Source: Candidatus Nezhaarchaeota archaeon WYZ-LMO8 (GTDB lineage: Archaea; Thermoproteota; Methanomethylicia; Nezhaarchaeales; WYZ-LMO8). From it: a stretch of 38,013 nucleotides of DNA. The DNA is taken from assembly GCA_004347965.1 (NCBI GenBank), contig QNVF01000008.1, forward strand, positions 1-38,013, written 5' to 3'. Position numbers and translations under genes: made by a program. This document shows positions 1 through 38,013 of this stretch, piece by piece; position 1 is the first letter of the stretch; the number at the start of each line of letters is the position of its first letter. The notes below the pieces were generated by a model that saw only the letters and a program-made list of their open reading frames with translations, made no database searches and was not told the DNA's origin.

Positions 1-1683
1 AGCTGAAGTCCTATTAGCGCCCAGCGCGGTGTTAATAGCGTACGAGGTAAGCCGATAGGTGTCACCACCTAGAATAGCATCTGTTGGAGGCACGTTGTAC
101 ACGAAACATGGAAGGCCATCAGGGTACTTAACCACTATCCTCCCATCAACGCCAGTACCAACAACTATGTCCCTTGTCACACCGAGAGTGAAGGACGCTG
201 CAGGAGCAATCGTCGAGTTGACGAGATTGCCCAAGTTATCCCAGACCTCAACACCCATCCCGCTATAGAAGCCCGTGAATGTGATAGTCCTAGGATCTAG
301 CGTGGACACTATGAAGTCCTCGAACCTAAACCACGTACCAGTATCTATCGTCACGCCAGCGTACGCCGGGGTGAACCTCGTTCCTCCTGTGTCGCTAGCT
401 GATAACGTGGCTACTAGAGACCCCGTATCATCATATATCCACAGCGAGAAGTTGACGGCAGTAGTGGTTACAATATAGTTGAGGACCAAGGTGTACCATC
501 TAGTGGCACTGTAACCTGGAACCGACGTCGACCCAATAGGTCTCCATGCCCCGTCATACTTGTATATAGTGGCTGTGCTTCGCACTGATATCTCGTAAAG
601 CCGCGTTCTATCTGCGCTGAGCAAACCTATCCCCTTGTAGCCATCTACCCTTTCTGCTCTAACTCTCACTGATACCCAGAGGGATGTGTACCCGTCTATC
701 CTCGTGTTCCAGTAGTACTGGGAGGCCCTCCCTACCCCACCGTCGTTGTCTCTTCCTCTTAGGGCATTCCCCCTAAAGCCTCCACCGGTTGAGAGCTCCC
801 ACACTCCTCCGTAGCTGGTCCATCCTGATACTGGGTATTCTTCGAAGTCTGTGTACGTGATTGCTGTCCTACTGGTTCTATTGAGGATGCAAGTGTAGTT
901 GTGGGGGGAACTATCGAGGACCACTGGTGGTGGAGTTGGGATTACTGAGAGCGAGCTTGGATTGTAGGCGAAGACTGATGCGCCTGTGTAGAGGAGTGCT
1001 GCTATCAAGACTATTGAAGTGAGCGTTTGAGCTCTTAGAAGTGTTTTCACTAGCAAGCTTGGATTCTTAACTTGCACCACGTTGCTGCCATACTTCCAAG
1101 TGGCTAGGATTACGGTGGTTGCTGAGATTATCACTGATGCGTGGAGTGTAAGCCCGATGAGCCACGAGTACGTGTATGCCAGCGCGTTGGCCACGGTCTT
1201 CTCTGCTGTTATGCCAGGGTACTCTATTAGGCCTGCAAGCGTCCTAAACGTGAAGGAGCCCTTGTTAGCGTAGTTCATTATCCTCCCAGCATCCACCTCG
1301 AAGGCCTGTAGAAGGTACCTTAAAACTCCTGAAGCAACTATAAGTGATAGCGTGGAGCCGAAGACCATGGAGGCTGATGTTAGGGGCCTGCTCCTCATCA
1401 TTGATAGCCCCAAGATCGTTGCCGCTAGCATAAAGATGGAGTGTATGACCATCGTGAGCGAAGCTATGTGGACTACGTCCATGTTTGGGAGGGTGATGAG
1501 CTTGCCGTTAGTGTTGTAGCGTAGCTCGTAGCTTGTGAGCGATATGTATCCATTTATGTAGCCCGTGAAGAATACTTGTGGGTGTAGGAGGATTATCAGG
1601 TAGATTATTGAGATCGTAACTGATAGGATGCCGCTAGCTAAGATGAGCGCGTTGAGCGTCTTGGATGCTCGCTGAGTCTTCAC
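1..1683 (-). CDS. Membrane/secreted protein, partial (>=561 aa, runs off the window): multi-TM N-terminal domain, internal signal-like helix ending ASVFAYN, then a beta-rich extracellular domain
   Basis: Not in the ORF track. Manually read as stop-free from GTG at 1683 to base 1 (MKTQRASKTLNALILASG...LLYTGASVFAYNPSSLSVIPTPPPVV...ALGANRTSA). An alternative in-frame GTG lies at 1050. Confidence 0.8.
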   Translation of the reverse strand, partial: MKTQRASKTLNALILASGILSVTISIIYLIILLHPQVFFTGYINGYISLTSYELRYNTNGKLITLPNMDVVHIASLTMVIHSIFMLAATILGLSMMRSRPLTSASMVFGSTLSLIVASGVLRYLLQAFEVDAGRIMNYANKGSFTFRTLAGLIEYPGITAEKTVANALAYTYSWLIGLTLHASVIISATTVILATWKYGSNVVQVKNPSLLVKTLLRAQTLTSIVLIAALLYTGASVFAYNPSSLSVIPTPPPVVLDSSPHNYTCILNRTSRTAITYTDFEEYPVSGWTSYGGVWELSTGGGFRGNALRGRDNDGGVGRASQYYWNTRIDGYTSLWVSVRVRAERVDGYKGIGLLSADRTRLYEISVRSTATIYKYDGAWRPIGSTSVPGYSATRWYTLVLNYIVTTTAVNFSLWIYDDTGSLVATLSASDTGGTRFTPAYAGVTIDTGTWFRFEDFIVSTLDPRTITFTGFYSGMGVEVWDNLGNLVNSTIAPAASFTLGVTRDIVVGTGVDGRIVVKYPDGLPCFVYNVPPTDAILGGDTYRLTSYAINTALGANRTSA

Positions 1684-1691
1684 TAAGTCTC

Positions 1692-2819
1692 TTAGTACCT
1701 CACAGTTACTTGAGCCCATCTCTCACCGCCAGCCAGCACGTACTTGACTTCAGCGTATGCATATCGACAACCCTCAGGTGGATCTACTAGAACGCTCTCC
1801 CCACCCTCCACCACGATTTGAGTTGAGGTTTGCCTCCATCGCTCTCCAACGCCGTACGCGTACTTGAAGGTTATGTTGACAGCTACTGGGAAGCCGTTCG
1901 GGTTCTTTATTATCAGCGAGCCATTAGAGGCAGCTACGCTTAGAGGCTTGGGGTAGACCTTAATGGTGTAGTTGCCCGTTAGCTTGCCAACGTGGTTTAG
2001 CTGAGCTACTACTTGAACGCTCGTCCATCCTCTCTCCCCTATCCTCCAAGCCAGCTCTCTCGGTATGGTTGCCTTAATCTGCGTTGCGTTTATGGATGCT
2101 TCTACGCGGACACCATCCACGTACAGCTCAGCATCAGTTATCTGGAGGGCCCCCACATAGCTTACAGTTAGGATGCACGTCTCAGCATTCAGCTCCACTC
2201 TAGATAGGTGGACTACTGGAAGCTCGACCTGCATGGTTTGTGGTATTGGCTGCGTGAGGCCGTAGACCATTAAGACGAAGACTATGATCGTGGAGTAGGT
2301 CATAGCTGATGACGCCCCCACAATCCTAGCTCTAGAAACCTCAATAAGAGCTACCGCAACAGCATAAGCGAGGAGGGGTAGCCAAACCTCCCTCTGTACT
2401 ACGTGCGTTACAACCCCCCTCAACATCTTCCTGGAGACTACGAATGGATCGGGAGCTGGGTTCGCATCGCCCTTCGTGATTATGCCGCTACCGTACGGGT
2501 GATCGCCAACATACCTGTGAACAACGTAGAAGCTTGGCGTAAGCGAGTAGACCACCACATCCCCCACAGAAGGCTCAACGCCCACGAACAATGCTAGATC
2601 CCACCTACGTATGGAAGGCTCCATGCTCTCGGAGTAGACTACAACACCACCAAGTGGAGCTGGAAAACCAAGACGAGAAAGCAGCGTGAGCAGAAAGAGG
2701 ACAGTAAAAGCAACTAGAACAGCTCTTGGCAAAACCTTGACTAGAACTTGAGATACGAGCTTAAACACGAAGCCACGGGAGAAAAAAGTTTGTAGATAAG
2801 CCAGCTCATCACCGCTCAC
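1692..2819 (-). CDS. Signal peptidase I (S26, SipW/Sec11-like) with extra TM helices and a C-terminal beta domain
   Basis: YSESMEPSI (catalytic Ser), VVHR (His), ITKGDANPAPDP motif. Confidence 0.85.
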   Translation of the reverse strand: MSGDELAYLQTFFSRGFVFKLVSQVLVKVLPRAVLVAFTVLFLLTLLSRLGFPAPLGGVVVYSESMEPSIRRWDLALFVGVEPSVGDVVVYSLTPSFYVVHRYVGDHPYGSGIITKGDANPAPDPFVVSRKMLRGVVTHVVQREVWLPLLAYAVAVALIEVSRARIVGASSAMTYSTIIVFVLMVYGLTQPIPQTMQVELPVVHLSRVELNAETCILTVSYVGALQITDAELYVDGVRVEASINATQIKATIPRELAWRIGERGWTSVQVVAQLNHVGKLTGNYTIKVYPKPLSVAASNGSLIIKNPNGFPVAVNITFKYAYGVGERWRQTSTQIVVEGGESVLVDPPEGCRYAYAEVKYVLAGGERWAQVTVRY

Positions 2820-2821
2820 CG

Positions 2822-3442
2822 CTACGGCGGAGCCTCAGCAGACGGCGTGTAGACTATGTGCATTTTGAAGATCGCTGACGCACCCTCTATACTACTGCCC
2901 TCTGGTATCCGCACCAAGAAGTCAAACTCCCAAATTGCGCGTTCATGAAGGGATCCTATAAGTGTAGGCGTATCAGTGTCGGTATTTACTAATTCAATCT
3001 TATTGACGTACGTATTACTTGCAGGCTCAGGATTTGGATATCCAATTAAGTTTCTGGTGGCACCACTGCTGTATACTATGAGGTAGACCTTAGATTCAGA
3101 TGGGAGGCTTACTTGCTTTTCACTAATGATCAAATAGACTTTGTACTCCTTAGAGTCACTATTATTTAGGAGCGTTACGTTCTTGTAGTATGTTGTGTTG
3201 TAGGTTGGGTGGATTGAAACTTGTACGCTGGTTTTATTATTGCCCAATGATACACTAATAGTGCCCGTGCCTAGATCAGGCTGACCTGAATTGTTGCCAT
3301 ATTCGAATGTGACCGGAGGGCTGACGGGCGATACCGTTAGCTGGAATGGGTAGTAGGCGAAGACGCTTGCTGCAGCAAATGCTGCTACGATTAGGATTAG
3401 CACCGATGCTAGTACCCCTCTCTCTCCACGGTTTACTACCAC
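2822..3442 (-). CDS. Secreted beta-rich protein, putative fibre/pilin subunit and cognate substrate of the adjacent peptidase
   Basis: Signal peptide ending AAASVFAYY; Ser/Thr/Asn-rich with N-x-S/T sequons; first gene of the operon. Confidence 0.6.
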   Translation of the reverse strand: MVVNRGERGVLASVLILIVAAFAAASVFAYYPFQLTVSPVSPPVTFEYGNNSGQPDLGTGTISVSLGNNKTSVQVSIHPTYNTTYYKNVTLLNNSDSKEYKVYLIISEKQVSLPSESKVYLIVYSSGATRNLIGYPNPEPASNTYVNKIELVNTDTDTPTLIGSLHERAIWEFDFLVRIPEGSSIEGASAIFKMHIVYTPSAEAPP

Positions 3443-3774
3443 CTGAGTGGAGACCTAGGTAGTTTTTATGTATGACGTTTAAAAAGTTATCTTCGTATAC
3501 TTTATTCATTATTCATTAATATTACCTTTTTGCTCCCACTTCATAGGTTCTTGAAGGAGGGCTTTAGCTTAGTGGCTACGTGTCTCTCTTTAATCTTGAG
3601 GTTCGAGGTTGGGTGGTCATGGCTTGAGAAGGAGGTTGGGGAATGGGGTTGAGGGTGTGGTTCCACTATTCCTGTTTGAGCTCGTTCTCAGCTTCATACC
3701 CTTAACCTTCGTGGCTTCTAGTGGAATCTCTATTCTCGATGTTCAACAGCTCTTTGCTTGCGTGCTCGCTTAGA

Positions 3775-4173
3775 TTAGAGCCTCCTTTTCCTCTCAATCA
3801 TTATGCAAGCTCCGTGAACCACCGCTATATTGTTCTTCTCGCAGTACTCTACTGCTCTCTCTGATTCGGATCCTGGCTGCATCCATATCTTCCTTACCCC
3901 AAGCTCCTTGCACTCTTCAACTACTAGCTCCGTCACTTGTGGTGGAACCACTGTTACGACAACGTCGGGCTTCGCGGGCAGCTCCTTAAGGCTTGGATAG
4001 CATTTATCGCCTAAAACCTCTTGAGCGTTGGGGTTTACAGGATAGACTTTGTAGCCAGCGCTCTTAAGATCCCTATACACTTGGTAGCCGTACTTTTGAG
4101 GGTCGCGGCTAGCTCCAACTACTGCAAATACATTCCGTCTATCCAAGAACTCTCTGATCAATTCTTCGTTCAT
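3775..4173 (-). CDS. CoA-binding protein (YccU-like)
   Basis: AVVGASRDPQKYG, VYPVNP, IWMQPG motifs; start taken at ATG 4173. Confidence 0.9.
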   Translation of the reverse strand: MNEELIREFLDRRNVFAVVGASRDPQKYGYQVYRDLKSAGYKVYPVNPNAQEVLGDKCYPSLKELPAKPDVVVTVVPPQVTELVVEECKELGVRKIWMQPGSESERAVEYCEKNNIAVVHGACIMIERKRRL

Positions 4174-4252
4174 GAAAACGACCTCTTCGATAGGATGAGT
4201 CACGGAAAACCCTTATATGCCTACTTCACCTAAAGGTTCTCGTAGATTGGTA

Positions 4253-4980
4253 ATGGTGGCCGTTAAGGTCTCCAACTTAGTTAAGCGTTTTGGAAGAACT
4301 GTTGTTCTTAAGGGTTTAAGCTTTGACGTCAAGGAGGGAGAGATCTTCGGTCTAGTTGGGCCCAATGGCCTGGGAAAACTACTACGCTCAGAATTTTAGC
4401 CACCCTCCTCGCTCCTTCTGACGGCATTGTCGAGATCTTTGGCTTAAATATAGTGAAGAAGGCCAGTGACGTCAGGAAGATCATTAGCTATTTGCCTGAG
4501 GAAGCAGGGATATATCCTAGGCTTACTGGGCTTGAATACCTTAAGTTCATGGCGAACCTTTACGCCAAGGATCGTGGAGAGGTCGAAGAGATGGTTAACG
4601 AAGGTTTGAAGATAGCCAGCTTAGGTGATAAGATTAGAGAGAAAACCGCGACCTATAGTAAAGGTATGAAGAGAAGGCTCTTGATAGCTAGAGCATTAAT
4701 GGTTAGACCTAAGCTAGCGATTCTTGATGAGCCAACAAGCGGACTCGACGTCCTCCACGCCTATCACGTAAGGAGGATCATAAAGGAATACGTAAAGCAG
4801 CAAGGTTTAACGGTTATTTTGTCAAGCCACAACATGCTTGAAGTAGACTTTCTCTGCGATAGAGTTGCTCTAATACATGATGGTCAAATAGTCGTTGAAG
4901 GTTCTCCGCATGCTCTTAAAGAGACATATGAGGCTAAGAATCTTGAAGAGGTCTTCGCTAAGGTGACTGGACATGGTTAG
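4253..4980 (+). pseudogene. ABC transporter ATP-binding subunit split by a -1 frameshift in Walker A (mutation, sequencing error or recoding)
   Basis: One frame gives [10 protein letters not shown]; the -1 frame continues [10 protein letters not shown]...YSKGMKRR...ILDEPTSGLD...SSHN. Confidence 0.8.
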
Positions 4981-6256
4981 GCATTTGAAGGTCGTTGTTC
5001 TAAAGGAAATTAAAGAGCTCATTAGAGATCCCAGAATACTAGTAGGCGTTATCATAATCCCACTAGTGATATTTCCTCTCATGGGCCAATTGTTCTCCAT
5101 AGCTACCGAAGCAACATTAAGAGAGATGAGAGTTATTCCAGTTGCTCTGATAGATGAGGATCGTTCCGAGTTCTCTTACATGCTGCTTGAAATGCTTAGG
5201 AGAGTGCCGAACATAGTGCTTGTAAGTCTAAGTAGCCAAAATTGGATTGAAGAAGCCTTAAATAATAGCGTTAAAGCCGTTATTAAGGTCTCTCAAGGCT
5301 TTGCCAGCAATCTAAGCAATGGACTTCGAGGAAACATCGAGGTTTATCTTGTTATAAAGTCCCTTGGGATGGGAGAAGTTGGAGTAGGAAGTACTGTAGA
5401 CGAGATTTTGGGCAGTTTCTCGAAAATGGTTTCCACAGCCATGATTAGCAAGCATGCACCTAATGCCAATGCACCTACGATCTTAGAACCCATTATCGTA
5501 AGCGACAAGACCATAGTTAAAGGAGAAGTAGTCGATGTCTCCCCTAAAGGTTTTATTAGTGCTCTCTTGAGTCAAACAATGGTAATTCCGATCGTAACGA
5601 TGTTGTTGATGATAATGGCGGCTCAAATCGCTGTCACATCAATTGCTGTGGAGAAAGAGGAGAAGACACTTGAAACACTACTGACACTTCCAGTTAAGAG
5701 GGTCACAATTCTTTGGGGTAAGCTTATTGGCTCGACTATTGTTGCAGCCATAAGCGTCATAGCTTACATGGTCGGTTTCAACTATTACATGAGCATCGTG
5801 CTTTCTCAGCAACAAATGCCTGCCATTAGCACTTCATATATTGGGATTCCTTTTGAAGGATACGCTGTTCTAGCAATCTCACTCTTCCTCTCCTTAATGT
5901 CGATGCTGGCTTTAGCTATACTCCTTGGAGCTTACGCTCAAGACGTGAGGAGTGCACAGTCTCTTATTGGAATACTATTCATTCCGATCCTAGTACCAAC
6001 TTTTATCTTAATGTACGCTGACCCCTTATCGCTACCATTGAGCTTACAGATAATACTCTACTTAATTCCGTTCTCTCATCCAATAATAGCTGTAAAGTCC
6101 ATAATCTTTGGGAACTATCTTATCTCGATGTTTGGGCTTCTATACAACATGGCGTTCATGGTTGTCGTGCTATACGTAGCAGCAAGGTTCTTTAGCTCTG
6201 AGAAAGTGGTTACCGCTAGAATAACTCTAGGGCAAAGAGGTACTAAAACATCATAA
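4973..6256 (+). CDS. ABC-2 type transporter permease (NatB-like)
   Basis: KEIKELIRDPR N-terminus, SIAVEKEEKTLETLLTLP motif, multiple TM helices. Confidence 0.9.
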   Translation: MVRHLKVVVLKEIKELIRDPRILVGVIIIPLVIFPLMGQLFSIATEATLREMRVIPVALIDEDRSEFSYMLLEMLRRVPNIVLVSLSSQNWIEEALNNSVKAVIKVSQGFASNLSNGLRGNIEVYLVIKSLGMGEVGVGSTVDEILGSFSKMVSTAMISKHAPNANAPTILEPIIVSDKTIVKGEVVDVSPKGFISALLSQTMVIPIVTMLLMIMAAQIAVTSIAVEKEEKTLETLLTLPVKRVTILWGKLIGSTIVAAISVIAYMVGFNYYMSIVLSQQQMPAISTSYIGIPFEGYAVLAISLFLSLMSMLALAILLGAYAQDVRSAQSLIGILFIPILVPTFILMYADPLSLPLSLQIILYLIPFSHPIIAVKSIIFGNYLISMFGLLYNMAFMVVVLYVAARFFSSEKVVTARITLGQRGTKTS

Positions 6257-6260
6257 AGAG

Positions 6261-6953
6261 TTAGAGGTAGAGAGAGTGAAAGAGTCTTGGAGGTCTTCCT
6301 GATTCTCTTCTGTAGAATAGGACGAACCTGTTTACAACCATCTCTATCATCGTTATAAGCTCCTCAATTCGTACATTAATTTCCTTGACCTCCTCTCCTA
6401 CAAGTACTGCTGCACCTGAAGGCATTCCCTCTTCTCCTTGCCAGAAAGCTATCCTTACCCTTACTCCATCTACTGGTGTGACCTCAAAGCCCCACGTGGC
6501 GCTCAAGTGCTCAACCAGCACGCCCCCCACATCTTTGACGACCTTCTCAACTTCTTCACGTAGTGATCCATCCATTTCGATCGTTAAGAAGTCTATGATC
6601 TTCTTTTCGTAGAGCCTCGCAGCATGTCCTCCAGCTAATTGCACTAAGCTTATTAATCCCTTCTTTGATGAAACTAGCTTTCCTTGAAGAGCTCTCTCTA
6701 AGGCCTTAACCACGTACGTTAAAAGTCTTGAGACATCCTCTCCTCTACCCAGTGGATCGTAAATGTCTACCTTTAAGTCGCCGTTAGCGAGCTTAACTTC
6801 ATACTTCACTCCTAGCACGTTGATTTTCAGGAATCTAGTACCGTCAATGATAAGCTCTCCACCAATAGCTCTTGCTATTAAAGGAGCGTGCGATCGTGAT
6901 ACACTGCTCATAAGTGATTTAAGCCTATTCATAGTTTCAGCCTCGATCTGCAT
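6261..6953 (-). CDS. DUF3786-like protein
   Basis: C-terminal VRVRIAFWQGEEGMPSGAAVL resembles the DUF3786 W-x-G-D/E-E-x-x-P motif (recalled, not searched). Confidence 0.55.
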   Translation of the reverse strand: MQIEAETMNRLKSLMSSVSRSHAPLIARAIGGELIIDGTRFLKINVLGVKYEVKLANGDLKVDIYDPLGRGEDVSRLLTYVVKALERALQGKLVSSKKGLISLVQLAGGHAARLYEKKIIDFLTIEMDGSLREEVEKVVKDVGGVLVEHLSATWGFEVTPVDGVRVRIAFWQGEEGMPSGAAVLVGEEVKEINVRIEELITMIEMVVNRFVLFYRRESGRPPRLFHSLYL

Positions 6954-7153
6954 TACGAACCCCCACGTACTGGTAATAGTATCGGCTTATAATTCATCAT
7001 GGATTTGTGGGGAAAAATTTAGGTTTATCTCCACGTTGTTTGTTAGAAGCTACTACATCATGGTTCCTCAAAAGCTTCAACTTAAGGGTAAAGGCTTAGC
7101 GAATTTAAAAATTAAGGAAGGAGGGTCGTGAGTGGTATGAGAGATTAAAAAGT

Positions 7154-8353
7154 TCATACTCTTTGAAGTACTATTGCTGCCCCCTGTCCACCGCCAACAC
7201 AAGCTGTTGCAACTCCATAATCTCCGCCGTGAAGTTGAAGTATACGTGAAAGTGTTCCTACAAGGCGTGCACCCGTGGCAGCGAGGGGATGACCTATGGC
7301 TATCGCTCCTCCCTTGATGTTCACTCTCTCAGGCTCTATTCCAAGTTTATGTATTGCGTATAGCGTTACTATTGCGAAGGCCTCGTTTACCTCCCAATAT
7401 GCTATGTCTTTGACCTTCAAGTTCGCTTTCTCCAAGGCTTTAAGGGTAGCTGGTACTGGGCCCTTACCCATTACGTATGGTGGTACGCCAGCTGTTCCAT
7501 AACTCACGATCTTTGCTAGAGGCTCAATGCCGAACTCTTTGATCTTCTCTTTGCTCATAAGTAGCACGGCTGAGGCTCCAGCATTTAACGGTGAAGAATT
7601 ACCTGCCGTTATTACTCCACCAGGTTTAAAGGCTGGTGGAAGCCTTGAGACCACTTCAAGTGATGTGTCTGGGCGTATTGATTGATCACGATCAACAATT
7701 ATCTTCCTACCGTCGGCTTGCTCAGCTTCAACAGGTAGTATTTCTCCTTTAAAGTATCCTTCCTCAAGTGCCTTTGCTGCGTACTTATGGCTTCTCACCG
7801 CCCACTTGTCCATGTCCTCTTTGGTTATTCCGAGCTCTTTATTTGCTTCTACGAAGAGCTCTTCAGCTGTCAATCCCATCACGAAGCCTATCTCCATCTT
7901 GTAGTCTCGATACTCTTCGCTCAACAGCTTATCGTTCCTCTTGATGTATGGGTTCTCAGCGCCCATGGGGACACGAGTCATGTGCTCGTATCCACCTGCT
8001 ATCACTACATCGCAGTAGCCGGCTGCTACTTCTAAGTAGCCATAAAACACCGTAGCTAAGGAGGAGGCACACTGCATGTCAACAAGTGACGTTGAAACTT
8101 CAGGTGGATATTTTGCAAGCATGACCGAAGACTTTCCACCATAAGCCCAGTTCTCATAGACTGGGAAAGCACAGCCTATGAGGATTCTATTAACATCTTT
8201 CTTACTGATGCCCGCACGCCTTGGAATTTCGTCGAGAACCATTGCCATCAGCTCGTCGCCCCTTATCTTGTAGAAGACGTCTCTCTCCGGCTCCCGTGGC
8301 CTACTTCGTGAAAAAGGAGTTCTCACAAACGCAGCAACATAAACTTCTCTCAT
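7154..8353 (-). CDS. Acetyl-CoA C-acyltransferase (thiolase)
   Basis: DMQCASSL, NEAFA, GGAIAIGHPLAATG, CVGGGQG motifs. Confidence 0.95.
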   Translation of the reverse strand: MREVYVAAFVRTPFSRSRPREPERDVFYKIRGDELMAMVLDEIPRRAGISKKDVNRILIGCAFPVYENWAYGGKSSVMLAKYPPEVSTSLVDMQCASSLATVFYGYLEVAAGYCDVVIAGGYEHMTRVPMGAENPYIKRNDKLLSEEYRDYKMEIGFVMGLTAEELFVEANKELGITKEDMDKWAVRSHKYAAKALEEGYFKGEILPVEAEQADGRKIIVDRDQSIRPDTSLEVVSRLPPAFKPGGVITAGNSSPLNAGASAVLLMSKEKIKEFGIEPLAKIVSYGTAGVPPYVMGKGPVPATLKALEKANLKVKDIAYWEVNEAFAIVTLYAIHKLGIEPERVNIKGGAIAIGHPLAATGARLVGTLSRILQLHGGDYGVATACVGGGQGAAIVLQRV

Positions 8354-8616
8354 ACTGACACCAAGGTAAAGTTAAAGAAATTTAACTTAAAAAGACTTCT
8401 GGTTATGTGAAAGCTTAATTTTGATGTTAGAAAGAAATCACAACTATCATAACAATTATCGTAGGGCTGAGGATAGGTTCACGTCATCCTTGATGAGGGG
8501 GCGAGAGGTCTTAGGCTACTTGAGCATAAGGTCCGAGGGCATAAACGTCTTTAGTAAAATATATTTACCGCCATTTGATTCTCCTATTCCACAAAATTGC
8601 TGTGAAAGTGACAAGC

Positions 8617-9066
8617 ATGTCTCAAGAGTTCAAGCATATAGTCAGGATTGCGGGTGTAGACATAAATGGAGGACTGAACATAGAGGAGGGGCTAGCTAGA
8701 ATTAGAGGCTTAGGTCATACACTTGCTAGAGCAATAGTTAACATACTTGACCTGGACAGAGCTATGAGGATAGGATACTTGAGCGATGCCATGGTAAAGA
8801 GGATAGAGGACGTTATTGCGAACCCCTTAAAGTATGGTATTCCTCCTTGGGCTCTTAATAGGCAGAAGGATTACAGAACTGGAGAGTACAAGCTACTCCT
8901 AGGCTCTGATCTCGTGCTCACAGTCAGAGAGGATGTTGAGAAGCTTAAGAGAATTAAGTGCTGGCGTGGTATAAGACATGCCCTTGGACTTAAAGTCAGA
9001 GGACAGTGTACGAGAACTACAGGTAGAGTTGGCTTGACTGTTGGAGTTAAGAAGAAGCCTAAATAG
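8617..9066 (+). CDS. rps13: 30S ribosomal protein S13
   Basis: FKHIVRIAGVDI...RGIRHALGLKVRGQ; ATG at 8617. Confidence 0.97.
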   Translation: MSQEFKHIVRIAGVDINGGLNIEEGLARIRGLGHTLARAIVNILDLDRAMRIGYLSDAMVKRIEDVIANPLKYGIPPWALNRQKDYRTGEYKLLLGSDLVLTVREDVEKLKRIKCWRGIRHALGLKVRGQCTRTTGRVGLTVGVKKKPK

Positions 9067-9080
9067 CTGAAGGTGATAGC

Positions 9081-9572
9081 GTGGGAGATCCTAAGAAGCC
9101 AAGAAAGACGTGGAAGGGACCGCGCCACCCCTGGAAGAGGGATGCTCTTAGAAGAGAGATGGAGCTTCTCGGAGTTTATGGGCTTAGAAATAAGCGTGAA
9201 CTTTGGAAGTCCATGACCATTCTTAGAAAGATAAGGCACCAGGCTAGGAGACTTCTAGCTCAGAAAGATGAAAAGCAAACTCAAGAGCTCTTAGCTAAAC
9301 TATATAGGCTTGGCTTGCTACCAGCTAATGCAACGCTAGATGATGTCTTGTCTTTAAAGATTGAAGATATACTGGAGAGGAGACTTCAGACAATAGTTTT
9401 TAGGAAGGGTTTAGCTAAGAGCATGCACCACGCTCGCCAGTTAATAGTTCATGGGCATGTAGCCGTAGGAGGAATGAGAGTAAGAACACCTAACAGATTG
9501 CTTACGATAGATGAAGAAAAGCTTGTTCGCTTAGTAGAACAGCCAGTACCACTTGAGCATAGTGAGAGGTGA
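9081..9572 (+). CDS. rps4: 30S ribosomal protein S4
   Basis: MGDPKKPRK, YGLRNKRELW, LERRLQT, ARQLIVHGH. Confidence 0.97.
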   Translation: MGDPKKPRKTWKGPRHPWKRDALRREMELLGVYGLRNKRELWKSMTILRKIRHQARRLLAQKDEKQTQELLAKLYRLGLLPANATLDDVLSLKIEDILERRLQTIVFRKGLAKSMHHARQLIVHGHVAVGGMRVRTPNRLLTIDEEKLVRLVEQPVPLEHSER

Positions 9573-9583
9573 TGTAAGGGCTT

Positions 9584-10009
9584 ATGTCATCCTCTACACT
9601 AACCCCTACTCAAGTTACGTCGAAGACCCTTAACTGGGGGATAGCTTGGATATACGCCAGCTTCAATAACACGATAATCCTGATAACTGATGTAACAGGT
9701 TCTGAAACAATTGCTAGAGCCTCTGGCGGTATGGTTGTAAAAGCTGATAGGGAGAAGCCATCACCATACGCAGCTATGCTAGCAGCTACCAAGGCAGCTA
9801 AGATTGCCATGGAGAGGGGAATAAATGCCATCCACATTAGGGTTAGAGCTCCAGGTGGAAGTGGTCCAAAAATACCAGGTCCAGGAGCTCAAGCTGCTAT
9901 AAGGGCCTTAGCTAGAGCTGGCTTGATCATTGGCAGCATAGAAGATGTCACGCCAATACCTCACGATCATATAAGGAAGCCGGGTGGCAGGCGCGGTAGA
10001 AGAGTGTAG
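9584..10009 (+). CDS. rps11: 30S ribosomal protein S11
   Basis: [22 protein letters not shown]. Confidence 0.97.
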
Positions 10010-10023
10010 GAGGCGTCAGCGTA

Positions 10024-10821
10024 ATGGAGGTAGAGCTACTAGAGAGAAGGGATAATGAGCTGCGCTTCATAATCAGGAGGGTTAGCACAGCTTTTGTAAA
10101 CTCTCTGAGGAGAGCAGCGATAGCCGAGGTCCCCACCATGGCTATAGAGGACGTGGTCATACTTACGAACTCAACGGTTCTATTCGATGAAATCATAGCT
10201 CATAGGCTGGGCTTAATACCCTTAACAACTCCTAAGGAGGGCTACGTAATGCCTAAGGATTGCGTGTGCCGAGGCTCTGGATGCTCTAAATGCCAAGTGA
10301 GGCTTTACCTAGATGTTAAAGCTGAGTACCCAATGGTGATTTACGCTGAAAGCTTGCTCTCCGATGACCCTAACGTGAGGCCTGTTTACGGCAAAATACC
10401 CATAGTCGAGCTCGAAGAGGGTCAATCACTAGTTCTTGAAGCTTACGCTCAACTGGGACTAGGTAAGGAACATGCTAAGTGGCAGCCTGTATCAGCATGC
10501 GCTTATAAGTACTATCCAAGAATAGATGTTAGAAGCGATCTATGTGATGGATGCGGGAAATGCGTTGAGGCGTGCGCTAAGTCTGTATTGAAGCTAAACG
10601 ACAAAGTTAAGGTGGCTGACATATTAAAGTGCACTTTATGTGGTGACTGCGTGGAGACTTGTCCTAAGGGCGCTATAGAGGTCAATAAGGTTGATGATTC
10701 GTTCATATTCTACTTGGAAACCACAGGAACCATGACTCCCGAAGACGTGATTATTAAGGCCGCCGACGTCCTCATAGACAAGGCTAAGAGGTTTGTGAGG
10801 GCTTTGGAGGAAGCTGCATGA
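10024..10821 (+). CDS. rpoD: RNA polymerase subunit D (Rpo3) with ferredoxin-like domain
   Basis: NSLRRA, DEIIAHRLGLIPL, KEHAKWQP, two CxxCxxCxxxC motifs. Confidence 0.96.
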   Translation: MEVELLERRDNELRFIIRRVSTAFVNSLRRAAIAEVPTMAIEDVVILTNSTVLFDEIIAHRLGLIPLTTPKEGYVMPKDCVCRGSGCSKCQVRLYLDVKAEYPMVIYAESLLSDDPNVRPVYGKIPIVELEEGQSLVLEAYAQLGLGKEHAKWQPVSACAYKYYPRIDVRSDLCDGCGKCVEACAKSVLKLNDKVKVADILKCTLCGDCVETCPKGAIEVNKVDDSFIFYLETTGTMTPEDVIIKAADVLIDKAKRFVRALEEAA

Positions 10822-11180
10822 GGGAGGTAAGGGCTACTAACCCTTTAATTAAGAGGGTCATTGTAACGTTGAGGAGGGCTTATAGGCAACATCACGCCAG
10901 GATATGGAAAGACCTCATCGATAGGATCAATAAGCCGAGGAGAAGGAGAATAGTTGTGAATGTGAGTAGGATAAACAGGTACACGCAGGTCAACGACGTG
11001 ATAGTCGTGCCCGGTAAGGTTCTAGGTGCTGGTGTGATAGATCACCCGGTGACTGTGGCTGCGTTATGGTTCTCGAAGACAGCTAAGGAGAAGATAGAGA
11101 AATCTGGTGGAAGAGCTTTAACTATTGATCAGTTGATAATGGAGAGACCTACTGGTAGCGGCGTCAAGATCGTAGGGTGA
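10818..11180 (+). CDS. rpl18e: 50S ribosomal protein L18e
   Basis: VNVSRINR, VVPGKVLGAG. Confidence 0.96.
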   Translation: MREVRATNPLIKRVIVTLRRAYRQHHARIWKDLIDRINKPRRRRIVVNVSRINRYTQVNDVIVVPGKVLGAGVIDHPVTVAALWFSKTAKEKIEKSGGRALTIDQLIMERPTGSGVKIVG

Positions 11181-11623
11181 TGAAGGTGAGTCAGCAAGTC
11201 GTCGTGGATGCTGAAGGTCAAATACTAGGAAGAATGGCTAGCCTAGTTGCTAAGATGCTTCTCACCGGTCAGAAAGTCGTTATCGTTAATGCAGAGAAAG
11301 CTGTGATCTCGGGCAATAAGCAGTCAATAATTGAGGAGTATAAAGAGAGTGTACTGTCAAAGAAGACTTGGAAGATGCCTGAGAAGGGCCCTAAGAAGTA
11401 TAGGAGACCAGACATGATAGTTAAGAGGGTTATAAGAGGGATGCTTCCCTACAAGCAATGGAAGGGTAGGGTAGCTTATAAGAACTTGAGGGTTTACATG
11501 GGCGTACCTGAGGAATATACTAATCAGCCTAAGGTGAAGTTCCCTGAAGCCGATGTTTCACGACTTGCGGGAAGATACATAACTGTTGGCGAGTTGGCTA
11601 AGGAGGTCGGGTGGAAGTCATGA
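11177..11623 (+). CDS. rpl13: 50S ribosomal protein L13
   Basis: [22 protein letters not shown]. Confidence 0.96.
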
Positions 11624-12033
11624 GCGTGGCTCAGAGAATTGTGCTAACAAGTGGTAAGAGGAAGACAGCTATAGCGAGAGCTGTGGTAAAGCCTGGGAAG
11701 GGTAGGGTTTTCATAAATGGAAAGCCTCTCGAAATCTTGGAGCCAGAAGCTGCTCGCTGGAAGATCATGGAGCCGCTATTGATCGTAGGGGGACTTAGGA
11801 ACTTAGTTGACATAGATGTAAGCGTCGAAGGTGGAGGGTTCATGGGTCAAGCGGTTGCATCAAGAATAGCGATAGCTAGAGGGTTAGTTGAGTTCTTTAA
11901 AGAATACCCGGAGGTGAAGAAGATACTTCTAAGCTACGATAGGCACATGCTTGTTGGAGATCCTAGAGAAACTGAGCCTAAGAAGCCCAGGGGTAGATCA
12001 GCGAGAGCTAAGAGGCAGAAAAGCTATAGATAA
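11620..12033 (+). CDS. rps9: 30S ribosomal protein S9
   Basis: [24 protein letters not shown]. Confidence 0.97.
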
Positions 12034-12047
12034 GTGGAGTGGGGCTC

Positions 12048-12254
12048 ATGGTTATAATACCTGTAAGATGCTTTACTTGTGGTAAGCCTATAGGTCACCT
12101 ATACGAGGAGTTTAAGAGACGAATCGATATGGGAGAGGACCCCAAGGAGGTTCTTGATGACCTGAATGTTAGGAGGTATTGTTGTAGGCGAATGTTGATC
12201 AGCCACATAGACTTAATAGATGAACTACTCAAGTTCAAGAGGATATCAACTTGA
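12048..12254 (+). CDS. rpoN: RNA polymerase subunit N (Rpo10)
   Basis: [19 protein letters not shown]. Confidence 0.97.
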
Positions 12255-12268
12255 GGTGGGAAAACCTA

Positions 12269-13537
12269 TTGGCTGAAACCATCATTGAGGACGTTTATGC
12301 TAGAAAGATATTTGATAGTCGTGGGAATCCTACAATAGAAGTAGAGGTCGTAACGACTGACGGTTTTGGCAGAGCTTCAGCTCCAGCGGGTGCAAGTACA
12401 GGTATATACGAGGTGGTACCGTTTCCGAAGGGAGGAATTGATGAGGCTGTAAGACTTGTAAATGAGCTAATATGTGAGAAGCTCGTAGGCATGGATTCTG
12501 CTGATCAAAACGCTATAGACTGTCTACTTCATGAGATCGATGGAACTGACAACTTTTCGAGAATAGGGGGAGCTACAGCTCTTGCTATATCTGTAGCTGT
12601 AGCTAAGGCTGCAGCTTCATCACTTGGAGTACCTCTATTTCAACACATAGGAGGAGTATTTGCAGCTGAGATCCCATATCCGCTAGGAAACATCATAGGC
12701 GGAGGAAAGCATGCTGGAGAAAGAGCACCTAACATACAGGAGTTCCTCGTAATTCCAGTGGGTGCCAAGAGCTATTATGAGACATTGGAGGTGTGCTTTA
12801 GGGTTCATCGAGAAGCTGGGAAACTACTTAAAAAAGTTGATAAGTCATTTACTGGAGGTAGAGGGGATGAAGGTGCTTGGGTTGCTAACATCTCTGATGA
12901 CGAGGCTCTTCAAGTCCTCAGTGAGACATGTCGTAGAGTGAGTGATGAAGTTGGATGTAAAATCGTGCTGGGCATAGACGTTGCTTCGTCAAGCTTGTGG
13001 GATCCTGAGAAGAAAGTCTACACTCTAAGGAGAGAGGGGAGAAGTAGGAGTCGGGAGGAGCAGGTAAACTACGTGATTGAAATAGTTGAGAGGTACGACT
13101 TGAGGTATGTGGAGGATCCTCTACATGAAGAGGACTTCGAGGGCTTCAGCTACTTAGTGGAGACTTTAGGTCGTAAGGCTCTCATATGTGGCGACGACTT
13201 GTTCGCAACTAACGCTACTAGAGTTGAGAAGGGGCTTAAGCTTAAAGCTGCTAACGCCATAATAATAAAGCCGAATCAAGTTGGGACGCTAACCGATGCC
13301 TACAAGACATTGAGGGTTGCAAGAACAGGTGGATTAGTGCCGGTGGTATCTCATAGGTCAGGAGAAACTGAGGATAGCTTCATAAGCCATCTCGCTGTAG
13401 GACTTAGATGCCCAGTAATCAAGACAGGAGTTCTCGGTGGAGAGAGGATAGTTAAGCACAATGAGCTCATTAGGATTGAAGAGATGTTAGAAAACGTTAA
13501 AAGCATGGCTGAGCTCCCCTCACAGTTGACGCGTTGA
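12269..13537 (+). CDS. eno: Enolase
   Basis: DSRGNPTIEV, IIKPNQVGT, SHRSGETED; TTG start after a GAGGTG SD. Confidence 0.96.
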   Translation: MAETIIEDVYARKIFDSRGNPTIEVEVVTTDGFGRASAPAGASTGIYEVVPFPKGGIDEAVRLVNELICEKLVGMDSADQNAIDCLLHEIDGTDNFSRIGGATALAISVAVAKAAASSLGVPLFQHIGGVFAAEIPYPLGNIIGGGKHAGERAPNIQEFLVIPVGAKSYYETLEVCFRVHREAGKLLKKVDKSFTGGRGDEGAWVANISDDEALQVLSETCRRVSDEVGCKIVLGIDVASSSLWDPEKKVYTLRREGRSRSREEQVNYVIEIVERYDLRYVEDPLHEEDFEGFSYLVETLGRKALICGDDLFATNATRVEKGLKLKAANAIIIKPNQVGTLTDAYKTLRVARTGGLVPVVSHRSGETEDSFISHLAVGLRCPVIKTGVLGGERIVKHNELIRIEEMLENVKSMAELPSQLTR

Positions 13538-13547
13538 GGTGTGTAAC

Positions 13548-14186
13548 GTGGCTGCTCAGCAAAAAGAGCTGTTGATAACGCGAGAAGATTACTTGAAAGC
13601 AGGGGTGCATTTAGGCACTCATATTAAGACGCTTGCTCTCAGGCCCTTCATATACAAGATTAGGCCTGATGGTCTATGCGTCATAGACCTAGCCAAGACC
13701 GATGAGAGGATTAGGATAGCAGCAAAAATGATAGCGAGGTACGATCCCCCCAAGGTCGTGGCGGTCTCGTCTAGGCAGTATGGATTTAAATGTATTGAGA
13801 AGTTCGCGAGCTTAACTGGTGCTGTTGCAATTACGGGACGCTTCGTTCCAGGGACGTTTACTAACCCTAAGCTCCCATTCTACATGGAGCCTGAAATACT
13901 CATAGCCACTGATACGAGGGCGGATGAGCAGGCAATAAACGAAGCAGCGAAGATAGGCATCCCAGTGATAGCGCTCTGCGATACTGATAATGATGCTGCT
14001 TTTGTGGACTTAATCATTCCGGTCAACAATAAGGGGAGAAAGTCGTTAGCACTCATCTACTGGCTCTTGACGCGGCAGGTATTGAGGGAGAGGGGAGCAA
14101 TTCCACCTGATGGTGAGCTACCAGTACCAGTATCAGAGTTTGAACCTAAGCTACCAGCTGAAGAATACGTGTCTGAGGAAAGTTAA
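13548..14186 (+). CDS. rps2: 30S ribosomal protein S2
   Basis: AGVHLGT, GRFVPGTFTNP, IPVNNKGRKSL. Confidence 0.97.
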   Translation: MAAQQKELLITREDYLKAGVHLGTHIKTLALRPFIYKIRPDGLCVIDLAKTDERIRIAAKMIARYDPPKVVAVSSRQYGFKCIEKFASLTGAVAITGRFVPGTFTNPKLPFYMEPEILIATDTRADEQAINEAAKIGIPVIALCDTDNDAAFVDLIIPVNNKGRKSLALIYWLLTRQVLRERGAIPPDGELPVPVSEFEPKLPAEEYVSEES

Positions 14187-14223
14187 AGAGGATACCTTGG
14201 CTATCATCTTTAGGGGTTAGAGC

Positions 14224-15075
14224 TTGAGGAAGGTTAGGTACCCTGCTGTAGCTGGCTTGTTCTATGAGGGGGACAGCAAGACCCTTAAGGAGAGGATAGA
14301 GTGGTGCTTTAAGCATAAGCTTGGTCCAGGCTTACTTCCCTCAGTTAATGAGAAGGGTGAAAGGAGAATCATTGGCTTAGTGTGCCCTCATGCAGGCTAC
14401 ATGTACTCAGGACCTATAGCAGCACACTCCTACTACGAGCTTGCAAAGGATGGTGCCCCCGACGTCGTCGTAATACTGGGTCCAAATCATACTGGACTAG
14501 GGTCTGGAGTCTCCATCGTTGATAGTGGATATTGGAGAACGCCGCTGGGAAACGTTGAGGTTAACAGTGAGGTTGCTAAGGAGATATTGAAGAACAGTGG
14601 AGTAATATCAGTTGATGACCTAGCCCACGTGCAAGAACACTCAATAGAAGTTCAGCTGCCATTCCTACAATATGTATATGGAGATAGGTTCACATTCGTA
14701 CCCGTATGCATGATGCTTCAAATGAAGGACGTATGCATTGAAGTTGGTAGTGCTATTGCAAAGGCTATTGAGAATGAGAACGCCGTCATCATAGCTTCAA
14801 CAGACTTCACGCACTACGAACCTCACGACAAGGCTTCCAGCAAGGATAGTAAGGTCTTGAAAGCAATAGAGACCCTCGACCCAGACCTAATGCTTAAGCT
14901 TGTCGACTCAATACCAGTATCTATGTGCGGTCCAGGTCCTGTAGCCTCAATGCTATATGCTGTAAAGCAGTTAGGAGCTAAGAAAGCCACCATCCTGAAG
15001 TATGCTACCTCAGGTGACGTTACAGGCGATAAGTTCTCAGTCGTCGGCTACGGCTCTGTGAAGATCGAAAAGTGA
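14224..15075 (+). CDS. MEMO1 family protein (AmmeMemoRadiSam protein B)
   Basis: PAVAGLFY, PHAGYMYSG, GPNHTG, EHSIEVQLPFLQ, STDFTHY. Confidence 0.93.
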   Translation: MRKVRYPAVAGLFYEGDSKTLKERIEWCFKHKLGPGLLPSVNEKGERRIIGLVCPHAGYMYSGPIAAHSYYELAKDGAPDVVVILGPNHTGLGSGVSIVDSGYWRTPLGNVEVNSEVAKEILKNSGVISVDDLAHVQEHSIEVQLPFLQYVYGDRFTFVPVCMMLQMKDVCIEVGSAIAKAIENENAVIIASTDFTHYEPHDKASSKDSKVLKAIETLDPDLMLKLVDSIPVSMCGPGPVASMLYAVKQLGAKKATILKYATSGDVTGDKFSVVGYGSVKIEK

Positions 15076-15911
15076 CTACAATGCTCAAGAGTATTTCAGT
15101 AGAAGTCCCGATATGCATTATTGGTCAGTCAATAGCTCAATACAACTACCCCGTGTTATGTTACCTCTCAGAAGATAACAAGCTTTCACTGTCATTCCAT
15201 CAAGGTATTGGGAGGATAAAGATCTGGTGGTCTATTCCTATAACAGCTTACCTTGAAAATAAGCTCTCTAACATCTTGTCCCCTCACTTAAGAGGATTAG
15301 GCTTAGATTTGCACGTTGAAGGCAAGGTCCTACCTCCTATAGATTCATTAATAGCCATTCTTCACGTAGTGCTTAGAGAGGTTGGACGTGAGAGGGCTCT
15401 ATCGCCCTCACATTTGAGGAAGTTAGCGATATCAGAAGAGAGGGCGAGAATAGTCCTTGAAGCCATGAGGGTCAAGGGGCTCATAGCTTATCGTAGAGGT
15501 GAAGGTTTAATGGAGTTGAGGAGGGATTTTCCTTGGAGGGCGTGTCTTTGTATAAAGACTTTCTATAGGTTTAGGTTAGCTGAGTTCAAGAGCTTTGAGG
15601 AGTCGTTTAACGTTGTCCTGCATGCTCTGGGTAGGCTAATAGTCGTAGCTGCACGCTCAATAATTGATGGAGATTTTGAGCTATTTCGTGAGACGCTTAC
15701 AAGGTATAGTAGGCTAAGTTTAGCGGTATCGAATCTCCCACTTACAGTACTTCAGGTTTACGAGAAGCTTTCTCGTATTGAGGGTGTTGCGTGTAAGATT
15801 GATGAGGACTTTAGAGGGTTCATGCTGTTCAGCGAGAAAGAGGTTTCGCTGAATAAGTGCTTAAGTATGGCGAGTAGGATGGGTTTCCAAGTTCTGTCTT
15901 TGAGGGGCTGA
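15072..15911 (+). CDS. Divergent GHMP/mevalonate-kinase-like protein lacking the glycine-rich motifs
   Basis: Occupies the usual mvk position (MEMO1-mvk-ipk-fni); N-terminus resembles Mvk motif I; no PxGxGLGSS. Confidence 0.5.
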   Translation: MTTMLKSISVEVPICIIGQSIAQYNYPVLCYLSEDNKLSLSFHQGIGRIKIWWSIPITAYLENKLSNILSPHLRGLGLDLHVEGKVLPPIDSLIAILHVVLREVGRERALSPSHLRKLAISEERARIVLEAMRVKGLIAYRRGEGLMELRRDFPWRACLCIKTFYRFRLAEFKSFEESFNVVLHALGRLIVVAARSIIDGDFELFRETLTRYSRLSLAVSNLPLTVLQVYEKLSRIEGVACKIDEDFRGFMLFSEKEVSLNKCLSMASRMGFQVLSLRG

Positions 15912-15917
15912 TTCCTC

Positions 15918-16706
15918 ATGACCTTATCAATCGTGAAGTTTGGAGGAAGCGCCATAACTGTAAAGGATGAGCCCTTCACCGTGAGGAGGGGAGCCTTGAG
16001 GAGTATGTGCACTCAGGTTCTCAATCACGTTGAGGGGGGAGGTAAAGTCGTGGTGGTTCATGGTGGAGGGTCATTTGGACACCCTCTAGCTATGACGTAC
16101 AAACTGGGTGAGGGGCTAATCGATAATGAAAGCTACGTGGGGGTATCGTTAACGAGGTTAGCTATGAGAATGTTGAACGAAATAGTAGTTAAGGAGTTCG
16201 TGAAGCTTGGAGGGAGACCTTTTACCATTGAGCCATCATCTTCCTTTATCTTGAAGGGGGGCGGTCTCAAGAGCTACTTCATTAGAAGTGTAGAGGTGGC
16301 ATTAGAGAAGGGCTTTATACCCATTTTGCATGGAGATGTTGTCCTCGATGAAGATCAGCGTGGTATATCAATATTATCAGGTGACGCTATAGCCTCCACC
16401 TTGGCTATGACCCTTAAAGCTGATAAGCTCATCTACGTGTTGGATGTAGATGGAATATACCTTGAAGACCCGAAAAAGAGGCCTAGTGCTGAGCTAATAA
16501 GGTTCTTGAGCGAGACAATGCTGGAAAGGATAAAGAGTACATCTAACGTAGACGTTACGGGAGGGGTTGAGAAGAAGATAAGAGAGGCGTTCAAAGCTTT
16601 TCACGGAGGAGTAAAGGTTGTCTGCTTCATAAATTGGCGTAGAAACAATCTGTTTAAGGCTCTTGAGGGGTTAAGCTTTAAGGGCACGATGATAAGGGAG
16701 GATTGA
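15918..16706 (+). CDS. ipk: Isopentenyl phosphate kinase
   Basis: KFGGSAIT, VHGGGSFGH, SGD, DVTGG; directly upstream of fni. Confidence 0.9.
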   Translation: MTLSIVKFGGSAITVKDEPFTVRRGALRSMCTQVLNHVEGGGKVVVVHGGGSFGHPLAMTYKLGEGLIDNESYVGVSLTRLAMRMLNEIVVKEFVKLGGRPFTIEPSSSFILKGGGLKSYFIRSVEVALEKGFIPILHGDVVLDEDQRGISILSGDAIASTLAMTLKADKLIYVLDVDGIYLEDPKKRPSAELIRFLSETMLERIKSTSNVDVTGGVEKKIREAFKAFHGGVKVVCFINWRRNNLFKALEGLSFKGTMIRED

Positions 16707-16709
16707 GGA

Positions 16710-17816
16710 TTGAGCGATATAAGTGATCGGAAGCTTGAACACGTAGAGATGTGCATAAAGGAAGACGTTGAGATGCACATCAACACAACAGGGTTTGAAG
16801 ACGTGTGGCTAGTTCATCGATGTCTACCAGAAATCGATGTGAGCGACATAAGCCTCGACACCGAGTTTCTCGGCTTTAAGTTGAGAGCTCCATTAATGAT
16901 TTCGGCTATGACTGGAGGGCACCCTAAAACTAAGGAGGTAAACAGCGCATTAGCGGAGGTCGTTGAGGAGCTAGGTATAGCGATGGCTGTAGGTAGCCAG
17001 AGAGCTGCATTAATTGATGAGAGCCTAGCAGATACGTTCGCTGTGGTGCGTAAGAAGGCTCCAACAGCTTACATAGTTGCCAACATAGGTGCAGCTCAGC
17101 TAATAGATCACTTCAACGTAAACAATGTGTACAAGATCATAGAAATGGTGGAGGCCAATGCCCTTAACATACACTTAAACCCAGCACACGAGCTCTCTCA
17201 GATGGGAGGAGACCTCAAGTTTAAGGGGGCTTTAGAAGCTATCAAGAGGATATCAGAAGCTATAGACATCCCCGTGATAGTTAAGGAGACTGGATGCGGG
17301 ATTTCGCGTGAAGATGCTTTAAGGCTCGTCAAGGAGGCTCACGTGAAGGCAATAGATGTAGCTGGAGCTGGAGGCACTAGTTGGTGTAAAGTTGAGGCTC
17401 TTAGAGCAAAGAAACATGGAGATGACTTTAGAGCGAAAATAGCTGAAGCCTTTGCTGAGTGGGGTATACCGACGGCCATAAGCGTTATAGAGGTTAAAAG
17501 TGAAGTTGATGTACCGGTAATAGCATCTGGAGGCATTAGGAGTGGAATAGATTGCGCTAAAGCCATAGCTATAGGAGCTGACATGGTTGGAATAGCTCTA
17601 CCAGCCTTGAGAGCAGTGAGTCAAGGCATAGATGCTCTGAGGAGCTACCTCAACGTTATCATAGAGCAATTAAGAGGAGCAATGTTCCTAACGGGTTCAC
17701 GACACATACGCGACCTCAAAAGAGCAGAGGTAGTGATAATTGGTCGAGTTAGGGAGTGGCTTCAAATGAGAGGAGTGAACGTCAATGAGTACTTAGAGAG
17801 GAGGAGGAAGATGTGA
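16710..17816 (+). CDS. fni: Type 2 isopentenyl-diphosphate delta-isomerase
   Basis: RKLEH, MTGG, GSQRA, HLN, VKETGCG, GGTSW. Confidence 0.96.
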   Translation: MSDISDRKLEHVEMCIKEDVEMHINTTGFEDVWLVHRCLPEIDVSDISLDTEFLGFKLRAPLMISAMTGGHPKTKEVNSALAEVVEELGIAMAVGSQRAALIDESLADTFAVVRKKAPTAYIVANIGAAQLIDHFNVNNVYKIIEMVEANALNIHLNPAHELSQMGGDLKFKGALEAIKRISEAIDIPVIVKETGCGISREDALRLVKEAHVKAIDVAGAGGTSWCKVEALRAKKHGDDFRAKIAEAFAEWGIPTAISVIEVKSEVDVPVIASGGIRSGIDCAKAIAIGADMVGIALPALRAVSQGIDALRSYLNVIIEQLRGAMFLTGSRHIRDLKRAEVVIIGRVREWLQMRGVNVNEYLERRRKM

Positions 17817-19558
17817 CTCTCCTAGATGACGTTATCCAGCTGATAAGGAAGCATGCACTGATAAATGCTTATGAGCATTGTGGAAGAGCAGTTCAGGGAC
17901 CTGTCCTCGGCAAGGTCATCGCTGAAAGGCCTGACCTGAGAAGTCAAGTTAAGAGTCTAGTTAATCTTGTTGCGCAGATAGTTGATGAAGTCAACAGGAT
18001 GAGCATTGAGGAGATTAAGAGAGAGGTTGAGGAGAAGTACCTTGAGACTCTCATAAGGAAGAGAGAGGTTGAGGAGAAGGTCCTACCCCCCCTACCAAAC
18101 GTTGAGAGCTACGACATGGTAGTGACCAGGTTCGCTCCCAATCCTGATGCTCCTCTACACCTAGGTAGCCTAAGACCTTTAATATTGTCTTACGAGTACG
18201 CTAAGATGTACAAAGGAAAGTTCATTTTAAGGTTCGACGATACGGACCCGAAGACTAAGAGACCGATGCCCGAAGCGTATGAGTGGATAGTAGAGGACAT
18301 GAAGTGGCTGGGGATAAGGCCTGATGAAATAGTTTATCAATCTGATAGACTGGAGCTCTACTACGATGTCTGCAAGGATCTTCTAAGGCTTGGAGGAGCA
18401 TACGTATGTACATGCAGCCAAGAGGAGTTTAAGCTGCTTAGAGATGAAGGTAGGCCATGCCCTTGTAGGAATCTAAGCCCTGAAGAGCATCTTGAAAGGT
18501 TTGAGGGAATGCTATCCTCCAAGTATGGAGAGAAGGAGGCTGTAGTTAGAATAAAAACGGACCTTAGCCACCCAGATATGTCGATAAGGGAGTGGGTGGC
18601 CTTCAGGATCATAGACGTTGAGGTGCACCCTCATCCAAGAGTCGGAGACAAGTACTTCGTGTGGCCTACGTACAATTTCGCTTGTGCCGTTGACGATCAT
18701 GTTCTTAAGGTGAGTCACATCTTGAGAGCCAAAGAGCACATAACCAATACCATCAAGCAGAGGTACGTCTTCGACCACATGAAGTGGAAGTTCCCTGAGA
18801 CCATTCACTTTGGTCGCTTAAAGCTCGCAAACATCATACTAAGCAAGTCTCAGATAAGTAAAGGAATTGCAAGGAGAGAGTTCTTGTGGTGGGATGACCC
18901 CCGCCTAGGTACGGTCATGGCTATCAGGAGGAGAGGCATATTACCAGAGACGCTTAAGGAAATAATTCTTCACGTGGGGGTAAAGAGCTCTGAAGCATCT
19001 TTAAGTTGGGAGAACATATACTCGGTAAATCGTAAGTACTTGGACTCGAGGTCTAATAGGTACTTCTGCGTTTTGGATCCAATAGAGATGGTTATTAAGG
19101 GGATCGAGAGAGGTTATGTAGCAAAACCTCTCCTCCATCCAGACTTCCCTGAGAGAGGCTATAGAGAGATTAGGGTTGAGACAAAAGGGGGAGAGGTCAA
19201 GGTTTACCTCTCTAAGAGGGATCTTGAGCTCCTCAAGCGAAAGCCCCTCATTAGGTTAATGTCGCTCTTCAATGTTCAAATAGAAAGCATTGAGGAGGAG
19301 ATGATAGTCGGACTATACAAAGGGGAGAGCATTGAAGATGCCTTGGTACATAAAGCTCCGATTATTCAGTGGGTTCCTATCGATGAGAAAGTTGATGTTG
19401 AGATAGTTATGCCAGATGCAAGCATAGCTAGTGGATTTGCGGAGAGGAGCCTTGAGTCGTTGGACGTTGGCTCTATAGTTCAGCTTGTACGAGTAGGATT
19501 TGCAAGGTTAGACTGTAAGAGAGAGGGAAAGCTGAAATTCTACTTTACACACGATTAG
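17813..19558 (+). CDS. gltX: Glutamate--tRNA ligase
   Basis: RFAPNP, HLGS (HIGH-like), RFDDTDP, LSKS (KMSKS-like), WDDPRL. Confidence 0.96.
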   Translation: MTLLDDVIQLIRKHALINAYEHCGRAVQGPVLGKVIAERPDLRSQVKSLVNLVAQIVDEVNRMSIEEIKREVEEKYLETLIRKREVEEKVLPPLPNVESYDMVVTRFAPNPDAPLHLGSLRPLILSYEYAKMYKGKFILRFDDTDPKTKRPMPEAYEWIVEDMKWLGIRPDEIVYQSDRLELYYDVCKDLLRLGGAYVCTCSQEEFKLLRDEGRPCPCRNLSPEEHLERFEGMLSSKYGEKEAVVRIKTDLSHPDMSIREWVAFRIIDVEVHPHPRVGDKYFVWPTYNFACAVDDHVLKVSHILRAKEHITNTIKQRYVFDHMKWKFPETIHFGRLKLANIILSKSQISKGIARREFLWWDDPRLGTVMAIRRRGILPETLKEIILHVGVKSSEASLSWENIYSVNRKYLDSRSNRYFCVLDPIEMVIKGIERGYVAKPLLHPDFPERGYREIRVETKGGEVKVYLSKRDLELLKRKPLIRLMSLFNVQIESIEEEMIVGLYKGESIEDALVHKAPIIQWVPIDEKVDVEIVMPDASIASGFAERSLESLDVGSIVQLVRVGFARLDCKREGKLKFYFTHD

Positions 19559-19611
19559 TATAAGCTGATTAAAGTTTATAATGCAGTCTCCAGCAATTAA
19601 GAGGTACTTAA

Positions 19612-19644
19612 CCCATGAATCGATGACGTAGAAAGGAGGTGAGG
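19612..19644 (+). promoter_or_regulatory. Tandem kink-turn/k-loop in the L7Ae 5' leader covering the SD
   Basis: CC-CAU-GA-AUC-GAU-GA-C(loop)G-GA-GGU-GA-GG; includes GGAGGUGA; TATA-like TTTATAA near 19575. Confidence 0.7.
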
Positions 19645-19649
19645 GATTA

Positions 19650-20111
19650 ATGCCTAAGCCAAGCTATGTTAGATTTGAAGTACCACCAGATCTGGCTGAG
19701 AAGGCTTATGAAGCCTTAAAGATCGCTAGAGAAACTGGTAAGATAAAGAAGGGAACGAATGAGGCCACTAAAGCTGTTGAGAGAGGACTTGCGAAGCTAG
19801 TGTTGATAGCTGAGGACGTTGATCCTCCAGAGGTTGTAATGCACTTACCGCTGCTATGCGAGGAGAGAAAGATACCCTACATCTACGTGCCAAGTAAAGA
19901 GAAGCTTGGACAAGCTGCTGGAATCGAGGTTAAGGCGGCGTCAGCTGCAATAATCGAGGTTGGTCAAGCGAAGGAGGTCGTTGATGAGATAATAGCTAAA
20001 GTCAACGAGATAAAGGCCAAGGCTGGTTTGCCCACTGCACCTGCACCTACTCCTACGGTGGCAGAAGAAAAACCAGCTAAGAAAGAGGTTAAGAGAGAAA
20101 AGAAGAAGTGA
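19650..20111 (+). CDS. rpl7ae: 50S ribosomal protein L7Ae with a Pro/Ala/Lys-rich C-terminal tail
   Basis: [25 protein letters not shown]. Confidence 0.97.
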
Positions 20112-20122
20112 AGTGCGCTCAC

Positions 20123-20338
20123 TTATCTTGGAGTAAGCTTCCTTGCTTCTCTTTCCGTTTCTCGAAGCATTAATATATCGCCGACTCTTACAGGGCCCTT
20201 AACGTTCCTCGTTAATATCCTCCCTTTGTCCGGCCCCTCAAGTATCCTACACCTAACTTGAATTACTTCTCCGGTGACCCCGGTCCTACCAATTATTTGA
20301 ACTACCTCTGCTGGCGTGGCATCAGTTGTGGAGCTCAC
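20123..20338 (-). CDS. rps28e: 30S ribosomal protein S28e
   Basis: [29 protein letters not shown]. Confidence 0.96.
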
Positions 20339-20472
20339 GAATTTACACCTAGTACTCTCTGCCTCTCAGAGCCAATTGATAAACTTCTCTACTCATCCTC
20401 ACCTATCCGACCTCCATTTTATGGTAAGGGTTATAAGATAGACTTGAAGATTCAGTAAAGGCGGTGCTTGAA

Positions 20473-20661
20473 ATGTTTAGAGCTGTTTCATGCACGTTCT
20501 GTGGAAAGAACATTGTTCCCGGAACTGGGCTAATGTACGTTAAGAACGATGGAACCATATTGTACTTTTGCTCAAGTAAGTGTAAGAAGAATATGATTAA
20601 ACTGAGGAGGGATCCTGCTAAGCTTAAGTGGTGCAAGAAGACCAGAAAGGTGTACAAATGA
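20473..20661 (+). CDS. rpl24e: 50S ribosomal protein L24e
   Basis: CTFCG, PGTG, YFCSSKC, LKW. Confidence 0.95.
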
Positions 20662-21110
20662 TGGGCATCGAGAGGACCTTGATAATAGTCAAGCCTGGAG
20701 CCGTCGTGAGGGGGCTCGTGGGGGAAGTTCTATCAAGGCTTGAGAGGAAGGGGTTAAAGATAGTAGGCTTGAAGATGATGAAGATGACTAGGGAGAAAGC
20801 GGAAGAGCTTTACTCGGTTCATAAGGGCAAGCACTTCTACGAAGAACTCATCAACTACATAACCTCCGCTCCGGTAGTCATTGGGGTGGTTGAGGGAGAT
20901 GATGCTATTCATGTGGTTAGAAGGATGATAGGTCCAACGAACCCCAAGGAGGCGCCACCTGGAACCATTAGAGGAGATTATGGATTATCAATAACCCAGA
21001 ACATAATTCATGCATCTGACAGCAAGGAAAGTGCTGATAGGGAGATCAAGATTTTCTTTGATGAGGAGGAGCTGTGCAGCTACTCGAGAGCTGATGAGCT
21101 TTGGCTTTAA
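20658..21110 (+). CDS. ndk: Nucleoside diphosphate kinase
   Basis: [25 protein letters not shown]. Confidence 0.96.
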
Positions 21111-21198
21111 AGGCATTAGAGGTCTTCTAATCGACAAGTTAAAGAGCGTACTCTTCGGTTTTCATCACGCTAAACTATTTGAGAGGAGGTGTCATGTT

Positions 21199-23022
21199 GT
21201 GAGTAGCGTAGAGAGTAAGAGGATTAGGTCGCCAATACTTTGCGTACTGGGGCATGTTGACGTTGGGAAGACGCTTCTCCTAGACAAGATTAGAGGTACT
21301 GCAACGATGTTTAGGGAAGTTGGGGCCATGATGCAGCGCTCTTCAGGGGGCGCTGCATGGTAGACCCAACACATTGGAGCTTCTTTCCTGCCTTGGTCTG
21401 CTCTTGAGAAGATATGTGGTCCATTACTTAAGAGTATAAGTGTTGAGATTAAGATACCTGGCTTCTTGGTCATTGATACTCCAGGTCATGAGGTCTTCGT
21501 TAACTTGAGGAGGAGAGGAGGCTCGATAGCTGACATGGCTATTCTGGTTATAGACATCCTTGAAGGGTTTGAGGAGATAACTTATGAGTGTTTGGAGATC
21601 CTGAAGGCTAGGAAGACCCCATTTGTGGTTGCTGCAAACAAGATAGATAAGATACCTGGATGGGTTGAGAACGAGTTTAAGCCTTTCATTGAGACAATAA
21701 AGCTGCAGCCTCCTCACGTTCAAAAGAGGCTTGATGAGCTCGTCTACAACATAGTTGCTAAGTTTGAAGAGTTGGGATTCCAAGCTGATAGATATGATAG
21801 GATAAGGGACTTCACGAGGACTGTAGCTATAATACCTACCAGCGCTAAGACTGGAGAGGGCATACCAGATCTTTTACTTGTCTTAGCTGGCTTATCTCAA
21901 AGATACATGTTAAAGAGGCTCTACGTTGAGGAATCAACGGCTAAGGGGGTAGTGCTTGAGTGCAGGGAGCTACCAGGCTTGGGTACGGTAGCTGACGTGA
22001 TAATCTACGATGGCATATTAAGAAAGGATGACACGATAGTGCTTGGCGGGCTCAAGGATCCCATAGTTACTAAGATCAGAAGCTTACTAATGCCTAAGCC
22101 AATGGATGAGATGAGGGATCCTGAGGATAAGTTCAAGAGCATTGATGAAGTTACGGCAGCTGCTGGTGTGAGGATTGTAGCTCATGGGCTTGATGAAGCC
22201 GTAGCTGGAAGCCCCCTATTTTCAGCGAGAAGTCAAGCTGAGATAGAGATGGCCATAAAGCAGGTATTTGAGGAGATGGCGAAGATCAGGATAACAACAG
22301 ACATCACTGGAGTTGTAGTCAAAGCTGACACACTAGGTTCTCTTGAAGCGCTGGTGCTAAAACTGCAGGAGCATGGCGTTCCGGTAAGGCTTGCTGATGT
22401 AGGTAAGATATCTAAGAGGGATGTGGTGGAAGCCTCCATAACGAGGGAGAAGAACCCGCACTATGGTGTGATTTTGGCGTTCAATGTAGGCATAAACCCT
22501 GATGCCGAACAGGAAGTAGAAAGTAGGGGTATACCGGTCTTCAGGAGCAACGTCATCTACAGGCTGATAGATGAGTACTTAGAATGGACCAAGAAGAGGA
22601 TGGAGGAGGAACGTAGACAGACTCTATCCTCCCTAATACTGCCAGGTAAAGCGCAGATACTAAAGGGCTACGTCTTCAGGAGGAGCGACCCAGCAATAGT
22701 TGGAGTCGAAATATTGACTGGAAGGTTGAGACCAGGATATCCATTAATGAACTCTAAAGGTAGGAGACTCGGTGTGATAATGCAGATACAGGAGCAGAAG
22801 AAGAGTTTAAGTGAGGCTGTAGCTAGACAAGCTGTTGCAATATCGATTAAGGGTGACGTGATAATAGGTAGGCAAGTCGATGAAGGAGATTACATCTACG
22901 TTGACGTACCCCCGGAGCACGTAAGGATATTGAAGGAGAAGTTCTTGGATCAATTATCGAAGGAAGAGCTTGAGCTCCTCGATGAAATAGTTAAAATGAG
23001 AAAAGCTGCTGGTAGATACTAG
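21199..23022 (+). CDS. infB: Translation initiation factor aIF5B (IF-2), two exons: join(21199..21330,21364..23022), 596 aa after splicing
   Basis: [20 protein letters not shown] after removing 33 nt, DTPGHE, NKID, SAKTGEG. Confidence 0.92.
21331..21363 (+). other. Putative 33-nt BHB intron in the aIF5B mRNA
   Basis: GUUGGG/CCCAAC exon helix, AGA bulge, 4-bp GCCA/UGGU helix, UGA bulge, UGCAGCGC/GCGCUGCA intron stem; ends in an in-frame UAG. Confidence 0.88.
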
Positions 23023-23080
23023 TCGTGCTCGACGACCTCAAAGTTTTTAGCTAAGTCGTAGAGTGTGTTCATGCTAAGGG

Positions 23081-23452
23081 GTGAAAGTAACGCCCGAGTT
23101 TAAAGTGGTTGTATCTGATCCATCAACTGGAAAAGCTCAGCAAGTAACTGTTAGCGGACCACAAGCAAATGCATTGATAGGTCTCAGGATAGGAGACGAG
23201 GTGGACGGTGCATTGATTGGAGTGCCCGGAGTAAGGCTTGTAATTAAAGGAGGAAGTGATAGAAGCGGAGCTCCTATGAGAGCTGATCTTCCAGGTCCTG
23301 TAAAGCGAAGATTACTGCTAAGTCAGGGTCCAGGATTTAGGCCAACGAGAAAGGGTTTGAGGAAGAGGAAGCTTGTCAGAGGAAACACGGTATCTGAGGA
23401 CATAGTTCAGATTAACATGGTTATAAAGCGTGAGGAGGTTAAGCATGGCTGA
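23081..23452 (+). CDS. rps6e: 30S ribosomal protein S6e
   Basis: [33 protein letters not shown]. Confidence 0.96.
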
Positions 23453-24733
23453 AGAGTGGATGAAGAGACAAGCTGAACTTAACATCGGTACAACGGGTCA
23501 CGTAGATCACGGGAAGACGACCTTGACTTGGGCTCTATCTGGAGTATGGGCTTCGAGACACTCTGAGGAGCTAAGGAGAGGGATAACTATTAAGCTGGGT
23601 TATGCAGATACAATCGTGTTGAAGTGCCCTAAGTGCCCACCTCCACAATGCTACACAACTTATGCCCTATCAGGAAGTACATGTAAGCATTGTGGATCTA
23701 AACTAGAGTTTGTTAGGAAGTACTCATTCGTAGACTGCCCTGGACACGAGATTGCACGCCCATAGCGGGCGTGCAACGTGATATGCTAATGGCTACAATG
23801 CTTGCAGGAGCAACGATGTTCGATGGCGCCATACTGGTAATAGATGCTACGGTTCCATGCCCTCAACCTCAAACGCGAGAGCACTTAAAGGCTCTTGAGA
23901 TAATGGACGTGAAGAACGTAGTAGTAGTGCAGAACAAGATTGAGGTTGTCCCGAAGGAGAAGGTTATAGAGAACTATCGTCAAATAAGGGAGTTTCTAAA
24001 GGACACGATGTTGCACGATGCACCGATAATCCCAATATCTGCGCTTCACAAAGCAAACCTCGACGTCCTAATAGAGACCATTGAGGAGAAGATTCCAACA
24101 CCAAAGAGGGATCCATCGAAACCTCTTAGAGCACTGATAGCTAGGTCCTTCGATGTAAATAGGCCTGGAACCCCTCCACAAGAGCTTAAGGGTGGTGTTT
24201 TGGGTGGATCTATAATTCAAGGAGTGGCCAAAGTTGGTGAGGAGATCGAGATAAGGCCTGGAATTAGAGTGGAGAAGGGTGGAGGAAGAGTCGAGTACGA
24301 GCCTCTATTCACTGAAATAGTTAGTTTAAAGGCTGGCGATGTCGAGGTGGAGGAAGCTAGACCAGGAGGCTTAGTAGGTTTTGGCACTCTCCTAGATCCA
24401 TCACTCACAAAGGCTGATTCTCTCGCAGGTAACATTATAGGCAAGCCGGGCACCCTACCACCAACGTTATCAGATCTTGAGTTGGAGACCTTCCTTTTCG
24501 AGAGAGCAGTAGGCACAGTAGATATGGTGAAGGTTGAAAACATAAGGCCTAATGAGGTCTTAATGATAAATGTTGGTACCACAACAACTCTTGGAGTCGT
24601 GGTTAAGGCGTCTAAGGACGTAGTTTCCATCAGGCTACGAAGACCAGTATGCGCTGAGCCGAAAACTAGAGTGGCTATAAGTCGGCAGATAGCTGGTAGG
24701 TTTAGGTTAATAGGTTATGGGATAATAAGGTAG
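23445..24733 (+). CDS. eif2g: Translation initiation factor 2 gamma subunit, two exons: join(23445..23750,23783..24733), 418 aa after splicing
   Basis: [18 protein letters not shown], Zn knuckle, DCPGHE|MLMATML after removing 32 nt, [14 protein letters not shown]. Confidence 0.92.
23751..23782 (+). other. Putative 32-nt BHB intron in the aIF2-gamma mRNA
   Basis: 4-bp CACG/CGUG helix, AGA and AUA bulges, 10-bp UUGCACGCCC/GGGCGUGCAA stem; contains UAG and shifts the frame. Confidence 0.85.
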
Positions 24734-24763
24734 TAATGCTGGAGGGACTACGTATTAGTTAAG

Positions 24764-25150
24764 GTGCTCTTCGACACAAACCTATTGATGGCTGCATTTG
24801 AAAGACCTGTAGATGTCATTAGAAGAGTCGAGGAGCTACTTGAAGCTAAGATTGAACCCATAATCTTGAAGGCGCAGCTTCAGGAGCTTGAGAAGATAGC
24901 CTTATCTGAGAAGAGGTGGAAGGCTTCTAGGATGGCTCGTGCAGTCTTGGATTACGTTAGGTTCAAGTTTAAGGTCATTGAGGGTTGTGGAGAGAGCGTT
25001 GACGACGCCATAGTTGAAGCTGCTAAGCGAGAAGGCTGCATCGTAGCTACTAATGACAGAGAGCTGCGAAGAAGGCTTCGAAGCATTGGTTTGGGCGTGA
25101 TATACATGAAGGGTGATGGAAGGTTTGAACTGGAAGGTTACCAGCCTTAG
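24764..25150 (+). CDS. PIN domain protein (Fcf1/Utp24-like)
   Basis: LFDTNLL, VDDAIV, VATNDRELRRR; conserved position after eif2g. Confidence 0.88.
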   Translation: MLFDTNLLMAAFERPVDVIRRVEELLEAKIEPIILKAQLQELEKIALSEKRWKASRMARAVLDYVRFKFKVIEGCGESVDDAIVEAAKREGCIVATNDRELRRRLRSIGLGVIYMKGDGRFELEGYQP

Positions 25151-25234
25151 CGTGAACGCAAAAAGTTTAATACAAAAGGATTGATGTCTCTAAACCACAC
25201 AATGCTCTGTGAATGATTGCATGGTGAAGAGCTC

Positions 25235-25813
25235 ATGTACTACTTAGCTACCATCTCTGATGAAGTTAGGATCCCGCCCAACCGATTTAATGAAAAGCTT
25301 GAGGATGTTGCTTTTGATAGCTTGAGGAGCATGTATGAGGGAGTGGTGATAAAGGGGCTTGGATTGATAGTTGCAATATTAGGGGTTAAGGTTTCCCCTG
25401 TAGGTAAGATTGTGCCGGGCGATGGAGCAACATATCATAAGGCTAAGTTCGAAGCTCTCGTCTACGCCCCCATCGAGGGGGAGGTAGTTGAAGGAGAGGT
25501 AGTTGAGGTAGTTGATTTTGGAGCTTTTGTTAGGATAGGACCGATTGATGGGCTGGTGCACATATCTCAGGTGGCCGACGACTACATATCCTTTGACAAG
25601 AAGAAGGGCGAGCTTCTGTGTAAACAGGCTAGGAGGAAGCTGTCGAGAGGCGATAGCGTAAGGGCAAGGATTGTAACTGTTAGCATGAGTGGTATGAGGT
25701 TGAATGAAATTAAGGTTGGGTTGACAATGAGGCAACCGTTCTTAGGAAAGATAGATTGGATCATCGAGGACTTAAAGAAGGAGAAGGCTCCAACCAAGGT
25801 GAAGGAGAAGTGA
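25235..25813 (+). CDS. rpoE1: RNA polymerase subunit E' (Rpo7)
   Basis: VRIPP, GDGATY, S1 domain GLVHISQ, LTMRQPFLGK. Confidence 0.95.
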   Translation: MYYLATISDEVRIPPNRFNEKLEDVAFDSLRSMYEGVVIKGLGLIVAILGVKVSPVGKIVPGDGATYHKAKFEALVYAPIEGEVVEGEVVEVVDFGAFVRIGPIDGLVHISQVADDYISFDKKKGELLCKQARRKLSRGDSVRARIVTVSMSGMRLNEIKVGLTMRQPFLGKIDWIIEDLKKEKAPTKVKEK

Positions 25814-26019
25814 GTAAGAGGACTACTGCTAGATTTAAATGCTGCTTAAGGTGCAAAGCTCTCCTTACAAGCCAAGCCAACATATGTCCTAACTGCAAGT
25901 CAAGCGACTTCACCTTCGATTGGAACGGGCTCGTAGTAGTCTTCGATCCTGAGACCTCCGTAATAGCTAAGGTCCTAAACATAACGAAGCCCGGCAGGTA
26001 CGCCATCAAGTGTAGGTGA
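25810..26019 (+). CDS. spt4: Transcription elongation factor Spt4 (RpoE'')
   Basis: CLRC...CPNC zinc ribbon, WNGLVVVFDPETS, PGRYA. Confidence 0.93.
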   Translation: MSKRTTARFKCCLRCKALLTSQANICPNCKSSDFTFDWNGLVVVFDPETSVIAKVLNITKPGRYAIKCR

Positions 26020-26570
26020 AGAGCTTGAAGATAAGGGCGTTTAAGATAGATGAGGACCTAAGGAGGGAGTTAGGCAAGCCTTGGGGGCTCGTGGTAACCA
26101 ATAATGAGGTGGAGTCTGGAAGGCTTGAGGAGATATTGAATCAAATGAGCCCCCACATGATAATAACCGTAGGGGATGTGACCACCCACACCTTTCTTGA
26201 GAGGGGTATAAGACCTAGAGTGGCGATAGTAGACATGAAGACCTTGAGAGGCCCCTATCAAGCTGATTTTGCTGAGAAGATGAAGATGGTTTGTGAAGTG
26301 GTTAATCCACCGGGTCACATAGTCTCCACCATGGTGGAGCACGTGAAGGAAGCTATCGATGAGGGAGGGTTCATACTAGTTAAGGGAGAGGAGGATCTCC
26401 TCGTCATCCCATCAATAATCGCATCGCCGGAGGGAGCCGTGATAGCTTATGGTCAGCCGGGTGTAGGGGTTGTGTTAATAAAGGTGGATAAAGATAAGAG
26501 GGAGAAGGCTAGGGAGTTGCTAAGATCCATGAGGGAGGTAGAGCTTGATGTTGATGCAGTACCAGGTTAA
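26016..26570 (+). CDS. GTP-dependent dephospho-CoA kinase (DUF359)
   Basis: TVGDVT, VNPPG, GEEDL, YGQPG. Confidence 0.9.
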   Translation: MKSLKIRAFKIDEDLRRELGKPWGLVVTNNEVESGRLEEILNQMSPHMIITVGDVTTHTFLERGIRPRVAIVDMKTLRGPYQADFAEKMKMVCEVVNPPGHIVSTMVEHVKEAIDEGGFILVKGEEDLLVIPSIIASPEGAVIAYGQPGVGVVLIKVDKDKREKARELLRSMREVELDVDAVPG

Positions 26571-26892
26571 GGTCTTGAGGGACGTGGAGAACAAGGTTCT
26601 AAATAGGAGGGAGCTCATCCTCCGCATACATCACGCTAATACGAGAACCCCGACGAGAGCTGAAGTGAGGGAGCTTGCCTCCTCAATGTTCAGTGCTCCA
26701 CAGAACTTAATAGTAGTGAGGAGCTTAAAGACCATCACCGGCACCAACGTTACTGAGGCCCACGTCCACATATACCGTGACGAGAAGACGTTAGAGGAAG
26801 TTGAGCCAAAGCACGTAAAGATTAGGAACTTCGGAAAGAGGGAGGAGGAAAAGGAGGAAGGGAAGAGGGCTGAGAAGAAAGGAAGAAAATGA
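26545..26892 (+). CDS. rps24e: 30S ribosomal protein S24e
   Basis: NKVLNRREL, TPTRAEV, EPKHV; start uncertain by a few codons. Confidence 0.93.
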   Translation: MMLMQYQVKVLRDVENKVLNRRELILRIHHANTRTPTRAEVRELASSMFSAPQNLIVVRSLKTITGTNVTEAHVHIYRDEKTLEEVEPKHVKIRNFGKREEEKEEGKRAEKKGRK

Positions 26893-26902
26893 GTGAGGGC
26901 TA

Positions 26903-27895
26903 TTGGCGCGTAGGGTCGTAGTGTTAGGTATAGAGTCGACTGCCCACACATTTGGGTGTGGAATTGTAGACTCAAGCGGCAACATCTTGGCAAACGTCAA
27001 CAACACGTACATTCCAGCTAAAGGTGGGATACATCCTAGAGAGAGCGCTCAGCACCACTCAGACGTAGCTCCAAGAGTAATAAGGACGGCCTTGAGCGAA
27101 GCGAAGCTTAGCATGGACCAGGTGGATGCCATAGCAGTCTCCCTAGGGCCTGGACTTGGACCTTGCCTTAGAGTTGGTGCTACAATATGTAGGGCCTTGG
27201 CCGTCGCCTACGATAAGCCTCTCATTCCAGTAAACCATGCTGTAGCTCACATAGAGATAGCTAAGTTGACAACTGGCTTCAAGGATCCACTCATAGTCTT
27301 CGTATCCGGCGGAAACACGATAATAGCAGCCTACTCTGATGGTAGGTATAGGGTGTTCGGGGAAACGCTCGACATAGCTTTAGGCAATCTCCTCGACGCC
27401 TTCGCTAGAGAAGCTCATCTCCCACACCCCGGTGGACCGAGAGTAGAGGAGCTAGCAAAGAAGGGTGAGAGGCTGCTTAAGCTCCCCTACATAGTTAAGG
27501 GGCAGGACGTCTCTTATTCGGGGCTTTTAACAGCTGCGGTTAAGCTTCTGAGTGAGGGCCATAGAATTGAGGACTTATGCTACAGCTTGCAGGAGTACGC
27601 GTTCTCAATGCTGGCTGAAGTAGCTGAGAGAGCACTTGCCTACACGGAGAAGAAGGAGCTGGTCTTAACTGGAGGTGTGGCTGCCAACAGCGAGCTTCAG
27701 AGGAAGTTGATGATGGTCGCAGAAGAGCACAACGCGAAGTTCGGAGTCGTACCTAAAGCTCTTTCTGGAGATAACGGTGCAATGATAGCTTGGACAGGAG
27801 TTCTCGCGTATGTTCATGGGGTTACGATCAACGTGGAGAAAAGCTACGTGAAGCCTCGGTGGAGGCTCGATGAGGTCGATATACCTTGGATTTGA
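26903..27895 (+). CDS. kae1: KEOPS tRNA threonylcarbamoyltransferase Kae1
   Basis: LGIESTAHT, GGIHP, VNHAVAHIE, VSGGNT, DNGAMIA. Confidence 0.96.
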   Translation: MARRVVVLGIESTAHTFGCGIVDSSGNILANVNNTYIPAKGGIHPRESAQHHSDVAPRVIRTALSEAKLSMDQVDAIAVSLGPGLGPCLRVGATICRALAVAYDKPLIPVNHAVAHIEIAKLTTGFKDPLIVFVSGGNTIIAAYSDGRYRVFGETLDIALGNLLDAFAREAHLPHPGGPRVEELAKKGERLLKLPYIVKGQDVSYSGLLTAAVKLLSEGHRIEDLCYSLQEYAFSMLAEVAERALAYTEKKELVLTGGVAANSELQRKLMMVAEEHNAKFGVVPKALSGDNGAMIAWTGVLAYVHGVTINVEKSYVKPRWRLDEVDIPWI

Positions 27896-28538
27896 GGGGA
27901 AGATTATAAAGAAGGGGGCTGAAGCAGAGCTCTACTTAATAGACTTCTTAGGAATACCAGCGATATTGAAGAAGAGGATTCCCAAGCCTTATAGAGCTAA
28001 GGAGCTTGATGCTCACATAAGGAGGATGAGGACTTCACACGAAGTCACAATGATGTTTCACGCTAGAGTTTGCGGTGTCCCAGTTCCAGCCATCTACGAT
28101 GTTGACCCCGACGAGGGCGTCATAATAATGGAGTACATACCTGGACCGACGCTCAAGGAGATGACGTTGAAGGATTACGAGGTCTCATCGATCTTTAAGT
28201 TGGTTGGCTTCTACGTAGGTAAGATGCACCTCAACAACATAGTTCACGGAGACTTAACAACTGCAAACATAATTGTCCCAGAACCTGAGAAGCCATTCTT
28301 CGTGGACTTCGGCTTAGCAGAAAGGACTGGAGAGCTTGAAGCCATAGGGACTGACGTGCACTTGATGCTGAGAGCTCTTGAAAGCACTCACTACAGCAAG
28401 GTGAAGGAGCTCTTCAATGCCTTCTTAAGAGGCTATAGAGAGATCATGGGCGGTAAAGTAGAGAACGTCTTAAAGAAGGTACAAGAGATAAGGAGGAGAG
28501 GAAGGTACGTTGAGGAGAGGAGAGCTAAGATTCATTGA
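27870..28538 (+). CDS. bud32: KEOPS kinase/ATPase Bud32
   Basis: KGAEA, HGDLTTANI, DFGL, RRRGRY. Confidence 0.95.
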   Translation: MRSIYLGFEGKIIKKGAEAELYLIDFLGIPAILKKRIPKPYRAKELDAHIRRMRTSHEVTMMFHARVCGVPVPAIYDVDPDEGVIIMEYIPGPTLKEMTLKDYEVSSIFKLVGFYVGKMHLNNIVHGDLTTANIIVPEPEKPFFVDFGLAERTGELEAIGTDVHLMLRALESTHYSKVKELFNAFLRGYREIMGGKVENVLKKVQEIRRRGRYVEERRAKIH

Positions 28539-29274
28539 CGTTCACTGCCACCTACACGATGATGCCTTCGATCACGATAGAGACGAGGTTGTTAAGAGAG
28601 CTCTGAAGAGCGGTGTTGAGGCCATCGTAACCTCATCTCTAAGCCTAATGGACCTTAAGAAGGCTCTAGAAGTAGCTAGGGAACATGGGAGCGTTAAGGT
28701 AGCTGCTGGCTTCGATCCTCTAAACCTATCAATCGAGGAAGCTGAAGAGCTAGCGCACGCAGTGAAGAGGATTAGCAGTGAGATAGTAGCTGTAGGAGAA
28801 GTTGGCTTAGACTACTTCTCCGTGAGGGGCAAGGATCGAGAAAAGCAGATCGAGGTTTTCAGGTTCTGGATAAACATCGCTTCAGAGCTGAAGTTACCAT
28901 TGATTGTGCACTCAAGAAGCGCTGGAAAGTACGCAATCGAGATCCTAATTAGAGAGGGCTACGACAGGGTTTTAATGCACGCTTTTGATGGTAGCAGTGG
29001 TTGGGCTTTAAAGGGGGCTTCGAAGGGCTTCTTGTTCTCAATACCTCCATCGATCGTTAGATCTCAGCAGAAAATCAAGCTGGTGAGGGCAGTCCCAATA
29101 GATTACTTAGCTGTTGAAAGCGATGCTCCAGTACTCGGTCCAGAAGCTGCAGTGAGAAACGAGCCTTCAAATGTTGTAGTCGCTGCCGCCAAGATAGCTG
29201 AGATTAAGAAGATTGATTTAGCTGAAGCGTGTGAGATATTGTACTCGAACTCTAAGAGCTTCTTTAAGTTCTAG
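28510..29274 (+). CDS. tatD: TatD family hydrolase
   Basis: DVHCH, GEVGLDY, VHSR, MH, ESDAP. Confidence 0.93.
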   Translation: MRRGELRFIDVHCHLHDDAFDHDRDEVVKRALKSGVEAIVTSSLSLMDLKKALEVAREHGSVKVAAGFDPLNLSIEEAEELAHAVKRISSEIVAVGEVGLDYFSVRGKDREKQIEVFRFWINIASELKLPLIVHSRSAGKYAIEILIREGYDRVLMHAFDGSSGWALKGASKGFLFSIPPSIVRSQQKIKLVRAVPIDYLAVESDAPVLGPEAAVRNEPSNVVVAAAKIAEIKKIDLAEACEILYSNSKSFFKF

Positions 29275-29275
29275 C

Positions 29276-29725
29276 TTAGAAGATTATCTTGTCCTCCTCC
29301 TTTATTGTGCGGAGGACGACCATGGTCTGAGTTGACGTAATACCCTCTATCTCTCCAATCTTGTCTATTATTTTAGCTAGACTATCTCTATCACTAGCCC
29401 TGATCTTTAAGACTGCGTAGTACTCGCCCGTCACGTCGTAGACCTCGTAGACGTCTTCCATTGAGGCCACCTTCTTTAAAGCCTCCTTGTATTTTACTGG
29501 GTCAGCTCTCACTAGAACTATGGCTGTGAGGCCCTTCCCAACCTTCACAGGATCAACGATAGCTCTAAAGCTCTTAATGACCCCTAGCTTCTTAAGCTTC
29601 TGAACTCGAAGGTGGACTGTTGCTTCACTCACACCAACACTAGAAGCTATCTTAGAGAATGGAGTCCTTGCATTCTCTTGAAGCATCCTGAGGATTTTCA
29701 AATCTATTTCATCGATCCTCTCCAT
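29276..29725 (-). CDS. Lrp/AsnC family transcriptional regulator
   Basis: IDEIDLKILRMLQENAR HTH, VTGEY RAM domain. Confidence 0.94.
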   Translation of the reverse strand: MERIDEIDLKILRMLQENARTPFSKIASSVGVSEATVHLRVQKLKKLGVIKSFRAIVDPVKVGKGLTAIVLVRADPVKYKEALKKVASMEDVYEVYDVTGEYYAVLKIRASDRDSLAKIIDKIGEIEGITSTQTMVVLRTIKEEDKIIF

Positions 29726-29837
29726 AGATCCTCAGACCCCAAATCGACTTACTCTAAAGAACTTATTGAAGAATATCAGTTATAAGGTTTAAACAAGGCC
29801 TCCTTGAAACCTTAATAGCTTACACCCCTAAATAATT

Positions 29838-30962
29838 TTGATGGTGTACAGGAAAGCCTTTGACCTTCCACTGCACGAAGGTAGAGCTCCTAGATGGCTC
29901 TACGAGAGAATGGTTAAGCTAGCAGACTGCATTTTAGCCATAATAGTTGATGAGCATGGACCACTAGGTCTACTGGGTAGGATAGCTGATCCACTGTGGT
30001 TTCAAGCGTTAGCGTGCGTTTTAGGATACGATTGGGATAGTAGCGGTACTACCACGGTTACTTGCGCAGCAATCAAGGAAGCCCTGCAAAAGAGAGACTT
30101 GGGGGTGAGGGCTTGTGGAGGGAAGGGGAGGGCTTCGAGGTCAACACCTCAAGAGATAGTAAGCATCTGCAAGCTCTACGGTATGGAGGAGAGAGCTCAG
30201 GACTTGGTTAAGGTTAGTAGGCTTGTGGCTAAAGTAGATACATCAGCTATACAGGCTGGCTACCAGCTGTACCACCACACGTTCTTCATAGCTGAGGACG
30301 GCTCGTGGGCAGTAGTGCAGCAAGGCATGAGGCCTGAGGAGAAGCATGCTAGAAGGTTTCACTGGCTGTCAACGGAGCTAAGAAGCTTCTGCGAGGAGCC
30401 TCATAAGGGGATAGTTGGAGACATTGTTCACAGCCACGTCCTAAATTTAGTAGATAAGGAGAGTAGAGAGGCTAGAGCGATATGCGTTGAGTTAGCAGGA
30501 GAAGGACCTCAGAAAGTTAGCAGGTTAATCAAGGCGGCTACGGCAAGAGCTAGAGGGCCTCTGGATCAATGGTTGCAGAGGCACGACGTCGTGGACGTTG
30601 AGGTCTACAAGCTCCCTAGATTCGTTAACTGGTCCGCGCTTGAGAGGGCTCTTCAAGTGAAGCCAACGAGCTTCGAGGGGCTTCTGTTAATTGAGGGGAT
30701 GGGTCCTCTAACCGTAAGGAGCCTAGCTCTCATAGCTGACCTCATATTCGGAGCGAAGCTAAGCTGGAGGGATCCAGTCAAGTACTCCTTCGCCTTTGGC
30801 GGTAAGGATGGAGTACCACACCCCGTAGACTTGAAGAGGATGGATGAAGCAATAAGCTTCCTAGAAGGAGCAGTCGATAAAGCAAACATCGATTGGAAAG
30901 AGAAGAGAGAAGCACTAAGAAGGCTAACAGGCTTAGTGATGAGAATCCATAACTCAAGCTAA
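29838..30962 (+). CDS. DUF763 family protein
   Basis: LPLHEGRAPRWL, DWDSSGTTT, YHH, VQQGM, GGKDGVP. Confidence 0.9.
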   Translation: MMVYRKAFDLPLHEGRAPRWLYERMVKLADCILAIIVDEHGPLGLLGRIADPLWFQALACVLGYDWDSSGTTTVTCAAIKEALQKRDLGVRACGGKGRASRSTPQEIVSICKLYGMEERAQDLVKVSRLVAKVDTSAIQAGYQLYHHTFFIAEDGSWAVVQQGMRPEEKHARRFHWLSTELRSFCEEPHKGIVGDIVHSHVLNLVDKESREARAICVELAGEGPQKVSRLIKAATARARGPLDQWLQRHDVVDVEVYKLPRFVNWSALERALQVKPTSFEGLLLIEGMGPLTVRSLALIADLIFGAKLSWRDPVKYSFAFGGKDGVPHPVDLKRMDEAISFLEGAVDKANIDWKEKREALRRLTGLVMRIHNSS

Positions 30963-31020
30963 GATGGCTCACCGTAATATTGATGGTGAGCATAGCGCTG
31001 AGGAAGCGAGAATTCAATTA
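30958..31020 (+). repeat. Degenerate direct repeat, left copy
   Basis: 41/63 identity to 31981-32042 by manual alignment. Confidence 0.55.
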
Positions 31021-31127
31021 GAACTTTTGTGATTAAAGTAGCTCAAGCCTATTTGACAAGCATTAAAAGCACGTCAACCTCTCTGACCTCTACAACCTCA
31101 TATCCTGAGTAAGTAGGTATTTCAGTG

Positions 31128-31153
31128 TTTAAGTTTAGGTGCTTAAACTTAAA
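31128..31153. promoter_or_regulatory. Inverted repeat overlapping the vapBC TATA box (putative operator)
   Basis: TTTAAGTTTA-ggtgct-TAAACTTAAA. Confidence 0.6.
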
Positions 31154-31188
31154 TACCAGTTTCTGTACATCTTTAATCAGGATTCGGC

Positions 31189-31455
31189 ATGAAGAAGGTT
31201 AAGACCAGCATCTTTGTTAGTGAGGATCTCTGGAGAGAGTTTAAGAAGCACGTTGCGTCCAGAGATCGAGAGCTTAGTGAAGCATTAGAGGAGCTCATAA
31301 GGGAGGAGCTCATGGTCGATTTGGAGAGTGCAGTACAAGAGCTTGCTGGCAGATTGGAGGTAGAAGTGGACTTCAAGCCGATTAAGGCTGTAGCTTCCAT
31401 TAGCATGCTCGTTAGAGAGATGAGGGATGAGAGGGAAGGTAGTATACTTAGATAG
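31189..31455 (+). CDS. VapB-like antitoxin (ribbon-helix-helix)
   Basis: VKTSIFVSEDLWREFK RHH pattern; overlaps a PIN gene. Confidence 0.8.
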   Translation: MKKVKTSIFVSEDLWREFKKHVASRDRELSEALEELIREELMVDLESAVQELAGRLEVEVDFKPIKAVASISMLVREMRDEREGSILR

Positions 31456-31882
31456 CAGCGTAGTAGTCAAGAGGTACGTTGAAGAGAGCGGCAGCGACCA
31501 AGTACGGAGCCTGTACGTAAGCGCATACAATGGTTTAGTTAAGATAGCATTCAGCTTGTGGAACGTTGGTGAAGTGCTTGGGGTCCTAGATAGATCTAGA
31601 GCGAAGGGTCTGATCTCGATTGAGGACTACCAAATCACGAAGACTCGATTCTTAAGCGAAACGTGGAGACTAACCAAATTGGGATGCCTACTCATCGTGC
31701 CAATAAGGCTCTCCACGCTTAAAGCATCGTGGAGGATCGTGGAGAAGCACCACGTGTATCAAGCTGATGCGCTGCAGATAGCGTCGGCCAAGGCAGTAAA
31801 CGCAAGCGAGTTCTTAGTCGCCGATAGGAAGCTGCATCAAATTGCGCTGGAAGAAGGTCTCAACTCCAAGTATATTGAGTAA
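31427..31882 (+). CDS. vapC: VapC PIN-domain toxin
   Basis: YLDSSVVVKRYVEESGS, DALQIASA, ADRKL. Confidence 0.9.
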   Translation: MRGKVVYLDSSVVVKRYVEESGSDQVRSLYVSAYNGLVKIAFSLWNVGEVLGVLDRSRAKGLISIEDYQITKTRFLSETWRLTKLGCLLIVPIRLSTLKASWRIVEKHHVYQADALQIASAKAVNASEFLVADRKLHQIALEEGLNSKYIE

Positions 31883-31980
31883 ACTCGCCTAAGGAGCTCT
31901 CATCCATATCCATTAGTACTTAGGGTCGCTAAAGCCCCTAATCCACTGATCTCAAGCTTACAAGTCAACACCGATAAGTA

Positions 31981-32042
31981 GCTAGGATGGCTCTTGCTTT
32001 CGTGGACAGTGAGCGTAGCATTATGAGACGAGAGTTCGATTA
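31981..32042 (+). repeat. Degenerate direct repeat, right copy
   Basis: 41/63 identity to 30958-31020. Confidence 0.55.
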
Positions 32043-32819
32043 TAGCTCTTCAGCTCTAGCACCAGCTTTAGCTACAAGCTCCTTAAGCAGCTCGCAGGCC
32101 TCCAAGACGTTCTTCTCGGCCTCCTCCTTCGTTGAAGCTTTAGAGGAGAGCTCGACCTCAATGTAGACCTCACCGTTCCTCTTAGGCCTAGACTTCACGT
32201 AGACGGACCTACAAGCCCTCATAACCTCGTCTATTATTGGGGCTAGAGAAGACTCCTCAATCATCTCCACCTTTACGAGCTTGAACGAGTAGGCAGCCCT
32301 CGACATCCTCGATATCATGGGCTCAACGTGCATCTCAAACATCCCCCTCATCTCTGAGGGGACTCCTGGTAAAGCGACAATTATGGTGCCATCAGCTTCA
32401 ATTAAGCAGCCAGGAGCAGTCCCAACAGGATTGTAGAGGGGTCTTCCTCCTCTAGGAAGCTTAGCCATCTTAAGCCTAGGAGGAGTCACGTCACCCGAGT
32501 ACTTCTCCCTAACCATCTGCAAAGCTTCTTCATTTAGCTCTAGAGGGACTCCAAGTGCCACGGATATGCTTTCAAGGGTCCTATCATCGAATGTGGGACC
32601 TAGACCACCAGTTGTAATTATGAGCTTAGGCCTCCTACTCAAAGTCTCCTTTATTGCTGCGCTACACTCATCAACGTCGTCGCTCACAGCCGTAATCCTC
32701 TTAACAACACCACCAAGCCTAGTAACCCTATCAGCGATCCAAGAAGCATTCGTGTTGACGACCTTACCAGTTAAAAGCTCGTTACCGATGGTGACGACCT
32801 CAACCGTAAGATCCCCCAT
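32040..32819 (-). CDS. CinA-like molybdopterin-binding domain protein
   Basis: IGNELLTGKVVNTNA, TGGLGPTFDD, NPVGTAPG, LPGVPSEM; ATG at 32819. Confidence 0.9.
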   Translation of the reverse strand: MGDLTVEVVTIGNELLTGKVVNTNASWIADRVTRLGGVVKRITAVSDDVDECSAAIKETLSRRPKLIITTGGLGPTFDDRTLESISVALGVPLELNEEALQMVREKYSGDVTPPRLKMAKLPRGGRPLYNPVGTAPGCLIEADGTIIVALPGVPSEMRGMFEMHVEPMISRMSRAAYSFKLVKVEMIEESSLAPIIDEVMRACRSVYVKSRPKRNGEVYIEVELSSKASTKEEAEKNVLEACELLKELVAKAGARAEEL

Positions 32820-32930
32820 ACGACCACCAACTTGAAAAGTAGAGTTGAGAAACAATTTTCGGCGATGCTTAGCTCCATTATAAGTCTTCCGCACTACCCT
32901 AATTTTTGATTTACTACTCTCGTAGCTACT

Positions 32931-33240
32931 TCACGTGACGAGGAGCTTATCAACGTTTAAGTTGAGGACCATCTCAGCAATATCACCTGAGTACTCTCCA
33001 ATCCTCCTCATGTCCTCCAAGATCATTTTTATAGTTGAAGAAAACGTTTCTCCACCCCCTCTCGGTTATAGCCTTTATGGTTTCCTCCTCAATCAAAGCC
33101 ATTTTTCTTGCCTCCGATACCACTTCCTCTGCTAGATCGTAGTTTCTCTCGAAGAGAGAAAGCAAATAGCTTGATCATTCAATTCTTTGAGACTTCTCGT
33201 CGATTTGCACGATTAATGCATTTGATCTCCTACTTCTTGA
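32931..33240 (-). pseudogene. Remnant of a PhoU-family phosphate uptake regulator (C-terminal part); 5' limit approximate
   Basis: LSLFERNYDLAEEVVSE, then a frameshift to MILEDMRRIGEYSGDIAEMVLN*; no intact 5' part. Confidence 0.7.
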
Positions 33241-33292
33241 AAGAGCTTTGGGGCTTTCAGCATGCAGCTGCTGCGAGGACTTGAATTCTCCC

Positions 33293-34084
33293 TCAAAGTG
33301 GGATCTTCTCTCCTGGTCTAGGTGGTGTTAACGTGTAGGCTTCATCAACCCTTACTACGCCCACCTTTCCGAAGAGCTTCCTCAACTCCCCTTCGTAGAT
33401 CCCTTTAACTTGGTATGCTATGGCATCAGTCGTGAGGACAGCTGCTGCCACACTGTCCCCCACACTTAGCCTACTTGCTTCTGTTGAGCGAGTGCCAAAG
33501 ATCAGCTTGGTGCCCTTACTAGAGACCCTCATGGATAGCGCTGGCAGTATTATTGGATAGCCGTTGTAGACCTTCGCTAGGACCTTTATCGCGTTGATCC
33601 TATTAAACTTCTCAGCAATTATTGGTGGCAGCCGCTTCCCATCCTCTTGCGTTGATGCGAATCTAGCTATTAACGTGTCAAGCAACACATTGAGCTTGGA
33701 CCTCGATTCATCGACTTGCCACACGTCTTCAACCCTTATGATGCCTGCGGCTCTTGGCCCCATGTAGGCGTTGTACCTGAACATTGGTATTTGAGCTATG
33801 AAGTCGTAGTACTCTCCAGTCCTCTCAAATCCTTCAAAAACCCCTTTAACAACGTAATTCTCAAGCTTCTCAGTTATAACGCAAGCACACACCACGCACC
33901 CTTTGATTAGGCTCCTCCTAGTTTTAAGCATCATAAACTCGCCGAAGACAAGTGTCTCCTCGTCGTAAGCTCTCATGGATAGCACTGGCACAACGTTTGG
34001 CTTCCAGTCTTCGCTAACCGTTGCAAGGAACTTGCCGGCAACCTCTAGGTTGAAGGCTGCGATGGCTTCACGAGGTAGGGTCAC
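33293..34084 (-). CDS. Tandem pyridoxamine-5'-phosphate-oxidase-like (FMN-binding split barrel) protein
   Basis: KFLATVSEDWKPNVVP...YVVKG repeated as KVLA...YPIILP...YQVKG. Confidence 0.7.
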   Translation of the reverse strand: MTLPREAIAAFNLEVAGKFLATVSEDWKPNVVPVLSMRAYDEETLVFGEFMMLKTRRSLIKGCVVCACVITEKLENYVVKGVFEGFERTGEYYDFIAQIPMFRYNAYMGPRAAGIIRVEDVWQVDESRSKLNVLLDTLIARFASTQEDGKRLPPIIAEKFNRINAIKVLAKVYNGYPIILPALSMRVSSKGTKLIFGTRSTEASRLSVGDSVAAAVLTTDAIAYQVKGIYEGELRKLFGKVGVVRVDEAYTLTPPRPGEKIPL

Positions 34085-35043
34085 TATCTCACATCCCTCT
34101 CAACCATTCCACTCCACATGACGTTACCAAAGCCCTCCTCCCTAGCTACTCTAACAAGGTTCTCCATTTCCTCCCTTTTCATGAGCCTCGCTTTCTCCAG
34201 CAGAAACTTCATTCCAAGCCTTTTGTACTTAGAAATACAGAGGTTGTTGAAGGCCAGTAACTCGAAGCGCTCCACGGTCGGCAGGTTGTCGATTATGAAG
34301 CGAGTTATGGCTCTCACGTTCTCTTCACTATCCGTTATTCCAGGTATTATCGGGGTCCTAATCCACATGCGAACTCCGCGCTTCGCTAGATTAACCGCGT
34401 TCTCCCATATCAGGGTGGGATCGACACCTGTGAACTCTATGTGCTTAGCCACATCCATGAGCTTCAAGTCGTAGAGCACTAAATCGATCCAGCCAAGTAT
34501 CTTCTCGAATTCCCGCCAAGGCGCAAAGCCGCTTGTGTCTAAGGCCACGTGAACGCCATGATCCTTAAGCACTGGCAGAACCTCCGCGAGGAAGCTTGAT
34601 TGCAGCATTGGCTCTCCTCCCGAGAACGTAACTCCTCCTCTTGACGTCTTGTAGAAGACCATGTCGCGTAGCACTTCGTCCACGAGGCTCTTAACGTCGT
34701 ACTCCGTACCTATTATTTCAAGAGCCCCAGTAGGGCAAGCCTTTACGCATGCTCCACAAGCTGTACACCTACTTCTATCTATGTGGAGGCCATCCTCATC
34801 TAATCTGAGGGCGCCGACCTTACACGCTTTAATGCATGCTCTCACTCCTATGCACCTCACATCGTACCACACGAGCTCCGGCCTAGGGTTGAGGCCCTCA
34901 GGATTCTGACACCAGATGCAGCGGAGAGGGCAGCCCTTCATGAAGACGGTCGTCCTTATGCCAGGACCGTCCTCGGTCGAGAACCTCTGAATGCTGAAGA
35001 CTATCCCCCTCTTCAATTCAAGTCCTCCTATAGACCATGGCAC
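34084..35043 (-). CDS. Glycyl-radical enzyme activating enzyme (radical SAM with ferredoxin insert)
   Basis: DGPGIRT, GCPLRCIWCQNPE, two additional Cys clusters, GVTFSGGEP. Confidence 0.95.
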   Translation of the reverse strand: MPWSIGGLELKRGIVFSIQRFSTEDGPGIRTTVFMKGCPLRCIWCQNPEGLNPRPELVWYDVRCIGVRACIKACKVGALRLDEDGLHIDRSRCTACGACVKACPTGALEIIGTEYDVKSLVDEVLRDMVFYKTSRGGVTFSGGEPMLQSSFLAEVLPVLKDHGVHVALDTSGFAPWREFEKILGWIDLVLYDLKLMDVAKHIEFTGVDPTLIWENAVNLAKRGVRMWIRTPIIPGITDSEENVRAITRFIIDNLPTVERFELLAFNNLCISKYKRLGMKFLLEKARLMKREEMENLVRVAREEGFGNVMWSGMVERDVR

Positions 35044-37394
35044 GTCCTAGCTATGATCTCTTCTTGCTGCTCTCTCCCCAGAGTTACGAAGTAAGCATTG
35101 TACCCAGTCACGCGGACGAGGAGGTTCCTATACTCTTCAGGCTTCCTCTGAGCCTCCCTCAGTACCTCGGGGCTCAGCATGTTTACCTGAAGGTTCGTCA
35201 CACCTAGATCGCAACAGGCAAGTAGGAGGGCAGCCAACTTCTCCAAGTGCTCCTCATCTCTGACAGATGAAGGGTTTAACGTGATGACCAACGATGCCCC
35301 ATTGGGGGCAGTTTCAAGCCCAAGCTTTCCGACAGATCGTATGACAGCTGTAGGCCCCTTCCTATCCATTCCCTGGACAGGTTGAACACCATTCGACAAG
35401 AACTTGCCCCTAGGCCTCCCATCAGGAGTTGCTGCTGTCTTAGGTGCGAAGTCTATGAAGTAGTTCCAGGACAAGTAGCCTCCCCTAAACCTCCTCCCAG
35501 TTGCGGGGGAAACATGCTTGAAGACCTCTTGAGTCCAGAACCTGGATACCTTCCTAGCTATTTCGTCGACGTAGTCGTCGTCATTCCCAAACTTTGGTGC
35601 CTTGAAGAGCAATCTCCTCTGAAGCTCATCGAAGCCCTCAAAGTTCCTCTTTATAGCCTCCACGAGTTCCTCCATGGAGACCTCCCTCTCCTCAAAGACT
35701 AGCTTCTTCACTGCAGCTAAGCTGTCAGCAACAGTTGCTAGGCCAACGCCCTCAACAGTGATGAAGTTGTATATTGCTCCACCCTGCCTCACATCGATTC
35801 CCTTCTCAGCACAGCCATCCACCAATGCTGATAGGTATGGGACCGGCTCCCATCGCGCTCTTATCGCATCAGCCTCCGATGCAAGGCTTAAGGTTACCTC
35901 TATGCACTTTTTGAGGTGCGCGAAGTATGCTTCCTCAAACTCTTCGTAGCTCTTAAACTTCCTCGGGTCCTTAGTCTTAACGCCTATCATCTTACCGGTT
36001 TTTAAGTCGCGCCCCCTGCCGAAGACTAGCTCCAAGGACTTAGCGAGGTTTATGTTCACATCCACGGTTCCAGACCTATCCTTCCCCTGAAGCGTATTTT
36101 CAAGGCAGCCGACGCACGCGTAATCCCAAACCTCATCCTCCGGTATCCCCTCCCACATCAAGCCCCTCATCGAAGGCTCATCGAAGTTTATTAAGAACGG
36201 TGAGCCCTGCGTCCGCGCAAGAACCTCGCACATCTTCAGAAGGAAGCTCCTCGATATGTTCTTGTGGACCCTAACGTTGAGCTTAGGCTCCAGCATGTTC
36301 ATCTCGTAGGCAACTTCAAGAATCAACCAAGTAAGCTCGTTTACTGCGTCGCTTCCATCCTTATTCATTCCCCCTATGGTTATTAATTGACCGAAGCCAG
36401 AGTTTATCCCTTGATTCCCTATCTTCCCCATGTAGTCGTAAGCATAATCGTGCTTTATCCAGAAGCAGCAGAGAAGCTCCTTCGCGAACTCCCTTGTAAG
36501 CCTACCTTCATCTACATCCTTCTTGTAGTATGCGTACAAGTACTGGTCCAGTCTCCCATACGATAATCCAGGTCCTGGATAGCTTTCAGCAGCCATGACG
36601 AGCATGTGGGCAAACCATAACGATTGAAGGGCCTCCCAAAAGGTCTCAGCAGGCTCCCAAGGAACCTTTCTACAAATCCTAGCTATCTCAAGTAGCTCGG
36701 CCCTCCTCACCTCATCCTCCTCGCTTGCTGCCAGCCTCTCAGCCTCCTCAGCGTACCTCTCCGCGAACCTCTTAACGGCTTCAACAGCTATTACCATGGC
36801 CCTCACGTAGTCCCTCTTCGCCTCATCGGTATGCCTCTCCATCCATTGAAGGAGCTCATCTCTTATACCTCTAAAGCCCCTCTCAACGACCTTCCTGTAG
36901 TTGGGTATTATGTGCCCCGGAATAGCTCCACAGTTCATAACCCCCAAGTCTGATAGCTCAACCACCCTTCTAAACCATCGCTCCTCAGCCCTCCTCCACT
37001 CCTCAGCCTCCTCCTTCGTAAAGCACTTCGACAAGGCAGTATTAAAGTGGAAGCCCACTATCAGCTCTCCATCAAGTATCCTCACTGGAAGATGCTCCTC
37101 TATCACCCTCCTGAAGAAAATAGCTCTCCTAACAGGCAAACTCTCCTTCCAAAAGCCCTCAGGAAGATCGACCTTCATGGCTAGCACCTTAAGCGAGTCC
37201 CTGATGGCCGGCAGGAAAGGAAACATCTCAGGAACTACTCCCCAATCGTGGTACGAGAAGACCTCATCCCAAGGAGCACCAGTCGTGTAAGCTATCACCT
37301 CGTTGGTAGGACGATTCTCAAACGAGAAGTACTGATCCCTAAGCTTCTTGACCCTCTCAGTTAAACCTCCAGGAGACCATATCCTCGCCCTCAA
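35028..37394 (-). CDS. Glycyl radical enzyme (PFL superfamily), substrate unknown
   Basis: Cys loop YACVGCLEN, PKFGNDDDYVD, ATPDGR, Gly loop LLVRVTGY. Confidence 0.93.
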   Translation of the reverse strand: MRARIWSPGGLTERVKKLRDQYFSFENRPTNEVIAYTTGAPWDEVFSYHDWGVVPEMFPFLPAIRDSLKVLAMKVDLPEGFWKESLPVRRAIFFRRVIEEHLPVRILDGELIVGFHFNTALSKCFTKEEAEEWRRAEERWFRRVVELSDLGVMNCGAIPGHIIPNYRKVVERGFRGIRDELLQWMERHTDEAKRDYVRAMVIAVEAVKRFAERYAEEAERLAASEEDEVRRAELLEIARICRKVPWEPAETFWEALQSLWFAHMLVMAAESYPGPGLSYGRLDQYLYAYYKKDVDEGRLTREFAKELLCCFWIKHDYAYDYMGKIGNQGINSGFGQLITIGGMNKDGSDAVNELTWLILEVAYEMNMLEPKLNVRVHKNISRSFLLKMCEVLARTQGSPFLINFDEPSMRGLMWEGIPEDEVWDYACVGCLENTLQGKDRSGTVDVNINLAKSLELVFGRGRDLKTGKMIGVKTKDPRKFKSYEEFEEAYFAHLKKCIEVTLSLASEADAIRARWEPVPYLSALVDGCAEKGIDVRQGGAIYNFITVEGVGLATVADSLAAVKKLVFEEREVSMEELVEAIKRNFEGFDELQRRLLFKAPKFGNDDDYVDEIARKVSRFWTQEVFKHVSPATGRRFRGGYLSWNYFIDFAPKTAATPDGRPRGKFLSNGVQPVQGMDRKGPTAVIRSVGKLGLETAPNGASLVITLNPSSVRDEEHLEKLAALLLACCDLGVTNLQVNMLSPEVLREAQRKPEEYRNLLVRVTGYNAYFVTLGREQQEEIIARTCHGL

Positions 37395-37780
37395 GTTCCT
37401 ACTCTCCTTCGCAAACTTACGAAGAAACGAGATTTAATACTTCCTATTTCCCACTTCCCCCTCAGAGACATGACGAGATGCTACGACTACCATAGTGACG
37501 CTCAGTCAACCGATTAAAGCAAGCTCCCAGCCATTAATTGCGAAGGCTCCAATCATCAAGGTCCAAGCTGCAAGAGCCTCAATATACGCTTAAACAAAGC
37601 TTCAACTCAGACGGCACGATAAGGCTAATAGCCTAACATTCCCACCCTATGCAGACTTCATGGTCGTAGCAATAGGAGCTTAAAACCACGCTCACCAACA
37701 CCTATAGAGGCGCTAGTCGACCCATAAGGAAGGAGTACCGTCTAAGTAAAGGATGCTAGTGGCCTCTAGAGACAGCAGCT

Positions 37781-38013
37781 CTATAGAGGCATGAAGTCCT
37801 CAGGCTTCGGAATGGTCTTCGGAAGCCCCTTCCTCTCCCTAATCTTCAATATCAAGTCGGTGAGCATGGACTCCGGGACAGGCTGCCAACCCTTAAACTC
37901 AGTAGCCCAGAAAGCACGTCCAGCAGTAGCACTCCTAACCTCATTAGCTAAATCGAACGTCTCAGCTACGGGGATCTCTCCCTTCAACACCATTAAGAGC
38001 TCCTGGCTCTCCA
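37781..38013 (-). CDS. fusA: Elongation factor 2, C-terminal end (partial)
   Basis: [25 protein letters not shown]. Confidence 0.9.

Follow-up and report, generated by a model that had tools for sequence, protein, structure and literature searches.

How can two essential GTPases of translation initiation be produced if the genes encoding them are both interrupted within a switch motif? The question is raised by aIF5B-S6e-aIF2-gamma, a conserved gene block in the 38,013-nt stretch of Nezhaarchaeales DNA analysed here (referred to as the window), in which aIF5B and aIF2-gamma each carry a short insert (Table 1). Both inserts are very probably archaeal bulge-helix-bulge (BHB) pre-mRNA introns, which would be removed by a splicing endonuclease and an RNA ligase.

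Layout and structure of the two inserts

Apart from the inserts, both GTPase genes are intact, syntenic and highly conserved, and the 84-93% protein identity of their exons clearly points to purifying selection. The inserts are located 2,387 nt apart and are both in phase 0, that is, between codons. The aIF5B insert directly precedes the Thr of a GxxTQ motif, which we take to be G2 (switch I), and the frame restarts at 21364 as TQHIGAS.... The aIF2-gamma insert directly follows DxPGHE, presumably G3 (switch II), and the coordinates of the Pfam domain GTP_EFTU agree with this break, as exon 1 covers the profile up to position 80 and exon 2 takes it up again at position 85. An in-frame UAG is present at 21361-21363 in the aIF5B insert and at 23763-23765 in the aIF2-gamma insert. 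No EndA or RtcB gene was detected among the 46 ORFs of the window that were scanned against Pfam. Another broken gene of the window encodes an ABC ATPase; a programmed -1 frameshift was considered for this gene and discarded, as there is no downstream structure (z = -0.03).

Table 1. Coordinates of the interrupted GTPase genes and the gene between them (positions refer to the window).
Feature	Position	Strand	Description
aIF5B exon 1	21199..21330	+	44 codons, GTG start, P-loop GHVDVGKT, last residues ...EVGAM; GTP_EFTU profile 4-33; tblastn against 21 loci
aIF5B exon-1 helix strands	21319..21328	+	GUUGGG (21319-21324) of outer helix h; GCCA (21325-21328) of central 4-bp helix H
aIF5B intron	21331..21363	+	33 nt; same site in L001-L005 and L014
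aIF5B exon 2	21364..23022	+	552 codons and stop; Pfam GTP_EFTU, GTP_EFTU_D2, IF-2, GTP_EFTU_D4
Ribosomal protein S6e gene	23081..23452	+	Between both GTPase genes, overlaps the aIF2-gamma start; belongs to the conserved block, not to the introns
aIF2-gamma exon 1	23445..23750	+	102 codons, last residues ...FVDCPGHE
aIF2-gamma intron	23751..23782	+	32 nt, frame-shifting; same site in L001-L003
aIF2-gamma exon 2	23783..24733	+	316 codons and stop, begins MLMATML; GTP_EFTU 85-187, GTP_EFTU_D2, eIF2_C

The two inserts share a common layout, and the 3' end of each consists of four nucleotides that pair with the upstream exon of the same gene (GCCA/UGGU in aIF5B, CACG/CGUG in aIF2-gamma), followed by two bulge nucleotides. 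The aIF5B insert starts with an A, the third nucleotide of bulge 1, followed by the 10-bp stem h' (21332-21341/21348-21357) with the loop UUCAGG, the sequence UGGU (21358-21361), which contributes to helix H, and AG, the first two nucleotides of bulge 2. The 3' strand of the outer helix h, CCCAAC (21365-21370), is located within exon 2. With h of 6 bp, H of 4 bp, h' of 10 bp and the bulges UGA and AGA, the full hBHBh' motif is present in aIF5B, and its fold of -34.0 kcal/mol (z = -4.7) was matched by 0/200 shuffles. In aIF2-gamma, the order is A, the 10-bp stem h' (23752-23761/23767-23776), the loop AUAGC, which contains the in-frame UAG, CGUG (23777-23780) and AU, and the exon strand of helix H is CACG at 23745-23748. 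The fold has an energy of -26.5 kcal/mol (z = -3.2; as good in 1/200 shuffles), and helix H of 4 bp, the AGA bulge on the 5' side and stem h' of 10 bp are all found; the strict hBHBh' motif is incomplete, as the 3' bulge is not closed by a conserved helix between the exons. Without this outer helix, the 3' site is assigned to the relaxed (bulge-helix-loop) type, which would need an endonuclease of relaxed specificity.

The cut sites predicted from the BHB geometry alone coincide with the gaps derived from protein homology in 11/11 instances (two each in the window, L001, L002 and L003, and one each in L004, L005 and L014), and removal of the inserts renders the sequences colinear with intron-less homologues and restores the frames in all of them. 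As the insert lengths are not a multiple of three or an in-frame UAG or UAA is present, splicing would be required to obtain the protein. A preliminary description of this DNA had noted two near-equal mini-inserts (33 and 32 nt) between codons, each with an in-frame UAG, 4-nt exon complementarity and two bulge nucleotides, all of which was confirmed. Its proposal that mRNAs of translation-initiation GTPases carry them as BHB-type mini-introns, placed at switch motifs, is borne out by cut sites that restore the proteins and by the recurrence of the inserts in relatives, and its claim that each insert has to be removed to make the protein also stands, given the in-frame stop or frameshift that would otherwise result.

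Translational recoding, in which ribosomes bypass or frameshift over the inserts with the hairpin as a stimulator, could also account for the stable hairpin of each insert and for its stop codon near the break. The bypassing of a 50-nt gap in gene 60 of phage T4 requires matched take-off and landing codons. The inserts resemble this system in that a short non-coding gap containing a hairpin as well as a stop codon breaks an essential gene; however, matched codons are absent from the inserts (before the gap versus before exon 2: AUG versus UAG/CAA in aIF5B, GAG/GAA versus GAU in aIF2-gamma), and the conserved geometry is that of BHB. The conserved elements, namely a helix of 4 bp between exon and intron, bulges of 3 nt and, in aIF5B, a covarying exon-exon helix of 6 bp, describe an EndA substrate and not a bypass signal, and the BHB register is kept in 11/11 instances although the insert length ranges from 29 to 35 nt. 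Recoding is thus a very improbable explanation for either insert.

Conservation of the inserts in relatives

An insert at the identical codon boundary of aIF5B was found in 7/22 genomes with a readable site, which belong to Nezhaarchaeales, Methanomethylicia and Baldrarchaeota; the loci L008 and L027 stop short of the intron site and could not be scored as intron-less. The seven introns (window, L001-L005 and L014) have lengths of 29, 29, 30, 30, 33, 33 and 33 nt, and the h-B-H-B-h' structure was predicted unaided by RNAalifold from these sequences. Pairing is retained in 96.4% of 140 cells compared to 81.3% in shuffles (as high in 0/500) and falls to 31-36% when the partners are slid. Compensatory changes with both sides altered were observed in 9/20 pairs (3/500 shuffles), and the first pair of the stem in L001 is a U-U mismatch. 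Between clades, no sequence homology of the aIF5B introns above shuffles was detected (best 117/2000), so that an ancient origin and repeated gain are indistinguishable by sequence likeness.

The aIF2-gamma insert is present in 4/28 genomes, all of which are close relatives within the Nezhaarchaeales (window and L001-L003), and is confined to relatives whose aIF2-gamma is at least 83% identical; the intron lengths are 32, 32, 33 and 35 nt. Across these four genomes, the loop is the sole varying part of the intron: 0/27 non-loop positions vary compared to 10/48 flanking exon positions (Fisher 0.0079) and 9/16 third codon positions (2e-5). Constant stems beside changing exon wobble sites indicate that the aIF2-gamma intron is probably under selection. 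No covariation was found in the stems of the four DNA sequences, and a single compensatory change from C-G to U-A in a further relative was inferred from the overlapping protein models P0002 and P0158.

The breaks can also be recognized in protein models. Among 26 short proteins that match aIF5B exon 1, 23 run to ...GAM followed by a short tail of unrelated residues, and nine of these end with Trp-stop, as predicted from UGGU followed by A(A/G); the 23 exon-1-only truncated gene models include one from Methanosuratincola petrocarbonis. Likewise, all 14 protein clusters with at least 83% identity to aIF2-gamma exon 2 are exon-2-only models of 313-322 aa, partly derived from contigs of up to 374,802 nt, and the 99 aIF2-gamma models longer than 345 aa are all at most 72% identical. 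The recurrence of single-exon models across protein clusters points to breaks in both genes that are fixed and are no accident.

It could be argued that the genes are indeed split, with two polypeptides per factor that assemble and an insert that is a mere spacer, since in many records the gene callers list one protein for exon 1 and another for exon 2. In the window, however, the exon-2 frame of aIF5B offers no ATG, GTG or TTG start until 34 codons downstream, at 21466, and translation from this start would delete the G2/switch I segment. Moreover, the breaks lie inside GTPase switch motifs and not between domains, and it is structure and not a start signal that is conserved in the spacer, which makes split genes a highly unlikely alternative to pre-mRNA introns. 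Assembly errors or pseudogene lesions are even harder to reconcile with the data and are the least probable cause of the breaks. All sequences stem from metagenome-assembled genomes, and the window contains another broken gene, that of the ABC ATPase; yet identical sites are interrupted in independent assemblies (7/22 for aIF5B, 4/28 for aIF2-gamma). Compensatory changes, constant stems beside varying wobble positions, dozens of independent gene models and the clear purifying selection on the exons also speak against artefact or decay.

Search for further introns and origin of the pair

The BHB descriptor alone gave two matches in the window compared to a mean of 1.6 in ten dinucleotide shuffles and is thus no rarer than chance; at a second setting, one match was obtained in the window versus 1.6 in shuffles. 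What exceeds chance is that both matches restore long conserved frames (from 10-11 codons to at least 108) and are found again in relatives. A combination of a low-stringency descriptor with frame restoration was abandoned as uninformative, since chance fusions of adjacent frames dominated its output. A stricter run over the window and 27 archaeal loci (337,302 nt) resulted in 634 matches, 19 of which were frame-restoring, and 11 of these correspond to the two known sites. The remaining eight (one each in L003, L004, L015, L019, L022 and L024, two in L021) are 78-144 nt long and located at gene ends, antisense or in AT-rich spacers; judged from the printed sequence, they were taken as chance matches. 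Neither the 38,013-nt window nor the 337,302 nt as a whole yielded any further short, frame-restoring BHB intron.

The preliminary description had gone further and assigned both introns to one mobile mini-intron family, with one derived from the other or both from a tRNA intron, e.g., by reverse splicing, and had expected more such introns. It also suggested that the introns might persist where their imprecise loss would be lethal and that a dependence on EndA/RtcB might couple translation initiation to tRNA/rRNA maturation capacity. The aIF5B and aIF2-gamma introns are of equal size class and equal architecture, and in the window they align above structure-preserving shuffles (score 28 versus 16.4 +/- 3.8; 20/2000). 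However, this likeness is missing in the three sister genomes, in which shuffles scored as high in 1472/2000 (L001, where the whole intron core was shuffled and the stems were not parsed), 816/2000 (L002) and 315/2000 (L003) cases. The test has little power, as even aIF5B introns that occupy one site in different clades show no significant likeness (best 117/2000). The distributions of the two introns are also widely different: the aIF5B intron is common to Nezhaarchaeales, Methanomethylicia and Baldrarchaeota, and the aIF2-gamma intron is limited to one subclade. No tRNA genes were detected in the window and 13 loci, and no Rfam families in the window. The proposed stem likeness holds for the window and fails in L001-L003, and with likeness above shuffles in only one of four genomes, a common origin was not sustained and is considered unlikely; the expectation of more such introns has so far found no support in the window and the 27 archaeal loci.

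Proposed processing and relation to known systems

Based on established knowledge of BHB processing, from which the occurrence of splicing, its enzymes and its chemistry are deduced here, the observed structures, conservation, covariation, exact frame restoration and distributions can be combined into the following model. Upon folding of the transcript, each insert and the flanking exon bases would form a 4-bp helix between 3-nt bulges, which presents a full helix-BHB-helix substrate in aIF5B and a relaxed substrate with the 3' site in a loop in aIF2-gamma. The tRNA-splicing endonuclease (EndA) would cut between the second and third nucleotide of each bulge, and the exons would be joined by an RtcB-type ligase, thereby resulting in in-frame mRNAs for ...EVGAM-TQHIGA... 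(aIF5B) and ...DCPGHE-MLMATML... (aIF2-gamma). Translation of an unspliced mRNA would run into the in-frame stop or the frameshift and could yield nothing but truncated N-terminal peptides. The aIF5B intron is proposed to be old and to have reached fixation across Methanomethylicia and Nezhaarchaeales, with the same site also occupied in Baldrarchaeota, and the aIF2-gamma intron is proposed to represent a younger, separate gain in one Nezhaarchaeales subclade.

Pre-mRNA of the pseudouridine synthase gene cbf5 contains a BHB intron in Desulfurococcales and Sulfolobales, and a BHB mRNA intron is stated to be confirmed for no other gene (PMC2738675). Among its references that name protein-coding genes, mRNA or cbf5, an endonuclease paper from 2025 cites only work on cbf5 (Watanabe 2002 and Yoshinari 2006). 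The introns found here share with the cbf5 intron the type (a short BHB or relaxed-BHB intron that interrupts a protein-coding gene in a TACK archaeon), a frame disruption that annotators mistake for frameshifts or split genes, a patchy distribution that implies gain and loss, and a link to endonucleases of relaxed specificity. In the same paper, relaxed bulge-helix-loop motifs are attributed to hetero-oligomeric crenarchaeal endonucleases (PMC2738675). In contrast to cbf5, the host genes are aIF5B and aIF2-gamma, which makes these introns different ones of the same kind, the lineages are Methanomethylicia/Nezhaarchaeales and the Asgard group Baldrarchaeota, and two introns are located in one operon-like block. 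Splicing of cbf5 was shown experimentally, whereas the aIF5B and aIF2-gamma introns are known from sequence alone. Beyond cbf5, the sole confirmed case in the searched literature, two further host genes can thus be proposed, both of which encode essential translation-initiation GTPases. With archaeal tRNA and rRNA introns of the BHB type, the inserts share the recognition motif, the predicted cut between bulge nucleotides 2 and 3 and the size class, tRNA introns ranging from 11 to 175 nt (PMC2738675). Unlike those introns, they reside in mRNA, in phase 0 between codons, and the exon halves of their helices are protein-coding and therefore doubly constrained.

Two bolder readings go beyond splicing as such, and we regard them as speculative and rather unlikely. 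Splicing might be limiting and regulated and might gate both factors; in this case, the EndA/RtcB capacity would control the production of aIF2-gamma, which carries Met-tRNAi, and of aIF5B, the GTPase of subunit joining; this would be an archaeal checkpoint linking translation initiation to tRNA/rRNA maturation with a logic like that of IRE1-HAC1/XBP1. In HAC1/XBP1, a small mRNA intron is cut by the endonuclease IRE1 and the exons are joined by a tRNA-type ligase without a spliceosome, which is a proven regulatory switch. The proposed removal of the archaeal introns would likewise rely on an endonuclease and a ligase and no spliceosome, alter the reading frame and switch the protein output; however, EndA would replace IRE1, the RNA motif is another one, and regulation is a hypothesis here. 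This IRE1-dependent processing of HAC1/XBP1, an unconventional mode of mRNA splicing in eukaryotes, is mentioned in PMC13149111. In the second reading, the aIF5B intron would be older than the TACK-Asgard split and would mark an mRNA intron position kept since before the origin of eukaryotes.

Fixed across a whole class and also found in an Asgard lineage, where it occupies the same site, the aIF5B intron offers a clean case for the question of repeated gain at one site versus an ancient intron that was repeatedly lost. Methanosuratincola petrocarbonis, which belongs to this class, is a cultured organism, and archaeal mRNA splicing thereby becomes directly testable in a cultured methanogen. 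The two introns would also explain gene models annotated as 'hypothetical protein' and truncated IF-2, and such truncated aIF5B and aIF2-gamma models can distort genome-completeness estimates and phylogenomic marker sets.

Two inserts in translation-initiation GTPase genes

The window, part of an archaeal chromosome, encodes ribosomal proteins, RNA-polymerase subunits and translation factors (Pfam scan of 46 ORFs), and NDK, aIF5B, S6e and aIF2-gamma follow one another in this order on the + strand. Order and orientation of the aIF5B, S6e and aIF2-gamma block are kept in 21 of 27 archaeal loci; these 21 (L001-L005, L009-L012, L014-L025) range from Thermoproteota-type to Methanobacteriota and DPANN-like genomes. 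Judged by aIF2-gamma, the closest public relatives are genomes assembled from metagenomes that bear the label Candidatus Nezhaarchaeales (protein identity 84-87%), followed by Methanomethylicia (71%) and then Baldrarchaeota, Thermoprotei and others.

Features of the window and their coordinates
Feature	Position	Strand	Length	Description
aIF5B, S6e, aIF2-gamma block	21199..24733	+		S6e end (23452) overlaps aIF2-gamma start (23445)
aIF5B residues V-G-A-M	21319..21330	+		precede the splice site
aIF5B insert	between 21330 and 21364	+	33 nt	frame from 21199 fails after ...EVGAM, resumes at TQHIGAS
UAG in aIF5B insert	21361-21363	+		in frame
aIF2-gamma insert	between 23750 and 23783	+	32 nt	frame from 23445 breaks after ...DCPGHE; a different frame restarts with MLMATML at 23783
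UAG in aIF2-gamma insert	23763-23765	+		in frame
ABC-transporter ATPase	4253..4980	+		N-terminal part 4253..4399; break inside Walker A motif at 4372-4378

Both inserts lie between codons, and the frames, sizes, phase, UAG codons and folds listed in the preliminary description were all present on checking. A 71-nt stretch at the aIF5B site folds into a helix of 6 bp between the exons, a bulge of 3 nt, a helix of 4 bp between exon and intron, a stem of about 10 bp and a mirror-image bulge (z = -4.7; 0 of 200 shuffles equally stable); the corresponding 71 nt of aIF2-gamma form a 4-bp helix, a 5' bulge and a 10-bp stem, but their outer pairing is weak and distant (z = -3.2; 1 of 200). A bulge-helix-bulge (BHB) descriptor of our own design matched the window at exactly the two insert sites; however, 10 dinucleotide shuffles of the window gave on average 1.6 matches, so that the shape alone is no proof. 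Decisive for both sites, beyond motif shape, is that excision lengthens the frame across the site, on either side, from 10-11 codons to 108 or more, and that the sites coincide exactly with the points where homologues run continuous.

Judged from the sequence, both inserts have the anatomy of a substrate of the tRNA-splicing endonuclease EndA. By analogy with established BHB processing, cleavage would occur between bulge nucleotides 2 and 3, and the exons would then be joined by an RtcB-type ligase; genes for EndA and RtcB were not found among the 46 ORFs of the window. Translational bypassing of the inserts is unlikely, as the take-off codons do not match the landing codons, and synthesis of separate polypeptides from exons 1 and 2 is likewise unlikely, since initiation at the nearest start codon available to the aIF5B exon-2 frame would remove switch I.

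Distribution among relatives

One scan of genome contigs yielded 38 loci, 11 of which (L028-L038) are bacterial GTPase relatives and were excluded. The aIF5B site was readable in 22 sequences (the window, L001-L005, L009-L012, L014-L025); L006, L007, L013 and L026 contain no aIF5B gene, and the L008 and L027 loci include it but stop short of the site. An insert is found at the same codon boundary in 7 of the 22 sequences and is missing in 15. Besides the window, it is present in the Nezhaarchaeales loci L001, L002 and L003 (30, 29 and 30 nt), in L004 of the Methanomethylicia (29 nt), in L005 of the Baldrarchaeota (33 nt) and in L014 (33 nt). The aIF2-gamma insert occurs in 4 of 28 readable sequences, namely the window and L001, L002 and L003 (35, 32 and 33 nt). 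In all 11 instances, intron coordinates derived from BHB geometry alone equal the homology gaps; several insert lengths are not multiples of three, and the remaining inserts contain an in-frame UAG or UAA.

The residues before the aIF5B splice site are V-G-A-M in intron-bearing Methanomethylicia and Nezhaarchaeales, P-G-T-M in intron-less neighbours (L009-L012) and A-G-G-I in Baldrarchaeota; co-adaptation between the intron and the exon codons that pair in the BHB is possible. The record of L020 is titled 'uncultured Fibrobacterota bacterium', yet the locus encodes archaeal aIF5B, S6e and aIF2-gamma and nests within Methanobacteriaceae in the tree of aIF5B; mislabelling or contamination of the bin is probable.

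Among protein models, the aIF5B exon-1 ORF matched 26 short proteins, 23 of which end in ...GAM and a short unrelated tail, 9 of these with Trp-stop as predicted by UGGU followed by A(A/G); the other 3 are ordinary uninterrupted partials. Sources include Ca. Nezhaarchaeales, Ca. Methanosuratincola sp., Ca. Methanosuratincola petrocarbonis, Ca. Methanomethylicus sp. and Methanomethylicaceae. Most of these ORFs are publicly annotated as 'hypothetical protein', and aIF5B is mis-modelled in such records of Nezhaarchaeales, Methanosuratincola, Methanomethylicus and Methanomethylicaceae (P0131, P0136, P0139, P0140, P0142).

The aIF2-gamma exon-1 ORF matched 424 short proteins; among the best 120, whose ends were inspected, only two stop just past GHE with an unrelated tail, P0001 with the ending ...GHEIARP of the window and P0002 with ...GHE and a different 9-residue tail, the others being ordinary partials or other truncations. 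The P0002 tail overlaps the N-terminal end of P0158, an exon-2 model, in two frames, and the longest contigs of both clusters are equal in size; together, the two proteins would fix most bases of a 31-nt insert, whose stem would carry one compensatory C-G to U-A pair. Among the best 120 of 7,908 exon-2 matches, each of the 14 clusters reaching 83% identity or more is a model of 313-322 aa that begins with MLMATML or slightly ahead of it, and some of them lie on contigs as long as 374,802 nt. Identity does not exceed 72% in any of the 99 models above 345 aa, which include a 422-aa model with a Nezhaarchaeota label (68%) and the 411-aa model of Methanosuratincola petrocarbonis. The aIF2-gamma intron thus appears fixed in one subclade and absent outside it. 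Five models with 61-64% identity to the window (P0192, P0209, P0215, P0237, P0253), one on a 232,990-nt contig, start with MLMATML, MATML or MLAG; these may be further lineages interrupted at the same site or mis-called starts.

Conservation of the intron structures

For the seven aIF5B sequences, RNAalifold gives the full h-B-H-B-h' structure (outer, exon-intron and intron helices with bulges) unguided, with compensatory changes in 9 of 20 pairs. Paired cells amount to 96.4%; shuffled sequences give 81.3%, with 0 of 500 reaching the real value, and sliding the partners gives 31-36%. An exception occurs in L001, where the stem opens with a U-U. The aIF2-gamma stems show no covariation because they are identical in all four DNA sequences, which differ only in the loop. 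Constraint on this intron is nevertheless clear: 0 of 27 non-loop positions vary, compared with 10 of the 48 positions in the adjoining exon sequence (Fisher 0.0079) and with 9 of the 16 third positions of codons (2e-5). Its outer exon-exon helix is not conserved in the four sequences, and the site is therefore of the relaxed, bulge-helix-loop type; relaxed motifs accompany hetero-oligomeric endonucleases, according to PMC2738675.

Artefact or decay is ruled out by recurrence, by covariation and by constraint. We infer from these comparisons that the inserts are genuine and conserved mRNA introns of the BHB type, each in a gene for a translation-initiation GTPase, and new members of the same kind as the cbf5 intron. 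PMC2738675 describes archaeal pre-mRNA splicing as confirmed for no gene except cbf5, and the reference list of PMC12397907 cites cbf5 papers alone on this subject. The parts consulted of PMC13149111 and PMC7531240 hold nothing further on archaeal mRNA BHB introns, and those of PMC11291895 treat tRNA introns only. No report of BHB introns in aIF5B or aIF2-gamma was found in the main texts of open-access papers and preprints; earlier mention elsewhere is possible.

Origin of the introns

In a tree of aIF5B exon-2 translations (24 rows), intron-bearing sequences form two separate groups, Methanomethylicia with Nezhaarchaeales (5 rows, SH-aLRT 96) and L005 with L014 (SH-aLRT 100), with intron-less Thermoprotei-type rows between them. 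A single intron-bearing clade is rejected by the AU test (p = 0.00046) and at least two state changes are needed. Either the intron was gained once, long ago, and then lost in places, or it was gained or transferred repeatedly at the same site. The stem sequences do not discriminate between these histories, since their likeness between the clades does not exceed structure-preserving shuffles (best 117 of 2000); the same holds for L004 and Nezhaarchaeales stems.

A common origin of the two introns had also been proposed. Those of the window align above structure-preserving shuffles (20 of 2000 as high), but the same pair does not in the sister genomes L001 (1472 of 2000, the whole core being shuffled and not stem by stem), L002 (816 of 2000) and L003 (315 of 2000). 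Together with the strongly differing distributions, this leaves a common origin unsupported, although the likeness test is of low power. The further introns predicted did not appear: the 337,302 nt of the window and 27 loci contain no other short, frame-restoring BHB candidate. No tRNA genes were detected in the window or in 13 loci, and no Rfam families in the window. The common-origin reading and the suggested regulatory coupling are hypotheses.

The frame of the ABC-transporter ATPase is also split, and a -1 shift separates its N-terminal part from the remainder. The shift falls in GGGAAAA, a heptamer of the X_XXY_YYZ pattern, and no special structure follows in the next 80 nt (z = -0.03). 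A homopolymer error or a pseudogene seems likelier than programmed frameshifting.

Follow-up and report, generated by a model that had tools for sequence, protein, structure and literature searches.

Introduction

The closest described counterparts of the locus studied here are the cbf5 pre-mRNA introns of Crenarchaeota, which were reportedly described by Watanabe in 2002 and by Yoshinari in 2006. In the parts of a 2009 study on which we draw (Yokobori 2009; PMC2738675), these introns often have relaxed motifs cut by hetero-oligomeric EndA, the cuts fall between the second and third bulge residues, the intron lies in the codon of the catalytic Asp, and splicing is reported experimentally. A further mRNA substrate of the archaeal splicing endonuclease is the BHB intron in the 5'-UTR of HVO_1309 in Haloferax volcanii (PMC7714728, in part); because it is sited in the untranslated leader, outside the coding sequence, its removal restores no reading frame. 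The portion of that 2020 study considered here gives cbf5 as the only other BHB mRNA intron reported. Relaxed motifs are also found in tRNA introns (HBh' or hBH, 'bulge-helix-loop', at non-canonical positions), as described in sections of PMC6379350 and PMC12397907; the first of these defines the relaxed HBh' type, in the section used here, by a central helix H, an adjoining helix h' and one intact bulge, the second bulge being disrupted. For archaea, the passages of a 2026 review of non-canonical splicing that we consulted (PMC13149111) cover tRNA splicing only, and an October 2026 preprint on Asgard introns covers tRNA genes only. We found no published intron in aIF2-gamma, aIF5B or Nezhaarchaeota in the literature searched (mostly outside subscription journals).

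Here we describe a 32-nt insert in the aIF2-gamma gene of Candidatus Nezhaarchaeota archaeon WYZ-LMO8 that is very probably an archaeal splicing-endonuclease (BHB-type) intron of the pre-mRNA, judging by its fold, its position and its conservation. By analogy with the cbf5 introns as portrayed in the parts of PMC2738675 cited above, it would be a similar element: a short insert in a protein-coding gene with a BHB-like relaxed motif and the same predicted cut rule, located at a catalytic-motif codon (here directly after the G3 motif), whose patchy occurrence, confined to particular clades, suggests gain and loss, and it has the sequence-level features of the HBh' type. The two differ in host gene (a pseudouridine synthase as opposed to the translation-initiation GTPase aIF2-gamma), in lineage (Desulfurococcales or Sulfolobales as opposed to Nezhaarchaeales), and in that splicing is reported experimentally for cbf5 whereas the aIF2-gamma intron is predicted from sequence; in addition, two such introns occur here in neighbouring genes. 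The aIF2-gamma insert shares its motif class with the relaxed tRNA introns, as far as the cited sections describe them, but sits in an mRNA that offers no tRNA body to help positioning. With the HVO_1309 intron it shares an mRNA host, although the aIF2-gamma insert interrupts codons.

The aIF2-gamma gene is interrupted directly after the G3 motif

The window, that is, the whole stretch of 38,013 nucleotides analysed (contig QNVF01000008.1, positions 1 to 38,013), holds by profile scan a translation gene cluster (L7Ae, NDK, aIF5B, S6e, aIF2-gamma, PIN protein, RpoE'-like, S24e, Kae1/Bud32) that is a typical archaeal translation gene set, with ribosomal protein genes, RpoD, enolase and GluRS upstream of it. 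In this cluster aIF2-gamma is split over two ORFs (23430..23765 and 23771..24733), the first of which ends ...GHEIARP. Positions 4-80 of the GTP_EFTU profile are matched by the first ORF and positions 85-187, together with domain II and eIF2_C, by the second, so the break falls inside the G domain. The gene likely starts at ATG 23445; N-terminal fragments of relatives (P0121 and P0122) share this starting Met with exon 1, and a Shine-Dalgarno-like motif is seen in the 20 nt upstream. Read directly, the anatomy is as a sequence-only reading of this DNA had claimed, with a 32-nt frame-shifting insert that carries UAG and follows the DCPGHE codons without a gap. The features of the gene are:

23432..23439, + strand: Shine-Dalgarno-like GAGGAGGT ahead of ATG 23445
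23445..23750, + strand: aIF2-gamma exon 1, 102 codons, G1 to G3 motif, ends DCPGHE
23751..23782, + strand: predicted BHB-type (HBh') mini-intron, 32 nt
23763..23765, + strand: in-frame TAG stop inside the insert, fifth in-frame codon
23783..24733, + strand: aIF2-gamma exon 2, 316 codons plus stop, remainder of the G domain, domain II and eIF2_C, begins MLMATML

Both exons are otherwise intact and under purifying selection, in line with the earlier statement that the rest of the gene is intact. A gene interrupted in this way could also be truly split, with a 106-aa and a ~316-aa polypeptide made separately and assembling into a working aIF2-gamma. Split genes are known in some archaea, and gene callers give two separate proteins in many assemblies (P0001-P0014; P0121-P0122). 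However, ATG 23783 and GTG 23771 have no Shine-Dalgarno-like motif in their upstream sequence, whereas the aIF2-gamma and aIF5B starts have one; the break cuts the GTPase core between the G3 motif and the helix of switch II; the two pieces meet exactly, with neither loss, gain nor overlap of a residue; and the BHB register of the insert, as well as its 27 invariant non-loop bases (see below), would play no role. We therefore consider two separately made polypeptides very unlikely.

Removal of the insert restores a full-length reading frame in silico

Joining 23445-23750 to 23783-24733 in silico yielded 418 codons with a single terminal stop, the length that had been proposed. The spliced product aligned without a gap at the junction with 11 full-length orthologues (411-426 aa) and reproduced at that point the exact reading of the nearest full-length orthologues; comparison with orthologues had been set beforehand as a test of whether the junction restores the native length, and it does so. 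Excision of 23752-23783 would give an identical product, because the insert and exon 2 both start with A; we chose 23751-23782 on the basis of the bulge-cut rule given in the portion of PMC2738675 cited above. With that choice, the proposed cuts (AG^A and AU^A) coincide exactly with the boundaries that the protein alignment needs, and cutting two nt 3' of H on each strand, which is the expectation for an HBh' motif, gives the mature sequence in silico. The modelled structure and the protein alignment are thus two independent predictions of the same sites, and they agree.

The insert and its flanks fold into a predicted relaxed HBh' motif

The minimum-energy fold reproduced the CACG/CGUG helix, AGA bulge, 10-bp stem and 5-nt loop that had been proposed from the letters, with these elements:

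23745..23748, + strand: 5' strand of the central helix H, CACG, on the exon side in the His-Glu codons; invariant in 4 of 4 genomes
23749..23751, + strand: 5' bulge AGA, 3 nt, predicted cut 23750/23751; AAA in L001 and L003
23752..23776, + strand: inner helix h', a perfect 10-bp stem of 23752-61 with 23767-76 and a 5-nt loop AUAGC at 23762-66
23777..23780, + strand: 3' strand of the central helix H, CGUG, on the intron side, paired with CACG 23745-48
23781..23783, + strand: 3' splice-site nucleotides AUA, predicted cut 23782/23783, in an open internal loop with no closed bulge

The 71 nt of 23730-23800 folded with z = -3.16 (1 of 200 shuffles folded as well), and the 39-nt core alone reached -23 kcal/mol with z = -6.18, which none of 200 shuffles matched. 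The core fold was retained in a 200-nt context, and H consisted of four Watson-Crick pairs in every fold computed. Two 3-nt bulges had been claimed: AGA was recovered as such, whereas AUA at 23781-83 sits in the 6-by-4-nt open internal loop of the minimum-energy fold. The exon-side helix, described earlier as imperfect, is indeed so, for the outer helix amounts to a single A44-U84 pair followed by a G-G mismatch, and the four-sequence consensus holds no conserved outer helix. When compared with the canonical hBHBh' motif, then, the insert has the central 4-bp H but lacks the two closed 3-nt bulges and the outer helix h. It does have every element of the relaxed HBh' type (H of 4 bp, the intact bulge AGA and h' of 10 bp), and the same holds for the related inserts in L001-L003. 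Since the 3' cut site is in an open loop and the 3' bulge is disrupted, the modelled motif is of the relaxed, non-canonical HBh' class, and endonucleases of strict specificity would not be expected to cleave it.

A 14-bp long-range helix between the exons, which appears in the 200-nt fold, was tried as the missing outer helix and rejected: it is unconserved, as relatives keep 9-12 of its 14 pairs and intron-less genes 7-11. Nothing obvious is thus left to hold the exons together.

We also asked how often such motifs arise in the window. A loose BHB scan was uninformative (235 and 201 matches per strand versus ~230 in shuffles). With stricter HBh' settings (a minimum of 3 Watson-Crick pairs in H, an inner helix no shorter than 7 bp with G-U allowed, and a loop no longer than 12 nt) the + strand had 14 matches and the - strand 2, compared with 5.8 per strand on average in mononucleotide shuffles. 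Because chance matches persist even then, the presence of a motif alone proves nothing. Only two of the matches combine an inner helix of 10-11 pairs with coincidence with an ORF break, namely those in aIF2-gamma (10 Watson-Crick pairs) and aIF5B. What stands above chance is the combination of three features: a strong motif, its placement precisely where the gene breaks, and conservation.

The insert is shared by close relatives at an identical site

A search of genome contigs returned 39 loci, and the junction was read in L001-L016; L017-L039 are more distant, several being matches to bacterial EF-like genes, and fall outside the junction reading. An insert is present at exactly this site in three Nezhaarchaeales loci (L001-L003, 84-87% protein identity). 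The remaining 13 of the 16 loci read (L004-L016) are insertless and have, as predicted for the junction, His-Glu codons followed by Met-Leu-Met codons; they include a Methanomethylicia record (71% identity) as well as Thermoprotei, Baldrarchaeota-labelled, Bathyarchaeia and Methanobacteriota records. The insert is thus conserved at one site within a clade while its host coding sequence is otherwise intact and conserved, as is expected of a pre-mRNA intron.

The protein records give the same picture. Among the 120 listed matches, all 14 clusters at 83-100% identity (P0001-P0014, of which P0003-P0012 are metagenome-only clusters) are 313-322 aa long, and at that length they are without exon 1; most of the listed matches with identities of up to 72% measure 375-430 aa. 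The closest clusters bear the NCBI label Candidatus Nezhaarchaeales. In a midpoint-rooted FastTree tree of the best 60 of the 120 listed matches, read without support values, P0001-P0014 make up one clade, with full-length proteins as sister group, which fits a single gain.

The recurrence of the insert also bears on whether it could be a product of faulty assembly or sequencing, or the mark of a pseudogene. Errors or decay do occur in this assembly, as judged from the apparent frameshift of an ABC ATPase gene in the same window. Against this, the insert occurs at the same site in three further, separately deposited records (L001-L003), the same break is seen in 14 protein clusters, the exons are intact under purifying selection and the insert itself is conserved, so that an artefact or pseudogene is extremely unlikely. 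The frameshift mentioned is an apparent 1-nt change in the Walker A region of the ATPase, near 4358-4379, and the window holds at least one of this kind.

Translational recoding would leave the RNA uncut, with ribosomes passing the insert by frameshifting, readthrough or hopping (bypassing). A stable hairpin directly follows the possible take-off site, and a hairpin so placed resembles the signals of known bypassing elements; moreover, the frame of exon 2 stays open when followed back through the insert (ORF 23771..24733). Comparison of the four genomes speaks otherwise. The inserts of the window and L001-L003 measure 32, 35, 32 and 33 nt (2, 2, 2 and 0 modulo 3), and all four have an in-frame stop at insert codon 5, which is TAA in L001-L003. 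The lengths of 32, 35 and 32 nt would need a frameshift and that of 33 nt a readthrough of TAA, so no single rule of frameshifting or readthrough rescues all four, given lengths that differ modulo 3 and a stop in codon 5; taking out the entire insert rescues each of them. Hopping fares no better: GAG or GAA precedes the insert but GAT precedes the resumption point, and with codons that differ there is no matched take-off and landing pair. Readthrough would also add ~11 residues in switch II, where the 11 full-length orthologues are gapless, and recoding of any form leaves the exact BHB register of the hairpin unexplained. Recoding is accordingly a highly improbable account of the locus.

Some fragments from other lineages (P0046, P0063, P0091 and P0107; 313-316 aa, 61-64% identity) could reflect same-site inserts elsewhere or be mere fragments. 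N-terminal fragments such as P0166 and P0190 are likewise candidates for such breaks; P0190 looks like a frameshifted read.

A canonical BHB insert interrupts the neighbouring aIF5B gene

The sequence-only reading had labelled the aIF2-gamma intron the second of its kind, and a canonical BHB insert does lie 2.4 kb upstream, in aIF5B:

GTG 21199..23022: aIF5B gene
21331..21363: aIF5B insert, 33 nt, between codons ...EVGAM and TQHIGA..., with an in-frame TAG

This insert folds into a full canonical hBHBh' motif (z = -4.13), with an outer helix of 6 bp (GUUGGG with CCCAAC), a central helix H of GCCA with UGGU, two closed 3-nt bulges (UGA and AGA) and an inner helix of 8-11 bp, and its removal leaves an uninterrupted reading frame of 596 aa. 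Both parts of the gene were present in 21 loci; an insert of 29-33 nt lies at the same codon boundary in 6 of these (L001-L003, L004 from Methanomethylicia, L005 with a Baldrarchaeota label, and L014), and the gene is contiguous in the other 15. L014, which resembles L005, is labelled only 'uncultured archaeon'. An alignment of the seven sequences revealed compensatory changes in 9 of 20 pairs, strong comparative evidence that protein-coding genes of these lineages contain BHB introns. This evidence makes the intron reading of the aIF2-gamma insert more credible.

The two inserts are alike in genome, operon neighbourhood and size class, and both interrupt a translational GTPase at a G-motif site (before TQHIGA in aIF5B) and carry an in-frame stop. 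They differ in structure and in mode of conservation, the aIF5B motif being canonical hBHBh' and covarying, whereas that of aIF2-gamma lacks an outer helix and is invariant in sequence. They also differ in range, the aIF5B insert being the wider (Nezhaarchaeales, a Methanomethylicia record and two Baldrarchaeota-type loci) and the aIF2-gamma insert being found in one clade only.

Predicted route of excision and its implications

We propose that 23751-23782 is excised as follows. The exon CACG of the transcript would pair with the CGUG that lies towards the insert's 3' end, next to the 3-nt bulge and the very stable 10-bp hairpin. The tRNA-splicing endonuclease EndA would then cut two nt past the central helix on each strand, at G23750/A23751 and U23782/A23783, and an RtcB-type ligase would join the exons into the 418-codon mRNA. 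Translation of unspliced mRNA would stop within the GTPase domain, after no more than 106 residues. Given that the 3' site lies outside a proper bulge, the EndA involved is probably a broad-specificity form; the earlier statement that relaxed motifs are processed by (alpha-beta)2 or epsilon2 endonucleases agrees with the parts of PMC5829648, PMC2738675 and PMC12397907 on which we draw. The insert probably originated once, in an ancestor from which a Nezhaarchaeales subclade descends, and would since have been kept under strong selection. Scans of the window gave no Rfam match at gathering thresholds, and neither an EndA nor an RtcB domain in the 44 ORFs scanned, and ARAGORN found no tRNA gene in the window, L001-L005 or L014.

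If the intron reading holds, the splicing-endonuclease route would serve essential genes beyond cbf5, and BHB pre-mRNA introns would extend to lineages outside the classical Crenarchaeota. Such introns can be missed systematically, as gene callers give truncated fragments in all 14 close protein clusters, and truncated calls distort completeness estimates and marker-gene annotation. The two inserts would also provide natural mRNA substrates, one canonical and one relaxed, from the same operon region for tests of endonuclease specificity, and they raise the question of why such introns are found at catalytic-motif codons.

The aIF2-gamma insert is invariant outside its loop

Comparison of the window with L001-L003 revealed that all 27 non-loop bases of the insert are identical in the four genomes; the sole difference among the four inserts is in the loops, which are 5-8 nt long (AUAGC in the window, AUAAAAAC, AUAAU and AUAAAC). 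In the flanking exon of the same genomes (300 + 300 nt), third codon positions vary at 151 of 200 sites and fourfold-degenerate sites at 69 of 78; per 100 columns, codon positions 1 and 2 vary at 8-17 and position 3 at 73-78. Conservation of the insert thus far exceeds that of neutral sites in these genomes.

The four DNA sequences show no covariation in H and h', whose 14 pairs are all invariant, so the structure draws its support from invariance and thermodynamics rather than from compensatory change. The tail of the N-terminal fragment P0122 reads GHE+IACRYGHAT, and its back-translation implies a stem pair changed from C:G to U:A, with the U in the 5' and the A in the 3' strand, a putative compensatory change on both strands and the sole one for the aIF2-gamma insert.

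Constraint of this kind would fit an insert that is more than a tolerated intron, with its sequence itself, beyond the fold, under selection. The suggestion comes from 27 bases that stay invariant across four species-level genomes with nearly saturated synonymous sites, and from the aIF5B intron, which drifts and compensates; we nonetheless think it rather unlikely. A dedicated protein that recognises the intron, or an excised (possibly circular) 32-nt RNA acting in trans, would fit such a constraint. Were it so, this intron and that of aIF5B would jointly place the synthesis of two initiation GTPases under the tRNA-splicing machinery, and RNA-processing capacity would have a built-in link to translation initiation.

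The complete invariance of the helices in aIF2-gamma contrasts with the freely covarying aIF5B intron of the same genomes. A dispersed repeat or mobile element was considered as well and found no support: in 403 kb searched, the paired 10-nt stem arms occur only at the aIF2-gamma site of the window and L001-L003. One stem arm, unpaired, has a single extra occurrence, in the unrelated bacterial locus L039.

A second mini-intron in the neighboring aIF5B gene

The aIF5B gene (window 21199-23022), which lies 2.4 kb upstream of aIF2-gamma, carries a canonical hBHBh' mini-intron immediately ahead of its TQHIGA motif. Inserts of 29-33 nt occupy the same site in 6 of 21 loci that contain the gene: those of Nezhaarchaeales, one from a Methanomethylicia record, and a pair of Baldrarchaeota type, of which L005 is labelled Baldrarchaeota whereas L014, which resembles it, bears only the label "uncultured archaeon".

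aIF5B inserts in the window and in relatives' loci
Window, 21331-21363, 33 nt, with an in-frame TAG
L001, 2546-2575
L002, 2547-2575
L003, 2549-2578
L004, 2579-2607
L005, 2377-2409
L014, 2326-2358

Three of these loci (L004, L005 and L014) possess the aIF5B intron and lack the one in aIF2-gamma. Compensatory changes were evident in 9 of the 20 pairs of the aIF5B intron.

Sequence constraint on the aIF2-gamma insert

When the aIF2-gamma insert (window 23751-23782) was compared with those of the three Nezhaarchaeales loci that share it (L001-L003), all 27 non-loop bases were the same in the four genomes, in which 69 of 78 fourfold-degenerate columns varied. The aIF5B intron of these genomes was variable at 6 of 25 terminal positions (first 10 nt and last 15 nt). 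Structure alone would permit compensatory change and so does not account for the constraint on the aIF2-gamma insert at the level of sequence.

Variant introns were revealed by the aIF2-gamma proteins of three metagenome relatives (P0122, P0004 and P0012), whose ORF tails or heads extend into the insert. The P0122 tail reads GHE followed by IACRYGHAT; the insert behind it would be shorter, at about 31 nt, and both bases of one stem pair would differ. In P0004 and P0012, E replaces D ahead of MLMATML, the start of exon 2; this substitution would imply that the loop at the 3' splice site differs by a base.

We also observed, in a 200-nt fold, that window positions 23682-23695 and 23793-23806 are complementary at 14 of 14 positions and enclose the intron, pairing the C-K-H-C-G codons of exon 1 with the A-T-M-L-A codons of exon 2. 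Because this pairing is weaker in L001-L003 (9-12/14) and reaches a similar level in intron-less relatives (7-11/14), the exon-exon helix is probably fortuitous.

aIF2-gamma fragments from other branches (P0046, P0063, P0091 and P0107; 61-64% identity, 313-316 aa) start at or just past the same MLMATML position, and one of them is on a contig of ~233 kb. These may represent same-site interruptions in other lineages, or merely gene-calling fragments.

Other features of the window

Three consecutive large ORFs of 573 (open-ended), 375 and 206 aa occupy the minus strand of window 1-3442; none matched a Pfam family at E ≤ 1e-5. Within an ABC-transporter ATPase gene (window 4253-4980), the reading frame switches inside the Walker A motif: ...GLVGPNG is read before the switch and, in a different frame, [10 protein letters not shown]... 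after it. The break, near 4358-4379, has no BHB motif and looks like a 1-nt frameshift; the frame change may reflect an assembly error or gene decay.
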